Assembly: GCA_963708075.1 (NCBI GenBank)
Contig: OY970194.1
Coordinates: 7,360,001-7,424,000, forward strand
DNA: 64,000 bases
Source: Sedimentisphaerales bacterium
GTDB lineage: Bacteria > Planctomycetota > Phycisphaerae > Sedimentisphaerales > Anaerobacaceae
Reading direction: 5' to 3'
Position 1 is the stretch's first letter, and each line of letters begins with the position of its first letter. Below are positions 1 through 64,000 of the stretch, in pieces. A program made the position numbers and the translations under genes. Below the pieces are notes generated by a model that made no database searches, was not told the origin of the DNA, and was given only the letters and a program-made list of their open reading frames with translations.

Positions 1-71
1 CTCGAAACAGCGGCCCAACCGGGCACCAAAATACTCGGCCGCCCTCACCTTCTCAAGCGCATAGTGCCTCG

Positions 72-2213
72 TCATTCTGCGAAAGCGGCGGGCGTGACTC
101 GGCAGGCGAGGTCACGGGTGAAGGTCGGCACGGCTAGTTCGAGCCGGTCCTGGTCGCAGGACGCGGTCTGGCGGCTCACTGGCTCGCCTTTGTAGGTGTC
201 CCACCACAGGACGGTGTAGCTGCCCGGGTGAAGGCCACCGATCGTGATAGTCGCTGCGTCGATTCGGTCAGGCTCGCGTTTCTCCACGACCAGATTCCAC
301 CATGTGGTCTGGCGGTTGACGAGCCACAGGTATGCGCAGGTGTCGCCCTGGTAGCCGAGGATGCGCACGCGGGCGTCGGAGATTGTCGCCGTCGTTTGCT
401 GCAAGCCGGCGGGGGAGAAGCTCGCCAGGAAGCTGGCAAGCGGCTTGTAGTGGTGATAGGCGTCCTGGCGGTCGAGCTGATCCCACCACCAGAACATGGC
501 GGTGCCGGAGACGCCGGAGAGAGCGGAGGCCCACAGGCAGTTGTGGAGGTGCACGCCCTCGCGGTCCTGCTTCATATAATCGCTCAGGCCCCACTTGGCG
601 TCGGCCAGGCCGAACTCGCCGATCAGGGCGGGCTTGCCCGGGGCATTCTCGCGCAGCCAGCGGCTCTGGCGGAGGACGGACTCGACCTCGTCCTTGAAGT
701 CATCGTCGTCCGGCCGCATGTAATGGTGCTCCTGGGCGATGTCGATCTGCGCGTGGCGGCAGTCCTTCGCGGACGGAGCCCACGTGCTCGTCGTTCGTGG
801 ATGTCTGTAGATGTCGATCTGTTCGAGGTACTTGCCGACGTCCTCGTAGAACTTGTTCGTGGGCTTGCCCGGGTCCATCTCGTTGAAGTACTCCCAGGCG
901 GCCACGCTGGTGGAGTAGCCCCACCTCGCCACGGCGTATCGCATGAACTTCCTGGCATCCGTCGTCGCCTGGCGATACTCGGCGCTATCGACCTTCGACA
1001 GCGTGCTCATGTACAGGTCCCGCGTGATGGCGCAGAGCATCAGGTAAATCCCATTCTGCTCGGCGGCCTCGACAATCTGATCGAGCATGAAGCAATCCAG
1101 CGGATTATAGTATCTCCGCACCGACCGATTCACTTCCGCCTCCCACAGCAGCTCGGCCCCACCGGCAGCCTCTTTCAGCGACAGGTCATCTAGCCACGCC
1201 TTGCCTGTGCCTGCAAGGCTGAATGTAGTCCGGCCGAGCCAGTACTCGTTGGCCCCCGTGGTGAACTCCTCGGCAAAGCTCTGCCAGTCGGATGTCGCCG
1301 GGACTCTCCACTCGTTGCCGCCGATTTGGACGCGCACGGCCTCAGGCCCATCCATTTTCAGCTTCCCCGAGAGGACATACTTCGTCCCGGGCAGCAGGGC
1401 CACCGGATGCGATGGATCGACCGTTACTGAGGCCCCGTTCTGGCCCTCGATCTTGATACACTTCCTGGCCTGCGGGTCGCTCTCGCTGCCGGGCACGGGC
1501 ACGATGAAGGATGCCTTTGCCCAAGAGCGCCCCCACGCGCTCTTGCGGGCCTCGATGGCCATCGCCCAGTCCTCGCAGCACGTCCAGATCCGCAGGAAAT
1601 TTGCCCCGTTGGCCGCCAGCTTGCCGAAGATCTCCTCCGCCTTAGGCAAAGTGACGTACTGCCCCTCCCCAATGAACGCCAAATTCTGCCCAATAGCAAA
1701 GAACGGCTGCCCCTCCGAAAACTGCAGAAACCTCGGATCATCTGTCCCTGTCTGCAAGAAACCTTTGCTCGCAGACGCCACGCACTCAAATGTCACCGGC
1801 GCAGAGCTGCTCTCGCCTTGCTCATCCTTCAACACCGCCCGTGCCGTGTATGCCCCGACCTCCATCGGCGCAAATCTCGCCTTCCACGCTCCAGTCCCGC
1901 GCGGATGGCACCACGCCACAGTCTTGCCGCCTTGCGGCAAATCCCGCCGCTCATACTCCTGCCCAAAGAACGCCGGCAATAGGAGGCTTTGTCCACCTGG
2001 CGTCACAATCACCACGTTGATCTCCACTTCGCACGGGTCAAACGGATTACCATACTCCTGATCCGTTTGGATCAGCAACTCGGCTTTTCCATACCTGTCG
2101 ATTCTCTGCTGTCCTACGCTCAGCTCGGTCTTCTGTGCCGCCCCTGCAACGCTCATCGAAATGATCATAAAAGGCAGCCATGCACACGTGACAGATCTCA
2201 ACCGCAGCATCAA
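72..2213 (-). CDS. Secreted DUF5060-like/GH5-clan glycoside hydrolase with internal CBM-like insert
   Basis: Signal peptide; N-terminal 'YGNPFDP...WKARFAP' Ig-like domain; clan-A motifs 'RWGYSTSVAAWEYFNE' and 'PALIGEFG'. Confidence 0.75.
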   Translation of the reverse strand: MMLRLRSVTCAWLPFMIISMSVAGAAQKTELSVGQQRIDRYGKAELLIQTDQEYGNPFDPCEVEINVVIVTPGGQSLLLPAFFGQEYERRDLPQGGKTVAWCHPRGTGAWKARFAPMEVGAYTARAVLKDEQGESSSAPVTFECVASASKGFLQTGTDDPRFLQFSEGQPFFAIGQNLAFIGEGQYVTLPKAEEIFGKLAANGANFLRIWTCCEDWAMAIEARKSAWGRSWAKASFIVPVPGSESDPQARKCIKIEGQNGASVTVDPSHPVALLPGTKYVLSGKLKMDGPEAVRVQIGGNEWRVPATSDWQSFAEEFTTGANEYWLGRTTFSLAGTGKAWLDDLSLKEAAGGAELLWEAEVNRSVRRYYNPLDCFMLDQIVEAAEQNGIYLMLCAITRDLYMSTLSKVDSAEYRQATTDARKFMRYAVARWGYSTSVAAWEYFNEMDPGKPTNKFYEDVGKYLEQIDIYRHPRTTSTWAPSAKDCRHAQIDIAQEHHYMRPDDDDFKDEVESVLRQSRWLRENAPGKPALIGEFGLADAKWGLSDYMKQDREGVHLHNCLWASALSGVSGTAMFWWWDQLDRQDAYHHYKPLASFLASFSPAGLQQTTATISDARVRILGYQGDTCAYLWLVNRQTTWWNLVVEKREPDRIDAATITIGGLHPGSYTVLWWDTYKGEPVSRQTASCDQDRLELAVPTFTRDLACRVTPAAFAE

Positions 2214-2411
2214 TGAATCCTCCCATGAGTCATCTACTTGTCACACACGCTGGATTGTATCCTGTGGCACCTCACCATGGAATCCTTGCTTCACCTATAA
2301 TCGTAGATTGGGCTTGCCTGTCGGGCTCGCAGCATACATACTCAGCAGATTGCCGTGCGGCAGCATGGTCACAAGTACAATCTGGAGTTTTCTGTTGAGG
2401 AGCGATGGACT

Positions 2412-3356
2412 ATGGGAAATCAGGCTTCTTCCCGACGGGAGTTTTTGAGAGACATCGCGGTGACGGCTGGTTTGGCGGCTGTGGCGCCGGCGGTTGGCGC
2501 AGTGGCGCGGGCCGCTTCGGGGAAGCTGCATGTGGCGTGCAATCAGTATTCGTGGAGCGTGTTCTATACGCGGGAGAAGAAGGACTTCAATGCGTCGCTG
2601 GATGCGGGATTTGCCGATGTGGCGGCCAGCGGGATCGATGGGTTTGAGCCGGGGGTAGGGGGGCTGGCGCAGATCGAGCAGATGGCGCCGGTGCTGAAGA
2701 AGCACGGGCTCGAGATGCGGTCGCTGTATGTTAATAGTACGCTGCACGAGGCGGGTCAGGGGGACAAGAGCATCGAGGAGGTCCTTGCCGCGGCGGCAAA
2801 GGCGAAGACCATCGGCACGCGGATCATCGTGACCAATCCGAGCCCCTTGCGCTGGGGCGGGCAGGAGAACAAGAACGATGAGCAACTCAAGATACAGGCG
2901 GAGGCCCTCAACAAGCTGGGCGCCAAGCTCAAGGCAATGGGCTTGACACTCGCCTATCACAACCACGACATGGAGCTGCGCAACGCCGCCCGCGAGTTCC
3001 ATCATATGATGGTCGGCACCGACCCCCAGAACGTCACCCTCTGTCTCGACGCCCACTGGGTCTATCGCGGGTCGGGCAACTCGCAGGTGGCCCTGTTCGA
3101 CGTGGTCAAGCTCTACGGCTCTCGCGTCACCGAATTGCACCTTCGCCAGTCGCAAAATGGCGTATGGACTGAGGCATTCGGCCCGGGCGATATCGACTAC
3201 CCACGGCTGGCCGAGTCGCTGCTCAAGGTCGGTGTCAAGCCCTTGCTGGTCCTGGAGCAAGCCATCGAGGACGGCTCACCCAACACGATGAAACCCGTAG
3301 AAGCCTTCAAGCAGAGCACTGCCTACGTCCGCCAGATCTTCGCCGCATTCGCATAG
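2412..3356 (+). CDS. Tat-exported sugar phosphate isomerase/epimerase (xylose isomerase-like TIM barrel)
   Basis: Twin-Arg 'SRREFLR'; 'YHNHDME', 'LDAHW', 'LHLRQ', 'GDIDY', 'VLEQ' motifs; start moved to ATG 2412. Confidence 0.8.
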   Translation: MGNQASSRREFLRDIAVTAGLAAVAPAVGAVARAASGKLHVACNQYSWSVFYTREKKDFNASLDAGFADVAASGIDGFEPGVGGLAQIEQMAPVLKKHGLEMRSLYVNSTLHEAGQGDKSIEEVLAAAAKAKTIGTRIIVTNPSPLRWGGQENKNDEQLKIQAEALNKLGAKLKAMGLTLAYHNHDMELRNAAREFHHMMVGTDPQNVTLCLDAHWVYRGSGNSQVALFDVVKLYGSRVTELHLRQSQNGVWTEAFGPGDIDYPRLAESLLKVGVKPLLVLEQAIEDGSPNTMKPVEAFKQSTAYVRQIFAAFA

Positions 3357-3380
3357 CGGTGACTTGATGGCGAAAAAGGC

Positions 3381-3409
3381 TTGCAGAATCGCCCTGCGTC
3401 TGATAATAT
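3381..3409 (+). promoter_or_regulatory. Sigma70-like promoter
   Basis: TTGCAG-17 nt-TAATAT with extended -10 TG, upstream of the thioester protein gene. Confidence 0.5.
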
Positions 3410-3647
3410 AGGGTTAGTTGAGGTATGAAGGCGGGCGAATAACTGCCGCGATGCCTCCGGTGGGTCTCATAATCATACCGTTTCCTGCGTCACGCAGGCC
3501 CGCCCTCATTTTGCCTCTGTCGTTGGCCTCATTGGGAGGGGTCTTGCGACCGATATCATTCAACGGATGGCAGTGACAAGACCGCCCGGATTCCGCGCCG
3601 GCGGGGCTGTGATCGTCATATATGCGCGTACGTGAAGGAGAGATGAG

Positions 3648-6600
3648 ATGGAATGGCGTATGAGAGCTCTGATGCCAGTGGTGTTGGCGTTCGCGCTGGC
3701 TTTGATGGGGACGTCGCGAGCATCGCTTGTGGCGCACTGGCCGCTCGATGAGACCAGTGGAACGGTTGCCGCGGACGCGGTCGGGGACAACGACGGGACG
3801 CTCTCCGGCAATCCAGTCTGGGAATCGGCGAGGGTCCGCCCCAGTGGCTCGCTGGTGTTCGATGGCAAGGATGACTACATAACGACCCGCTTTGCGCTGG
3901 ACCCGGCGAAAGGGCCGTTCAGCGCGTTTCTCTGGGCCTTGGGCAATGAGGCGGGCAAAGTCCTGATCGCCCAGCAGGACTTCGGTGGGACAGGGCAGGC
4001 GTGGCTGGTAGCAGGTACAACGAGCGCCAAGCTGGGCACGGAACTGACAGACGCCAGGGGCCAGGCCCGCGCGTTGCAGTCGGATGCCGTCCTCGCGGAT
4101 GGTCGGTGGCACCATGTCGGGGTGATCTGGGATGGGCAGTACAGACGCCTCTACCTGGACGGCGAAGAGGTGGCGGCGGACCAGGTTGCACTGGCGGATA
4201 TGAGGAGTTCGCTGGGCGGGCTGGTCATTGGGGCCTCGAAGACCCAGGACAGGTCCACGCTCTGGTCCGGCAGTATGGACGACATCCGCATCTACGATCA
4301 TGCTCTGAGTCAATCGGAGATCCGCGTGCTGGCGGGCCTCGAATCCGACCGCCAGGGCCAGCCACAGATCATGGTGGTTGCTCCCAAGACGATCTATACG
4401 GGTGCCCCGGCAGCCGTGACGGTGACAGCCATGAACGCCGACCGGTCTCCGTTGGTGGCCTCGGTGACGACCCTGCTGGCCAGCACGAAGGTCTTTGAAG
4501 GGATGACCGATGCGACCGGCCGAGTGGTCGCGAGCTTCGACACGCCGGATATCGCGCCCGGCACATACACGCTCGAAGTGCAGGTCGCCGGCATGAAAGA
4601 GTCGCTGACCGCTCAAGTGCAGGTGCGTCAGATGCCCATCGTGCTGGTCGAGACGGATAAGCCCATCTATAAGCCCGGCCAGACGATCCAGGGTCGTGCC
4701 CTGGTTCTGACGAACGAGCTTCGGCCCACGATTTCCGATGTTGCTGTCCAGATCACGGACGGCAAAGGCGTCAAGATCTTTCGCAAGGAGTTGCAGACCA
4801 ACGCATTTGGCGTTGCGCCGTTCACGCTCGACCTGGCCAGCGAGCTCAACTACGGCACGTGGAAAATCACCGCCGAGGCCGGCTCGGCCACCGGCATGGT
4901 GGATGTCCGGGTCGAGGAATACGTCCTGCCGCGATTCGAGGTCAAGGTCGAAACCGAGCGCGACTACTTCCTCGTAAACGAGCGAATCCCGGGCACCGTG
5001 CGGGCGACGTACTTCTTCGGCAAGGCCGTCGATGGCACAGTGGAGATCCACGCCAGCCGATACGTCGGCACGTGGGAAGAATATACCCGCTATACGGCTC
5101 CGCTGGTCGAAGGGGCTGCCGAGTTCGAGCTTCCCGAGGTTGGTTACGTCAGCGGCACGCCCGGTGCAGGCGGGTCGGGCAGCGTCCAACTCGATGCCAT
5201 CATCACCGACACATCGGGTCACCAGGAAAAGTCCACGAAGCTGCTCAAGATTGTCAGCTCGGGCATTGTGCATCAGCTCATTGCGGCCTCACGGTCATTT
5301 ACCCCGGGCTTGCCGTATGAGGTGTTGCTCGTGGCCGAAACCCCGGACGGCATACCTCTGTCGGTCAGTGCAGAACTGACGGCTGAATACTATTCACAGG
5401 ATGGTCGTTCGGTCCTGAAAGACAAACAATCACTATCCTTCGAGGGTTCAGCCTCGCTGACGCTGCGAGCGCCGAGGGACGCGGCCTGGGTGTACGTGCA
5501 AAGCACGGCCCGGCGTGGTAGCGAGTCGGGTCAGGCGGAGCTGTTCGTCTATGCGACGTACTCGCCCACCGACAGCTTCCTGCACCTGAGCCGGACGAGC
5601 GATGAGGCGGTGAAGGTGGGAGACGCCGTGACCATCGACGTCTTCAAAACACACGATTCGACGATCTACTATGACGTGTCTGCAAACGGGCACACCGTTT
5701 GGTCGGAAGCGACCACCGGCTCGCAGATCAGCTTCCGGGCGACACAACAGATGCTGCCTGCCGCCAAGGTCGTGGCCTATATCATCAACCCGAACAACGA
5801 GATATCCGCCGATACACTGGAGTTCAAAGTGGTTATGGATGCGGCGGCCTCGCTGACAGTGGGCTTCAACGCTGAGGAAGTCTTGCCCGGCGACCGCGTG
5901 CAGGTGTCGATAGGCGCGGGAACCGAAGCCATGGTCGGCATCGCTATCGTCGATGAATCCGTCTACGCCTTGAACGAGGGCCGGCTCAACATGCAAGCGG
6001 TTTTCGATGAGCTGGAGAAACGCTTCATGGACCCGCAGGCGGAGATCCATGCGCAGCCGTACAACTATGCGACACGCGAGGTCTTTGCCGACGCGGGCCT
6101 GCAGGTGATTACCTCGGGCGACCTCCAGGTCCCCGAGGGCCGGCAGGTGTGGGGCGGAGGCCCGATTCGCCGCGGCGACGGGACTGGTGTTGTACCGCCG
6201 GTGCCGACCGATGGCGGCTCGCTGGCCGAGGTCGCTCGCATCCGGCAGTTCTTCCCGGAGACGTGGCTGTGGACGCCGGACTTGCTCACGGACGCCAATG
6301 GTGCGGCCGTCATCGATCTGATCGCCCCGGACAGCATTACGACCTGGCGGTTGCACGCCGTCTCCACGTCTGACACCGGCCTGGGGATCGCCGAATCCTC
6401 GCTCCGCGTCTTCCAGGAATTCTTCGGCGAGCCGGACCTGCCGTACTCCGTGACGCGAGGCGAGCAGTTCCCTGTCCGCATCCAGATCTACAACTATCTC
6501 GATGAGGCACAGACCGTGCAGGTCGATCTGCGGACCGCCGAGTGGTTCAAATTGCTCGACATCGCGTCGCAGCAGGTGCGCGTGAACGCCAACTCCGTGG

Positions 6601-8315
6601 CAGCAGCCTCGTTCCTCATCGAGCCGACGAAGCTCGGCCGCAACTCGCTCGAGGTCACGCTCCGCTCCCCGCAGCGGGCAGACGGGGTCCGCAAAGAGGT
6701 CCTCGTCGAGCCCGAGGGCACGAAGCGCGAGCTGATTACGAATGGTCTGATCCGTTCCGGTGAGATCCTGCGGCTCGATGCCAACATGCCGGCGTACATC
6801 GTGCCGGACTCCGGCAAGCTGCTTCTGAACATCACGCCGAGCCTCGTCGCTCAGAGCATCAACGGTGTCGACGACCTGCTCCAGATGCCCTACGGCTGCG
6901 GCGAGCAAAACATGATCTTCTTCGCCCCCGATGTCGAGGTGCTGCGATACCTCGACGCCACGAGCCAGCTCACGCCCGAAGTTCGCGCCAAGGCCGAGCA
7001 TTTCATCACCGTCGGCTACCAGCGGGAGCTGACCTTCCGCCACAGCGACGGTTCGTTCTCCGCGTTCGGCGAGTCTGATGGCCAGCCCGGAAGCTTATGG
7101 CTTACGGCGTTCGTCCTCGACTGCTTCAGCGGCGCCCGCGAGATCACGACAGTCGATGACAGCATCCTCGCCGCAGCCGTCCAGTGGATCGCTTCCAAGC
7201 AGAAGACTGACGGCTCGTGGGACCCGGTTGGCTTCGTCATCCACAGCGACATGACGGGCGGTGTCCAGGGGAACTACACTCTTACCGCGTTTGTCACAAT
7301 CGCACTGGCGGACTATGCGTCCGCCCCGGCCGGCGTCGTGCAAGCGGCCGTGAAGTACCTCCGCGACAACATGAGCAGAATGCAGAGTGATCCGTATGCT
7401 CTGGCGATCGCGGCCCTGGCGCTGGCGAAGGCCGGGGACTCGACGGCCGATGCCGCACTGGACAACCTGCTGAGGATTGCTAAGAGCGACGCCAGCGGCA
7501 TGCACTGGGAGCCATACGCAGTAGAGACGACCGCTTATGCCGCTCTGGCATTGATGGAGAAACAGCGGCCGGAGGCGAATGAGGCCATCAAGTGGCTGTC
7601 CCTGCAGCGCAATAGCCTTGGCGGCTACGGCAACACGCAGGATACCGTGATGGGCCTCAAAGCCCTGATGACGGCGGCTCGAAACCAGAGCCGCAACGTG
7701 AACCTGACGGTGACCGTCCAGGATTCGAGGCGCGAGACGATCGCACAATTCACGGTTGACGAGAGCAACTTCGACGTCCTGCAGACTGTGGAACTGCCGC
7801 TTGAGCAGGTGATCGAGCTGGAGGCCCGGGGCACGGGCGAGGTCCGCTACCAGTTGGTCCGACGGTTCAACGTCCTGCTCAGCGATCAGACCGTGAACAA
7901 GGACATGGTTCTGGAGGTTAAGTACGATGCCGACCACGTGGAGGTCGATGACATCGTGAACGTCACTGCAACCGTCCGCTACATGGGCCTCAAGAGTTCC
8001 ACCGGCATGATGATCGTCGATGTCGGCGTGCCGACGGGCTTCGATACCGTCCGCGAGTCGCTCGACACGCTCGTTGAAGGAGGCAAAGTCACGAAGTTCG
8101 AGGTCGCCGGCCGCAAGGTGATCTTTTATCTCGACGGCCTGACGCCCCGCGAGGAGCGCTCTTTCACCTTCCAGGTCAAGGCCCGTTTCCCGGTGCGTGC
8201 CATCGTCCCGGACAGTAAGGCTTATTCTTACTACGAGCCTGACCTGCGTGCCGAGGCCATGGGTGAGGAGATCACTGTCGGTACACTGTCCCCGCAGGAG
8301 GAGCCGAAGAAGTAA
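3648..8315 (+). CDS. LamG-fused alpha-2-macroglobulin/TEP/CD109-like thioester protein
   Basis: Signal peptide; LamG ('WHHVGVIWDG','MDDIRIYDHALS'); 'ETDKPIYKPGQ','EEYVLPRFEV','RQFFPETWLW','PDSITTW'; thioester 'MPYGCGEQNM'; 'SLWLTAFV','GFVIHSDMTGG','NTQDTV','AYSYYEP'. Confidence 0.92.
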   Translation: MEWRMRALMPVVLAFALALMGTSRASLVAHWPLDETSGTVAADAVGDNDGTLSGNPVWESARVRPSGSLVFDGKDDYITTRFALDPAKGPFSAFLWALGNEAGKVLIAQQDFGGTGQAWLVAGTTSAKLGTELTDARGQARALQSDAVLADGRWHHVGVIWDGQYRRLYLDGEEVAADQVALADMRSSLGGLVIGASKTQDRSTLWSGSMDDIRIYDHALSQSEIRVLAGLESDRQGQPQIMVVAPKTIYTGAPAAVTVTAMNADRSPLVASVTTLLASTKVFEGMTDATGRVVASFDTPDIAPGTYTLEVQVAGMKESLTAQVQVRQMPIVLVETDKPIYKPGQTIQGRALVLTNELRPTISDVAVQITDGKGVKIFRKELQTNAFGVAPFTLDLASELNYGTWKITAEAGSATGMVDVRVEEYVLPRFEVKVETERDYFLVNERIPGTVRATYFFGKAVDGTVEIHASRYVGTWEEYTRYTAPLVEGAAEFELPEVGYVSGTPGAGGSGSVQLDAIITDTSGHQEKSTKLLKIVSSGIVHQLIAASRSFTPGLPYEVLLVAETPDGIPLSVSAELTAEYYSQDGRSVLKDKQSLSFEGSASLTLRAPRDAAWVYVQSTARRGSESGQAELFVYATYSPTDSFLHLSRTSDEAVKVGDAVTIDVFKTHDSTIYYDVSANGHTVWSEATTGSQISFRATQQMLPAAKVVAYIINPNNEISADTLEFKVVMDAAASLTVGFNAEEVLPGDRVQVSIGAGTEAMVGIAIVDESVYALNEGRLNMQAVFDELEKRFMDPQAEIHAQPYNYATREVFADAGLQVITSGDLQVPEGRQVWGGGPIRRGDGTGVVPPVPTDGGSLAEVARIRQFFPETWLWTPDLLTDANGAAVIDLIAPDSITTWRLHAVSTSDTGLGIAESSLRVFQEFFGEPDLPYSVTRGEQFPVRIQIYNYLDEAQTVQVDLRTAEWFKLLDIASQQVRVNANSVAAASFLIEPTKLGRNSLEVTLRSPQRADGVRKEVLVEPEGTKRELITNGLIRSGEILRLDANMPAYIVPDSGKLLLNITPSLVAQSINGVDDLLQMPYGCGEQNMIFFAPDVEVLRYLDATSQLTPEVRAKAEHFITVGYQRELTFRHSDGSFSAFGESDGQPGSLWLTAFVLDCFSGAREITTVDDSILAAAVQWIASKQKTDGSWDPVGFVIHSDMTGGVQGNYTLTAFVTIALADYASAPAGVVQAAVKYLRDNMSRMQSDPYALAIAALALAKAGDSTADAALDNLLRIAKSDASGMHWEPYAVETTAYAALALMEKQRPEANEAIKWLSLQRNSLGGYGNTQDTVMGLKALMTAARNQSRNVNLTVTVQDSRRETIAQFTVDESNFDVLQTVELPLEQVIELEARGTGEVRYQLVRRFNVLLSDQTVNKDMVLEVKYDADHVEVDDIVNVTATVRYMGLKSSTGMMIVDVGVPTGFDTVRESLDTLVEGGKVTKFEVAGRKVIFYLDGLTPREERSFTFQVKARFPVRAIVPDSKAYSYYEPDLRAEAMGEEITVGTLSPQEEPKK

Positions 8316-8321
8316 GCTGAG

Positions 8322-10127
8322 CTATCTTGAGGCGGCGTCAAGGCCGAAGGTCTCGGCTCGTCGCACGGCTGCCATGCCTTGCGATTCGGGCGTGCCGGCA
8401 TTGTAGTCCACGACCACGCCGTCCACGAGCATCCTGCTGCCATCGCGGGTCACGATGCCCCCGGCAGGGGTCAGCAGGATCAATGCGGCTGTATCCGGCC
8501 GCAGTTCCAGCGATGTTCTGCCACTGATTCGCTTGCGCACGAATGAATGTTGAGTCGTATCGTAGAGGTCCACCGGCCGGCTGCCTGCGTCCATGTGGAT
8601 TTCCCGCCTCTCATTATAAGGATTGTAGTAGAGATACGTCGGGTACGCTTCCTCGTGGAAGAAATCTGTCTTGAGGCAGTTCAACTGAAGGATTCTCTCG
8701 TCATCCGTCCGCTCCACGACGGCCGCCATCAGGCCGACGTGGCTGGAGCCGTACAGGGAGAGATCGGAAACGTACTTATGCCTGCCCCATCGGCCGCCGA
8801 GCGGGTCGCCGCACGCGCAGGGAATCTTGTCGGCGTCCTGCGGCCGCAGGCCGATGCGGCGCAGGCCCTCGTAGGCAATCACATCTCGCGAGAACTCCCG
8901 CTGGTCATAGCAGGTCTGGTTCTCAGGCGGCAGGCTGTCGGTATAGAACAGGCGGGTGGCGTTGGCGGCGTTGAGCAGCAGCTTGCCGACCGCCCGGGCA
9001 TATCTTGCGTCGTATCGCGGCAGGGGCGCCAGTGCGGCGACTAACTCGAATGTGTTCATGGCAAAGGCGTATCCGCCGCCGTCGGTGATGCTGCCCTGCA
9101 GTCCGCTGACATCGTAGCCGCCCCAGTGGCCGACGATGACTCCCCATCCCGGCCGGCATGCGTTGTTGCCGTCGAGGCACCGGTTGAGCAGTTGAGTTAC
9201 ATCATAGTCGCAGCCTTGTTCCGCATTCATCCTCGCCGCCAGCGTCACGCCGTAAGGCAGCAGGACCTCGTAAAACGTACTGCGGCCGAAGTCATCCAGC
9301 GCATCCATGGCCCGGCGAGCGGCGTCGATGTATTTCATTTCGCCGGACTTGGCCCCGGCCATATACTCGATCCACGCCACGCCGGAAGTCGCATCGCCTT
9401 CCCGCCATCGGCCGTTGAACACCGGCTCATGACGGACGAAGTCATACCCTGTGTACCACTGGCCCTCCTCCAACGCCGGCACAAGCTCCGCCACGGAATC
9501 CGCAGAACGCCGCATGTATTCATCGAGCCGGCCGTGATCCGGGTAGCAGTCGGCGAGCATGAACGCGAGCATGTTGGGGAACAGGAAATACCACATGGAG
9601 CCCGTGCCCGGCAACAGACTTGCATTGTTCGCAAAGATATCCAATCCGCCTCGGTCTTTGGGCGAGAAGTATCTCTCGCACATACGAACATAGTCATGCC
9701 CATCTTGATTTCGCTTATCGATGCCGACGAGGCGGGCGCCGACGACCGCCGCGAGGCAGTTCACAGCCTCATGCTGGCCGGGGTTCACCGCCGGTCCCTG
9801 TCGCGGATCGCCGGCGACCGTGTAGAGCCCGAACCCCTCGATGTTGCTGGTAAGGCGAGTACGGTCCTCCCAGATCAGCGGGAGAAATCGGCCTCGCGCA
9901 CCGCGGTCGAAGACCAGGGCATCATAGTCTCGCGCGACCTGTTTCCAATCCCGCATCTTGAACGGCCGGGGCATATTCGGCATCTGCTCGACGCGTGCGA
10001 TGTGGACCTGCGGCCGGGCCTCGAAAGCCCGCGCCTCCACAGCATGCAGGATGGAGCTTGCCCCACCGATTCCGTCGGATTTTGGTGGGGCAAGCCCCAC
10101 CCTACGATTCCCGGCCCCTGTCGTCAT
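8322..10127 (-). CDS. Conserved hypothetical protein, probable alpha/alpha-barrel carbohydrate-active enzyme
   Basis: About 600-aa ORF with aromatic-rich conserved-looking motifs ('GGYAFAMNTF','YPTYLYYNPY'); start uncertain. Confidence 0.55.
   Translation of the reverse strand: MTTGAGNRRVGLAPPKSDGIGGASSILHAVEARAFEARPQVHIARVEQMPNMPRPFKMRDWKQVARDYDALVFDRGARGRFLPLIWEDRTRLTSNIEGFGLYTVAGDPRQGPAVNPGQHEAVNCLAAVVGARLVGIDKRNQDGHDYVRMCERYFSPKDRGGLDIFANNASLLPGTGSMWYFLFPNMLAFMLADCYPDHGRLDEYMRRSADSVAELVPALEEGQWYTGYDFVRHEPVFNGRWREGDATSGVAWIEYMAGAKSGEMKYIDAARRAMDALDDFGRSTFYEVLLPYGVTLAARMNAEQGCDYDVTQLLNRCLDGNNACRPGWGVIVGHWGGYDVSGLQGSITDGGGYAFAMNTFELVAALAPLPRYDARYARAVGKLLLNAANATRLFYTDSLPPENQTCYDQREFSRDVIAYEGLRRIGLRPQDADKIPCACGDPLGGRWGRHKYVSDLSLYGSSHVGLMAAVVERTDDERILQLNCLKTDFFHEEAYPTYLYYNPYNERREIHMDAGSRPVDLYDTTQHSFVRKRISGRTSLELRPDTAALILLTPAGGIVTRDGSRMLVDGVVVDYNAGTPESQGMAAVRRAETFGLDAASR
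10046..10105. repeat. REPIN (inverted GTAG-type REP doublet)
   Basis: Minus strand GTAGGGTGGGGCTTGCCCCACC, 16-nt spacer, then the near-perfect inverted copy GGTGGGGCAAGCTCCATCCTGC. Confidence 0.75.
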
Positions 10128-10251
10128 AGCCCCACGCCGCCCCAACCACGCGCCGTCTCGCGTCCGACTCGACACGCCCGAGCCGCCGGAAGATCACTGC
10201 GCAGCTATTCCCCCTTATCGGTCCCGCGGGCTTTTGGGCATGAGCCTTGTG

Positions 10252-10620
10252 TCAGCCAATTCTGAACTTGGCCTCGTGGGGCCAGATCTCGGATTCGGGC
10301 CGGTCGAACTGGAGGAATTCGATGGGGGCGCCGTGATCGACAATGAAGGCGATGGTTACGCCTTCGGTGGGGCTGTTGGGTTGGATCAGGACTTCCTTGC
10401 CGGCGATGGCCGCGTTCAGATCGTCCACGAGAAAGGCCACGTGCGGGATGGTCTTCACCAACTCCGGCAGCGGGCAGTCGGGATCGAACTTCATCCACTC
10501 CACACCATACGGGCTCTCGAAGTACCCGGAGGCGTACATCTTGTACTTCTCGCTGTAGTCCTCCCGTGGCAAAGGCCTGTCCGTCGGGATGCCCACATGA
10601 TGATATCGCAGTTGAGCCAT
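10252..10620 (-). CDS. VOC/glyoxalase-fold small protein
   Basis: 'YHHVGIPT','PHVAFLVDDLNAAI','IAFIVDHGAPIEFLQF'; ATG 1 nt after the upstream stop. Confidence 0.75.
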   Translation of the reverse strand: MAQLRYHHVGIPTDRPLPREDYSEKYKMYASGYFESPYGVEWMKFDPDCPLPELVKTIPHVAFLVDDLNAAIAGKEVLIQPNSPTEGVTIAFIVDHGAPIEFLQFDRPESEIWPHEAKFRIG

Positions 10621-10621
10621 G

Positions 10622-12001
10622 TCAGCTCCAGAGGCGGTCGCTGGAGTCGCGGTTGTCCCATTCATCGGTTGGGGCGAAGCACTCCTCGCCGCGCATCAAG
10701 TGCTGCTTGACGACGTCGAGGTTCAGCTCGACGCCGAGGCCCGGCGTGTCGGGCACAGAGGCGTAGCCCTGTTTTTGCAGCGGCTTTTCAATGCCGGTGA
10801 CGAGGTCCTCCCACCAGGGATTATCCACGGCGTGATGCTCCAGGGCGACGAAGTTCTCCGTGGCGGCGGCGCAGTGTACGTTGGCCATGAACGAGATGGG
10901 CGAGCCGGCGAAGTGCATGGCCATCGGGATGGCGTGCAGCTCGGCATAGTCGCCGATCTTCTTGGTTTCGAGGATGCCGCCGGCGGTGGCCAGATCGGGG
11001 TGGACCATGTCCACCGCGTGCTGGTCGATCAGGTCCTTGAAACCGTCGAGCAGGTAGATATCCTCGCCGGTCAGGGTCGGCACGTTGATCGCCGTCGTGA
11101 TCTCCTTGTGCATATCCGTGAATTGCCAGGGGACCATGTCCTCCAGCCAGGCCATCTGGTAGGGCTCCAGGGCCTTGCCGAGCCGGATGCAGCTATTGAC
11201 ATCGAGAGGTCCGAAGTGATCGGCGCCGAGCGGGACCTCATATCCGACCGTTTTGCGGATCTCGGCGATGACATCGGCCAGGATACCGATCCCTTTGTCG
11301 GTGAGTTGGACTCGCGTGGCGGAGGGGCGCGTTGACCTGGATCGCTCCCAGCTTCTCTCCGGCGGATTGCTCATCGTCCCGGGCTCATCGCGAACCCAGC
11401 GCAGCGTCAGGTCCGTCTTCAGAAAGGTAAAGCCCGTCTCCATCCTCTTCTTGAGCTTGGCCGCATAGGTTTGTTTATCCCTGCCGTCGCTGCTGTCGGC
11501 ATACAAGCGCACGCGATCGCGGTACTTGCCGCCAAGCAGTTGATAGACGGGCACGCCGTACGCCTTGCCCGCGAGGTCCCACAGGGCCATCTCAACGCCG
11601 GAGACGCCGCCGCCCTGACGGCCGTGATGGCCGAACTGCCGGATGGATTTGAACAGGGACTCCACGTTGCACGGGTTGCGGCCGAGCAGCCGGCTCTTGA
11701 GCATCAGGGCGTATTTCTTGCTGCCGCCGTCGCGGACCTTGCCCCAGCCGCTGATGCCCTGGTTCGTATCAATGCGGATCAATGGGATCGTGAATGGGGC
11801 TCCCGTGATGACGGCGATGCGCAGGTCCGTGATCTTCAGTTGCGACGGCTGCGAGCTGCGGCTGACGCCCTGCGATGCGTACGCGATCTGGTCTTCGATG
11901 GAAGCGCCAAGCACGCCCGCCAGGCTCAGCCCACCAAGGCCCTTGAGCAGCGAACGACGACAACATAGGGATTTTCCATTCGGCGATTGTTTCTGGTGCA
12001 T
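10622..12001 (-). CDS. Mandelate racemase/muconate lactonizing family (acid-sugar dehydratase-like), Tat-like leader
   Basis: 'SGVEMALWDLAGKAYGVPVYQLLGGKYRD','WLED','TGED','HPDL'; leader 'RRSLLKG'; RBS AAGGAAAG. Confidence 0.88.
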   Translation of the reverse strand: MHQKQSPNGKSLCCRRSLLKGLGGLSLAGVLGASIEDQIAYASQGVSRSSQPSQLKITDLRIAVITGAPFTIPLIRIDTNQGISGWGKVRDGGSKKYALMLKSRLLGRNPCNVESLFKSIRQFGHHGRQGGGVSGVEMALWDLAGKAYGVPVYQLLGGKYRDRVRLYADSSDGRDKQTYAAKLKKRMETGFTFLKTDLTLRWVRDEPGTMSNPPERSWERSRSTRPSATRVQLTDKGIGILADVIAEIRKTVGYEVPLGADHFGPLDVNSCIRLGKALEPYQMAWLEDMVPWQFTDMHKEITTAINVPTLTGEDIYLLDGFKDLIDQHAVDMVHPDLATAGGILETKKIGDYAELHAIPMAMHFAGSPISFMANVHCAAATENFVALEHHAVDNPWWEDLVTGIEKPLQKQGYASVPDTPGLGVELNLDVVKQHLMRGEECFAPTDEWDNRDSSDRLWS

Positions 12002-12045
12002 GACTTTCCTTTGATCTATGTACCCTTTCGGCGTTCGCCAAGCTG

Positions 12046-13014
12046 CTACCACGTCCTCTTCTCGAGGATTTCCTGGATCGCTTCCTTGGGCACGGGCAGG
12101 TCGTTCATGTTTTCCTTGAGCCAGTTGAAGAAGTCGTTCCTGATCTCCTCGGACCATTTGCCGTCGATCTGGCCGGGCGTGTACTTGCCCTCCTTGAGCC
12201 GCTGATGGCCGAAGCGGTCGCGCAGCATGACGGCCTCGGCGCTCTTGACGACCTTCTCGGCCAGTTGGGCGGGGATGAAAATCACGCCTTCGCGTTTGGC
12301 GAGGACCACGTCACCCGGCAGGCAGACGGCCCGGCCGATCCGGATCGGCACGTTGATGCCCGTCAATGTCACCTCCTGCAGGAAGGATGGGTCCCAGCCA
12401 CGAACGAACGCGTTGAACCCGTCGATCTCGCCGAGACCTTCGATGTCGCGGACGGAGCCGTCGAAGACCACGCCGTTGCCGCTCTTGGCGTAGATCGAGT
12501 TGCCCAAGTTATCGCCGATCAGCGTGCCATCGATGATCTTGCCGAACCCGTCAGCGACGTACACGTCGCCCTTCTGCAGCATGTCGATGGGCCAGGAGTT
12601 GGAGGAGCCGATGCGTCCCTCCGCCTTGCCCTGCTCGTCGATGAGCTTCTTCATGTCCGGCCGCGACGGCATATATTGCGCCGTCAACGCCCGGCCCACG
12701 ACAGGCACATCCTGGTGCAAGATCTGCCAGTTGCCCTCGAACTGATTGTGATAGCCTTCGTTCTTCAGGATTGCCCACGCCTCCTCGATGGAGACGTTCT
12801 TCATCCTCTGGAGAATATCGTCGGAGACCTTCGGCCGGCCATCCGACAGCCGCTCGCCCGTCCACGCGACCGTGTACGATTGCACGCGGTCGCTGCACGC
12901 GATCTTCTGTGCCGCGTAGCTGCTGATCACCAGGACCAGCACCAGCAAGACCAGTACGGAGGCTTTGACCAGATTCACTCGCCGAGGAGATGCGAGACGG
13001 ACACTCGTTGCCAT
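12046..13014 (-). CDS. RraA/HMG-aldolase family protein with signal peptide
   Basis: 'VGRALTAQYMP','GDNLG','GVVFDGSVRD','PGDVVLA...GVIFIP'. Confidence 0.82.
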   Translation of the reverse strand: MATSVRLASPRRVNLVKASVLVLLVLVLVISSYAAQKIACSDRVQSYTVAWTGERLSDGRPKVSDDILQRMKNVSIEEAWAILKNEGYHNQFEGNWQILHQDVPVVGRALTAQYMPSRPDMKKLIDEQGKAEGRIGSSNSWPIDMLQKGDVYVADGFGKIIDGTLIGDNLGNSIYAKSGNGVVFDGSVRDIEGLGEIDGFNAFVRGWDPSFLQEVTLTGINVPIRIGRAVCLPGDVVLAKREGVIFIPAQLAEKVVKSAEAVMLRDRFGHQRLKEGKYTPGQIDGKWSEEIRNDFFNWLKENMNDLPVPKEAIQEILEKRTW

Positions 13015-13150
13015 AACGCTCCTTTCCAAAAAGCGATGAGTCACTCGTACCCTTATCATTTGCCGCCCGGCATTGTACCGGCTGTAGAGCGGTCTGTGGA
13101 GTCCCTGGAGTGTGCTTTTTTACCTGGCCTGGCGCCGGGTGCCTTTCATG

Positions 13151-13612
13151 TCACAGCTTGAATCCAAAAGGAGCCTGGCCGGTCCAGCCTTTGGCGAACG
13201 TGGGCGACAGGCGAAGCAGGCTATAGTCGGGGTCATTGACTCCGCCCGGATAATAGACCTCCCAGCCATCTTGCCAGATTCGCCTTTTGAGTTGCTGGTC
13301 TGTGACGATTTCAATGGTCCCGGCAAGCATAAGCCCGTGAGAGTGTGCCGGATCGCAGAAATAGACCGATCCCTTCGGATTGGTTTTGATCTGTGCCACC
13401 TTTGCCGACGATGTGTTCGTCGAATAGTACATAAGCAGGTCGCGCTCGTGCCCGTCAAAGACCGCGGCGAGAGATGGCCATAGCGTCCGGTTGCGCAGAT
13501 TCAACATGGCTCTCACTTCGGGAAAGCCATTGCTGTCAATGGTGGTCAGACAGGACGTCTCGGCTTTCTCGATGAGCGCCAGGGCAAAGCGCCTTGCTTC
13601 CGATTCGTCCAT
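13151..13612 (-). CDS. Pyridoxamine 5'-phosphate oxidase-like / general stress protein 26 family
   Basis: 'LTTIDSNGFPEVRAM','STNTSSAKVAQIKTNPK','YYPGGVNDPDY'; RBS AAGGAG. Confidence 0.85.
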   Translation of the reverse strand: MDESEARRFALALIEKAETSCLTTIDSNGFPEVRAMLNLRNRTLWPSLAAVFDGHERDLLMYYSTNTSSAKVAQIKTNPKGSVYFCDPAHSHGLMLAGTIEIVTDQQLKRRIWQDGWEVYYPGGVNDPDYSLLRLSPTFAKGWTGQAPFGFKL

Positions 13613-13659
13613 GCCGTGCACTCCTTTCTCTCTCAGTGTCCCTGCAAACGCCATGAATC

Positions 13660-16077
13660 CTATTCGCTCGTTTTGAGGGCGAACGCGCGGATAGGGTTTA
13701 TCTCGGTGATCATCCGAATCGTTGCAGCATCCACGCCGGCATCGCTGAGCTTCGGAATGAATGCGTCGATCAGGTACGTGTAGGATCGCTGCGTTCCACC
13801 GTTGGGCTGGCCCGGCTGGTACCATCCAGCGTCGTGCGAGAGCAGGATGCGGTCGCCATAGCCGGCGGCGAGCAGGTCCTTGATGGCCGTGATAAGCGTG
13901 GAATCCTGCCCGGGATTCGAGCCGAGGGAGTCAAACTCGACAAATACGCCGCGTGCGGCCAGTTGGCGCTGCATGTCGCGGTTGTTCTCGCTTTGGGCAT
14001 GGACCCAGATGAATCGGATCGCCGGGTCGATGGATTGCAGGATCGCAATCTGCCTGGATGCATTGCTGCTGACCGGCGTGTGGCTGGCGACGGCGGCACC
14101 CGTTTCGCTCGCGGCGCGGCCGGCGGCTCGCAGGAATTTCTCCTCCAGCGGGGTCATGGCGCCGCTGCCCGTGGCGGTTTTGATGAAGCCGGCCTTGATG
14201 CCTGTGCTCTCGATGCCCTCGCGAATCTCACGAATGAACAGAGTGGTCAATTCATCCTCGCTCATGTTCCGGTGCTCCGGCGGGGCGAAATTGTCCCGGC
14301 CGTACACGCCCGTCGGCACCACCACGGGCAACGCCGACTCCCGCGCCACCTGATCAATGATGGTCACGTTTCGGCCTACGCCGATGCTGCTGCACTCGAT
14401 CAGGACGCCCACACCCTTCTCGCGAGCGGCCATAAGCCATGGCTTCATGATGCGCACGACATCTGCGGGGTTGGCCTGGCCGTAGCCGGCTACGGTGGGA
14501 CCGCGCAAATCGGTGAAGATATGCTCGTGGGGCAGAATGACGCCCAGCCCCTCGGCGAGCAGGGGACCCTGGGTCGTGATGAACTGCCATCGCGTGTCGG
14601 ACTTGCTCGCCTCAATGGTGCCACCATAAACGCCCATGTTGGCCCGACTGCCGTTGGGCAGGGGCTCATCGTCGAATGCCAGCACCGGGTTTCCGGCGTC
14701 GATGCAGGGACTGGTCACCGCAACCTGCACCCATGCCTGGGTCGCAGGGTCCCATCGGCCCGCGCGCGACTTCAGATGGTAGTCGCCAGGCACGAAGAGA
14801 TCGTCGTTGGGGTCGTCCGGCGTGTCATTGGCGTCCCAGTATCCTGCATCGGCGAAGCAGGGGTCGGCATCGATGTTGCCCGGTCCCCAGGTCATCGTTC
14901 GCCTCGGATCGCTGACGGTCGACTTGCCGCCCACCACATCCGTGTACTGAATCATCAGAGCGGCATAGCCGTTCGATATCTCATTGCCGTCGTTGGCCAG
15001 GATGCAGCTATCCACGCGGATCGACGGAGGCGGCGACCCCCGGCCGGGACGCGCAGAGTTGTCTGACAGGAACTGACCCTCTGGGGCGGTATTACCCGCC
15101 GCCGTACAGTTCTGCACCTTCGCAGACCCGTTCTCGTTGTAGAGTACCCCGCCGCCTTTACTTGCGGCATTGCCGACCGCCAGGCAATTCACCATTTCCA
15201 CGCGCCCGAAGCTGGTGCTGTGGATACATCCACCCCACGTCGCTTGATTGCCTCGGAATACGCAACCTGTCAGAACTGCCTTGCCTCTAAGCATAATGGC
15301 CCCGCCCTGTCCTACAGGGAGCCTACTGTAGAGTCCCGCCACGTTCCTCTCAAATGTACAGCCCGTAAGCAGCACATCCTCCTCCAGTTGATCGGCAGAG
15401 AATTCCTCTGCCAGTGCTCCTCCTCCGGATGCTGCGAAGTTGGCTTTGAATACGCAGTCACGGATAGTGATGCCGGCTCCCATGACTATCGCTCCGCCGC
15501 CAAGTGGCACATCCGGGTCAAAGCCATCCTCGAGAGGCACAACCCAGGAATGGGCATGACCACCGGTGATTGTCATGCCGTCCAGGAGAGCAGACCCGGT
15601 GATGGCAACCACATGTTGGGAATTGTCCATCCGCGTCGGCTCATGCATCAGCTTGTTGGGATCGAGGACGTCCACATCGTTGCCCGCCAGGTCGCCGGAG
15701 AGGATCGTCGGGTATGCGACGACATCCCGAAGATTCGGGTCGGCTGCCCCGACTCCGGCGTAGCTGCCTGCCACGTGGACCCCCTGGGTGACAACAAACG
15801 CCGTTTGACGGTCGTCGCTGCCCTCAGGGTTTGCGTTGTTCTGATCCGGCTTGTACGTTCCCTGGGCCACCCGAACTTCCAGCGGCCAGTCCGACGACCT
15901 CAGCATCAGGGGAACAAGGGCGTCCTGCAAATGCCTGTAGGCCGTGGCCCACGACCTGCCATTCCCGCCCGCCGGTGCATCGTCATCGACATAAATAACC
16001 GGATCGAGTGCCCACACCGGCATTGTCCCTGCCAGGATCAGTCCCAGCACGACCATGTAAATGTATGTGTGTTTCAT
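13660..16077 (-). CDS. Secreted beta-helix (pectin lyase-like) domain fused to phosphotriesterase-family amidohydrolase
   Basis: 'YVDDDA..NGRSWATAY','GGGA' repeats,'SPCIDAG'; PTE ligands 'PHEH','GFIKT','ASHT','WVHA','LSHD'. Confidence 0.8.
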   Translation of the reverse strand: MKHTYIYMVVLGLILAGTMPVWALDPVIYVDDDAPAGGNGRSWATAYRHLQDALVPLMLRSSDWPLEVRVAQGTYKPDQNNANPEGSDDRQTAFVVTQGVHVAGSYAGVGAADPNLRDVVAYPTILSGDLAGNDVDVLDPNKLMHEPTRMDNSQHVVAITGSALLDGMTITGGHAHSWVVPLEDGFDPDVPLGGGAIVMGAGITIRDCVFKANFAASGGGALAEEFSADQLEEDVLLTGCTFERNVAGLYSRLPVGQGGAIMLRGKAVLTGCVFRGNQATWGGCIHSTSFGRVEMVNCLAVGNAASKGGGVLYNENGSAKVQNCTAAGNTAPEGQFLSDNSARPGRGSPPPSIRVDSCILANDGNEISNGYAALMIQYTDVVGGKSTVSDPRRTMTWGPGNIDADPCFADAGYWDANDTPDDPNDDLFVPGDYHLKSRAGRWDPATQAWVQVAVTSPCIDAGNPVLAFDDEPLPNGSRANMGVYGGTIEASKSDTRWQFITTQGPLLAEGLGVILPHEHIFTDLRGPTVAGYGQANPADVVRIMKPWLMAAREKGVGVLIECSSIGVGRNVTIIDQVARESALPVVVPTGVYGRDNFAPPEHRNMSEDELTTLFIREIREGIESTGIKAGFIKTATGSGAMTPLEEKFLRAAGRAASETGAAVASHTPVSSNASRQIAILQSIDPAIRFIWVHAQSENNRDMQRQLAARGVFVEFDSLGSNPGQDSTLITAIKDLLAAGYGDRILLSHDAGWYQPGQPNGGTQRSYTYLIDAFIPKLSDAGVDAATIRMITEINPIRAFALKTSE

Positions 16078-16340
16078 CGTGACACCTCCGACTCACCATG
16101 TCGCGGACCGGGACAATCCTGGATACGGCACCGTCCCAATTATAGCAGTTGGCCGGCCTCAATCCATACCCATTTCACGGCTCCGAGTCGCCTGTCGCCC
16201 CACGTAGCGCGGGGAAGCGTTGACACGTCCATCCAGTGGCGGTAGAAAGGGCATGCGGGGCCGAGACCCTGTGTAAGTCGCTGGCCGTCGGTGATGACTG
16301 TCGCATCCACTGCTCTGCCCATTGATTGTCGGAGGCGTCT

Positions 16341-17349
16341 ATGAGACTGCGTTTGTCTGCGTTACTGGTGTGGCTCGTGGGTGCCCCGTGGGTCGCCGCT
16401 GCTGGCGATGCGGGGCCGGTGGCGCCCAAGCCGCTGTATCGTGACCCCGTGTACGATGGGGCGGCGGACCCGGTGCTGGTGTGGAATCAGCGGGAAGGCA
16501 AGTGGTGGATGTCCTACACGAATCGGCGAGCCAATGCCGCTGGGCTGCGGGGTGTGTCGTGGGTGCACGGCACACGCATCGGGATCGCGGAATCCGCCGA
16601 TGGCGGGGCGACGTGGAAGTATCGTGGCACGGCTGACCTGCCGGTCGGCGGTGCCCAGGACACGCACTGGGCGCCGGATATCGTTTTCCATGACGGCGTA
16701 TACCACATGTTCCTTACGTTCGTGCCGGGAACGCACGAGGACTGGTCCGGCGAGCGGCGCATCGTGCATCTGACAAGTCCCGATCTGGTGAAATGGAAGA
16801 ACGAGGGCCAGATCCCCTTTGCTTCGAATCGCGTGCTGGATGCCTCAGTGCTGCGGCTGCCCGACGGCACGTGGCGGATGTGGTACAACGACGAGAACGC
16901 CGGCAAGACGATCTTCGTAGCCGACAGCGCCGACCTGATGACCTGGACCATCCGCGGCAAGGCGGTCCCGGACAGAGGCGAAGGCCCCAAGGCCTTCCGG
17001 TGGCAGGGCAGTTGTTGGCTGATCGTGGACCAGTGGGAGAAAGGTCTGGCGGTATATCGCTCCACTGACGCGAGCCACTGGACAAAGCAGCCGGAAAGCC
17101 TGCTTGTCACCCCGGGGACTGGTGAGGACGACAAAGTACACGGCGGTCACGCCGATGTCGTGGTTCTCAGAGAATCGGGCTTTTCTCTTCTACTTCACCC
17201 ACCCAGGCCGCCGGCCCGACGCCCCCAAGACCGACACCGAAGATCGCCGAAGCTCGATCCAGGTCGTCGAGCTGAAACACAAAGACGGCCACCTGACCTG
17301 CGACCGTAACCAACCCACGCACATCCGCCTCGTGCCACCAAACCATTGA
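16341..17349 (+). pseudogene. Secreted GH43-like 5-bladed propeller glycosidase with +1 frameshift near 17165
   Basis: 'DGAADP','WAPD','VLDA','GEGP'; the frame breaks after 'HADVV' and continues as 'ENRAFLFYFTHPGR...RRSSIQVVEL' in another frame. Confidence 0.7.
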
Positions 17350-17592
17350 GCATGAGCCATTCGGACAATCGGTCTTCGGTCTCCGGGTGACCGCGTCAAG
17401 CGAAGCGTGGCAATGGTCTGATGGTGGGCAAAAAAACGTTGACACTATGTGCGGGGGGCGGTAGAAGGGGGCTGCGCTGGGGGCTGGGCCCCGGGCTGTC
17501 GGTAGGCACTTTTCGGTGGTCGTTGGTATGATGGCTACGCATCTGCGGATACACGCAAACACACATCCATGCAATCGTTGTCGGGGGTCTGT

Positions 17593-18444
17593 ATGAAAAT
17601 CGGAATGAATCTGTTGCTGTGGACGCCGGTTGTGACGGAGGAGCACTTCGGGATTTTCGGCAAGCTGAAGGCGACGGGCTTTGACGGCGTGGAGGTCCCG
17701 CTGTTCAGCGGGGACGTGACACACTACCAGAAGGTGGGCAAGGCCTTGAAGGACAACGGCTTAGCCTGTACGACCTGCACGGTCATGCCGGACGCGGAGC
17801 ACAACCCGGTCAGTCCCGATCCCAAGAGCCGCCAGGGGGCGATCGATTACCTCAAGTGGGTGATCGACTGCAACCAGGCGCTGGGGTCGGAGGTCCTGTG
17901 TGGGCCGTACTATCAGCCGCTGGGCAAGTTCACCGGCAAGGGGCCGACCCAGGAGGAAAAGCAGCGGGCCGCCGAGGTCCATCGCAAGGCCGCCGACTAC
18001 GCCCAGAAAGCGGGCGTGGTGCTCGCCATTGAGTGTCTCAACCGCTTTGAGTGCTATTTCCTCAACACGCTCGATGATGCCGCCGCACATGCAAAGCTGG
18101 TCGATCATCCGAATTTCGGCATCATGTACGATTCGTTCCATGCCAACGTCGAGGAAAAGGACCCGGTTGGCTGCATCACGCGGAACATCGGCGCGATCAA
18201 GCACGTTCACGTCTCGGAGAACGACCGCGGGACGCCGGGCAAGGGGCACGTGCCGTTCGGCAAGATCTTCAAGGCGTTGCGTTCCGGTGGCTATGACCGG
18301 TGGCTGACCATCGAGGCGTTCGGAACGAGCCTGCCCGAACTGGCGGCGACAACCTGCGTGTGGCGCGAGCTGTCGGCCAGCCCGGAGGAATGCTATGAGT
18401 TCGGCTATAAGACGATCAGGAAGAAGTGGGACGCCGCCAAGTGA
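17593..18444 (+). CDS. D-psicose/D-tagatose 3-epimerase family TIM barrel
   Basis: 'GFDGVEVP','IECLNRFE','YDSFHAN','HVHVSENDRGTPG','IEAF'. Confidence 0.85.
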   Translation: MKIGMNLLLWTPVVTEEHFGIFGKLKATGFDGVEVPLFSGDVTHYQKVGKALKDNGLACTTCTVMPDAEHNPVSPDPKSRQGAIDYLKWVIDCNQALGSEVLCGPYYQPLGKFTGKGPTQEEKQRAAEVHRKAADYAQKAGVVLAIECLNRFECYFLNTLDDAAAHAKLVDHPNFGIMYDSFHANVEEKDPVGCITRNIGAIKHVHVSENDRGTPGKGHVPFGKIFKALRSGGYDRWLTIEAFGTSLPELAATTCVWRELSASPEECYEFGYKTIRKKWDAAK

Positions 18445-18504
18445 GATTCTTGATGTTTGATTTTTGATTTTGAAATCAACAATCGACAATCATCAATCAA
18501 CAAT
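18445..18504. repeat. Palindromic 7-nt-period repeat (TTGATTT / AATCAAC units)
   Basis: gattcttgatgtttgatttttgattttgaaatcaacaatcgacaatcatcaatcaacaat. Confidence 0.65.
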
Positions 18505-18542
18505 TCCATGAGCCAAGGAGACAACAGATAAGGAGCCAAGAG

Positions 18543-19580
18543 ATGAGTCCACATGCCCTCCCCAAACTACACAACGCCATGTGGCCCGGGCTGGTCGGCA
18601 AAGGAGATGGACCGGGCCAGGAGCCGCCGATCAGTCTCGAACGGATGCTCGAACTGACCGCCGGCGCCGAGGTGAACGGCCGGAAGTTCGACGGGATCGA
18701 CTACTTCCTGTTCCTGCCGCACACTGACCCCAAGGCTAGCAACAGCCAACTGAAGAAGATCGCCGACCTGATTCAGGGGTACGGCTTCAACGTCGGCTCG
18801 CTGGTCGCCCCGGTTTGGCCGGGTACGGTCGGGGATTCGGCGATGCGGGATGCCGCGGCCCGCAAGAAATTCCTCGACGCCGTGCGGATGGCGTGCCGCA
18901 TCGCCGGCGTGTTCAACGAGCACGGCGTGCGCAAGTACGGCGTGATCCGGATCGATTCGGCGGAATTCGGCGTCGAAGAATGGCGCAAGGATCCAAGGGC
19001 GAACACCAAGAGGATCGCCGAGACGTTCCGCGAGGCGGCCAAGATCGCCGCCGATCACGGCGAACGCCTGGCCGCCGAGGGCGAGATCTGCTGGGCGGGC
19101 ATGCACAGTTGGAAGGCCATGCTGGATCTCCTGGAAGAAGTTGGAATGCCGGAGACGCTTGGCTTCCAGGCCGATATGGCCCACACGTACCTGTATCTGA
19201 TGGGCTACAATGCGCCGGAAGCTGCGCTGCTGAAGCCCGGCTATTCGGACAAAGAGTTCTACGACGCCTATGAAGCGATGGTCGATAAGCTGCGGCCCTG
19301 GACGATCGACTTCCACGTGGCGCAGAACGACGGCCAGGTGCACGGCGCCGGCTCGCACGACAAGACGGGCAAGCACTGTCCGGCTAATGACCCCAATGGC
19401 AAGCTCGACATCGTCCGCTGCGCCGGCTACTGGCTGAAGGACGCCCCGAAGCGCGGTATGCAGCACATCTGCTGGGACGGTTGCATGTTCCCCAACGCCA
19501 TGCTCGAAACGCAGAACACCTGGAATGAGATCCTGGATGTGATGCTCAAAGTGCGTGCCGCGCACGGGTGGAATGCGTAG
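18543..19580 (+). CDS. Xylose isomerase-like TIM barrel protein
   Basis: 'LAAEGE','FQADMAH','DFHVAQND','CWDG' metal-site pattern. Confidence 0.8.
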
Positions 19581-19597
19581 GGTGTGCTGTGCGCACC
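19577..19597 (+). repeat. Single GTAG-type REP providing the stop codon of the upstream gene
   Basis: GTAGGGTGTGCTGTGCGCACC (GTAG plus GGTGYGC/GCGCACC hairpin). Confidence 0.55.
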
Positions 19598-19645
19598 ATC
19601 TTCGTGGCATCGAGAATCTGAGACCTTGAATAAGGAACTACTGCA

Positions 19646-20785
19646 ATGACCAAACGACTGAACGTCGGCATCATCGGCTACGGCTTCATGGGCCGCACAC
19701 ACTCCAATGCCTACCGCAAGGTACGCAATTTCTTCGATGTGCCGTACGAGCCCGTCCTCAAGACGATCTGCGGATTGGAGGAGAAGGAGGCAAAAGCATT
19801 CGCCGACCGGTGGGGCTACGAGTCATACGTGACGGACTGGCGCAAGGTGATCGACGACAAGAGCATCGATGTGGTGGATATCTGCGTGCCGAACAACTAC
19901 CACGCGGAGCTCGCCATCGCCGCGGCGCAGGCGGGCAAGATGATCATCTGCGAGAAGCCGTTGGCGCGGACCGGGGCGGAAGCTGAGCCGATGGTCCAGG
20001 CGGTCGAGAAGGCGGGGGTCGCCAATCTCGTCTCGTTCAACTACCGGCGGGTTCCGGCGGTGACGCTGGCCAAACAGCTCATCGACAGCGGCCGGCTGGG
20101 TCGCATCTTCCACTATCGCGCCAACTTCCTGCAGGACTGGACAATTTCGGCGAAGGTGCCGCAGGGCGGCATGGCGACGTGGCGGCTGGACGTCAAGGCG
20201 GCCGGCTCCGGCGTCACCGGCGATCTACTGGCCCACTGCATCGACACGGCCCTGTGGCACAACGGTCCGATCACCTCTGTGTGCGCCATGACCGAAACGT
20301 TCATCAAGGAGCGCATGAACGTGGACACGGGCACGGTCGCGCCGGTCGGCATCGACGACGCCTGTACGTTCTTCTGCCGCTTCGGGAACGGATCGATGGG
20401 CAACTTCGAGTCCACCCGGTACGCCCGCGGGCACAAGGCCCTGTACACCTTCGAGATCAACGGCGAGCATGCCTCCATCGCCTGGGACCTGCACGACCTG
20501 CATCGGCTCAGCTACTTCGATCACCGCGACGAGTCGATCGTTCGCGGCTGGCGGTCGATCCACGTCACCGATGGCGACCAGCCGTACATGGGACACTGGT
20601 GGGTGCCGGGGCTGCAGATCGGCTACGAGCACTCCTTCGTCCACCAGGTGGCCGATTTCCTGGAAAACACGGCCAAGGGCAAGCCGACGTCGCCGACGTT
20701 CCGCGAGGCCCTCGCGACCCAGTACGTCTGCGATGCCGTGCTGGCCTCCGCGAAGAACGGCAAATGGGAAAAAGTGAAATCATGA
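19646..20785 (+). CDS. Gfo/Idh/MocA family oxidoreductase
   Basis: '[10 protein letters not shown]','CEKPLA','FNYRR','GDLLAHCID'. Confidence 0.9.
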
Positions 20786-20792
20786 CGGAATA

Positions 20793-20860
20793 GGACATGG
20801 TGGACGTGGCGGACGAATAGGACCTATAGGTCCTATCGGTCCACAACGTCCACGGCGTCC
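20793..20860. repeat. Palindromic 9-nt-period repeat (GGACnnnnn x4 / GTCC x4)
   Basis: Centred on GGACCTATAGGTCC. Confidence 0.65.
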
Positions 20861-20878
20861 AGGAAAGGGCAACAAGCT

Positions 20879-22099
20879 ATGGCGGTAAAGAGAATCGCGG
20901 AAAGAGCCCTGGAGCAGGGCGGTGGCATTTTGCGTCTGGCGCCGAACTGGGTGCCTCGGTCGTTCTGCGTGCCGGGGCGGCGGATCAAGCTGCATCCGGA
21001 CGATTACTATGCGATGGGCGGCGAGCGGGGCGGCATTGACGAACGTTGGTTCGCCTCGACAACGCCGGCCGACAACGGGCCATTGACCTCGCCCAACGAG
21101 GGACTCAGCTTCATCGTCTTTGAGCACGCCGGCAAAACCGAGCGAATCCTCCTGCGCGATGCCATCGAGGAGCTCCAGGGCGAGATCATCGGGCCGCGAA
21201 TCTGGAAGAAGCACGGGCGCTGGCCCATGTACTCGAAGTTCTTCGATAACAAGGGCGCTTTGCCGCACCATATTCACCACCGCGACAAACACGCCAAGCT
21301 CACGGGCCAGCTCGGCAAGCCCGAAGCGTACTACTTCCCGCCCCAGGCCAACAACCATGGCGGTGATTTCCCCTACACCTTCTTCGGCCTCAACCCCGGT
21401 GTGACCAAAGACCAGGTCCGCAAGGCACTGCTGGACGGTGCAGAGGGCAGAGACAACTCGATCACGTCTCTGGCTCCGGCTTACCGGCTCGATGTCGGGA
21501 CCGGATGGGACGTTCCGCCGGGCGTTCTTCACGCCCCGGGCAGCCTGTGCACGTATGAGCCGCAGAAGGCCTCAGACGTCTTTGCCATGTACGAGAACGT
21601 TACCCACGACCAGGTCGTGCCCAAAGAACTGTTGTGGAAGGATACGCCGAAGAATAAGAAAGGCAACGTCGATTGGCTGCTCAGCGTCATTGACTGGGAG
21701 CTCAATGTCGATCCGGATTTCGTGAAGAATCGCTTCATGCGGCCGAAGCCCGTGTACCCCGTGAAAGAGATGGAAAAGCAGGGCTTCATCGAGAACTGGA
21801 TCTGCTACAAGTCCGACGCCTTCAGCGCCAAGGAGCTGACGGTCCTGCCGGGCGCGACGGTGACGATCAAGGATGGCGGCGCCTACGGCTTCATCATGAT
21901 GCAGGGTCACGGCACGATGGGTGTCTGGGACATTGAGACCCCGACGATGATCCGCTACGGCCAGCTCACGTTTGACGAGTTCTTCGTCACCGAGCAGGCC
22001 GCCAGAGGGGGCGTCACGATCACGAACACCTCCGGGGCCGATCCCATCGTCATGCTCAAGCACTTTGGGCCCGGCAATCCGGACCTGAAGATCGAATAG
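20879..22099 (+). CDS. Phosphomannose-isomerase-like bicupin protein
   Basis: 'KFFD...LPHHIH','GKPEAYYF','VPPGVLHA','YEPQKASD'. Confidence 0.7.
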   Translation: MAVKRIAERALEQGGGILRLAPNWVPRSFCVPGRRIKLHPDDYYAMGGERGGIDERWFASTTPADNGPLTSPNEGLSFIVFEHAGKTERILLRDAIEELQGEIIGPRIWKKHGRWPMYSKFFDNKGALPHHIHHRDKHAKLTGQLGKPEAYYFPPQANNHGGDFPYTFFGLNPGVTKDQVRKALLDGAEGRDNSITSLAPAYRLDVGTGWDVPPGVLHAPGSLCTYEPQKASDVFAMYENVTHDQVVPKELLWKDTPKNKKGNVDWLLSVIDWELNVDPDFVKNRFMRPKPVYPVKEMEKQGFIENWICYKSDAFSAKELTVLPGATVTIKDGGAYGFIMMQGHGTMGVWDIETPTMIRYGQLTFDEFFVTEQAARGGVTITNTSGADPIVMLKHFGPGNPDLKIE

Positions 22100-22126
22100 T
22101 GTCATGGCCGGCGTTCGAACGTCAAT

Positions 22127-22163
22127 GGAAAGGTGCGCCCGACGCAGCGCACCTTTCCTTTTT
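22127..22163 (+). terminator. Intrinsic terminator
   Basis: GGAAAGGTGCGC-loop-GCGCACCTTTCC followed by TTTTT. Confidence 0.65.
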
Positions 22164-22181
22164 GGAGGGCAGGGAGCCGAC

Positions 22182-23144
22182 GTGAGTCCGGAGCCCATCT
22201 ACATCCAGATCAGCAAGGTGGATAACATCCGGCATGCATATCTCGGCCTGGAAGGGACGGTCCTGCTGTTCGGACAGAGGCAGGGAGCGACCGATTCCGA
22301 GCTGCAGATTCCCGTGGAGCTCGCCACGATCAGCGAGGGCCGGCGATTCAAAGGCTCGCGTCTGATCGCGGCGCTGCTATCCTTATTGCTGCCGCTGTTG
22401 GTTGTGGGTCTTTTCTATGGGCTGACCGTCGGTTTCGCGTCGAACGAGGACGCGGCCGCTGCCGCCGAGCCTGCGATCCTTGGCCTCTTTGCCTTGGGCA
22501 CTTGTCTCATCGGCCTGATTGCATTCCTCATTCTGCTGGTCATGTTCTTCTTTCGGGTCAAGACGGTGCGGCTGATCGTCGAGCCGAGCGGCACTCTCAT
22601 CGAGTTCTATAAGCACCGCCGGCAGGCCGGCGAGATCGATGGGTTTATCGAGCAGGTTCACCAGCGGCAGGCCCTTGTAAGTGAGTCATTGGCCGGCGCG
22701 GCCAAGAGGCCCGTGGGCTTCGCCAAGGAGCACTCCGTTCTCCCGAAGCTGGCGGCATTTCTTTGGATCGCCGCGATGCCGGCCGTGATTACGGAGCAGC
22801 CGTTGCTGCTGGTCCTGCCTCTTGGTGTGCTGGGTTGGTTTGCCTGGCGGCAGATTCAGTATCAGAGACAGCCGTGGGAGTATCGCCAGGCCGTTCGCAG
22901 CTATCTCCGCGGCGATCTCGATAGTGCCATCGACGCACTGCAGAGCCTGCGGCAGCGCCTGGCCGATTATGTCCCCGCGTACTTTTTCCTGGCGGAGGTG
23001 TTTACCCGCACCGGCCGGTTCGAGGAGGCCCTGGACATGGCGTCGTACCTGTCGGGCGATTACCCCGATCTGGCCCGGCAGATGCAGAGCGACATCTGGC
23101 TGTTCAAGCGGATTCACCAGCGGCGTCAAGGCGAGGCACTTTGA
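22182..23144 (+). CDS. Membrane protein with C-terminal TPR-like helices
   Basis: About 4 hydrophobic segments; TPR-like 'AYFFLAEVFTRTGRFEEAL'; GTG start after GGGAG. Confidence 0.6.
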   Translation: MSPEPIYIQISKVDNIRHAYLGLEGTVLLFGQRQGATDSELQIPVELATISEGRRFKGSRLIAALLSLLLPLLVVGLFYGLTVGFASNEDAAAAAEPAILGLFALGTCLIGLIAFLILLVMFFFRVKTVRLIVEPSGTLIEFYKHRRQAGEIDGFIEQVHQRQALVSESLAGAAKRPVGFAKEHSVLPKLAAFLWIAAMPAVITEQPLLLVLPLGVLGWFAWRQIQYQRQPWEYRQAVRSYLRGDLDSAIDALQSLRQRLADYVPAYFFLAEVFTRTGRFEEALDMASYLSGDYPDLARQMQSDIWLFKRIHQRRQGEAL

Positions 23145-24330
23145 TTCTGGCACCGCATCGCGGGCATTTTCCTGTCGCCCCGGCGTACCGGGCCGGGACC
23201 TTGATGTCCTTGCCGCAATGACATCGCAGTCGGATGTGCCCGTCGCCTTCAGATTTCAAATTCCGGATTTTGAAATCCCTGCCGGGGCGGGTATCCGGGA
23301 CTCGGACCTTTGCCTTGCAGTGCGGGCATGTGACGAGCTGGCCTGCGTACTGCCGCGTCGCCCGGATACACTTGCCGCACGCGCAGCCGACGACAACGAG
23401 ATTGTCACCCGCCGAAGCGCGTGCGACCTCCCCTGTAATGGGGTCGATCAGGGGGATAGGTTTCAATGGCGGTGGCAATGACGCCGGTGAAGGCGTCGGC
23501 GAGGGTGGTGTTGAGGCCGTCGCCTCCTGCTCCTTCAGCTCTCTCATCAGCGGTGTGAGGGGATTGTAGTATTCCTCGTAGCGATCCTTCCCGCCATGTT
23601 TTCGCTCCTGCCAGGCCTGCCACAGGGACTTCTCATATCTTTCCATCGTGATCCAGCCCTTGTAGCACAGGAGAAACGCGATACCGAACCCCGCGCCAAA
23701 ACCGCCCAGGTGGGCGAAATAGGCGACATCCTCGCCGCCACCGATCGCGCCAACGATGTCCCAGAACAGCCAGAAGAGGATGAGCCAGATACCGCTCACG
23801 TCAAACCACCGCACATACGGAACGATGAACCAGAATGCGAACAGGCAGGTGATCTCGTTTTCATAGAAGAGGACCAGGTACATTCCGACCACGCCGTTGA
23901 TGGCGCCGCTGGCTCCAAGCGCGGGACCGGGACTGAACAGCAGATGAGTCACGCCGGCGGCCACCCCGAGAAGAACGTACAGGAGGAGGTACTTCAGGTT
24001 GCCCAGCTTCGCGCAGACGGCATTGCCGAAGAGCCAGAGAAAGAACATGTTCCCGATCAGGTGGAAAAGTCCGCCGTGCAGCCACATGTAGCCGAAGAGC
24101 CCCTTGAGTCCCCAGCCTTTCAGCATCAGGTCTCCGGTGATGCCGGGGACTGCCATCTCGCTCTTCCCTTCGGGCACGCGATGCTCGACACGGCTGCTCT
24201 GTTCCGCTATTTCCACAAAGTCGGGCACCTGGAGGCAGAAGACACCGATGGTGGCCAGGATGATCAGCCAGTTGACGACCGGCCATCGGTCCTGCGGCAC
24301 ATCTACTGTCCATGGTATGAGGAGAAACAT
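23104..24330 (-). CDS. Rhomboid intramembrane serine protease with two C-terminal Zn ribbons
   Basis: 'HLIGNM','GASG','AHLGG'; 'CACGK..CPHC' and 'CHCGK..CPRC'. Confidence 0.9.
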   Translation of the reverse strand: MFLLIPWTVDVPQDRWPVVNWLIILATIGVFCLQVPDFVEIAEQSSRVEHRVPEGKSEMAVPGITGDLMLKGWGLKGLFGYMWLHGGLFHLIGNMFFLWLFGNAVCAKLGNLKYLLLYVLLGVAAGVTHLLFSPGPALGASGAINGVVGMYLVLFYENEITCLFAFWFIVPYVRWFDVSGIWLILFWLFWDIVGAIGGGEDVAYFAHLGGFGAGFGIAFLLCYKGWITMERYEKSLWQAWQERKHGGKDRYEEYYNPLTPLMRELKEQEATASTPPSPTPSPASLPPPLKPIPLIDPITGEVARASAGDNLVVVGCACGKCIRATRQYAGQLVTCPHCKAKVRVPDTRPGRDFKIRNLKSEGDGHIRLRCHCGKDIKVPARYAGATGKCPRCGARIKVPRLDAAGESA

Positions 24331-24569
24331 CGGTCTCCTTCCTCCTGAGGCACCACACCTGCGGCTTCACACTCCAGCCGCATTGTACCAGGAACACACT
24401 CCGGAATACAGGCGCAAGCCCCTTTCTTCAGCGGCGGACCGCTTGTCGAATCCACGCCGTCCTTATGGAAAGGACGCTCAGCGACTGCGATTCTTCACGC
24501 GTGGGGACCGTTCTTTGAAGAAACAGGCCGGGTGGTGGGCGATACGGGGCAAGGATGAATTCCGCTCCC

Positions 24570-25616
24570 TCACGGGATCAGGTTCTTGCGCACATCCGCC
24601 AGCGGGATCTCGGCGTAGCAAATGGAGGTGTCGGCGGCGCCATAGTATAGCTTCAGCACGTCATCTTCGAACAGGAGCCCGCAACTGAAGACGACGTTTC
24701 CGAAGAAGCCGGAATGTTCGTACGGGGCCTGCGGCTCGAAGAGGGGACTGTCCGATCGTGCAATGATCTTCCACGGCTGCTCGGTGTCGAGCAGGACCGT
24801 GCCGAGACAATAGCGATTGTCTCGATCTGCGCCGTGGTAAATCTCAAGCCAGCCTTCGTCAATGCGGAAGGGCGCTGCGCCGGCTCCGATGCGGATCTCG
24901 TCCCACATCCCGTCTCGTGTACCCATCAGGCGGCGGTGATTGCCCCAGCGGACCAGGTCGGGCGATTCGGCGAGCCAGATGTCGTTTCGCCGGAAGAGAG
25001 AGGAGTGTGGGCGGTGCAGTGCGTAGTATTGACCCGCGATGGAGGCCGGGAAAAGGACCACGTCTTTGTTGTCGGGGTGGAAGATGATGCCGTGACGTTC
25101 GAAGGAACCAAAGTCCCGCGTGGAGGCCAGACAGGTGGTGACTCCGAGCGGTGAGACGGCGACATAGTCGATGTAGTACACGCCGTCAATTTGCGTGATC
25201 CGTGGGTCCTCGATGCCGAACGTTTCGTACTCGTTGGCGGCATGGATCGCCGGTGCGTCGGCCACCTGGAATCGAATGCCGTCGGTGCTGCGAGCCAGAC
25301 GCAGATGCGAGATCGACGTCAGGTACGTTTCCTTCGACCGGACGATCAGACGCGGGTCCAGGAAATCGTTCCGGGGATCATCTCGCGAAAATGGCTTGGC
25401 GACAATCTCATGGCGATCCACATCATAGATCGGACTCAGGACGATGTTGACATCACGGTTGATCGGCCGCTCGGCCACACGCAACAGGAGAAGCACCTCG
25501 TCATCATATCGAGCCACTGCCGCATTGAAAACGCCAATGACTTCGAAATCCTGCCGTGAGGGCTTCACGTCCTCGGGCCGAAGGATCGGATTCTCTACCG
25601 CACGAACAATCGCCAT
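24570..25616 (-). CDS. GH130 beta-mannoside phosphorylase/glycosidase
   Basis: 'GVFNAA','GIEDPRIT','NKDVVLFP','LHRP','IYHG','YYGAAD'. Confidence 0.9.
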   Translation of the reverse strand: MAIVRAVENPILRPEDVKPSRQDFEVIGVFNAAVARYDDEVLLLLRVAERPINRDVNIVLSPIYDVDRHEIVAKPFSRDDPRNDFLDPRLIVRSKETYLTSISHLRLARSTDGIRFQVADAPAIHAANEYETFGIEDPRITQIDGVYYIDYVAVSPLGVTTCLASTRDFGSFERHGIIFHPDNKDVVLFPASIAGQYYALHRPHSSLFRRNDIWLAESPDLVRWGNHRRLMGTRDGMWDEIRIGAGAAPFRIDEGWLEIYHGADRDNRYCLGTVLLDTEQPWKIIARSDSPLFEPQAPYEHSGFFGNVVFSCGLLFEDDVLKLYYGAADTSICYAEIPLADVRKNLIP

Positions 25617-26055
25617 CTTTGAAACCCCCATAGATCCACTCGGTCGCCGATAGCATGAAAGTCGTCTTCTTCCAAGCCTATCGGCGGAGCCTCGTTTCTG
25701 CAAGAGCGATTGTGGCGTACGCCAGGGCTTACGCATCTAAATTGGAATCGGGCTTCTTGCCCGCGAAAACGCCTATCGGACGCTCACAAGTTCGGTGGCC
25801 CGGCCGATCCGTGATCCGAGCTTTCCGCGTTTCCGCGCCAATAGTCAGCGTCGAACAATTTAGATGCGATAGCCCTGTGGCGTACGCGAACATGAAGAAA
25901 GGGAGAGACGGACTGCATGTCCATCTCTCCCCTTCGGTTCGAGCGTCTCAGAGGTCGCAGGCACCGCCGGCATGCCCGTCTCTTTTCATAGCCCCGATCC
26001 CTACTGCCGGACTGGCGCCGTGCGGCAACTGAGCTGTTCCATCAGCCTGGCTCGA

Positions 26056-26520
26056 TTACAGAGGCTTGACTTTGATCTTCACGGTGGCGACCTGAACGTC
26101 CTTGGTCCCAGCGGGCTGGCCGGTCAGATTCGCATTACTCAACGTTGCGCACACCTTCACTGTCGTGCTGCCGGAGTTGCAGTCGGTGGGATCCAGAGTG
26201 ACGGAGTAGCTCCCATCGATGGCGCCGGTCTTCGTGATGCTGGCGCTCAGAGTCAGGTTGAAGTTGCTCTCGACGGCCATGTCGGTGCAACCTTTGAACT
26301 TGTGGATATCCTGCTCATCCTGAACCAACTTGATTCTCAGCGAGCTCTGATTCTTGATGCGGACAAAGTACCCAACGTCCATCACAACCGGAATCGTAGT
26401 GATCTCGAGTGCGACGAACTGGCAAGGCCATTCATGTGTTTTGATCTCGCCTGCCTGCGCGCTGACCGCCAACATGGCCAAGACGGCGACAGTAGTAACA
26501 AATCCCTTCATCATCTTCAC
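26056..26520 (-). CDS. Secreted all-beta hypothetical protein (pilin-like)
   Basis: Signal peptide ending AQA; 4 Cys; alternating C-terminal strand 'VATVKIKVKP'. Confidence 0.65.
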   Translation of the reverse strand: MKMMKGFVTTVAVLAMLAVSAQAGEIKTHEWPCQFVALEITTIPVVMDVGYFVRIKNQSSLRIKLVQDEQDIHKFKGCTDMAVESNFNLTLSASITKTGAIDGSYSVTLDPTDCNSGSTTVKVCATLSNANLTGQPAGTKDVQVATVKIKVKPL

Positions 26521-27475
26521 TCCCTTTCCAAGCTTTACTCTCGCTCCAGGCGGGCCGGTCCGGCCCGGGAGCTATCTCCAATGATTGGCGGCTCGGCTAT
26601 GCGATGCCGCACCGTACTTCTCAGCGGGCAATGCTGCGTTTCACGATCTGTTCGGATTGCCCGTTTCCCGCGCGAACAGCCGCGGCCCCGAATGCACCTG
26701 AGTGTTGCCTGCGATTCTCGCTCTCACTCGGCATTTGTCTTTCATTATTGCCATCCAAAGAGGGGGGGCCAACATCCTCGGATGAGCCGCGGGCCTTCAG
26801 CAGCTCGCGACATGTGCATTGTCGATACTACACCTCCTTTCTCCTTACCTCCCTGAGAGGGCTTTTCAGGGGTCAAACCTTTCCATAGGTCCTGGGTGTA
26901 GACCCTTGGCAGATTACAGAGTATGACTCAGGAAGCAGATGATGGGTCATAATAGAAGAAGAAGTGTTTTGCTGGATACCTCAGTAGACCGATCCAGTGG
27001 TCATTTCCTACCTCCTTGACTCTCTCACCCTGCTACCCAGCGGGCCGGATGCACCACTCGTAGGATGCTTAGCCCGTAGCGACCTGCTTGCTCACCACAG
27101 TTCGCTATGTTGGGTACACTACCACGACATTGCTTGCCGTGTCAAGCGAAATTTCCGATTTTGCCCAAAGTATCTGCGGCAGTTGTCCTGGTCGCCCTGT
27201 ATTACCCATACCACCAATCGATGCGATAGTGATCTGTCACAGCCACAGGCACTCGCACATTTGGGATGTCCATTGCCTCTGGTTTCCCCCGGGCGACAAA
27301 ACGGGGTCGGTCACTTTGGGTCGTTGATTTTAGGACCTCATCTGGTATAATAGGAGATGATCGGTGAACCTGTACGATCGCGGCGGGGTGGAACTGCCTG
27401 TCTGCAGTCGCCCGTGGATGTTGTGCAAGCGGCTTCCAGGCTCTTGCCTTACTATCAATGCTGGAGAGAGGACGA

Positions 27476-30400
27476 ATGATGCGTGGATCAAAAGAGGTCC
27501 CCATTTCCCTCGTGATGTTCATTCTTGGCCTGACGTGTCTTCAGGGGGGTGGTCTCAGGGCCCAGGGTGACGGGCCACCGGTCGTTATCAACGAATTCCT
27601 CGCCTCCAATTCGGGCGATAGATACTTGGACCCGCAGGGTGAGCCGGCCGACTGGGTCGAGCTGTACAACCCGGCAGAGACGCCCATCGATGTCGCAGGG
27701 TGCTACCTGACGGACAACCTGAGTGCGCCCACGAAATGGCAGATTCCCACGGGTAGAGGGGGTGAAACGACCATCCCACCCCACGGGTACCTGCTGATCT
27801 GGGCCGACAAGGACGTGACGGACCCGGGGCTGCATGCCGACTTTTCGCTGGACGCCGATGGGGAGGACCTCGCGGTGTTCGACAACGATGGCGTGACACT
27901 GATTGACAGCGTGACATTCGATCAGCAGATGACGGACGTTTCCTATGGCCGCTTCCCCGACGGCAGCGAGAGCTGGTCCCAGATGACGTTTCCCTCCCCG
28001 GGCCTGGCGAACTTCCGGATCTACCAGGGCTTTGTCAAGGAGCCGAAGTTCAGCTTCGACCATGGCTTCTACGATCGGGAGATTTCCGTCACGATCACCT
28101 GCGAGACCGAAGGGGCGATGATTTACTACACGACCGACGGTACGGACCCGTACTCGGCCACCGCTGCCCGGCCCAGCGCCACGGCGATGGTATACAACGC
28201 GCCGGTGCGGATCAACAGGACCACGTGCCTGCGGGCCAGCGGCATCAAGATCGGCTGGTACGCCTCCCCGATTGAGACGCGCACCTACATCTTCATCGCC
28301 GATGTGATCAAGCAGTCGCCAACGGGAGCATATCCCGGGCGTGGCTGGCCTACCGGCAGCGTCAATGGACAGTCGATAGACTACGGGATGGACCCGGACG
28401 TGGTGAACGATCCGCGATACAAGGATCTGATGGATGACGCACTGCTGGCGATCCCCTCGATCTCTCTCGTGACCGATCCGGCGAATCTCTTCGACTCACA
28501 GAAGGGCATCTACGTCAACGCGCGCATGCAGGGAGAGGCGTGGGAGCGGCCGGTCTCGGTCGAGCTGATTCATCCCGACGACACGGAAGGATTCCAGATC
28601 GACGCCGGCCTGCGGATCCGCGGCGGATACAGCCGCAGCGGCAGCAACCCGAAACATGCGTTTCGCCTGTTCTTCCGCACGGAATATGGTGCATCTACCC
28701 TCAAGTATCCGCTCTTCGGCGATGAGGGTGTCGAGGAGTTCGACGCGATTGACCTGCGGACCAGCCAGAACTACTCCTGGAGTTACGAAGGCGACAGCAG
28801 CCCTCATGACACGTTCGTGCGCGAGGTCTTCTCCCGTGACACCCAGCGCGACATGGGCCAGCCCTACACACGAAGCCGATACTATCATCTCTACATTGAC
28901 GGTCAATATTGGGGCCTTTTTCAGACGCAGGAGCGTTCCGAAGCATCCTACGCCGAGTCGTATTTCGGGCCGGCCCGGGAGGACTACGACATTGTCAAGT
29001 CTCGCGCCGGCAATGGCGGCTACGACGTCGAGGCGACCGACGGCACGCTCGACGCCTGGCGGCGGCTCTGGGACGCGTCCATCGCGGGCTTCAACAACGA
29101 TGCGACGTACTATCGCGTCCAGGGCCTCAACCCGGATGGCACTCCGAACCCGGCCTATGAGAAGCTTCTCGACGTGGACAACCTCATCGATTATATGCTG
29201 TGCACGTACTATGTCGGCGATCCGGACGGCCCGGTCAGCGCCTGGGCCCTGGTCTGCAATAACTTCTATGGCATCTACAATCGCGTCCAGCCCGATGGTT
29301 TCAAGCTCTTCCGGCACGATGCGGAGCACTCCCTGTACGATCCGCAGGAATCGCGCCTGTTTGCGGCATCGACAGTCCGCGTGGGCCAGCAGTTCAACCA
29401 GTCCAATCCCTTGTGGATGCACACGCACCTGATCCTCCATCCCGAGTATCGCATGCGGTTCGCGGACCGCGTGTACGAGTACTTTTTCAACGACGGTCTT
29501 CTGACCCCGGACCAGTGCATCGATCGCTTCATGGCCAGGGCCGAGCAGATCGACATGCCGATCATCGGCGAATCGGCGCGGTGGGGCGACGCCAAGCGTT
29601 CCAAGCCGCGCACGAAGGACGATGACTGGCTGCCGGACATCAATGGGATGGTGCAGGATTACTTCCCGCGGCGGACGACGGTTGTGCTCAATCAGTTCAA
29701 ATCGCAGGGCTGGTACCCGAATGTGGACCCGCCGACACTCACTCCTGGCGGCGGCTATGTAACGACCGGTTCCGCCGTGCAGATGCAATCCTCGCGAGAC
29801 ATTTACTATACGCTCGATGGCGCCGATCCGCGGTTGCCCGAAAAGGCCGGCGCCGCCATGCCGGCAGGGCAGACGATTGTTGCCGAAAATGCGGCGAAAC
29901 GCGTCCTGGTGCCAACGGGGCCGGTCGATGACGCGTGGAGAACGAATATAGACTTCTCCGATGCTTCGTGGATCAGCGGGGCCGGTGGTGTCGGCTATGA
30001 ACGAGGCTCCGGGTATGAGTCCTATTTCAGCATCGACCTTCGCGCTCAGATGTACAATGTGAACGCAGGCTGCTACATCCGCGTTCCCTTCACGATCAGC
30101 GCACAGGATCTCGCCAGCCTTACCAGCCTGACGCTGAGGGTTCGATACGATGACGGCTTCATCGCCTACCTCAACGGCGTCGAGGTCCGGCGGGACATGT
30201 TCAACGGCACACCCGCCTGGAACTCGAGGGCCACCGGCAACCATGATGAAGAGGACGCCGTGACCCTGATGCCCTTCGATCTCACCGGCCACATCGACAA
30301 GCTGCACGCGGGCACGAACCTGCTCGCCATTCATGGCTTGAATTACTCCACCTCAAGCTCCGACTTCCTGATTTCCTTCGATCTGGTCGGTGAGAAGGCA

Positions 30401-32047
30401 TCCACAGGCGGCCCTGCCACGCCGGTCGGCGTGTCTCCTGCCGCAGTCAAGTACACCGGACCGGTGACACTGAACAAGAGCATGCACATCAAAGCTCGTA
30501 CACGCAGCGGCAGCACGTGGAGTGCGTTGAATGAGGCGGTCTTTGCGGTCGGGCCGGTGGCTGAGAACCTGCGGATCAGCGAGATCATGTTCCATCCGAT
30601 GGATACCGGCAATCCCGATGATCCCAATACCGAGTTCATCGAGCTGACCAATATCGGCAGTTCAACGATCAATCTGAGCCTCGTGTCGTTCTCCAACGGC
30701 GTCGATTTCACCTTCCCCAGCTATGACCTGGCCGCCGGACGCTACTGTGTCGTGGTCAGAGATAGGACAGCCTTCCAGGCCAAGTACGGCTCCAGTTTGC
30801 CTGTGGCCGGCCAGTATGCGGGCAATCTGAACAATGCGGGCGAGCGGATCGAATTGCTCGATGCCGCGGGAACGATCATTCACGATTTCCGCTTCGAAGA
30901 CAACTGGTTCGATATCGCCGACGGGCTGGGCTTCTCGCTGACAGTGAAAGCCCCCGGGACGGCGGACCCGAACGGCTATGACGATAAGAGCCTGTGGCGG
31001 CCCAGCGCCAAGGCGGGCGGCTCGCCCGGTACTGACGACAGCGGCCAGGTGCCTGCCCTTGGCTCAGTAGTCATCAACGAGCTTTTGGCCAACTCCGGGC
31101 AGGAGTCCGACTGGATCGAGCTGCACAATACGACCGGTCAGGCGATCAACATCGGCGGCTGGTATCTCAGCGATGACGCCAACGATCTGACCAAGTACAA
31201 AATCGGTGCGGGTACGAGCCTTGCGGCCAATGGATATCTCGTGTTCTACGAGAATCGCCACTTCGGCAACAAATCCGATCCCGGCTGCAAGAAGGAATTT
31301 GGCCTGCGTGCGAGCGGTGAGACGGTGTACCTGCACTCGGGCTCCGCAGGCGTGCTGACCGGCTATAGCGAGCAGGAGAAATTCGACGCCTCGGAAGCAG
31401 GCGTAACTCTGGGCCGCTATGAAAAGAGCACGGGCACATACAACTTTGTGGCCCTGATCAACGCCACGTCAGGTGCGGCTAATGCCGCTGCGAAGGTGGG
31501 TCCAATTGTGATCAATGAGATCATGTACCATCCGGATGCAGTTGCCGACGCGGAGTACGTGGAGCTACTCAATACCAGCGGCAGTTCTGTAACGCTGTAC
31601 GATGCAGTGGAGCAAGCTCCCTGGCGGTTCAGCGACGACGCGGGGATTGAGTTTCTGTTTCCCACGGACCCGCCCATGACGCTCGCGGCGGGCGAGTACC
31701 TGCTGCTGGTGAAGGATCTGAGCTCCTTCAGCGCCAAGTACACGCCTGCGGCAGGGGTGAAGATCTTCGCCTGGGGCGCCGGCAATCTGGCCAATGGCAG
31801 CGAGAAGATTCAGCTCAGTAAGCCCGGCGAGGCCGATGCCGACGGCGTGCACGACTGGATTCGCGTGGACCGGGTGGTCTACAGCGACGGCTCGCATCCG
31901 CAGGATTTCCCGGGCGGGACTGACGCGTGGCCGACGAAAGCGGACGGCCAGGGCTCGTCCCTGAGCCGGACCACGCCGGCCGGCTATGGCAATGACGCCG
32001 GCAACTGGCACGCGGCCACCCCGTCACCGGGCACAGCAAACAACTGA
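27476..32047 (+). CDS. Secreted lamin-tail-domain / chitobiase-Fn3 / CotH kinase multidomain protein
   Basis: Four LTD starts ('VVINEF','LRISEIM','VVINEL','IVINEIM'); 'IYYTTDG'; CotH-like 'RIRGGYSR','KHAFRLFFR','LYIDGQYWGL','HDAEH'. Confidence 0.85.
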   Translation: MMRGSKEVPISLVMFILGLTCLQGGGLRAQGDGPPVVINEFLASNSGDRYLDPQGEPADWVELYNPAETPIDVAGCYLTDNLSAPTKWQIPTGRGGETTIPPHGYLLIWADKDVTDPGLHADFSLDADGEDLAVFDNDGVTLIDSVTFDQQMTDVSYGRFPDGSESWSQMTFPSPGLANFRIYQGFVKEPKFSFDHGFYDREISVTITCETEGAMIYYTTDGTDPYSATAARPSATAMVYNAPVRINRTTCLRASGIKIGWYASPIETRTYIFIADVIKQSPTGAYPGRGWPTGSVNGQSIDYGMDPDVVNDPRYKDLMDDALLAIPSISLVTDPANLFDSQKGIYVNARMQGEAWERPVSVELIHPDDTEGFQIDAGLRIRGGYSRSGSNPKHAFRLFFRTEYGASTLKYPLFGDEGVEEFDAIDLRTSQNYSWSYEGDSSPHDTFVREVFSRDTQRDMGQPYTRSRYYHLYIDGQYWGLFQTQERSEASYAESYFGPAREDYDIVKSRAGNGGYDVEATDGTLDAWRRLWDASIAGFNNDATYYRVQGLNPDGTPNPAYEKLLDVDNLIDYMLCTYYVGDPDGPVSAWALVCNNFYGIYNRVQPDGFKLFRHDAEHSLYDPQESRLFAASTVRVGQQFNQSNPLWMHTHLILHPEYRMRFADRVYEYFFNDGLLTPDQCIDRFMARAEQIDMPIIGESARWGDAKRSKPRTKDDDWLPDINGMVQDYFPRRTTVVLNQFKSQGWYPNVDPPTLTPGGGYVTTGSAVQMQSSRDIYYTLDGADPRLPEKAGAAMPAGQTIVAENAAKRVLVPTGPVDDAWRTNIDFSDASWISGAGGVGYERGSGYESYFSIDLRAQMYNVNAGCYIRVPFTISAQDLASLTSLTLRVRYDDGFIAYLNGVEVRRDMFNGTPAWNSRATGNHDEEDAVTLMPFDLTGHIDKLHAGTNLLAIHGLNYSTSSSDFLISFDLVGEKASTGGPATPVGVSPAAVKYTGPVTLNKSMHIKARTRSGSTWSALNEAVFAVGPVAENLRISEIMFHPMDTGNPDDPNTEFIELTNIGSSTINLSLVSFSNGVDFTFPSYDLAAGRYCVVVRDRTAFQAKYGSSLPVAGQYAGNLNNAGERIELLDAAGTIIHDFRFEDNWFDIADGLGFSLTVKAPGTADPNGYDDKSLWRPSAKAGGSPGTDDSGQVPALGSVVINELLANSGQESDWIELHNTTGQAINIGGWYLSDDANDLTKYKIGAGTSLAANGYLVFYENRHFGNKSDPGCKKEFGLRASGETVYLHSGSAGVLTGYSEQEKFDASEAGVTLGRYEKSTGTYNFVALINATSGAANAAAKVGPIVINEIMYHPDAVADAEYVELLNTSGSSVTLYDAVEQAPWRFSDDAGIEFLFPTDPPMTLAAGEYLLLVKDLSSFSAKYTPAAGVKIFAWGAGNLANGSEKIQLSKPGEADADGVHDWIRVDRVVYSDGSHPQDFPGGTDAWPTKADGQGSSLSRTTPAGYGNDAGNWHAATPSPGTANN

Positions 32048-32163
32048 GGCAGCGGCGAATAGGCCGATTGTGTTGCTGCCGGCCGGAAGAGCCTTCCTCG
32101 CCGGCGCTATCATCCTCCGCAGCGGCGTGGACTTCCACGTGCCGTGGCAGTTAAGGATTGGCT

Positions 32164-32712
32164 ATGGCGTTTGAAGCTGAGTCTGGGCAGGTGTTCAGGT
32201 ATTGTCCGAAGTGCGGGGCGGCGGCGCTGCGGATGGTGGGAGGCAAACTGCTGCGGTGCGAGGCTTGCGGGTTTGAGTTCTATCTGAACGCGGCGGCGGC
32301 GGTGGCGGGGGTAATCGTGGATGGCCAGGGCCGGCTGCTGATCACGGTGCGAGGCAAGGAGCCGGGTAAAGGCAAGTGGGACCTGCCGGGCGGGTTCGTC
32401 GACCCGGGCGAGTCGGCGGAGGAGGCCTTGCAGCGGGAGGTCCGCGAGGAGGTGGGACTGGAGGTCACGGCCATGCGATACCTGGGCTCCCATCCGAATA
32501 CATACGACTACATGGGGGTACGGTACAGCACGATGGATATGGGTTTTGTCTGCCAGGTGACGGACCTTTCGCAGGCGGCAGCCCGGGAGAGCGACATCGA
32601 GGCAGTCCTCTTCAGGCACCCTGAGGACATCGATCCGGCCCGGTTTGCCTTCCGCTCGCTCGCCAGGCTCGTGGAGCGGTATCTGGCAGAGGGGAAAGAC
32701 GCAAGAACCTGA
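32164..32712 (+). CDS. NUDIX hydrolase with N-terminal Zn ribbon
   Basis: 'CPKCG..CEACG'; Nudix box 'GGFVDPGESAEEALQREVREEVG'. Confidence 0.92.
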   Translation: MAFEAESGQVFRYCPKCGAAALRMVGGKLLRCEACGFEFYLNAAAAVAGVIVDGQGRLLITVRGKEPGKGKWDLPGGFVDPGESAEEALQREVREEVGLEVTAMRYLGSHPNTYDYMGVRYSTMDMGFVCQVTDLSQAAARESDIEAVLFRHPEDIDPARFAFRSLARLVERYLAEGKDART

Positions 32713-32745
32713 AAGAGCGGGCACCGGGGTCCGAGAATAATTCTA

Positions 32746-32774
32746 TTGCACGCCTATGTATCTTCTGGTACAAT
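32746..32774 (+). promoter_or_regulatory. Sigma70-like promoter
   Basis: TTGCAC-17 nt-TACAAT about 390 nt upstream of the PA14 gene. Confidence 0.6.
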
Positions 32775-33168
32775 GCAGCCGTTACGTGGGTTTTGGGTCT
32801 GTGCGTGCCGCTCGGCAGTGAGCGGGATGGTTTCGGAGCGCTGATAAGAGGCCTGTAAACGGGTCGGGGTCGGAGGCTCTCGGCACAGTGGGTCTGATCG
32901 CGTACAACGTGGGTGGGGGAGCAGGGTGCACGTCTCCGTGGCATTTCGGATGTACTCTTTTCTTTTCGCGGGGATGGCGTTTTCGCAGAAAGGGGGTGCG
33001 AGAGGAGATTCCATGATCTCAGAGCAAGTGGCGGGGGATTTGTGTCGATGAACGATCCATCAGGCGGGCTCGCGTCGGCAGGCAGCGTGCGTGACGCGTG
33101 GCGGAGGATAGTGCTTTGGCGCGTGGCCAAGGCATGGGTACCGCAGTCTCAGTAGAAGGAGGATCATT

Positions 33169-36100
33169 ATGTGGAGAATATCATTGTTGAGTGTGGTCGC
33201 GGCTGTGCTGCTTCTGGGCGGCATAACCCAGGCGGCCCGCGACGTCACCGCTCCGGGGGATGTCATACTCCCTGTCCCTAACGATGGCGACTGGCCGGGC
33301 AACGAACGGGTCCCTCAGGCCATTGACAACCAGGTTGTGACCAAGTATCTGCACTTCAAGGGGGAGACGCAGCCGACAGGTTTCCAAGTGACGCTCAGCG
33401 CCGGTGCGATTGTGGTGACAGGGATCAATCTCTGCTCGGCCAACGACGCGGAGGATCGCGACCCCGTCAAGTACGAGCTGTCCGGCTCCAACGTCAGCAT
33501 CGATGGGCCGTACACCTTGATTGCCAAGGGCGATGTCAAGGACTTCGCCGGGTCGGCGGTGTGGCCGCGGCGTACGTGGCTCAAGACGCCCATCAAGTTC
33601 GCCAACACCGTGTCGTACAAGCACTATCAGTTGATGTTCTCGGCCATTCGCATGTCGATAACCGGGGCGAGCACCGACAGCATGCAGATCGCCGAAGTCG
33701 AGCTGCTGGCGGACGTGTTCACCGCGACCACGCCGGACCCGGCCAACGGGAAGACAGGCGTGACCATGGCCTTCCTTCAGTGGAAGGCCGGCGACACGGC
33801 AAAATTCCATGATGTCTATCTCGGCACGGACCCGGCGGCGCTGACCAAGGTTGTCAATCCTATGCCGACGTATGCGATGTATATGTACCAGGGGACTCTG
33901 GAGCCGGGAGTGACCTACTACTGGCGTGTGGATGAGCGCGACGTGGCCGGCACTGTATATACAGGCGAAGTGTGGAGCTTCACCGTCCAGCCTCTGACCG
34001 CCAACAGCCCCACGCCGCTGGACGGCGACAAATGGATCGATCCGGCAGTCGAGCTGACCTGGCTTCCCGGCCAGCAGAACGCCGCAACCCACGTCGTATA
34101 TTTTGACACCGACAAGGCAAAAGTGGTCGCACGCGATCCCAGCGTGCTCAAGGCCACTCAGCCGGCCATGAGCTTCAATCCGGGGCTGCTGGCACAGGAT
34201 ACTACCTACTACTGGGCGGTCGATGAAGTCGTCAGTACCGGGAATGTTCTCGGGGAGGTCTGGTCCTTCACTACGATCGGTCCGAATCCGGGCGGCATCA
34301 AGGGCGAGTACTTCAGCAACACCAGCCTGAACGGCCTGCCTGCCCTGACGCGAATCGACCCGGCGGTCAACTTCAATCTGGTTGGCGTCGGGCCGGGCGA
34401 CCCGATTCCCGTCGATGGCTGGTCAGCCCGGTGGACAGCAGACCTTGATGTTACCAGGGCCGACACGTATATGTTCGCTGTCAACTGCCAGGATGGCACC
34501 AAGCTGTGGATCGACGGCAAACTGCTCGTTGACCAGTGGGTCACCCCCACAGTCACGAGCAAGTACTTCTCCCTGCCGATCTACCTGGATAAGGGCGTCC
34601 ATTCGCTGGTACTGGAGTACTTTGACAGCGGTGGCGACGCTGTGGAGCAGTTGTACTGGTCGACGGCGACGATGGCCGAGGTGATAGTCCCGGCCGGCCC
34701 GCTGCAGCCTCCGGTTCGGGCCAGGGCGATCTATCCGCAGGACAAAGACGTCAATACCCCGCAGGATGTGGTCCTGACGTGGTCCGTCGGCGAGAAGACA
34801 GCCACGCATGATGTGTACTTCGGTGAGGACAAGGCGGCTGTTGAGGCAGCTACCCCGGCCGATGCGGCCGTCTATAAGGGCAGCCAGACGAAGGACGAGA
34901 ATTCCTGGACCGCGAGCGGCCTCGACTGGAACAAGACCTACTATTGGCGAGTGGACGAAGTGAATACCGCCGATGAGGGCAGCCCATGGAAGAGCAGTGT
35001 CTGGAGCTTCACCACGGCCGATTTCATCGTAGTCGATGACTTCGAGAGCTACACCAATAGTTCGCCGTATCGTGTTTTCCAGACCTGGATCGACGGCTGG
35101 GGCTTCTCGGCTGACGAGTTCTTCGCCGCCGATAATCCTGGCAATAGCAGCAGTTCAACGGTCGGACACGACATCTGGACAGCCGGTACCTCGTACTCGG
35201 CGATCGTTGAGACGTCGATCATCAATCCGGGCAGCGGCGGGCAGTCGATGCCTTTCGACTACAACAACGCCACGAACCCGTACTTCAGTGAGACGGATCG
35301 GACCTGGAGCTCCGCTCAGAACTGGAAGGTCAACGGCGTGACGGACCTGGTCCTCTACTTCCGGGGCAATCCGGCCAGGTTCCTTGAGACGGCTACCGGC
35401 ATCAGCATGAGCGCCGCCGGCGCCGACATCTATGGCGCCACCGACGAGTTCCGTTTCGCCTGGAAACGTCTGTCGGGCGATGGCTCGATCGCGATCCGCG
35501 TCGACAGCGTCCAGACCGTCAACTCCTGGACCAAGGCCGGCGTGATGATTCGTGAGAGTCTCGATCCGCTGGCGATGCAGGTGCACATGGTCACCGGCGC
35601 CCAGCAGCAGGTAGTGGAGTGGATGTACCGTGCCATCACCAACGACACAGTTGTCACCAACTTCAACACTACCGGTGGCACAAACCCGTTGCCGGCCTGG
35701 GTCCGGATCACTCGCGCGGGGAACGTCTTCACGGGCGAGTACTCGAAGGATGGAACGACCTGGACGAAGATCACACAGGCCGATGGAACCGCGTCCTCCT
35801 TCACCCTGACCATGCCCGCCACCGTCTACATCGGCATGGTGGTTTCGAGCCATGTGACGAACGTTGTGGCCAGTGCCCAGTTCTCGGACATCAAGACCAC
35901 GGGCAACGTCACTGGTGCCTGGCAGGCAACCGATGTTGGTGTCGTGCATCCAGGCAACGAGGCCGCTCAGTTGTATGTCGCTTTGCAGGATAGCAGCAAT
36001 AAGCTCGCCGTTGTGAACTACCCGAGCCTTGAGGCCGTCCTGACGACGACATGGACGCAGTGGAAGATCCCGCTGAGCCAGTTCACCGGCGTGAACGTCG

Positions 36101-36204
36101 GGGCGATCAAGAAGATGTACATCGGCGTAGGCAACCGTACGGCCGGCGCGATGGACGGCCACGGCAGTCTGTACATCGATGACATCCGCGTGATGAAGCC
36201 GTAA
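33169..36204 (+). CDS. Secreted multidomain protein: discoidin-like head, Fn3-like repeats, PA14, C-terminal beta-sandwich module
   Basis: 'TYYWRVDE..GEVWSFT' repeats; PA14 'KGEYF..RIDPAVNF..SARW..DGTKLWID'; ends 'LYIDDIRV'. Confidence 0.85.
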   Translation: MWRISLLSVVAAVLLLGGITQAARDVTAPGDVILPVPNDGDWPGNERVPQAIDNQVVTKYLHFKGETQPTGFQVTLSAGAIVVTGINLCSANDAEDRDPVKYELSGSNVSIDGPYTLIAKGDVKDFAGSAVWPRRTWLKTPIKFANTVSYKHYQLMFSAIRMSITGASTDSMQIAEVELLADVFTATTPDPANGKTGVTMAFLQWKAGDTAKFHDVYLGTDPAALTKVVNPMPTYAMYMYQGTLEPGVTYYWRVDERDVAGTVYTGEVWSFTVQPLTANSPTPLDGDKWIDPAVELTWLPGQQNAATHVVYFDTDKAKVVARDPSVLKATQPAMSFNPGLLAQDTTYYWAVDEVVSTGNVLGEVWSFTTIGPNPGGIKGEYFSNTSLNGLPALTRIDPAVNFNLVGVGPGDPIPVDGWSARWTADLDVTRADTYMFAVNCQDGTKLWIDGKLLVDQWVTPTVTSKYFSLPIYLDKGVHSLVLEYFDSGGDAVEQLYWSTATMAEVIVPAGPLQPPVRARAIYPQDKDVNTPQDVVLTWSVGEKTATHDVYFGEDKAAVEAATPADAAVYKGSQTKDENSWTASGLDWNKTYYWRVDEVNTADEGSPWKSSVWSFTTADFIVVDDFESYTNSSPYRVFQTWIDGWGFSADEFFAADNPGNSSSSTVGHDIWTAGTSYSAIVETSIINPGSGGQSMPFDYNNATNPYFSETDRTWSSAQNWKVNGVTDLVLYFRGNPARFLETATGISMSAAGADIYGATDEFRFAWKRLSGDGSIAIRVDSVQTVNSWTKAGVMIRESLDPLAMQVHMVTGAQQQVVEWMYRAITNDTVVTNFNTTGGTNPLPAWVRITRAGNVFTGEYSKDGTTWTKITQADGTASSFTLTMPATVYIGMVVSSHVTNVVASAQFSDIKTTGNVTGAWQATDVGVVHPGNEAAQLYVALQDSSNKLAVVNYPSLEAVLTTTWTQWKIPLSQFTGVNVGAIKKMYIGVGNRTAGAMDGHGSLYIDDIRVMKP

Positions 36205-36273
36205 CCGGGATTAGTGGGTGAATGCCGCGATGGGTGGTCACCCGTCGAGGTACTCATCGCAACAGGCAGTATG

Positions 36274-36310
36274 AATCGGGGCCTGTGTCTTCGTGGCACA
36301 GGCCCCGGTT
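36274..36310 (+). terminator. Hairpin/terminator after PA14 paralog 1
   Basis: AATCGGGGCCTGTG-loop-CACAGGCCCCGGTT. Confidence 0.6.
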
Positions 36311-36988
36311 GTTCACTCTGCGTGGACAAGCTCCGGCCTCTACGCTCCACACGATTCTCCGCTACATTCGTTAAAGTCCCTCCATCCCGCACCCGAAAGA
36401 GCGTGTACAAGCGGGCGACTCTTCAGACTCGCCCATACGCTCACCAAGGGAGAGCAAGGATCGTGATGTTGCAGACAACCGAAGGGATTTTTGTCGCAAG
36501 CCGTCGCCGGCCCGACCCCATTGCCACGGCCGATGAGACCGTCATTCCAGCCCCTCATCCTCGGAGAGCATCGGCCCACAAAAGCGGCGGAATTTCGCTT
36601 GCAATGCAGCCGCTCCATCGGATATAAGGAGACATAGATCGACCTGTGAGTTGTCGTTTCCAGACGCCGAGTTTGTACAACGCATCAACAAGGGACGAGC
36701 ACCGTTCTTCGGATGGGTCCCTCGTAAGACTCTGTATCGCATGGACGAAAGAGTCACCGGTCTCACATCTTGTTCTCTCGAATCATACCAGGGAAGGAGG
36801 TAGGGTCGGGTCCCATAGCCAGCAACTCCTCCAGGCAAGAGGCCAAACGTGGGTGGAGACGCCAGCCGCATCGCTGCGTGCAAGGCATACCGGGCAGATC
36901 CCGAGCCCTGGGCTCATGCAGGACAGGCGGTGTTTTACGTGTGGGTGAAGACGTGGGTTTACGAGTCTCAGTGTGAAGGAGGTCAGTC

Positions 36989-39900
36989 ATGTACAGAAAA
37001 CTGTTCCTGGTTGCTTTTGTGGTGCTCTCAGTACTGATTCAGGGCGGTGCCGCCCTGGGTGCCGGTGGCTCGCTCCTCGGACGGTGGATGTGTGACGAGG
37101 GCCAGGGCAACACGGTGTCCGATTCGTCGGGCAACAAACGTCACGGCAGGTTCGTGAATGGCGCGGCCGCCTGGACGACGGGTCATGCCGGTAGCGCCGT
37201 CCAGTTGGTCGCTCCGACGCTGGTCGAAATCCCGAACATCAACATGACCCTGAGCGAGGCGACCATGGCCGGCTGGGTTTTCGCAGACGGGCCGCAACCC
37301 AATTGGGCAGCCATGATCATGCACCGCGGCAGCGGCTCGGCCCACGGCTTCAACTTGACGGCTGATGACGGCCGGCCGGCGCTGGCCTATCACTGGAATG
37401 ACGATTCGGCAACATGGGGCGCGCGTACCCAGGCCGTCTATCCGCTCAATGAGTGGACCCACTGCGCGTTGACGATACAGCCCACAAAGGCGACGTTCTA
37501 CATTAACGGTGCCGAGGCCCACGTCGTCACCGTTCGCCATAACCCTGCGAACTGGAACCAGCCTTTCCATCTGGGGGGAGATGGCGGCTCCGGCTATGTG
37601 GACCGCAGAATGAAGGGGGCCCTGGACGATGTCGTGTTCTTCAGCCGGGCACTTGACGCACAGCAGGTCGCGGGCCTGATGGCCGGCACGCTGCCTGTGT
37701 TCTTGAAAGCCGAGAAGCCCACTCCCGCCGATGGAGCGACCGGCATCAACATGCCTGTGACGTGGCTGCAATGGACGCCCGGCGAGAAGTCTATATACGA
37801 GGATGTCTATCTCGGCACGACCCCTGAGCTTACGGCCGAGAATCGTGTGGTCCAACAACCGGCCGCCATGAAGATGTATATCCAGGTGACGCCTCCGCTG
37901 GAGCCTGGTCAGACATACTATTGGCGTGTGGACTCGCTGGACATCACCAAGAACCTGCTTGCGACGGGCGACGTGTGGAGGTTTACCGTTCTGGCCTTGA
38001 AGGCCTCCTTCCCGAGTCCCGCGGATGGCGCCACAGGCGAATTCCCCGGTCTTGTCCTGACCTGGATGAAGGGCAGGGATGCCGCGAGTCACCGCGTGTA
38101 CTTTGGCTCCGACGCAGCGGCGGTCGCCGGCGGCGCCGCGGATGCCGACAAAGGCCCCGCGGACGAGCCCAGCTTCAATACCGGCGCCCTGAGGGCCTCC
38201 ACGACCTACTATTGGCGCGTGGATACGATAAACCTCGATGAGACTGTCCTGCAGGGTGACGTGTGGAGTTTCTCTACTGTGGATGCGGGCCCCGCGGGCA
38301 AGATCACACGTGAGTGGTGGTCCGGCATCGGCGGCACGGCGATCAACCTTCTGACCGGTGACGCGGCTTATCCTAAGAGCCCGACAGGCAGGGAATACGT
38401 CGATCAGTTTGCAGGCCCCGTTGACTGGGCGGACAACTACGGCCAGCGCCTATATGGCTGGCTCAAGCCGCCTCAGACGGGTGATTACACCTTCTGGGTT
38501 TCCGGCGATGACGATCAGCAGTTGTGGCTGAGCACGGATGAGAATCCGAGCAATGGCGTGATGATCGCCAGTGTGTCCGGCTATACCGGGGCACAGGAGT
38601 GGGAAAAGTTCGCGAGCCAGAAATCTGCTCCTGTTAGCTTGAACGCGGGGCAGAAGTACTTCATCATGGCCCTGGGCAAAGACGGCGGCGGCGGTGACAG
38701 CACCGCGGTTGCATGGCAAGGCGGGCCTATTGCCGCTCGGGAAGTGATCAAGGCCGAGTATGTCGATGCGTTCGCTCTGTTGCCTCTGGTAGCCTTTGGG
38801 CCTATCCCGACGAATGGCGCCGTGGACACGATACAGACGCTCACCCTGACCTGGAACGCGGGCGATAGGGCGCAGCAGCATGCGGTGTACTTGGGCGATG
38901 ACGCCAACGCCGTTGCCGCCGCCGATGCCTCCAGCCCGCTGTTCAAAGGCGAACAAGCCACCGCCAGCTTTGACACCGGCGCGCTGGAGTGGGGCAAGAC
39001 CTACTACTGGCGCGTGGATGAGATCAGTGCCGGTGAGGCCGGCAGCCCGTGGAAAGGCAGAGTCTGGAGTTTCACCACGGCCAGCTACCTTCCTGTCGAT
39101 GACTTCGAGAGCTACACCAATGACTCGCCGAACCGCGTATTCCAGACCTGGATCGATGGCTGGGGATTCTCCGAAGACGAGTTCTTCCCCACCGGCAATC
39201 CGGGCAATAGTACCGGCTCGACAGTCGGACATGACATCTGGACCGCCGGCAGTCCTCATTTCGGCCAGACGATCGTTGAGACTTCGATCGTCGCTCCCGG
39301 TGGCAGCAAACAATCCATGCCGTTCGAGTACAGCAACGTCGACAACCCGTTCTACTCTGAGACCGAGCGGACGTTTGCCTCGCCTCAGAACTGGACACTC
39401 AATGGCATGGACACGCTTAGCCTGCAGGTCCGCGGCTATTCGGACGTGAACAACGTGGCCGTCACCGAGACCGGCGGCAAGATGAGTCTGACCGGCGCCG
39501 GCGCCGATATCTGGGGCGCCAGCGATGAGTTCACTTTTGCCTACAAGACCCTCAACGGCGACGGCTCGCTGATTGCCAAGGTCGTCAGCACCGGCACCGG
39601 GTCCAGCCGCTGGGCCAAAGGCGGCGCGATGATTCGCGACAGCCTCGAAGGCAGATCGGCAAGTGCACAGATGGTCTTGACAGGCGGCGATGGCAACGGA
39701 GGTGCTTTCCAGAATCGCGCGACGGCCGGTCTGGACATGCAGGCCAACGACGCCACCTCCAACATCACGATGACCAACGCGATCGCACCGCCATACTGGG
39801 TCAAGATCGATCGCCGTGGCGACACCATCACAGGCTATATTTCCTCCGACGGTGCGGCCTGGGCCGCGATCAACTCAGTGGATATCGTGATGACTGCTCC

Positions 39901-40288
39901 GGTCTACATTGGTCTGTGCGTGACTTCCCACGCTGCCAACGAGGATCGGACCTTCCAGTTCGAGAACATCTCGACCACCGGCGGTGTCACCGGGGCCTGG
40001 CAGGGCGCTGTGATCGACAGCCCACGGAACAACGGCCCGCAGAACCTGTATGTTGCTCTTCAGGACAGCAATAACAAGACGGCTGTGGTGACCGATGCCA
40101 CGGCGGTGAACTCCGCGACCTGGGTTGAGGTCAGGATGCCGCTGAGCAGATTCACCGGCATCAGCGTCAACAAGATCAAGAAGATGTTCATCGGCGTCGG
40201 CGACCGGAACGCTACGTCGGCGGACGGCACGGGTATGCTGTTCATTGACGACATCCGGGTCATCAAGCCGGCTTCCGCCGGACAGTAG
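36989..40288 (+). CDS. Secreted multidomain protein: LamG head, Fn3-like repeats, PA14, C-terminal beta-sandwich module
   Basis: LamG 'WTHCALT','ALDDVVFFSRAL'; PA14 'NYGQRLYGWL..TGDYTFWVSGDD'; ends 'LFIDDIRV'. Confidence 0.85.
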   Translation: MYRKLFLVAFVVLSVLIQGGAALGAGGSLLGRWMCDEGQGNTVSDSSGNKRHGRFVNGAAAWTTGHAGSAVQLVAPTLVEIPNINMTLSEATMAGWVFADGPQPNWAAMIMHRGSGSAHGFNLTADDGRPALAYHWNDDSATWGARTQAVYPLNEWTHCALTIQPTKATFYINGAEAHVVTVRHNPANWNQPFHLGGDGGSGYVDRRMKGALDDVVFFSRALDAQQVAGLMAGTLPVFLKAEKPTPADGATGINMPVTWLQWTPGEKSIYEDVYLGTTPELTAENRVVQQPAAMKMYIQVTPPLEPGQTYYWRVDSLDITKNLLATGDVWRFTVLALKASFPSPADGATGEFPGLVLTWMKGRDAASHRVYFGSDAAAVAGGAADADKGPADEPSFNTGALRASTTYYWRVDTINLDETVLQGDVWSFSTVDAGPAGKITREWWSGIGGTAINLLTGDAAYPKSPTGREYVDQFAGPVDWADNYGQRLYGWLKPPQTGDYTFWVSGDDDQQLWLSTDENPSNGVMIASVSGYTGAQEWEKFASQKSAPVSLNAGQKYFIMALGKDGGGGDSTAVAWQGGPIAAREVIKAEYVDAFALLPLVAFGPIPTNGAVDTIQTLTLTWNAGDRAQQHAVYLGDDANAVAAADASSPLFKGEQATASFDTGALEWGKTYYWRVDEISAGEAGSPWKGRVWSFTTASYLPVDDFESYTNDSPNRVFQTWIDGWGFSEDEFFPTGNPGNSTGSTVGHDIWTAGSPHFGQTIVETSIVAPGGSKQSMPFEYSNVDNPFYSETERTFASPQNWTLNGMDTLSLQVRGYSDVNNVAVTETGGKMSLTGAGADIWGASDEFTFAYKTLNGDGSLIAKVVSTGTGSSRWAKGGAMIRDSLEGRSASAQMVLTGGDGNGGAFQNRATAGLDMQANDATSNITMTNAIAPPYWVKIDRRGDTITGYISSDGAAWAAINSVDIVMTAPVYIGLCVTSHAANEDRTFQFENISTTGGVTGAWQGAVIDSPRNNGPQNLYVALQDSNNKTAVVTDATAVNSATWVEVRMPLSRFTGISVNKIKKMFIGVGDRNATSADGTGMLFIDDIRVIKPASAGQ

Positions 40289-40314
40289 TGCCTGCTGCTA
40301 CTTCGTGATACGTC

Positions 40315-40347
40315 CAGGGGCCCATGTCTCCGTGGCATGGGCCCCTG
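40315..40347 (+). terminator. Hairpin/terminator after PA14 paralog 2
   Basis: CAGGGGCCCATG-loop-CATGGGCCCCTG. Confidence 0.6.
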
Positions 40348-40730
40348 CTCTGTTATGTGAATTGATGCAGAATCCCCTACGGGCCCCTATGCATGTGGCA
40401 ATGTGGCTAACTATCGCTGTGTTCGTGACTTACAGCAATGAAGGTCCGTGGACAACCCCGGAATGGTCCTGGTTTCCCGCTTTTTTTGTTGTGGGAGCAC
40501 CGGCTTCTGTAGTATGCTGTCTATATCGAGGTTCACGGGTTTCATCCAGTGAGAGCCGTGATCTGCACAACCGCTGGTTGGCAGGGAGGTTCCGGAGGAT
40601 ATGATCTGCATGGCGGCAAGAGGGATAACACGCTTCCGACAGGACGTATTGCGTGCATTTCCAGGCAAACAGGACATGTGTCAGCGGAGCGAAGGAGAGA
40701 TATTCGAGGTGCTGTTGATCCGCGCGTGGC

Positions 40731-40757
40731 AGGGGCGGGTTTCGAACCCGCCCGTAC
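40731..40757 (-). repeat. GTAC-capped REP-like palindrome (copy 1)
   Basis: Minus strand GTACGGGCGGGTTCGAAACCCGCCCCT. Confidence 0.6.
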
Positions 40758-40894
40758 GGGTCATGGGACAGCGTCCATGCGCATCGTGCCGGCGGAGGCC
40801 GACATGGACGCCCATCCCGGGATTCATTGAATCTAGATAGGACTGCGTCGCGGGTGCACGGCAAAGCCGTAACCTTTTTTGAAGGAGGACATGT

Positions 40895-43800
40895 ATGTGT
40901 AAGAGAGTATTGTGTCTGACCCTGTTCACAGTGCTGTTTGGGGCGGTGGCCGCCCAGGCAGCCGAGTTCGAGTGGATCCGCGCCGCCTACTGGGACTCGC
41001 GGTATCCGACGGGCTGGGCCGATAATGCCTCCACTATTGTCGTGCGCGACGGCCTGGTGGCCGCCGGGTATGAGCTTCTCGATGCCGACCAGCTCAAGAC
41101 GTGGATGACTGCCCGTATCGCCGACAAGAAATACAGCGTGGTCGTGTTCTGCCGGGATATTGTGCCGGAAACGGTCGCCGAGACGAATACAACGAGTTGC
41201 ACGCTGCGCAAGTATCTCAATGCCGGTGGCAAGATCGTCTGGTACGCGGATGTGCCCATGTACTACCAGGGCCACAGTGATGGCACTTCGACCGATTGGG
41301 GCACGGGCGGCGCCCAGAACATCCTCGAGGTTGGCGGCCTCGTGTGGGACGCTAACACGCAGACCAAAGTCACGGCGGTCGGGGCTAAATGGGGGTTAAC
41401 CGAAACCTGGGCATCGCCCAGAAGTTACCCTGTAAACGCTGCCAACAAACTGACGGCGTTGGCGACGGACGTCGCCGGCAATGCCGCCGCATGGGTGAAG
41501 TTTTATAAGGCCAACGACACGTTCCGGGGATTTATTCGGCTCTGGGACCGGGGAGGCCATCCTGCTGTCGCCGACATCATCCGCGTGGCGGAGTATGCGC
41601 CCTGAAAGCCTCGAATCCTTCGCCGGCGGATGGAGCAATAGGCGTGACGCTGCCTATGATGACGTGGGACGCGGGCGCCTTTGCCGTCCGGCATGAAATA
41701 TACTTCGGGACCGATCCGAATGCCCCGAAGGTCATGACCATGCCCGTGTACCCGGGGTCGGCGTACTATTTCCCTTCGGCCCCCTTCGAGCCGGGCAAGA
41801 CGTATTATTGGCGTGTGGATGAAGTCGAGGCTGATGGCGCAGTGCGCGCCGGCGACCTGTGGACGTTCAGTGTAGCACCCCTGACTGCCTTTGCCCCCAG
41901 CCCGCGCAACGGCGACAAGTGGATCGATCCGAACGCCGACCTGAGCTGGCAGCCGGGCATGAACGCAAGCGAGCGTACGCTGTACTTCGGCACGGATCAG
42001 GCATTGGTAGCCGCACGGGATGCCAGCGTCGCCAAGGGCGGCACGCTGTATGCGACGGACTTCGAGCTTGATACACTGGCGCTGCAGACCACGTACTACT
42101 GGGCCGTGGACGAAGTCAGCTCGGAGACATTCCCTGGCCCCGTCTGGAGCTTTACCACCATCGGCGAACCCGGCGGCGTCAAGGGCGAGTACTTCGCCAA
42201 CACCAGCAGAAATATCGTCGGAGTGCCGGTACTGACGCGGATCGACCCGTCGATCAACTTCCAATGGGGTGAAACTGCTCCGGATGCATCCGTCGGGATC
42301 GATTACTTCTCCGTCCGCTGGACGGCCGATTTGGAGATCGCAGTGGCCGATTCGTACACGTTCACCACCACCAGCGATGATGGCGCACGCCTCTGGATCG
42401 GTGACAACTTGATTGTCGATAGCTGGATCGATCAGGGTACGACGGACCATGCCAGCAAGCCGCAACAACTCGAGCCGGGCATCTATCCGTTGTCGATGGA
42501 GTACTATGAGTGGGGCGGCGGCGCGGTGGCTCAGTTGTCCTGGCAGACGCCGAGCGTGGCCCGCCAGATCATCCCGGCGGGAGCGCTGCAGCCCCCGGTG
42601 CGAGCCCGTGTGATCTACCCGAAGAACGGCGATGTCAATGTCCCGCAGGACATAACGCTGACGTGGTCGGCCGGTGAGAAGGCGGCCTCGCATGATGTGT
42701 ATCTGGGTACGGATGAAGCGGCTGTCGCGGCGGCTACGCCGGCCGATGCGGCCATCTACCAGGGCAACCAGGCGAAGGATGCAACCGCCTTCACGGCCAG
42801 TACTCTGGCGTGGAACACGACCTACTACTGGCGTGTGGATGAGGTCAACCCTGCCGAGGCGGATAGTCCGTGGAAGGGTTCCGTCTGGAGTTTCACGACC
42901 GCCAACTTCATCGTGGTCGACAACTTCGAGAGCTACACCGACGACAACACGAACCTCCAGGCCATCTTCCAGACCTGGATCGATGGTTGGGGCTACACCA
43001 CGCCCGAGCCGGGTGGTCCGGGCAACAATACCGGTTCGACGGTGGGATACAACGAGGCGCCGTTTGCTGAAAGGACCATCGTTCACGGCGGCTTGCAGTC
43101 CATGCCGTTCGATTACAACAACATCGTCAATCCGTTCTACTCCGAGACCGATCGGACCTGGACCTCGTCTCAGAACTGGAAGACCAATGGCGCCAACACG
43201 CTGGTGCTGTACCTGCGGGGCTATCCAGTGAAGTTCCTGGAGACCTCCACGGGGATCACCATGAGTGCCGCAGGCGCGGATATCGTGAACGGTACCGACG
43301 AGTTCCGCTTCGCCTACAAGAAGCTCACCGGCGACGGCTCGATTTCCGTCAAAGTGGACAACGTCCTGACCGCCAACGCGTGGACGAAGACCGGCGTGAT
43401 GATCCGTGAGCATCTGGATCCTCTGGCCATGCAGGTTCACATGATCACCGCTGCACAGCAGAGCCTGACCGAGTGGATGTATCGCGCCATCAGCAATGAC
43501 ACGGTCACCACGCAGTTCAATACCCCGGGCGGTTCCACTCTGCTGCCGGTGTGGGTGCGCATCACGCGCGCAGGCAACGTGTTCACCGGCGAGTACTCCA
43601 CGAATGGAACAGCCTGGACCAAGATCACCCAGGCCGACGGGACCGCGTCCACGATAACGTTGCCGATGCCCAACAGCGTGTACATCGGAATGGTCGTGTG
43701 CAGCCAGTTGGCGAACGCCGTGGCAAAAGCCGACTTCTCCGAGATCAAGACGACAGGCAGCGTCAGCGGCGCGTGGCAGACGGCCGATGTCGGCGTGGTC

Positions 43801-44058
43801 CATCCGGGCAACGACGTCGATCAGCTCTATGTCGGTGTCGAGGACAGCTCCAAGAAACTGTTTGTCGTGAACCATCCGGATCCGCAAGCCGTGATCAGCA
43901 CTGACTGGACCGCATGGGAGATTCCGCTCAGCCAGTTCACCGGCGTCAACACGGGTGCTGTGAAGAAAATGTACATCGGTGTCGGCAACCGCACCACCCC
44001 CAAACCGGATGGCCACGGCAAGCTGTTCATCGACGACATCCGTGTGATCAAGAAGTGA
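40895..44058 (+). pseudogene. Third PA14 paralog with unknown alpha/beta head, split by a 1-nt deletion near 41600
   Basis: ORF 40895-41605 ends 'EYAP*'. One extra C gives 'EYAPLKASNPSPADGAIGVTLP', which joins 41644-44058 and matches the 'LKAEKPTPADGATG' repeat of paralog 2. Confidence 0.8.
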
Positions 44059-44108
44059 GGATTTGTGATTTACGATTGGCTTAGACAGTAAATCGTAAAC
44101 AGCAGATC
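44059..44108. repeat. Palindromic 7-nt-period repeat (GATTTRY / AAATCGT)
   Basis: gatttgtgatttacgattgg...gtaaatcgtaaacagcagatc. Confidence 0.45.
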
Positions 44109-44109
44109 T

Positions 44110-44135
44110 GAGGCGGGTTTCAAACCCGCCTGTAC
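44110..44135 (-). repeat. GTAC-capped REP-like palindrome (copy 2)
   Basis: Minus strand GTACAGGCGGGTTTGAAACCCGCCTC. Confidence 0.6.
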
Positions 44136-44142
44136 AGGCGTG

Positions 44143-44179
44143 AATCGGGGCCTGTGTCTCAGCGACACGGGCCCCGATT
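44143..44179 (+). terminator. Hairpin/terminator after PA14 paralog 3, homologous to 36274-36310
   Basis: AATCGGGGCCTGTGTC-loop-GACACGGGCCCCGATT. Confidence 0.6.
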
Positions 44180-44455
44180 GTTTTATCAGGCGCCCAGACC
44201 TGCACAAGAGGCGTGCAGCGCAATTGCCGGGCATCGCGGGTGAAAGGAGCAATTCGAATGAGCAGATTCCTGAGTTGATGTATCTGCCGCCCGGAAGGAA
44301 CATAAGCCCTCATCGGGAACCAGAGTGATGGCGGGTGGATAACGACGCTGGACGTGGGATGAACACGGGAGGGCCGGCCGAATGAGCGGGCGCGTCAAGG
44401 GAAGGTCCGCCTGAGTCACCCATTGTTGTCGTGCGGCTGCAGCCGTTGAGGCCGT

Positions 44456-44482
44456 GTACGGGCGGGTTTGGACCTGCCCCCT
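44456..44482 (+). repeat. GTAC-capped REP-like palindrome (copy 3, degenerate)
   Basis: GTACGGGCGGGTTTGGACCTGCCCCCT. Confidence 0.5.
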
Positions 44483-44841
44483 GGAGGACGGTGTTTCTGG
44501 CAGTCTCAACGATATTGTATCCGGGGCCGTAAGCAGGGAAGCTTACGGCCCTCTTTGTTCTTGGCCTTTGGAGGCGAAGTGCCTAAATCAAAATCGGGGT
44601 TTTCCCGGATTGTCTCACCGGGGCGCCCACTACATCATAGCAGAGATAGTGGTAGTACGACTTTGGGATCAAGCCATGACGCTAAGTCAACAGGGAGCAG
44701 GAGAAAACGGAAGGGAACGCGGCAATACGGCGCAGTGTGCTTCTCGACGCCATTGCACGGCCGTCTCTCTCTCGCGATGTACCATTCTCTCAGATTGTCT
44801 GCTGGTGTAGGCAGGCTTAGTTCATTGAAGGAGCAACGACT

Positions 44842-45963
44842 ATGGAGAAGATGCGAACGACATTACTGCTATTTGCCGTCGGCATTACGGGGACGGTCCT
44901 GATCGGTCCGTGTGGAGCGGCGGACGCGGCGGGGGACCCGCTAGCTGTCGCGGCGGACCCGCTAGCTGTCGCGGCGGACTCGCTGTCCATCGCGGGGTGC
45001 CCCAAGTGCACCTGCGCCTGCTCGCCCTTCCTGGGCGCGTGGGTGGGTTGCTTTTCGGAAGAAGGCAAAGACGATGCGGTGGATGGTAATCAAAAATGTG
45101 ATACCAAGATGATTGAAACCTTCAAGTTCTCGCTGGCGAATCTCACATGTGACCAGTTCACCCTGAATCTGCAAACCGGTTTTTGCGAAGAGAAGGTGCG
45201 CCGAGCTTTCCCGGAAGCGGAGAAAGTGACGGAGTTCGTTGGCGTGGCGTGCAAGAGCGAGAGCAACAAACTCGTGTTCACGGCAGTCGGCTATGGCGTG
45301 AAGAAGAAAGATCTCTGTGAGGAAGTGGTGTTCATCGCCATCAAGTCCGGCACGATCAGCCTGCCATGCTCTTGCGGCGACCCGAACGGGGCGGACGTTG
45401 TCCAGACGATAGAGATCTTCGCGGCCGAGCAGGACACGGATTGCGACGGTCTGCCGGATGAATGCGACTCCGTGATCTGCCTGTCCCGGACCGGCATGAT
45501 CAAGCGTATCGTGAACAAGCCGCAGTGCGAGCAGGCCAGGAGCTTCGTGGCACGCCTGGAGCCGTGCAAGGACATCCAGACCGAAGCGACGGGCAAGGCG
45601 TTCTTCAAGCAAGTGGACCATGAGAACAAGCTGTCCTTCGTCGTGACGGTGAAGGACATCAAGGACGTCACCAAAGTCGTCATCCACGTCTCCGACAGCC
45701 CCAAGACCGCGACGGACGAGCACGAAGACAAGGACGAGTCGTTTGTCCTGTGCCCGATCTCGCCGGACACGGAATGCAAGTCTGGAGAGTTCAGTGGTGT
45801 GCTATGCTGTGGGACGATCATGGAGAAGGATTACATCGGTCCCATGAAGGGCAAGAAGATGGATGACGTGATCAAGGCGATCGTCGAAGGCCGGGCGTCT
45901 GTCATCGTTAAGACGAAGGAGCACCCGAAGGGTGAGCTCTGCGGGCGGATCGAGGATCCCTAG
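44842..45963 (+). CDS. Cys-rich exported protein with C-terminal CHRD-like domain
   Basis: Signal-like N-terminus; about 23 Cys; 'FVARL..TEATGKA..LSFVVTV..VIH..VKTKEHPKGELCGRI'. Confidence 0.7.
   Translation: MEKMRTTLLLFAVGITGTVLIGPCGAADAAGDPLAVAADPLAVAADSLSIAGCPKCTCACSPFLGAWVGCFSEEGKDDAVDGNQKCDTKMIETFKFSLANLTCDQFTLNLQTGFCEEKVRRAFPEAEKVTEFVGVACKSESNKLVFTAVGYGVKKKDLCEEVVFIAIKSGTISLPCSCGDPNGADVVQTIEIFAAEQDTDCDGLPDECDSVICLSRTGMIKRIVNKPQCEQARSFVARLEPCKDIQTEATGKAFFKQVDHENKLSFVVTVKDIKDVTKVVIHVSDSPKTATDEHEDKDESFVLCPISPDTECKSGEFSGVLCCGTIMEKDYIGPMKGKKMDDVIKAIVEGRASVIVKTKEHPKGELCGRIEDP
44934..44984 (+). repeat. In-frame 21-bp tandem repeat (2.4 copies; DPLAVAA)
   Basis: GGACCCGCTAGCTGTCGCGGC x2 plus a partial copy. 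Confidence 0.9.
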
Positions 45964-46096
45964 TCCGAGACAGATCGCGGATCGCAAGACTTAGCGACCA
46001 CTTGGTTCCCGGGCTGTGAGCAGGGAGGCTTGCAGCCCTTTCTTTTTTGAGGGAATTGCGCAGGAACCGCGACCCGCGTCAATGGGCGGGCGAAGT

Positions 46097-46834
46097 TCAG
46101 CAGGCAATCTCCAGGAGGCAGACGTCCCCCTCGGCCGGGCCCCCGGATTTTCGTTCGAGAATGCTCACCCGATCGTTGTCGCGGGGGCAGACGTGGACCT
46201 CGATCTCGTCGCCTTGAAAGGCTTCCGCCAGATAGGTGACGTGAGCGGCGCGGATCGGGGGCGAATGGCCCAGTTGCAGAGACAGGCCATCGAGGGCCCA
46301 GCGGACGTACTCCGTGTTGTTGACGTGCCCGTTGAAGTCGAGAGCGCTGAACGGGACCTGGAGGGAATAGGCCCGGACGCACCCCTCGGCAGGCTTCAGT
46401 CGATGCAAAGGCGCCGACAATGCCTTGAGCCCTGTCTGTGGCAGATTGAGGCCGAATCGGGTCAGGTTTTGCGGCCGGCTGCTCTGGCGGTCCAGCACCA
46501 TCCATTCGCTGCCGGCACGGAACAGCTCACCTCCATCCCCGGCGGTCCCGACGAACTCTCGTGTGGCCGTAAGACGTGTGTAGCCGCTTGGCCAGGTGCG
46601 GATCGTCAGGCAGTCCTTCCACCTGGGCTCTCGCGAAATCTCAAGCCGGAGATTCGCCAGTACCCAGAAGCAATTCCGCCGGCTCATATCGGCGAAGCCG
46701 AAGCCGAGCTGTTCCGCGTTACAGGCGGCGGCCTCCTGCAGGTACTGCATCAGCGCATTGGTCTTCATACCGCCGTCCGGCCGGCAGTCAAATGCCTTCA
46801 CAGTGAACCCGTCTTCTCTCTGCAGCATGGCCAT
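46097..46834 (-). CDS. Acyl-ACP thioesterase
   Basis: 'LQEAA','WVL','IRTWP','LDFNGHVNNTEY'. Confidence 0.9.
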   Translation of the reverse strand: MAMLQREDGFTVKAFDCRPDGGMKTNALMQYLQEAAACNAEQLGFGFADMSRRNCFWVLANLRLEISREPRWKDCLTIRTWPSGYTRLTATREFVGTAGDGGELFRAGSEWMVLDRQSSRPQNLTRFGLNLPQTGLKALSAPLHRLKPAEGCVRAYSLQVPFSALDFNGHVNNTEYVRWALDGLSLQLGHSPPIRAAHVTYLAEAFQGDEIEVHVCPRDNDRVSILERKSGGPAEGDVCLLEIAC

Positions 46835-46976
46835 CCGTCCTTCGGTTGTCCCACGGGTCCATCCGACCCGTATGTGGCATTATGACCGGCACCTCGCAGC
46901 GGGGCAAGAGGCTGATTCCACCATAGAATGCCAATCCGGCTCGCGCAGATATTTTGCCTGCTTGGGCTAATTGCCC

Positions 46977-47005
46977 TTGACAAAGTGACAGATCAATATT
47001 AGTCT
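46977..47005 (+). promoter_or_regulatory. Sigma70-like promoter
   Basis: TTGACA-17 nt-TAGTCT in an AT-rich patch. Confidence 0.5.
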
Positions 47006-47297
47006 GCTAATTATTATTGAACCCGGTGCGCAGGAGGGCGTACGTTCATATGTTGGCCGGGTGGCCGGGTAGTCAGTAATGCATTAAGACCCTGAGGATT
47101 GCGTTGGAGAAAGGATGTACGGGGGAATCTAAGGAGAGAAAATAGTCAGGGACGATGGACTGGGAGAAGACCCGAGGGAATAGGGTTTTTCACTTCGAAC
47201 TGCCTGTATTACACCACGTCCTGTTCAAATATGTTTCTGTTGCGCCACGGTTGGCGCGGAACCAAGGATGGCAGGGGGGAAACAAGGAGGTACAGTA

Positions 47298-47933
47298 ATG
47301 AGAAGCACAATCGTTGTATCATGGGTACTCTTAGCGTTTCTGGCCGGTTCTGTTCAAGCAGGGCCGACGTACAGTTTCGTGCAAATCACCAATAACAACC
47401 CTGCGGACGCAGGCATTGGTGAGGCCCAACTCTTCGTGGAGGTCATAGACTCCAGCGGGCAGGTCACGTTCAAATTCATGAACACCGGCCCGGAAGCGTG
47501 CTCGATAGCAGATGTCTACTTTGACGATGGATCGCTCCTGGGAATCGCTGACATCATCAATTCGAGCGGCGTTTCGTTCTCCCAGAATGCCACTCCGCAC
47601 AACCTGCCGGCCGGAAACAGTATATTGCCCCCGTTTGTGACAACGGAAGATTTCTCCGCGGACTCGGATCCGCCTGTTATGCCCAATGGCGTGAATCCAG
47701 GTGAGGAGTTGTCCATCATATTCGACCTCAAGGATGGCAAGACCTATGCGGACGTCCTGGACGATCTCGGCTCGGGGGATCTTCGGATTGGGATCCACGT
47801 CCAAGCCTTTGCCAGTGGCGCCAGTGAATCGTTCGTAAACAATGGTCCCACGGCCCCGGCTCCAGGGGCGGTGCTGCTGAGTAGCCTTGGAGTTGGTCTG
47901 GTCGGATGGCTCCGGCGGAGAAAGTCGCTGTAG
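47298..47933 (+). CDS. PEP-CTERM-like (PAP variant) sorting-signal protein
   Basis: Signal peptide; C-terminus 'APAPGAVLLSSLGVGLVGWLRRRKSL'; RBS AAGGAGG. Confidence 0.85.
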   Translation: MRSTIVVSWVLLAFLAGSVQAGPTYSFVQITNNNPADAGIGEAQLFVEVIDSSGQVTFKFMNTGPEACSIADVYFDDGSLLGIADIINSSGVSFSQNATPHNLPAGNSILPPFVTTEDFSADSDPPVMPNGVNPGEELSIIFDLKDGKTYADVLDDLGSGDLRIGIHVQAFASGASESFVNNGPTAPAPGAVLLSSLGVGLVGWLRRRKSL

Positions 47934-47959
47934 GACGTTAGTTAGAACACGGATGTGAC

Positions 47960-47999
47960 GAGGGGCTGCCGGGTTTCACCGGTGGCCCCTCCTTTCTTT
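47960..47999 (+). terminator. Intrinsic terminator
   Basis: GAGGGGCTGCCGG-loop-CCGGTGGCCCCTC followed by a T-rich tail. Confidence 0.65.
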
Positions 48000-48245
48000 G
48001 GCTTGAGTAGCTCCCTGAGAGAGCCGGACGTCGCGGCACGAGAGGTCCGGTCCCCATTTCTTTTAACAGCCTGCCTGTGAAATGCGCGAGGGCTCTGCGC
48101 CTGCGGAGCGTCCTCTTTTTGGAAAGTTCCGTACGTTCGAGGATTGACTTGGCAGGCGTCCCACGCGTATACTCATAACAGGCTCGAAGCGGGAGCTCGT
48201 TATGTGTACGCGATGAGTATGTCGCTTGATCGAGGAGGACATGCC

Positions 48246-50288
48246 ATGAGAAGTGGGACACATTTTCTGTCGATTGCGTTGAGTGTCTTGCTCTTTTGCG
48301 CCACAGGGTACTGTGCGGGGTCCCCAGGCGAGGGGCAGGGAACGGCTTCAAGTCAGGTTACACAGGCTCCGGCTGGGGGGACTGGGCGCGTGGCGGTGCT
48401 GATCGGGTTCAGGAACGTTCCCGGTCCGAGCGAGCAAGCCCTCGTTCATAGCCAGGCCGGCGTGATCAAATACAGCTACCACCTTGTCCCGGCTATTGCC
48501 GCCTCGATTCCGGAGCAGGCGAGGGCTGCGCTGCTGGCCAATCCAGTCGTCACACGCATAGAGGTGGACGGCACGGTCCGAGCCCTCGACGCCGAACTGG
48601 ACAACGCCTGGGGTGTCAAACGCATAGGGGCCGGGTCGGTTCATGATGTCCACAATAAGGGTACAGGCATCAAGGTCGCCGTCATCGACACGGGCATCGA
48701 TCGCGCCCACCCGGATCTGGACGCCAACTACAAGGGGGGCAGGGATTTCGTCAACGCTGACGACGACCCTATGGACGACCACGGGCACGGCACCCACGTC
48801 GCCGGCACTATAGCCGCCGAGGACGATGGCACCGGGGTTGTGGGCGTCGCCCCGGAGGCGCATCTCTATGCCCTGAAGATTCTGGACAGCTCCGGCTCCG
48901 GCAGCGACAGTGATATGATCGCCGCGATGGAGTGGGCCGTGGAAAACGACATGGATGTGGTGAACCTGAGCCTCGGGACTCCCACGGACCCCGGCACGAT
49001 CGTTCAGCAGGCATTCGACAACGCGGCGGCGGCTGGGATCGTGACGGTCGCGGCGGCGGGAAATCGCGACTGGATCTACATTCTCTTGGGCATCGAGATG
49101 CCGGTTATGTGGCCCGCCGCGTATGATTCCGTGATCGCCGTATCCGCCACAACGAGCACCGATCTGTGGGCGGATTTCTCCTGCAGCGGTTCTCAAGTGG
49201 AGTTGGCGGCGCCCGGCAACAGCATCTACTCAACCATCCCGGGCGGATACGGTACTATGAGCGGAACGTCGATGGCGTCGCCGCACGTGGCTGGGACAGC
49301 GGCGTTGGTGATCGCCGCCGGGTACTCCGACGTCCGAGCGCGCCTCGGCGGCACCGCAGACGACCTGGGTACACTGGGCCGAGATAATTATTACGGCTAT
49401 GGTCTCGTCGATGCCGACGAAGCAGCCGGCGGCGGCACACCACCGGCAAACCAGGAACCGACAGCCTCCTTCACATTTGAGGCCGCCAACTTGTCCTGCA
49501 GCTTCGATGCGTCCGGGTCAACCGACTCTGACGGAAGCATAGTCACTTATGCCTGGAGCTTTGGGGATGAAAGCTCAGGCAGCGGCGTGACCGTGAGCCA
49601 CACGTACGGCACCGCCGGCGCATACACCGTGACACTGACCGTGACGGACAATGACGGTGCCACGGACACAACATCGCAAAACGTCACAGTCACTGCACCG
49701 TCGAATCAGCCGCCGACGGCCTCGTTCACGTATACCGCTGACAACCTGTCCTGCAATTTCAATGGGTCCGCGTCCACCGACGCTGACGGAAGCATAATCT
49801 CCTATGTCTGGAGCTTCGGCGATGGCAGCACAGGCAGCGGCGCGACCGCAAGCCACGCCTATGCCGGGGCCGGCACATACCTGGTGACCCTGACTGTGAC
49901 GGATGACGACGGCGCCACGGGCTTCCAGTCCAAGAATGTGACCGCGAGTCAGGCAACCATGCACGTCGGAAACATCAGTCTCACACGCCAGAAGCTGCCG
50001 GTGAAGAAAGGGACCGCGTCGTATAGAGTGACAGCGAGCGTCCTCATCGTGGATGCATCAGGTGCGCCGGTGTCGGGAGCCACGGTCATTGGTCATTGGG
50101 ACGGGCTGTATCCGACCGGCGACGTGTCGGCTGTGACGAGCGGTGGTACGGCAAGCTTCACAATCGGACCGGTCCAGGCTGCGAGAGGCGCGATGTTCAT
50201 TTTCAATGTCACTGACGCAGGAAAGGGCGACTGGATGTACGATCCGGCAGCCAACACGGAGACAAGCGACAGCATCACCGTGAAGTAG
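48246..50288 (+). CDS. S8 subtilisin-like serine protease with prodomain and two PKD domains
   Basis: 'VAVIDTG','HGTHVAG','GTSMASPHVAG'; two 'WSFGD..SHTY..GAYTVTLTVTD' PKD repeats. Confidence 0.95.
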   Translation: MRSGTHFLSIALSVLLFCATGYCAGSPGEGQGTASSQVTQAPAGGTGRVAVLIGFRNVPGPSEQALVHSQAGVIKYSYHLVPAIAASIPEQARAALLANPVVTRIEVDGTVRALDAELDNAWGVKRIGAGSVHDVHNKGTGIKVAVIDTGIDRAHPDLDANYKGGRDFVNADDDPMDDHGHGTHVAGTIAAEDDGTGVVGVAPEAHLYALKILDSSGSGSDSDMIAAMEWAVENDMDVVNLSLGTPTDPGTIVQQAFDNAAAAGIVTVAAAGNRDWIYILLGIEMPVMWPAAYDSVIAVSATTSTDLWADFSCSGSQVELAAPGNSIYSTIPGGYGTMSGTSMASPHVAGTAALVIAAGYSDVRARLGGTADDLGTLGRDNYYGYGLVDADEAAGGGTPPANQEPTASFTFEAANLSCSFDASGSTDSDGSIVTYAWSFGDESSGSGVTVSHTYGTAGAYTVTLTVTDNDGATDTTSQNVTVTAPSNQPPTASFTYTADNLSCNFNGSASTDADGSIISYVWSFGDGSTGSGATASHAYAGAGTYLVTLTVTDDDGATGFQSKNVTASQATMHVGNISLTRQKLPVKKGTASYRVTASVLIVDASGAPVSGATVIGHWDGLYPTGDVSAVTSGGTASFTIGPVQAARGAMFIFNVTDAGKGDWMYDPAANTETSDSITVK

Positions 50289-50324
50289 AGCCCGGGCGAT
50301 GATAAAATCGGCCCCGTGTCTGCA

Positions 50325-50825
50325 TCAGGGGGCGACCCGTGGAGCTGCCTGTGTCTCTTGGAGTCTGCGAATAATGTGGGTGACATCATTGCTCGTGGCC
50401 TGCAGCCGGCGGACCATGGCTGTGAGCTTCTTTTCGTTGAACGTGGTTTCCGTGAACTGTTGCCACTGCCCGTCCTCGTATTTCATTTTGAAGTCTTGGA
50501 CTCGCACGGGGCAGGCGCCGCAGTCTTCCTCGATCTGCCAGCGGCCGTGAACGAGCAGGTTCCGGATGTCCCGCGTGGTCTCGATCTGTTTCAACGCTCG
50601 TTCAAGCTCGTCCAGCAGGGCGGCATCGCTGTGAATCTTGAAACGGGCCAAATGCTTGATCTTCCTCAACAGCACGGACAGGTTGAGCTCGTGGATGAAG
50701 AAGGGCGCGACCAGCCGGCTGCCGTCGCCGAGCAGGATCTCCAGGAGAGTCTGAAGTTGGTGCTCCAGCGAGGCGAACTGGATCGTCATCTCGCCGATCT
50801 TCTCAAAGAGTGTATTTTTTCGCAT
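50325..50825 (-). CDS. Small helical protein with HEPN-like RxxxxH motif
   Basis: 'IRNLLVHG' in a mostly helical 166-aa protein. Confidence 0.5.
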   Translation of the reverse strand: MRKNTLFEKIGEMTIQFASLEHQLQTLLEILLGDGSRLVAPFFIHELNLSVLLRKIKHLARFKIHSDAALLDELERALKQIETTRDIRNLLVHGRWQIEEDCGACPVRVQDFKMKYEDGQWQQFTETTFNEKKLTAMVRRLQATSNDVTHIIRRLQETQAAPRVAP

Positions 50826-50995
50826 AGGGCATTCCCGGTACGTTTGCGATGCTGTTCACGGCAAGTGTATGTATCGGCAAACGCAGGGGGCGGCTAAAAC
50901 GTTCTTTACTTTTCCCGTGACACCCTGCTTAATATGGGACGGCACAGGGAACCCTGTGGCATAAGCCGCGTTGTGGATGGATCGAAAGGCTGACT

Positions 50996-52180
50996 ATGAA
51001 GCAAAGGATGTTGCTTGGCCTGGCGCTTCTCATGATCGTGATTTCGGCGTCGTGCCGGACCCGGCGCGTGGAGCCGAAGATCGAGTACGACCGGCCGCTG
51101 CCCCCCGGACAACTGGCCCTCAGGAAGATCACCGACCCCAACCGCTTTCCGGACTTTACACAGGGTTGGCGCGATCTGGATAGTCTCCAGGCGGCGATCC
51201 GCAAGAGCCAGAGCTACCTGGCCAAGCCGTCCAGCAAGCAGTACTTCCCCTATGGCGATGTCAATCACGACCGGGCCGTCAAGACCCTCGACACGTTCTT
51301 GACGTTGCTGGATTCCGGCGCCAGAAGCGACGAGATCAACGGCCTTGTCCGCGCGCACTTCGATGTCTACGAATCCGTCGGCTGCGACGACCGGGGGACG
51401 GTTTTGTTCACAGGGTACTACACGCCGATCTTCGATGGTTCCCTCACGCGGACCCTGCAATTCCGATATCCACTGTACAAAGCACCGGTGGATCTGGTCA
51501 AAGGGCCGGACGGCCAGACGCTGGGCCGGCGCGAGGCCGACGGCCGGATCGTCAGCTACCCGTCGCGAACCACCATCGAGGATTCCGGCATGCTCAGAGG
51601 CCAGGAACTGGTATGGCTGAGCGATCCGTTTGAGGCCTACATCGCCCACGTGCAAGGCTCCGCCAAGATCAGGCTGCCCGATGGCCAACTCGTCACCGCG
51701 GGCTATGCGGGCAACAACGGGCAGGAGTATCAAAGTGTCGCCAAGATGCTGATCGCGGACGGGAAGATTCCGAGTGACCGGATGAGCCTGGCCGCCATGA
51801 TCGACTACTTCAAGGGCCATCCCGAGGAAGTGGATAGATACGTCCGGCGAAACCCGCGCTACGTGTTCTTTCAGATCGGCGAAGGGCCGCCACGGGGCTG
51901 CCTGAACGAGCCCGTGACAGCCTGGCGCACGATCGCGACCGACAAGTCCATCTTCCCTCGCGCGTGTCTGGCGTTCATCGCGACGAACCTGCCCCAGATG
52001 GAGCGGGGCGTAGTGGTCGCGAGGCCCTGGAACGGCTTCATGCTCGACCAGGATGCCGGCGGGGCGATCCGCGCGGCAGGGCGGTGCGATGTCTACATGG
52101 GTGTCGGCGACGAAGCCGGCCAACTAGCCGGCCAAACCTACCAGGAAGGCCGCCTCTACTATTTGTTCCTCAAGCCGTGA
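50996..52180 (+). CDS. mltA: Membrane-bound lytic murein transglycosylase A (lipoprotein)
   Basis: Lipobox-like 'SASC'; 'FTGYYTP','HVQGS','NPRYVFF','IATD','DQDAGGAI...RCDVYMG'. Confidence 0.9.
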   Translation: MKQRMLLGLALLMIVISASCRTRRVEPKIEYDRPLPPGQLALRKITDPNRFPDFTQGWRDLDSLQAAIRKSQSYLAKPSSKQYFPYGDVNHDRAVKTLDTFLTLLDSGARSDEINGLVRAHFDVYESVGCDDRGTVLFTGYYTPIFDGSLTRTLQFRYPLYKAPVDLVKGPDGQTLGRREADGRIVSYPSRTTIEDSGMLRGQELVWLSDPFEAYIAHVQGSAKIRLPDGQLVTAGYAGNNGQEYQSVAKMLIADGKIPSDRMSLAAMIDYFKGHPEEVDRYVRRNPRYVFFQIGEGPPRGCLNEPVTAWRTIATDKSIFPRACLAFIATNLPQMERGVVVARPWNGFMLDQDAGGAIRAAGRCDVYMGVGDEAGQLAGQTYQEGRLYYLFLKP

Positions 52181-52299
52181 CGATCTCCGGCGTGGAACTC
52201 GCACCGGTCCTGTGTCACGTTATGTCAGTCCCGCGGAGAGTCTGCTGGCCATATGGCCCGGGCCGGAATCCCGACGAAAGGACTTTGACACATGAGGAC

Positions 52300-53449
52300 T
52301 AAGTAGGTAGCCAAAAGTCTTCACACAAAAGCCTTGAGCCAGAAATCCGCCGACAAGACACCGGCTTTGCGGAGGCCCTGGGTCGCAGTTAGTCCCAAGA
52401 GCCACTGTTCCGCGTAGGCCGCCTCATCATCAATCGTTTGGAACTGGCGATTGGCCGCAATCAACCGTTTCAACTCCTTCCAGAGATGATCCTGAGAGTT
52501 CAGTTCCGGGCACTGCTTCGGCAACCACAAGAGGGTCACCTCCAAGTGGGTGGCCAGTCGTTGGCTTTTGATCGCCTGATGAAAAGAGGCCTTGTCCAGC
52601 AACAGCCAAATCGGGCGTCCGGGATACCGTCGCCGCAACTCCCGCAGGAAGGCTTGAAAGTCCTCTTGCCGCTGGCGGGGCCGACGCAGGACCACCCGGT
52701 GTCCGGTTCGTGGATTGATCGTGCCGAACAGAACCCGTTTGTCGTTTTGGCCCGTGATCTTGACCTGCGCCTGTTCGCCGCGAAACGCCCACACATAGCG
52801 CAAGGGCGGAAACCAGCGGAGGATGGTCGCATCCGAAAACAACAGCACCGCCAGCGCCGGCATCCGTTTCAGGCGGCGAACCAGGCCCCCTTTTTCTGGG
52901 CTCGGTTCGGGTCCTTGGTCGCATAGACATACCGGGGACGTTTCCACCGCAGATCCAAGTCCCGCATCCGCCGCCGCAGGGTACGAGGCGAGATTGCACA
53001 CCCGTACCTTTGCTGGAGGTGATCTGCCAGCAAGGACACCGTCCAACCCGTGGCGCGATAGCCCAAACGCATCGGGTCCCGGCGGAACTCGCGTACCAGA
53101 CGGGCGTCCGTGATCGGCGTGGCGACCGGAGGCCGTCCGGAACGCGGTGCGTCCTGCAGGCGGTCTGGACAATGGGTGTGCAGATAGGCCCGCACCCAGC
53201 GATAGACGCTCCACGGCCGGGTCCCGGTGATCTGCGCTGCTTCCGGAACCGTCCGACCCTGGGCCACCAACAGGATCGCTTCGATACGCCGGTAGGTGCG
53301 AATGTCAGCGACCCCCTGTAAGGCCCGCGTAAGACGATGTTTATCATATCGATCGAAACCACGTTCTGAGGCGCTCTTCGTTCTTCGCATGTACCCCATC
53401 ATACACGCGAAGAGAATCGTTCCTGTGAAAACTTTTGGCTACCTACTTA
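52300..53449 (-). mobile_element. IS630-family insertion sequence
   Basis: Ends TA-AGTAGGTAGCCAAAAGTCTTCACA / TGTGAAAACTTTTGGCTACCTACT-TA (1 mismatch); empty site CTAG; orfA HTH 52869-53402; orfB catalytic domain ends at 52321. Confidence 0.95.
52321..53402 (-). CDS. IS630 transposase (orfA/orfB, -1 frameshift at A5G5, 52886-52895)
   Basis: 'PRSGRPP','WKRPRY'; catalytic 'FSDAT','LLDKASFH','ELNSQDHLW'. Confidence 0.85.
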
Positions 53450-53972
53450 GCACAGCAGGGAGTGGAGAGTATGTGCGCATAATCGGCCCAGGCGAGGTGG
53501 TCTTCGATAGCCCGTGGTCGGTGGCCAGCCCCGACCAATCCACAACCGAAGGCCGTCCCGCCGCCCTGAAAACTCCAGCGTCTTCCTTACTTCTTTCTTG
53601 CCCTACTACCCAATGTCTGTCATAATGCCTGCGCATTCCTTGACGAGCATCTGCGACGAAATGGTGGCATGTTGGCTTGAGACCTGAGGCGACCGTGGGA
53701 AGTGCGCGGGCGTTTCTTTTCAGAAGATTGGTATCAGTGGGTCCTGAATGGACTTCCATGCTCCGCACGAGAAGAATGTGGTCTTGGCGCAAGTCGAACC
53801 CGGTCAAGGAAGACGAGGAACGCGTACTCGAACCAGCAGAAGAATTGCACAGCTTTGAAGCAAGCATAAGGTTGGGGCAAACTGCCGTGTATGTTGTGGC
53901 TTCGGGCACGCTGTGGAATGCCATTCGTGACTGTCCTTGTTTTCACATTTTCGCGATAGGAGGAATAGCATC

Positions 53973-54347
53973 ATGTCGCTAATCGTTCTACCCCGGAACA
54001 CCGGCCCCGAGGCCGTGGCGGAAGCGGAGCACAAATTCAAGGCAGCCATTGAAGATCCTTTGACTGTCCTGATGGTGGTGTACGGCGAAGGGCCTGACGT
54101 CGAGAAAACCCTGGAAGTGTGCACGGCTCGGGCACTAGTGAAGGCAATCATTCGCCGGGTCGTATGGGTGCCCGATCCAGGCGTACTCTCGAAGGAATTG
54201 AAGGCGAAGTACTGGAGAAAGACCTGGGCTGCCATATCCATCGGACTCGACGACGAGGTTGCTGAGGATCTGACGATGGCGAAGGCGAAGGTGCGCATCT
54301 ATGTAGAGCAGGCCTTTCTCCACGCAGAGGGTCAAGGAGGTAAATAA
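53973..54347 (+). CDS. Hypothetical protein (alpha/beta, 124 aa)
   Basis: RBS AGGAGG; TAATG coupling to the next gene. Confidence 0.65.
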   Translation: MSLIVLPRNTGPEAVAEAEHKFKAAIEDPLTVLMVVYGEGPDVEKTLEVCTARALVKAIIRRVVWVPDPGVLSKELKAKYWRKTWAAISIGLDDEVAEDLTMAKAKVRIYVEQAFLHAEGQGGK

Positions 54348-56469
54348 TGTCGTATCGGATGGTTCTCGCCATGTTGGTTGTCTTCGCAGCAGGATGTACA
54401 ACCGGCGATAAGGGGGACCTGGCCACCCCGGATAAAGGATCTGACGCTGCGACGCCAGAGAACACCACACCGTCAGCCAGCAGTTCTCTGGGCAACGCCT
54501 TCTCGTACACCGAATTGCCCGAGGGAAAGCACGCGAAATCGATGGATTGCAGGGGACACTTGGCTGCCGTGGACTACAAGAGCAAGCTCATCATCAAACC
54601 AGACACGGATCGCGTGAAGGAACTCGCGAACACGAAAGAGGATGTCCTGCCCCCCTTATCGCCGGAGGTTCAAGCCAGGCTTCAAAACCTTCCGGAACTG
54701 ATTAAGGAAGCTGAGAAATACGTGGACGACGCGACCCGTGTGCTCAGGGCAGTAGAGGCGGCAAAGGCTTCCGGGCGGGAGTTGTCGCCCAACGAAATCA
54801 GACAACTCCAGCAAGAGATTGTCGCCCAAGGAGTGCAGGGGGGAAACTCATGGACCTTGTGGTCGAGGTTGCGGAAGCGCACGCGCGGGCTCAATATAGG
54901 GATGACGAAGACGCTGTTGTAGCCGAGGTTAGCCGATTGACGGATCCGCTTGTGAAGGATGCACGCGGCAATGACGTTATTCTGAACGTCGAGGCATTCG
55001 GCGCATTTCTCGGGGAGGAGATCGACTCGGCGACGGCGGAGGCGCGCCGGGACGCCGAATTGGCGGAACGGGAGGGCGCCGTCTTGTTTCGCATGTGGGC
55101 ATGGCTGGACAGTCAGTCCGATTGGGTCAGTATCGAGAACTACTTCGACGCCGGGGGGTTTGAGGGACCGAAACGTCCTCGGGTGACGTTTCGGATGTCG
55201 GACGCTGACCAAGAACGCTTGAAACAGGGGTATCAGTTGGCCGATGAGAGTGCGCGTTTTGTTCGGGACATGCGGAACAAAGAATCATCGTTGCGGGTCA
55301 GACTGGCGTCCCTTTGGAAGACGTCTTCGCTGGAGTTGAAGGATCTCGCCGAATTACCGGCGGACGTGATCGCCAAGGATGCCAAGGACGTGCTCATGAC
55401 GACCATTGACAAGGCGAGCGGTTCTTCTGAGGCGACCGATGAAGAGAAGGAGGAACTCGCCGAGCTCAAAACGTTTCTGGATAAGGAGCTGAATGACGAT
55501 CTGACCAGAACACGGACTGTCTTTCAAAAGCTCGAGGCGATACCCTCGTCAGCCGAGTTCATCAATAGGTACATTGCCTTCACCACGGATGTCAACGCGG
55601 CACTGGATGTTGTCATCAGGTTGCCCGAGAAGATTCGCACGAACATCGGGCGTCTGGATGTCCTAGCGGATGTCTTAAAGAAAATGAACACCGAGGAAAG
55701 AAAAGAACTGCTCGCGTCTGTGGAAGAACAGGTGCTTCCGAACACGAAAGGGCAGCTTGATGCGCTGGTCGACAAGGAACTGGTCCAGTACGCCACCCTG
55801 GCGGCGAAGGTGCAGGGCTTACTGAGCGCGGGCCAGCCTCTGAATCTGGCCAAGGGACTCGAGACGACCCGTGAAAGACCGCCGGTTCGAGCGGTAAGAC
55901 TCGACGAGATTACGGATGGCGCCATCTACCTGAACAAGACTCGAGCGGACCGGGGCAGCGAGCTTACGATCAGGACAGAGCTTTTCACGACGGATGAGAA
56001 GGGGAAGGAGACCGTGCAACAATGGTCGGAGCAGAGCTTTCAAGTAGATCGCTACGGGCTTACCAGTGATTTCTCGGCGAATGTGCTGTTTGTGAATCGT
56101 TTCGGCGGCGGCGAGCCGGGAGATCCGGACACTGACTTCGACCCTGCACCTTCGGCGTCCTGGAATCTGCACTATCGCCTCCGGCCCGACGCAGACGACG
56201 ACTGGCTCAAGAAACTGTACTGCTTCTTCGATCCCGGCTTCGGGATCAACACGGCGGTCCTGGACTTTGAGGATGAGAACGTTCAGATCGGCGCCGGCGT
56301 ACACTTGACATTGTTCGAAGATCTGCTCATCTTTGGTTATGGCTACAACCTGCAGGCGGAAACCGACAACGACTACTTCTATTTCGGCATCGGTGTTCTT
56401 GAGGCCCTTGACACGATTGGCAGTCTGTTCGGGGCTGCATCGGGTACTCTGAATCGGGGAGCGAACTGA
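54347..56469 (+). pseudogene. Putative lipoprotein (helical body, beta-rich C-terminus) split at a G6 tract, 54838-54843
   Basis: Lipobox 'FAAGC'; ORFs 54347-54922 and 54850-56469 overlap; G7 or G4 would fuse them. Confidence 0.6.
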
Positions 56470-56560
56470 CGTGTCTCAGCCGCGATATAGCCAGCCCGAT
56501 CAAAGTGCCATTCCTGCAACCTCATTCAAAGATTCTAAATGCCGTCGCAGGCCGACGACC

Positions 56561-56630
56561 TAATTCTTGAGTTTCGGATTCGATTAGTTGAATTTGTTTC
56601 GGATTTCGACATTCGAATTTCGAATTTGAC
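56561..56630. repeat. 7-nt-period intergenic repeat (TTCGAAT/TTCGGAT units)
   Basis: tttcggattcgattagttgaatttgtttcggatttcgacattcgaatttcgaattt. Confidence 0.6.
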
Positions 56631-56642
56631 TCCAGGGCCGGT

Positions 56643-57824
56643 TCAGCGGCCGGAGGGCTTCTTGTCTTCTACCAGCATGTTTCGCAGGTAGATGTGCAGG
56701 CTGCCGCTCCAGGGTTTGGTGCAGATGTCGATGTCGCCGTCGCGATCGACGTCGGCGGCTTTGGCCTCGTGGCATTGTTTGCCTTCGAGGATCGTGTGCT
56801 GTTGCCATTGTCCACCCTTGCCGTCGGCGTTCTCCCAGATGAACAGTTTGTGGGTCTCCGGCGAGAGGGGGCCGCCGCCTGAGTAAACGTCCAAGTCCCC
56901 GTCATTGTCGAAGTCCGCCACGGCCAGCGAATGGAAATCCTGTTTCGTGTGGTCGGCGGAGATCAGGTGGCATTGCCACGATTTGGCGTTGTCCTTGTTT
57001 TCGAACCACAGGATCCGGGCGTCCACGGTGTCGGCCTCCGCCTCGATGATGTCCAAGTCCTTATCCTTGTCCACGTCGCAGACCCAGACTTTGATGGCCA
57101 GGCCGTAGCGGTCGGGCCGGTTGCCGCCAGTCGGGGTCAGGTCCGCATGCTCCTTCCATTCGACGCCTTCGCCGTCGGCGTTTTCAAACCACACATCGCC
57201 TCGGACGACATCGTTGTCGCCGTCGCCGTCGAGGTCGCCGACTCCTTGCGGGCCGACGCCGCCGTGGATGCCGCCGCCGATTTTGTGCACGGTCCACTTC
57301 TCGCGGGGATTCGCGGGCATCTCCTGCCAGACGGTGAGAACCTGGTCCTTCTGGTCGCTGATGGCGACCACGTCGAGCCTGCCGTCGCCGTCGATATCGG
57401 CCGCCACGTCGTCGTGACAACTGATCGTGCCGACATCGTACCGCTCGAACGGTTCGGTGCGCGGCTTTCCGGTGTTGCGGTACCAGGCCGTGCCGGTGAT
57501 CTGGTCGATCCAGCCGTCGCCGTCGATGTCGAACGCAGTGCCGCCGACATCGGTCACGGCCCCCTGGCCCAGATCATGCTGAATCCACTGGTCCGGGCCG
57601 GCGCACTCGAACCACCACGTCCTCTTCCGCTCGCCGACGACCCAGTCCAGGTCGCCGTCTTTGTCGATATCGACGAGGGAGGTCTGCCCCATCTCCCGCC
57701 CGATCTCGGCGATCTTATGGTACTCGAATCGCGGCATGGCGGCCGAGGCCGAGCCATCGCCGACGATGGCAACCAGGATGAATACCATCAGCAGAGCGCG
57801 TGTTTGTGTGTGTGGTGTGAACAT
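56643..57824 (-). CDS. Secreted FG-GAP/VCBS repeat beta-propeller protein
   Basis: Seven DxDxDGDLD-type motifs; signal peptide; RBS AAGGAG. Confidence 0.88.
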   Translation of the reverse strand: MFTPHTQTRALLMVFILVAIVGDGSASAAMPRFEYHKIAEIGREMGQTSLVDIDKDGDLDWVVGERKRTWWFECAGPDQWIQHDLGQGAVTDVGGTAFDIDGDGWIDQITGTAWYRNTGKPRTEPFERYDVGTISCHDDVAADIDGDGRLDVVAISDQKDQVLTVWQEMPANPREKWTVHKIGGGIHGGVGPQGVGDLDGDGDNDVVRGDVWFENADGEGVEWKEHADLTPTGGNRPDRYGLAIKVWVCDVDKDKDLDIIEAEADTVDARILWFENKDNAKSWQCHLISADHTKQDFHSLAVADFDNDGDLDVYSGGGPLSPETHKLFIWENADGKGGQWQQHTILEGKQCHEAKAADVDRDGDIDICTKPWSGSLHIYLRNMLVEDKKPSGR

Positions 57825-58082
57825 ATCGGCTCCTTTCCTGTATCTCGACCGGTGGCATGGCCGGCCCTTGGGCTCCGCTTGGAGCGTGCGAAGAAACTGA
57901 CTACAGAGTGCCCGGAGAGCACGGTGACAGACCACAACATTCGATGCATAGCATACCACCGATCCGCCCGACGGAAAAGCAGGTAATTCGTGTCGCGGGC
58001 GGCCGCCGGTTGTCTGCACATGTGACTACATGATTCACCGATGAATCTATTCGGAAATGCGCAAATTACGTATTTCTACGTA

Positions 58083-58111
58083 TTGACAAATGCGAGAATA
58101 ATACTTCTAAT
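58083..58111 (+). promoter_or_regulatory. Sigma70-like promoter
   Basis: TTGACA-17 nt-TCTAAT in an AT-rich patch. Confidence 0.55.
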
Positions 58112-58798
58112 TACGTGTGTATCGGGGTCAAGGACGATCCGGAGGCGTTGTTTGCTACGGTTGGCCCCTAATGCCTGAGTGGATGCTCAGGTTGTCATCC
58201 TGCCTCTCTATGTCACGGAGGAGAGAAATCACCGAACAGTCACTCCGGGTGTTGTCTGCGCCTATGTGCAGGGAGCGCCTGAGGAGAAGCGCTACCGGTG
58301 TGCCTTCGGTGTTTCTTCACGGCCCGGCTTGTCAGGAGGACAACAGATGGAGAAGAGGGTGGCCAAGACATATGGCACAGGAGGTCGGAGACCCCGTCGT
58401 GTGCTCTCCCCGCGTTTGCGACCCGGGTGTTCTGTACCCGTGACGAATGGCAGTGTATTCGCGTACCTGTCCCGCAGAGGGGTCGAGGACGCGGAAAGGA
58501 GACCGGTGGCCTTCCGTGGTGGGCATGGCGGTCCCTGCGGCCTTGCGAGGCCCTACCTTCCAGGTACATCTGAGCATTCAAAGACGAGACAGCGCGAGCA
58601 TACCGACCTCTCAACATCATGCGGAATTCGTATGCGCGCGGGGGCCCCCGCTGATCTACAGTGCGCTGACAAATTGTAACGGATTGTCGGGACGGGCATG
58701 CACAGTCGAGCAGCCGCGAAGGCCGCGGTAGGCGCAGGAAGACGGTTCGAGCGGAGTGTGCCTGTCCCTAATCACTTAGCATCAGGAGGAGAGTTGAG

Positions 58799-59566
58799 AT
58801 GAAGAGGTTGAGTTTCATGTTTGCGGTGGTGGCGGTCCTGTCCGCGTCGCCATCATTCGCCCTGTTTGAGAACGGTGACTTTGAGATGGGGGATTTCACT
58901 GGATGGACCCTGGACTATGGACGCGCTCAGGGCACCGGATTGCCTGTCATCTGGGGTTGGCCTGACCATGGCCTGAGAACGGTGATTGACAGTACAGCCA
59001 CCATGGCAGGTCAGACTCTAGACATCAATCCCTACACGGGCAGCTACATGGCCAGAATCAACGACATCTTCGGCAGCTATCATGCCACGAAGATCTGGCA
59101 GGAGGACGCCATCACTCAGCAGGACATCGACAATGGGGCAAGGCTCTATGTGAACTGGGGCGCTGCCCTCATCGAGCCTTCCAATGAGCATCCGGTGGGC
59201 GATCAGCCCTTCTTCGGCATCACCGTTTCCGTGGGAGGCACGGTGCAGGACACCTTCTACGCTGACGCACTCACGAAGCAAGGCGGCGGTTGGACCGAGG
59301 CCGGAAATTCCGGAGGCAGTCTCTGGTACAAGACCGGACAATGGACGGTGGATCTATCCAGTTTCCCCATCGGGGAAGACGTCAAAGTCGAGATGTATGT
59401 CGCCGATTGCGGCTGGGGCGGTCACGGCGGCTACGCTTTTCTGGATAGCATCGGTACGGTCAGACCTCCGCTACCGCCGAATCCTGCTGTCCCTGCCCCG
59501 GGGGCTCTTCTGCTCTGCAGTCTGGGGACGGGGCTCGTGGCTTGGATGCGTCACCGGTCGATTTGA
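58799..59566 (+). CDS. PEP-CTERM-like (VPAP variant) sorting-signal protein
   Basis: Signal peptide; 'NGDFE.GDFTGW'; C-terminus 'VPAPGALLLCSLGTGLVAWMRHRSI'. Confidence 0.85.
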   Translation: MKRLSFMFAVVAVLSASPSFALFENGDFEMGDFTGWTLDYGRAQGTGLPVIWGWPDHGLRTVIDSTATMAGQTLDINPYTGSYMARINDIFGSYHATKIWQEDAITQQDIDNGARLYVNWGAALIEPSNEHPVGDQPFFGITVSVGGTVQDTFYADALTKQGGGWTEAGNSGGSLWYKTGQWTVDLSSFPIGEDVKVEMYVADCGWGGHGGYAFLDSIGTVRPPLPPNPAVPAPGALLLCSLGTGLVAWMRHRSI

Positions 59567-59611
59567 TCTCACATGAGTCCTGCCGGCGTGTGCGGGCTTA
59601 TGCAGATAGGA

Positions 59612-59650
59612 AAGCGGGCCGAGGTCCTGGACAAGGACTTTGGCCCGCTT
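59612..59650. terminator. Hairpin between convergent genes
   Basis: AAGCGGGCCGAGGTCCT-loop-AGGACTTTGGCCCGCTT. Confidence 0.55.
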
Positions 59651-60525
59651 CTCGACAAGGAATGAGGACTGGTCCACGATGTAGATACGGCTAAGCCTCC
59701 GTGCGGCCGCCAGTGGTGCAGCGGGCGGCTATGGGCGAGCTCTTCCCCATCGGTTTGCTCCATGCTAAGGGAGACCGATGCAGTAGAGGTTCCGCTTGCC
59801 TTTGAGATAGATTCGATCTCCAACGATGGCGGGGGAGGCGTCGAATTCGTCGTCGAGCTTGTTCGTGGCCAGGATTTTGAACTCCTCGGCGTTTTGGATG
59901 ACCTGAGCCGTACCTTTGCGGCCGACGAAATAGACGCGGTCGGTCGCGCCCACCGGCGAGGCGTAGATCTCGCCGACCTCGGGCAGGGACTGTTCGACGA
60001 AGTTGGCTTTGCCCGTTCGAGTCTGGTAGCAGGAGACGACGGCCTTATTGACGGAGCAGACGTAGAGATTGTCGCCATAGAGAATCGGCGACGGGACATA
60101 GGGTGTCCCTTTCTTGACCTGCCACCGGACGGCGTCGGTGCCGGAGAGGTCGCCGGTCCGGCCGAGCTCGATCGCCTGCAGTGCGCTGCCGCGAAAGCCG
60201 CTGGTGCAGAAGATCATGCCGAAGGCGACGATGGGAGAGGGAATGACGTTGGCCGTCTGGCCGCTGCACTGCCAGATCAGATCGCCGGTCCGCAAGTCGT
60301 AGCTGCGAATGAGCTTGGTCGCGCTGACGATCACCTGCGTCTTACCGTTCACGTCCGCTGTGACCGGCGTCGCCCAGGAGGTGGCCTCGTCGCGCGGCTG
60401 CTTCCACAGGATTTGCCCGGTCGTCTTGTCCAGCGCGTAGATGCATGATCCCGCCTCGTGATCCATCACGACGATCAGGGCGTCCCCGGCCAGGGCGGGA
60501 GAGCTGCCTTCCCCGAACGCCATCT

Positions 60526-61635
60526 TATTGATCTTTGAATAGTTAAAGTAAAAGTGACACGATGTCACAGTCTAAGCCCAGCATGCTTGAAGAACGAACG
60601 CAAGAGAGACTGGTGAGTTTTTGTCTGCTCCAGCGAATGTCGCACCGCCTGCGTGAGGTCAGTGAGATTCTCCGGGCAGAAGTTGGCCAAGTCCATGTAC
60701 TTCGTCCGCGTCCAGACCTGTTCATCAGGATTGAGTTGCGGGGCGTAGGACGGCAGCCATTCGATTTGTACTCGACGAGGGAACCGACGCCGGAGTTGCT
60801 CCACGGCGGACAGATGAACGGGCCAACGATCCAGGACCAGGATGATCCCGTGGGGAAAATGTTCAAGAAGTTCCGCCACGAGGGTTCTCAATGTCGGGAG
60901 TACGGATGTTGTGCTCTTGGAGCGCGAAGTACAGGTCCAGATGCCGACGCTGCGGCGAGACCGTGACCACCGACATTCCGGAGAGGCGGTCGTGACGCTC
61001 CCAACGGTACAGGAGCGGCGTATCCCCATGGGGACCCCAGGTCCGGCGGACCACCGGCTGGAGCATAAAGCCGGTTTCATCGAGAAAAACGATGTTTCGA
61101 CCGCTATGCCGAGCTTTTTTTTATACGCGGCCAGTCTTGTTGACGCCAACGGGCAATGGCCTCTTCGTCGCGTTCGCGCGCCCGGCCTTCGGGTTTCTGG
61201 CAACTCCAGCCGATGCCACGCAGCACGTGCCAGACCCCGGAAGGGTCGTAGCGGACGCCGAAACGCCTCTCGATCACTTCGGCGATCCGCTTCAGCGTCC
61301 ACAGGTCGGTCATATATCCGTGGGCGAGAGGACCTTTTAACAGCAACCGTTCCAGCTTCTGGCGTTGCCGGACCGTCAACTTGGGCCGGCGGCCGGGATG
61401 CGGCTTGGCCTTCAAGCCGTCCCGTCCCGCCTGCTGAGAAATCTTCTTCCACCGGGATACAGCCGCCGGCGAGACGCCGAGTCTCCGGGCCACTTCGCTG
61501 GGACCGTGACCGGCTTCGAGCAACGCGAAGGCCTGAAGCCGGTGACATTCGAGCTCTTCGGGTTTTCCTGGGGTTCTCATGCATGAAGATATCGATCCGT
61601 CACGGCGATTTACTTTAACTATTCAAAGATCAATA
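60526..61635 (-). mobile_element. IS630-family insertion sequence (second, distinct)
   Basis: Perfect ends TA-TTGATCTTTGAATAGTTAAAGTAAA / TTTACTTTAACTATTCAAAGATCAA-TA; empty site TTAA. Confidence 0.95.
60565..61580 (-). pseudogene. IS630 transposase (DD35E); -1 shift at A8 (61115-61122) plus an extra frameshift near 60885
   Basis: orfA HTH; 'VFLDETGF','LVLDRWPVH','LNPDEQVW' lie in two frames. Confidence 0.8.
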
Positions 61636-62462
61636 ATAGTCATTTTACCCAAGTCCCGGCTCCACTTGTGCTCGCCATTGAGATCGTAGCAGTGAACACC
61701 GCGCGAGCCGAAGCTCGCCCACACGTGCCGGCCGTCGGTGACGGGCGAGTACGATGCGAAGCCGTGGTTGGGATGGGTGCCCTCGTGCGGCACCTCCTCG
61801 CGGGCGGTCTTTTGCCAAAGGGTTCGTCCGGTCGCCCGGTCCACGCAGACCAGATCGAACTTATACACGTTCTTCGGCGCCTGGCCCCCGTGGAAAGGCA
61901 TCGGAGCGTTTGCGTCGGACACCCGGGCCTGCGTCGGCGTGCCCAGGCGATCTGTCTTGATGGCGGTGAGATAGAGAATCTTATCGGCCCAGATTATTGG
62001 GCTGGAGGTCCCTTCGCCCGGCAGCGGGACTTTCCACTTGATGTTCTCGGTTTCGCTCCAGGTCAGGGGCGGCTTGCCCGCCGGGGCGACGCCTGAGGCC
62101 CGCGGGCCTCGCCATGCCGGCCAATAGTCATCCGCCGACTCCGCGTAGATACTGCCCGCCAACAGCGCCGAAATGAGGATAGAACTTCTGAACGTCTCTG
62201 TGATCCTGCCCACTGGATGTCCTCCTGTAAGCTGTTTCGTGTACCGGTGATCGCCCCAACCAGGAAGGTGCGACATACCTGCGAACGTGCAAAGGATAAC
62301 AGATCGCCACGATCCGTGCAACCCAATCACAGTCGGCACTATATTGCCGCCGGACAGAGGGTAAAATGGTCGCGTGGCCGTCAGATTGCGACGGATTTTC
62401 CTCTTGCGGCGAGAATAGAAGGCGGAAACAGGATGAGTCCTGAATTGCTGATCGCGCGGTGA

Positions 62463-62996
62463 GTGGGAGTGGAGTCAGAGGTAACCACTATCCAGAAGGC
62501 TCAGGGCGGCAGTGAGCCTGCGTGGCGGCGGCTGTTCGAGTTACATTTCGACGCCGTCTATCGGTTCTGCCTCGCCCTGACGGCGGGCCGGCGGGAGTTG
62601 GCCGAGGAGACGACACAACAGGCCTTCATCACGGCCGCTCAGCGGATTGACAGGTATCACCCCCAGCAAGGGACTTTCCGGGCGTGGCTGCTGGGCATCG
62701 CGAGGAACCGGTATCTGAGGTTACAGGCCAAGGAGAGGCGGCGCCGGCGACACGAAGCCCTGTCGGAGAATCACACACTGGCGAGCAGCCCCAAGCCTGA
62801 CCTGATGGTGCATGAGGCATTGGCTCGCCTGCCGCTGGAATACCGGAGGGCCCTGGAGAGCAAGTATCTCCGGCGGCTGACCATGAAAGAAATGGCCGAA
62901 AGCGACGGCATGAGTATCGAGGCAATCGAGTCCCTTCTGCGGAGGGCAAGGGACCGATTCGCTCAGATTCACGAACAAATGCAGAATGAAAGATAG
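62463..62996 (+). CDS. ECF sigma-70 factor
   Basis: Region 2 'AEETTQQAF..FRAWLLGIARN'; region 4 'LARLPLEYR..MKEMA..IESLLRRAR'. Confidence 0.9.
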   Translation: MGVESEVTTIQKAQGGSEPAWRRLFELHFDAVYRFCLALTAGRRELAEETTQQAFITAAQRIDRYHPQQGTFRAWLLGIARNRYLRLQAKERRRRRHEALSENHTLASSPKPDLMVHEALARLPLEYRRALESKYLRRLTMKEMAESDGMSIEAIESLLRRARDRFAQIHEQMQNER

Positions 62997-63010
62997 CAGG
63001 GGGTACGGAC

Positions 63011-63577
63011 ATGAACGACCACGATATGGACAATCTGCTTGAACGAAGCCTGTCAGGTCACCCACCCGGAGAGGTATTCCGAGCCAGGGTGCTGCTTGAT
63101 TCCACGGCGGCGCTGGTGCGTCACAGACAGATCGTTCGGACATGGCATCGGGCGGCCCTCTCAGCAGCGGCGGTCCTGATCGCCTCGGTGTCATTTCTGA
63201 TCGGGCGCAGCTCAGTCGAACCGCGTCTGTCACAGCCGGTGGCGGAGCCGGTTGTGGCAGACGCCGGCGACACCGTCGTCGTGCCGAAGGATCTGATCGC
63301 GTGTGTGAGCGCGGCACGGCTGTTCAAGCAACTCGGCATGGAAGACCGGATGAATCGTGCCCTCGACTCCGCCGGCAGGCTGCTGCCTCGCGAAGCGATC
63401 GCCGCGGGCGCCGCCGCAGGGCCTGTGTTCCTGGCTGCGAGCGGCGACGGGATCGAGAGTCACAGCGGGCAGGTGGAATCGGGCCCAAAGGCGGGTTCAC
63501 CCCAGTCGGTGGAGAGTATGAATCGCATCTTGGCGGGACTTCTTGGAGGTTATGACCATGCAAACAAGACAAATTAG
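63011..63577 (+). CDS. Putative anti-sigma factor (single TM)
   Basis: Directly follows the ECF gene; TM 'AALSAAAVLIASVSFLIG'. Confidence 0.65.
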   Translation: MNDHDMDNLLERSLSGHPPGEVFRARVLLDSTAALVRHRQIVRTWHRAALSAAAVLIASVSFLIGRSSVEPRLSQPVAEPVVADAGDTVVVPKDLIACVSAARLFKQLGMEDRMNRALDSAGRLLPREAIAAGAAAGPVFLAASGDGIESHSGQVESGPKAGSPQSVESMNRILAGLLGGYDHANKTN

Positions 63578-64000
63578 AAATCTGCTGTGTCTTCTTTGTC
63601 TCAGTGTGGCGACGGTTGTGGCGGGCCAGAGCGAGACGCCGAGTGTCTTCGAGCGCGTTCAGCGGATAGACGACCCGCAATTGGGAGAGTTGATCCGGGT
63701 GGCGCTGGACAACCATGGCGGCACCGACCAAAAGGAGAAGCTGGAATTGATACGCAAGGTCACTCTCAGTTATGCCCAAATCCGGCTGTTCGACCAGCAG
63801 ATCGCGGAGATCTCCCGCAAGCTCGAATCGACACCGGGCCCCGCCGACGTGCGCTATGAGTTGGTGATGGCCCGGACGGAACTCGAATCGAAGCTGATGA
63901 CGGAGCTGACGAATCTCAGGGAGGTGATGGGCGTCATCCCCAAGTTCCCCTTCGATAAACAGGTCGTGGAGACGCTCCACACCTGGCTGCACCTGAATCC
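63558..64000 (+). CDS. Secreted helical hypothetical protein (3' truncated by window)
   Basis: MQTRQIRNLLCLLCLSVATVVAG signal; open to the window end; overlaps the anti-sigma stop. Confidence 0.6.
   Translation, partial: MQTRQIRNLLCLLCLSVATVVAGQSETPSVFERVQRIDDPQLGELIRVALDNHGGTDQKEKLELIRKVTLSYAQIRLFDQQIAEISRKLESTPGPADVRYELVMARTELESKLMTELTNLREVMGVIPKFPFDKQVVETLHTWLHLN

Follow-up and report, generated by a model that had tools for sequence, protein, structure and literature searches.

An animal-type thioester protein of a Sedimentisphaerales bacterium belongs to a large prokaryotic family that has been little described

Results

The gene under study occupies positions 3648..8315 (+ strand) of the window, by which we mean the whole 64-kb stretch of DNA that was analysed. 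It is an ORF of 1555 codons, whose product (hereafter the query) is identified by its motifs, Pfam matches and alignments as an animal-type thioester protein, with a body resembling CD109 and A2ML1 and a LamG head. A preliminary description of this locus had listed a series of animal-style motifs (FPETWLW, GYQRELTF, DGSFSAFG, SLWLTAFV and NTQDT), a GCGEQ thioester motif with its Cys codon at 6897, a His codon at 7242 that is 115 residues downstream, an N-terminal LamG domain, and a signal peptide without a lipobox. All of these are found in the 1555-aa translation, in which Pfam matches Laminin_G_3, MG2, MG3, A2M_BRD, A2M, TED and A2M_recep.

The first 25 residues (3648..3722, +) form a probable Sec signal peptide ending in S-R-A, its cleavage site having been placed by eye from hydropathy rather than with a predictor. 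It overlaps the single hydrophobic stretch in the protein (residues 5-29). Since the protein contains only two Cys residues, Cys1084 and Cys1159, the lipobox Cys is absent. The C-terminus is polar and Cys-free, and consequently displays neither a GPI signal nor a C-terminal cysteine signature. The signal peptide is followed by the LamG/concanavalin-like head (residues about 26-229; 3723..4334, +), which is matched by PF13385 (Laminin_G_3) over residues 72-225 with an E-value of 5e-21 and a score of 75.8 bits, against a cut-off of 27.6.

As for the body, it starts with an MG1-MG6a ring and linker (residues about 237-830, with approximate boundaries; 4356..6137, +), as defined by alignments and by the MG2, MG3 and A2M_BRD matches. 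In the alignments its start coincides with that of MG1 in human A2M, and the extra N-terminal MG domains of bacterial proteins are absent, according to both Pfam and the alignments with solved relatives. A bait region (6138..6236, +) and an RQFF plug motif (6243..6254, +) come next. The thioester domain (TED, residues 1066-1341; 6843..7670, +), which is helical in our AlphaFold2 model and matches PF07678 with 256 bits, contains the GCGEQ motif (residues 1083-1087; 6894..6908, +), with Cys1084 and Gln1087, and a His1199-x-Asp1201 motif (7242..7250, +). The last domain, MG8 (7899..8282, +; A2M_recep match over residues 1451-1537), contains Met1454, Tyr1494 and Tyr1528. The protein therefore shows the MG1-MG8/CUB/TED order, including MG3 and A2M_recep, of the animal-type A2M fold, the part of this order that was modeled in 3D being residues 864-1545.

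The upstream neighbour encodes a DUF5060 protein and is shared with three relatives (at loci L001, L002 and L027). On the other side, a 617-aa ORF (8322-10175, -), to which Pfam at E 0.01 assigns no family, converges with the query gene across a gap of six bases. Further downstream, an 805-aa protein (13660-16077, -) consists of a beta-helix/disaggregatase-related region fused to a phosphotriesterase-family domain.

The key residues were compared in an alignment of the query with gibbon C3, fish CD109, an amphioxus A2M-like protein, Trichoplax CD109, two prokaryotic homologues and a Pyramimonas protein. Cys1084 aligns with Cys1010 of C3 and His1199 with His1126, which places His1199-x-Asp1201 in the same column as His1126-x-Glu1128 of C3. 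Met1454, Tyr1494 and Tyr1528 align with Met1400, Tyr1447 and Tyr1482 of the gibbon C3 precursor, the MG8 residues that we take to be the shields of the C3 thioester. Human A2M carries an Asn in the His column of the alignment with solved relatives, as the preliminary description had stated. Arg866 and Phe869 in the RQFF motif, the counterparts of Arg732 and Phe735 in A2M, match together with a YVL linker the plug-in-channel residues of A2M, while the linker-helix position aligns less well. Mutation of the plug-in-channel residues is reported to destabilise native A2M (PMC9352918).

The Gly/Pro/Arg-rich stretch right before the plug (residues about 831-863) is the least conserved part of the body. 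Among 69 close homologues, it differs in length and make-up, and mean identity drops to 0.36 in the window of residues 840-864, the lowest of 53 such windows, before rising to 0.74 and 0.86 in the following two. We therefore read this stretch as a bait, as had been proposed. Together, the alignments indicate that the thioester machine is intact, with thioester, His, trigger and shielding residues all present.

That the query is of the animal type rather than the YfhM type, as initially described, is evident from domain composition. Six bMG families (bMG1/2/3/5/6/10) and a TED score of 33 bits were obtained with Pfam for Escherichia coli YfhM, which was used as a control, whereas the query matches no bMG family and its TED scores 256 bits. 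The same genome possesses a canonical YfhM-type gene (C1:7175264-7182710) followed by pbp1C, and a 2022-aa bMG10-type macroglobulin without a CxEQ motif (L082:8668-14736), so the query represents a third kind of macroglobulin in this genome. No PBP1C homologue is found within the 64-kb window, in line with the earlier remark that a pbp1C neighbour is lacking; the pbp1C of the genome adjoins the separate YfhM-type gene. At two of 80 related loci (L028:1-8223 and L029), pbp1C is immediately followed by the animal-type gene. At L028, a YfhM-type gene precedes pbp1C, which brings two kinds of macroglobulin side by side.

Among proteins of solved structure, the best sequence match is human CD109 (E 3e-125, over query residues 326-1535), followed by A2M and A2ML1, which rank ahead of C3, C4 and TEP1. 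No bacterial A2M is present among the 60 matches listed, out of 80. The similarity of the query sequence to animal thioester proteins is far beyond chance. We modeled residues 864-1545 with AlphaFold2, using an alignment of 27 sequences (pLDDT 84, pTM 0.58). The model is most similar to native A2ML1 (TM-score 0.74) and native CD109 (0.72), with much lower scores for active CD109 (0.42) and C3b (0.38), and is thus native-like. In native C3, the His is kept away from the thioester until activation. Since our model is native-like, the distance between His and thioester within it, which had been proposed as a check, is not a fair test.

We scored 7999 candidate homologues, of which the best 120 were listed. 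In these 120 proteins, GCGEQ is invariant (120/120), the His loop pattern is found in all but P0066 and P0077 (118/120), in which the loop is divergent, and an acidic residue is present two positions past the His in 115. The nearest named homologues are from Anaerobaca lacustris and from Sedimentisphaerales or Phycisphaerae assemblies, in line with a planctomycete host of the order Sedimentisphaerales, and the 120 include proteins that are 90-92% identical to the query in other assemblies. In GTDB genomes, 418 pattern matches yielded 369 confirmed stretches. The 80 that were listed are from Sedimentisphaerales, Phycisphaerae, other planctomycete-labelled assemblies, Omnitrophota, Hydrogenedentota, Methanosarcinales, Altiarchaeales and unlabelled bacteria. 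Additional named members are from Chloroflexota (Dehalogenimonas, Dehalococcoidia and Anaerolineae), Bathyarchaeota, Acidobacteriota, Atribacteria and Undinarchaeales. A later search produced 119 new proteins, 14 of which were set aside as eukaryotic based on name, Cys content or a GPI-like tail. The 105 prokaryote-type proteins that were kept have a His in 104 cases and an Asn in one, with an acidic residue two positions later in 104. The preliminary description had warned that some prokaryotes may already have proteins of this sort, and rightly so, since hundreds of bacterial and archaeal members retain, as judged from their sequences, both thioester and His.

The distribution of the family is patchy. 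In the order, 21 of 151 genomes match at E <= 1e-20, of which 11 (own genome included) do so at 63-100% identity, and neither of the two congeners searched (97% and 94% complete) has a match. In the phylum, A2M_recep is found in 46 of 301 genomes versus none of 14 control genomes. No conserved partner gene is found across the 80 related loci, whether protease, receptor, lectin or signalling gene. A more distant prokaryotic group, characterised by GCFEQ, accounts for 90 of the 147 new proteins in another search, and a rough pattern finds a His in the loop of 45 of these 90.

Several members have unusual architectures. The GCFEQ group (P0150-P0267) is widespread, has A2M_recep and a variable His, and some of its proteins display anti-sigma-like N-termini; P0150 has a T2SSG-like insert ahead of the bait. 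Within the query family, P0271 starts with an ArsR-type helix-turn-helix domain, and P0384, a Chloroflexota-type member, carries Asn at the His position, like human A2M, and has C-terminal PQQ-type propeller domains. Planctomycetota genomes also contain many frames of ~455-505 aa with A2M_recep (e.g., G325:C1:8387207-8387464 and G293:C177:10947-11195). This is the size of a thioester plus MG8 piece, and these frames are perhaps split or minimal thioester proteins.

A survey of N-terminal domains in homologues, as suggested in the preliminary description, upholds the LamG head in the query but not as a feature of the family. LamG is found in 23 of the best 120 proteins, or 23 of the 104 with a complete N-terminus, and all 23 rank among the 80 closest. 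Of the 105 prokaryote-type proteins from the later search, 93 are N-complete, and 82 of these match a crude lipobox pattern. The proteins at L001, L002 and L027, beside the same upstream DUF5060 gene, are 1341-1348 aa long, which is too short for LamG. Other add-ons include dockerin-like tails (27 of the best 120 by pattern, with a Pfam Dockerin_1 match in P0072) and TIG or PQQ-propeller domains. Judging from these architectures, LamG is one of several exchangeable add-ons. There are 91 LamG-like domains in 80 ORFs of the genome, and the seven nearest are C-terminal tails of unrelated proteins of 516-873 aa. The head has a lectin-like fold and is at most a putative sugar-binding domain.

When the divergent match P0268 was used for searching, proteins named Pyramimonas and Cymbomonas (green algae), and Polarella and Gymnodinium (dinoflagellates) were found. 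These proteins (P0319, P0334, P0325, P0347 and P0298) have GCGEQ, the His and 5-15 Cys, and several, namely the complete ones, have GPI-like tails. They are unlikely to be bacterial contamination since our trees group them by lineage. For these trees, the MG6b-to-MG8 region was taken from 98 proteins; long, partial and redundant rows were dropped and full C3 was added, leaving 70 and then 52 rows. The main tree (52 rows, 609 columns, LG+C20+F+G4) has no outgroup and is unrooted; supports are bootstrap/SH-aLRT. In it, 5 of the 9 non-animal eukaryote rows and 7 of the 11 non-C3 animal rows were nameless and had to be assigned from their appearance, C3 rows are from vertebrates only, the sampling leaves out C4, C5, CPAMD8, sponges and choanoflagellates, and several rows are compositionally skewed.

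YfhM types form a separate branch in this tree (100/100), as does the GCFEQ group (100/99), while the query family and eukaryotes are grouped together (100/99). The eukaryotes form one group (100/98), in which algal and dinoflagellate proteins are next to the animal ones (95/99), and which joins a Chloroflexota-type subgroup of seven rows (100/100). The query clusters with proteins of the Anaerobaca type, one step removed from the subgroup that is closest to the eukaryotes. Alternative groupings were evaluated by AU tests on 34 rows (LG+G4). Grouping the query with YfhM, which would have contradicted the preliminary description, is rejected (p-AU 0.011), as is grouping CD109-type animals with the query family (p-AU 2.7e-5) or with all prokaryotic rows (p-AU 0.003), or the query family with animals without the algae (p-AU 6e-5). 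Holding the prokaryotic family together as one group is retained with these 34 rows (p 0.087) and rejected with 25 rows without YfhM under a mixture model (p 0.0004). In the 25-row tree, C3 separates from the other animals, which counts against a reading in which the eukaryotes arise as one branch among the prokaryotic proteins. These sequence comparisons suggest that the eukaryotic proteins are one branch (100/98) arising among the prokaryotic proteins of the query family, in an unrooted tree; it is less certain whether that family is paraphyletic or instead the sister group of the eukaryotes. The root may instead lie inside the eukaryotes, with one early transfer to prokaryotes.

The best solved and the best named eukaryotic matches of the query are animal proteins, as would be expected after a recent transfer from an animal or if animal DNA were present in the assembly. 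We regard this origin as exceedingly improbable. The gene is a single intron-free ORF within a single 7.5-Mb contig and its GC (0.62-0.63) is similar to the rest of the window; there are homologues in other assemblies at the high identity given above, the upstream neighbour is common to relatives, and grouping of the query with animals is rejected (p-AU 8e-7).

Discussion

The query is encoded by a real, intact gene and belongs to a large family of prokaryotic thioester proteins of the animal type that has received little description. We think that it is probably a secreted and, probably, monomeric covalent protease trap, triggered through its bait in the manner of CD109 and A2ML1. It would be exported via Sec, and the conserved residues and native-like model suggest a resting state in which the RQFF plug occupies the MG2-MG3-linker channel while MG8 shields the Cys1084-Gln1087 thioester. 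Cleavage of the exposed, fast-evolving bait loop by a foreign protease would then make the plug retract and the thioester domain swing out. His1199, aided by Asp1201, would form an acyl-imidazole and the acyl group would be passed to whichever hydroxyl or amine is closest, in most cases one of the cleaving protease itself. Once tethered, the protease would have difficulty in getting at large substrates of the cell envelope. The optional LamG would at most help to retain the trap close to the surface, a role that lipid anchors or dockerin-like tails may play in relatives. This upholds as probable, from signal peptide and bait-like linker, the earlier view that the protein is secreted and protease-triggered.

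We favour a trap because the closest solved relatives, CD109 (PMC12927315) and A2ML1 (PMC9156758), are described as monomeric inhibitors whose activity requires thioester conjugation, and because our model fits their native forms. In addition, the bait is variable, there is no anaphylatoxin or C345C domain, there are no partner genes, many relatives are surface-anchored, and the plug, MG2-MG3 linker, thioester, His and three MG8 residues align with C3, CD109 and A2M-like proteins. Similarly, the position directly downstream of pbp1C at two of 80 loci, with a YfhM-type gene preceding pbp1C at L028, favours a trap, and the absence of a conserved partner at the 80 loci fits a stand-alone inhibitor rather than a cascade. 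What counts against a trap is that the same machine serves in the opsonins C3, C4B and mosquito TEP1 (PMC5489563), the attacked nucleophile being unreadable from sequence; that the His hardly ever varies, even though a thioester reactive with amines alone would be enough to trap proteases; and that a YfhM-pbp1C pair is already present in the genome, so that a third A2M may serve otherwise.

A complement- or TEP1-like covalent tag or adhesin, which upon cleavage would be deposited on polysaccharide particles, other cells or phage coats under the guidance of LamG, strikes us as rather unlikely. Such a role would make use of the nearly invariant His-x-Asp/Glu, a His of this kind giving hydroxyl reactivity in C3, C4B and A2ML1 (PMC9156758), and would be in keeping with the lectin-like LamG fold and nearby genes of sugar-active enzyme families. 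It was from the His that the preliminary description had derived an opsonin or covalent adhesin, a step that is not supported, since A2ML1 (PMC9156758) and CD109 (PMC12927315) have the His and yet inhibit proteases. Its presence is compatible with a trap as well as with a tag. Nor is LamG, also seen as the aiming part, well supported in that role: it is missing in 81 of 104 N-complete homologues and in the short relatives beside the same DUF5060 gene, and is a common module of this genome that, at the nearest sites, tails unrelated proteins. Moreover, neither an anaphylatoxin or C345C domain nor a conserved protease, receptor or lectin partner (80 loci) accompanies the query, and prokaryotes have no phagocyte to read tags. 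Hydroxyl-directed chemistry would equally suit glycans of the cell's own envelope or S-layer, and cut CD109 leaves its anchor (PMC12927315), which raises the idea that a host protease triggers covalent self-anchoring, or that proteolysis is sensed by the change in shape. The occurrence of the family in archaea and Chloroflexota, whose envelopes are very different, might be added in favour. We find this quite improbable, as cleavage by one particular host protease should keep the cut site conserved, while the bait is the most variable part, many members are already lipid-anchored according to their lipobox-like pattern, and no signalling neighbour is conserved at the 80 loci.

The relatives in bacteria, archaea and algae suggest that the family is older than animals. 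We propose further, with our judgement evenly divided between belief and doubt, that the His-catalysed, plug-triggered thioester machine of C3, CD109 and insect TEPs arose, complete, in prokaryotes, the query being part of a living prokaryotic stem group. One lineage, nearest the Chloroflexota-type lipoproteins, would have entered early eukaryotes and survived in green algae, dinoflagellates and animals, the last having inherited the machine rather than invented or donated it, while some prokaryotes, such as the owner of the LamG-headed query, may tag surfaces covalently. If true, the origin of complement chemistry predates animals and the supposed direction of transfer is reversed. What most deserves attention is the basal placement of the family relative to the eukaryotic thioester proteins, along with its algal members; the LamG fusion and opsonin idea are weak, and LamG alone is of little interest. 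Since prokaryotic members are nearly Cys-free and some have cultured hosts (Anaerobaca, Methanolobus and Dehalogenimonas), the ancestral function, trap or tag, is open to direct testing.

The tree conflicts with published views. One paper proposes an origin of the A2M superfamily in animals, after the sponge split (PMC9156758), another gives metazoans and Gram-negative bacteria as its hosts (PMC12939704), and bacterial A2Ms have been described as structurally distinct and perhaps animal-derived (PMC9156758, PMC13069473, PMC3735191). In the full-text literature searched, which takes in only a minority of subscription journals and not Budd et al. 2004, we found no description of an animal-type, His-bearing prokaryotic or algal family. 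Many members among the best 120 of 7999 are nevertheless annotated by JGI as "CD109 antigen".

How, then, does the query compare with known systems? A set of 27 archaeal TED proteins with CxEQ was compiled by Makarova et al. 2021 (PMC8416519), who describe the Methanomicrobia homologues as close kin of bacterial A2Ms that were obtained from bacteria. A stretch of one of these in the supplement, WP_015053894.1 from Methanolobus psychrophilus, matches P0110, which is 55% identical to the query. The Methanomicrobia proteins therein thus belong to the same family, but are lipoprotein-like and lack LamG; the passages on them mention neither the His nor a kinship with animal proteins. With Type I bacterial A2M (YfhM/ECAM), the query shares a CxEQ thioester, the MG/TED/CUB scaffold, a bait and probably the job. 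It differs by the absence of a lipobox Cys, which is a feature of Type I proteins (PMC3735191), of a pbp1C neighbour and of bMG domains, and by not grouping with YfhM.

As for C3, C4B and TEP1, the Cys, His and MG8 Met/Tyr/Tyr of C3 align with the query, yet C3 and TEP1 score below CD109 and A2M. Pfam detects no anaphylatoxin or C345C domain in the query, both being found in the C3 rows searched. In the position of the C3 anaphylatoxin there is an unstructured, length-variable bait, and no convertase partners are found near the query gene. Human A2ML1 (PDB 7Q1Y), for which reactivity with amines and hydroxyls through its His is reported (PMC9156758), is the top fold match, at about 31% identity, the query being without disulfides and with a LamG head. 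Human CD109 (PDB 8S3O native, 9FX3 active) differs by its GPI tail, its disulfide network, its lack of an N-terminal LamG, its host and its place within the animal clade, outside of which the query falls in our trees. The query nonetheless shares with CD109 a thioester, a bait, the MG1-MG8/CUB/TED layout and a His loop of the form VIHS-[DE]-x-x-GG.
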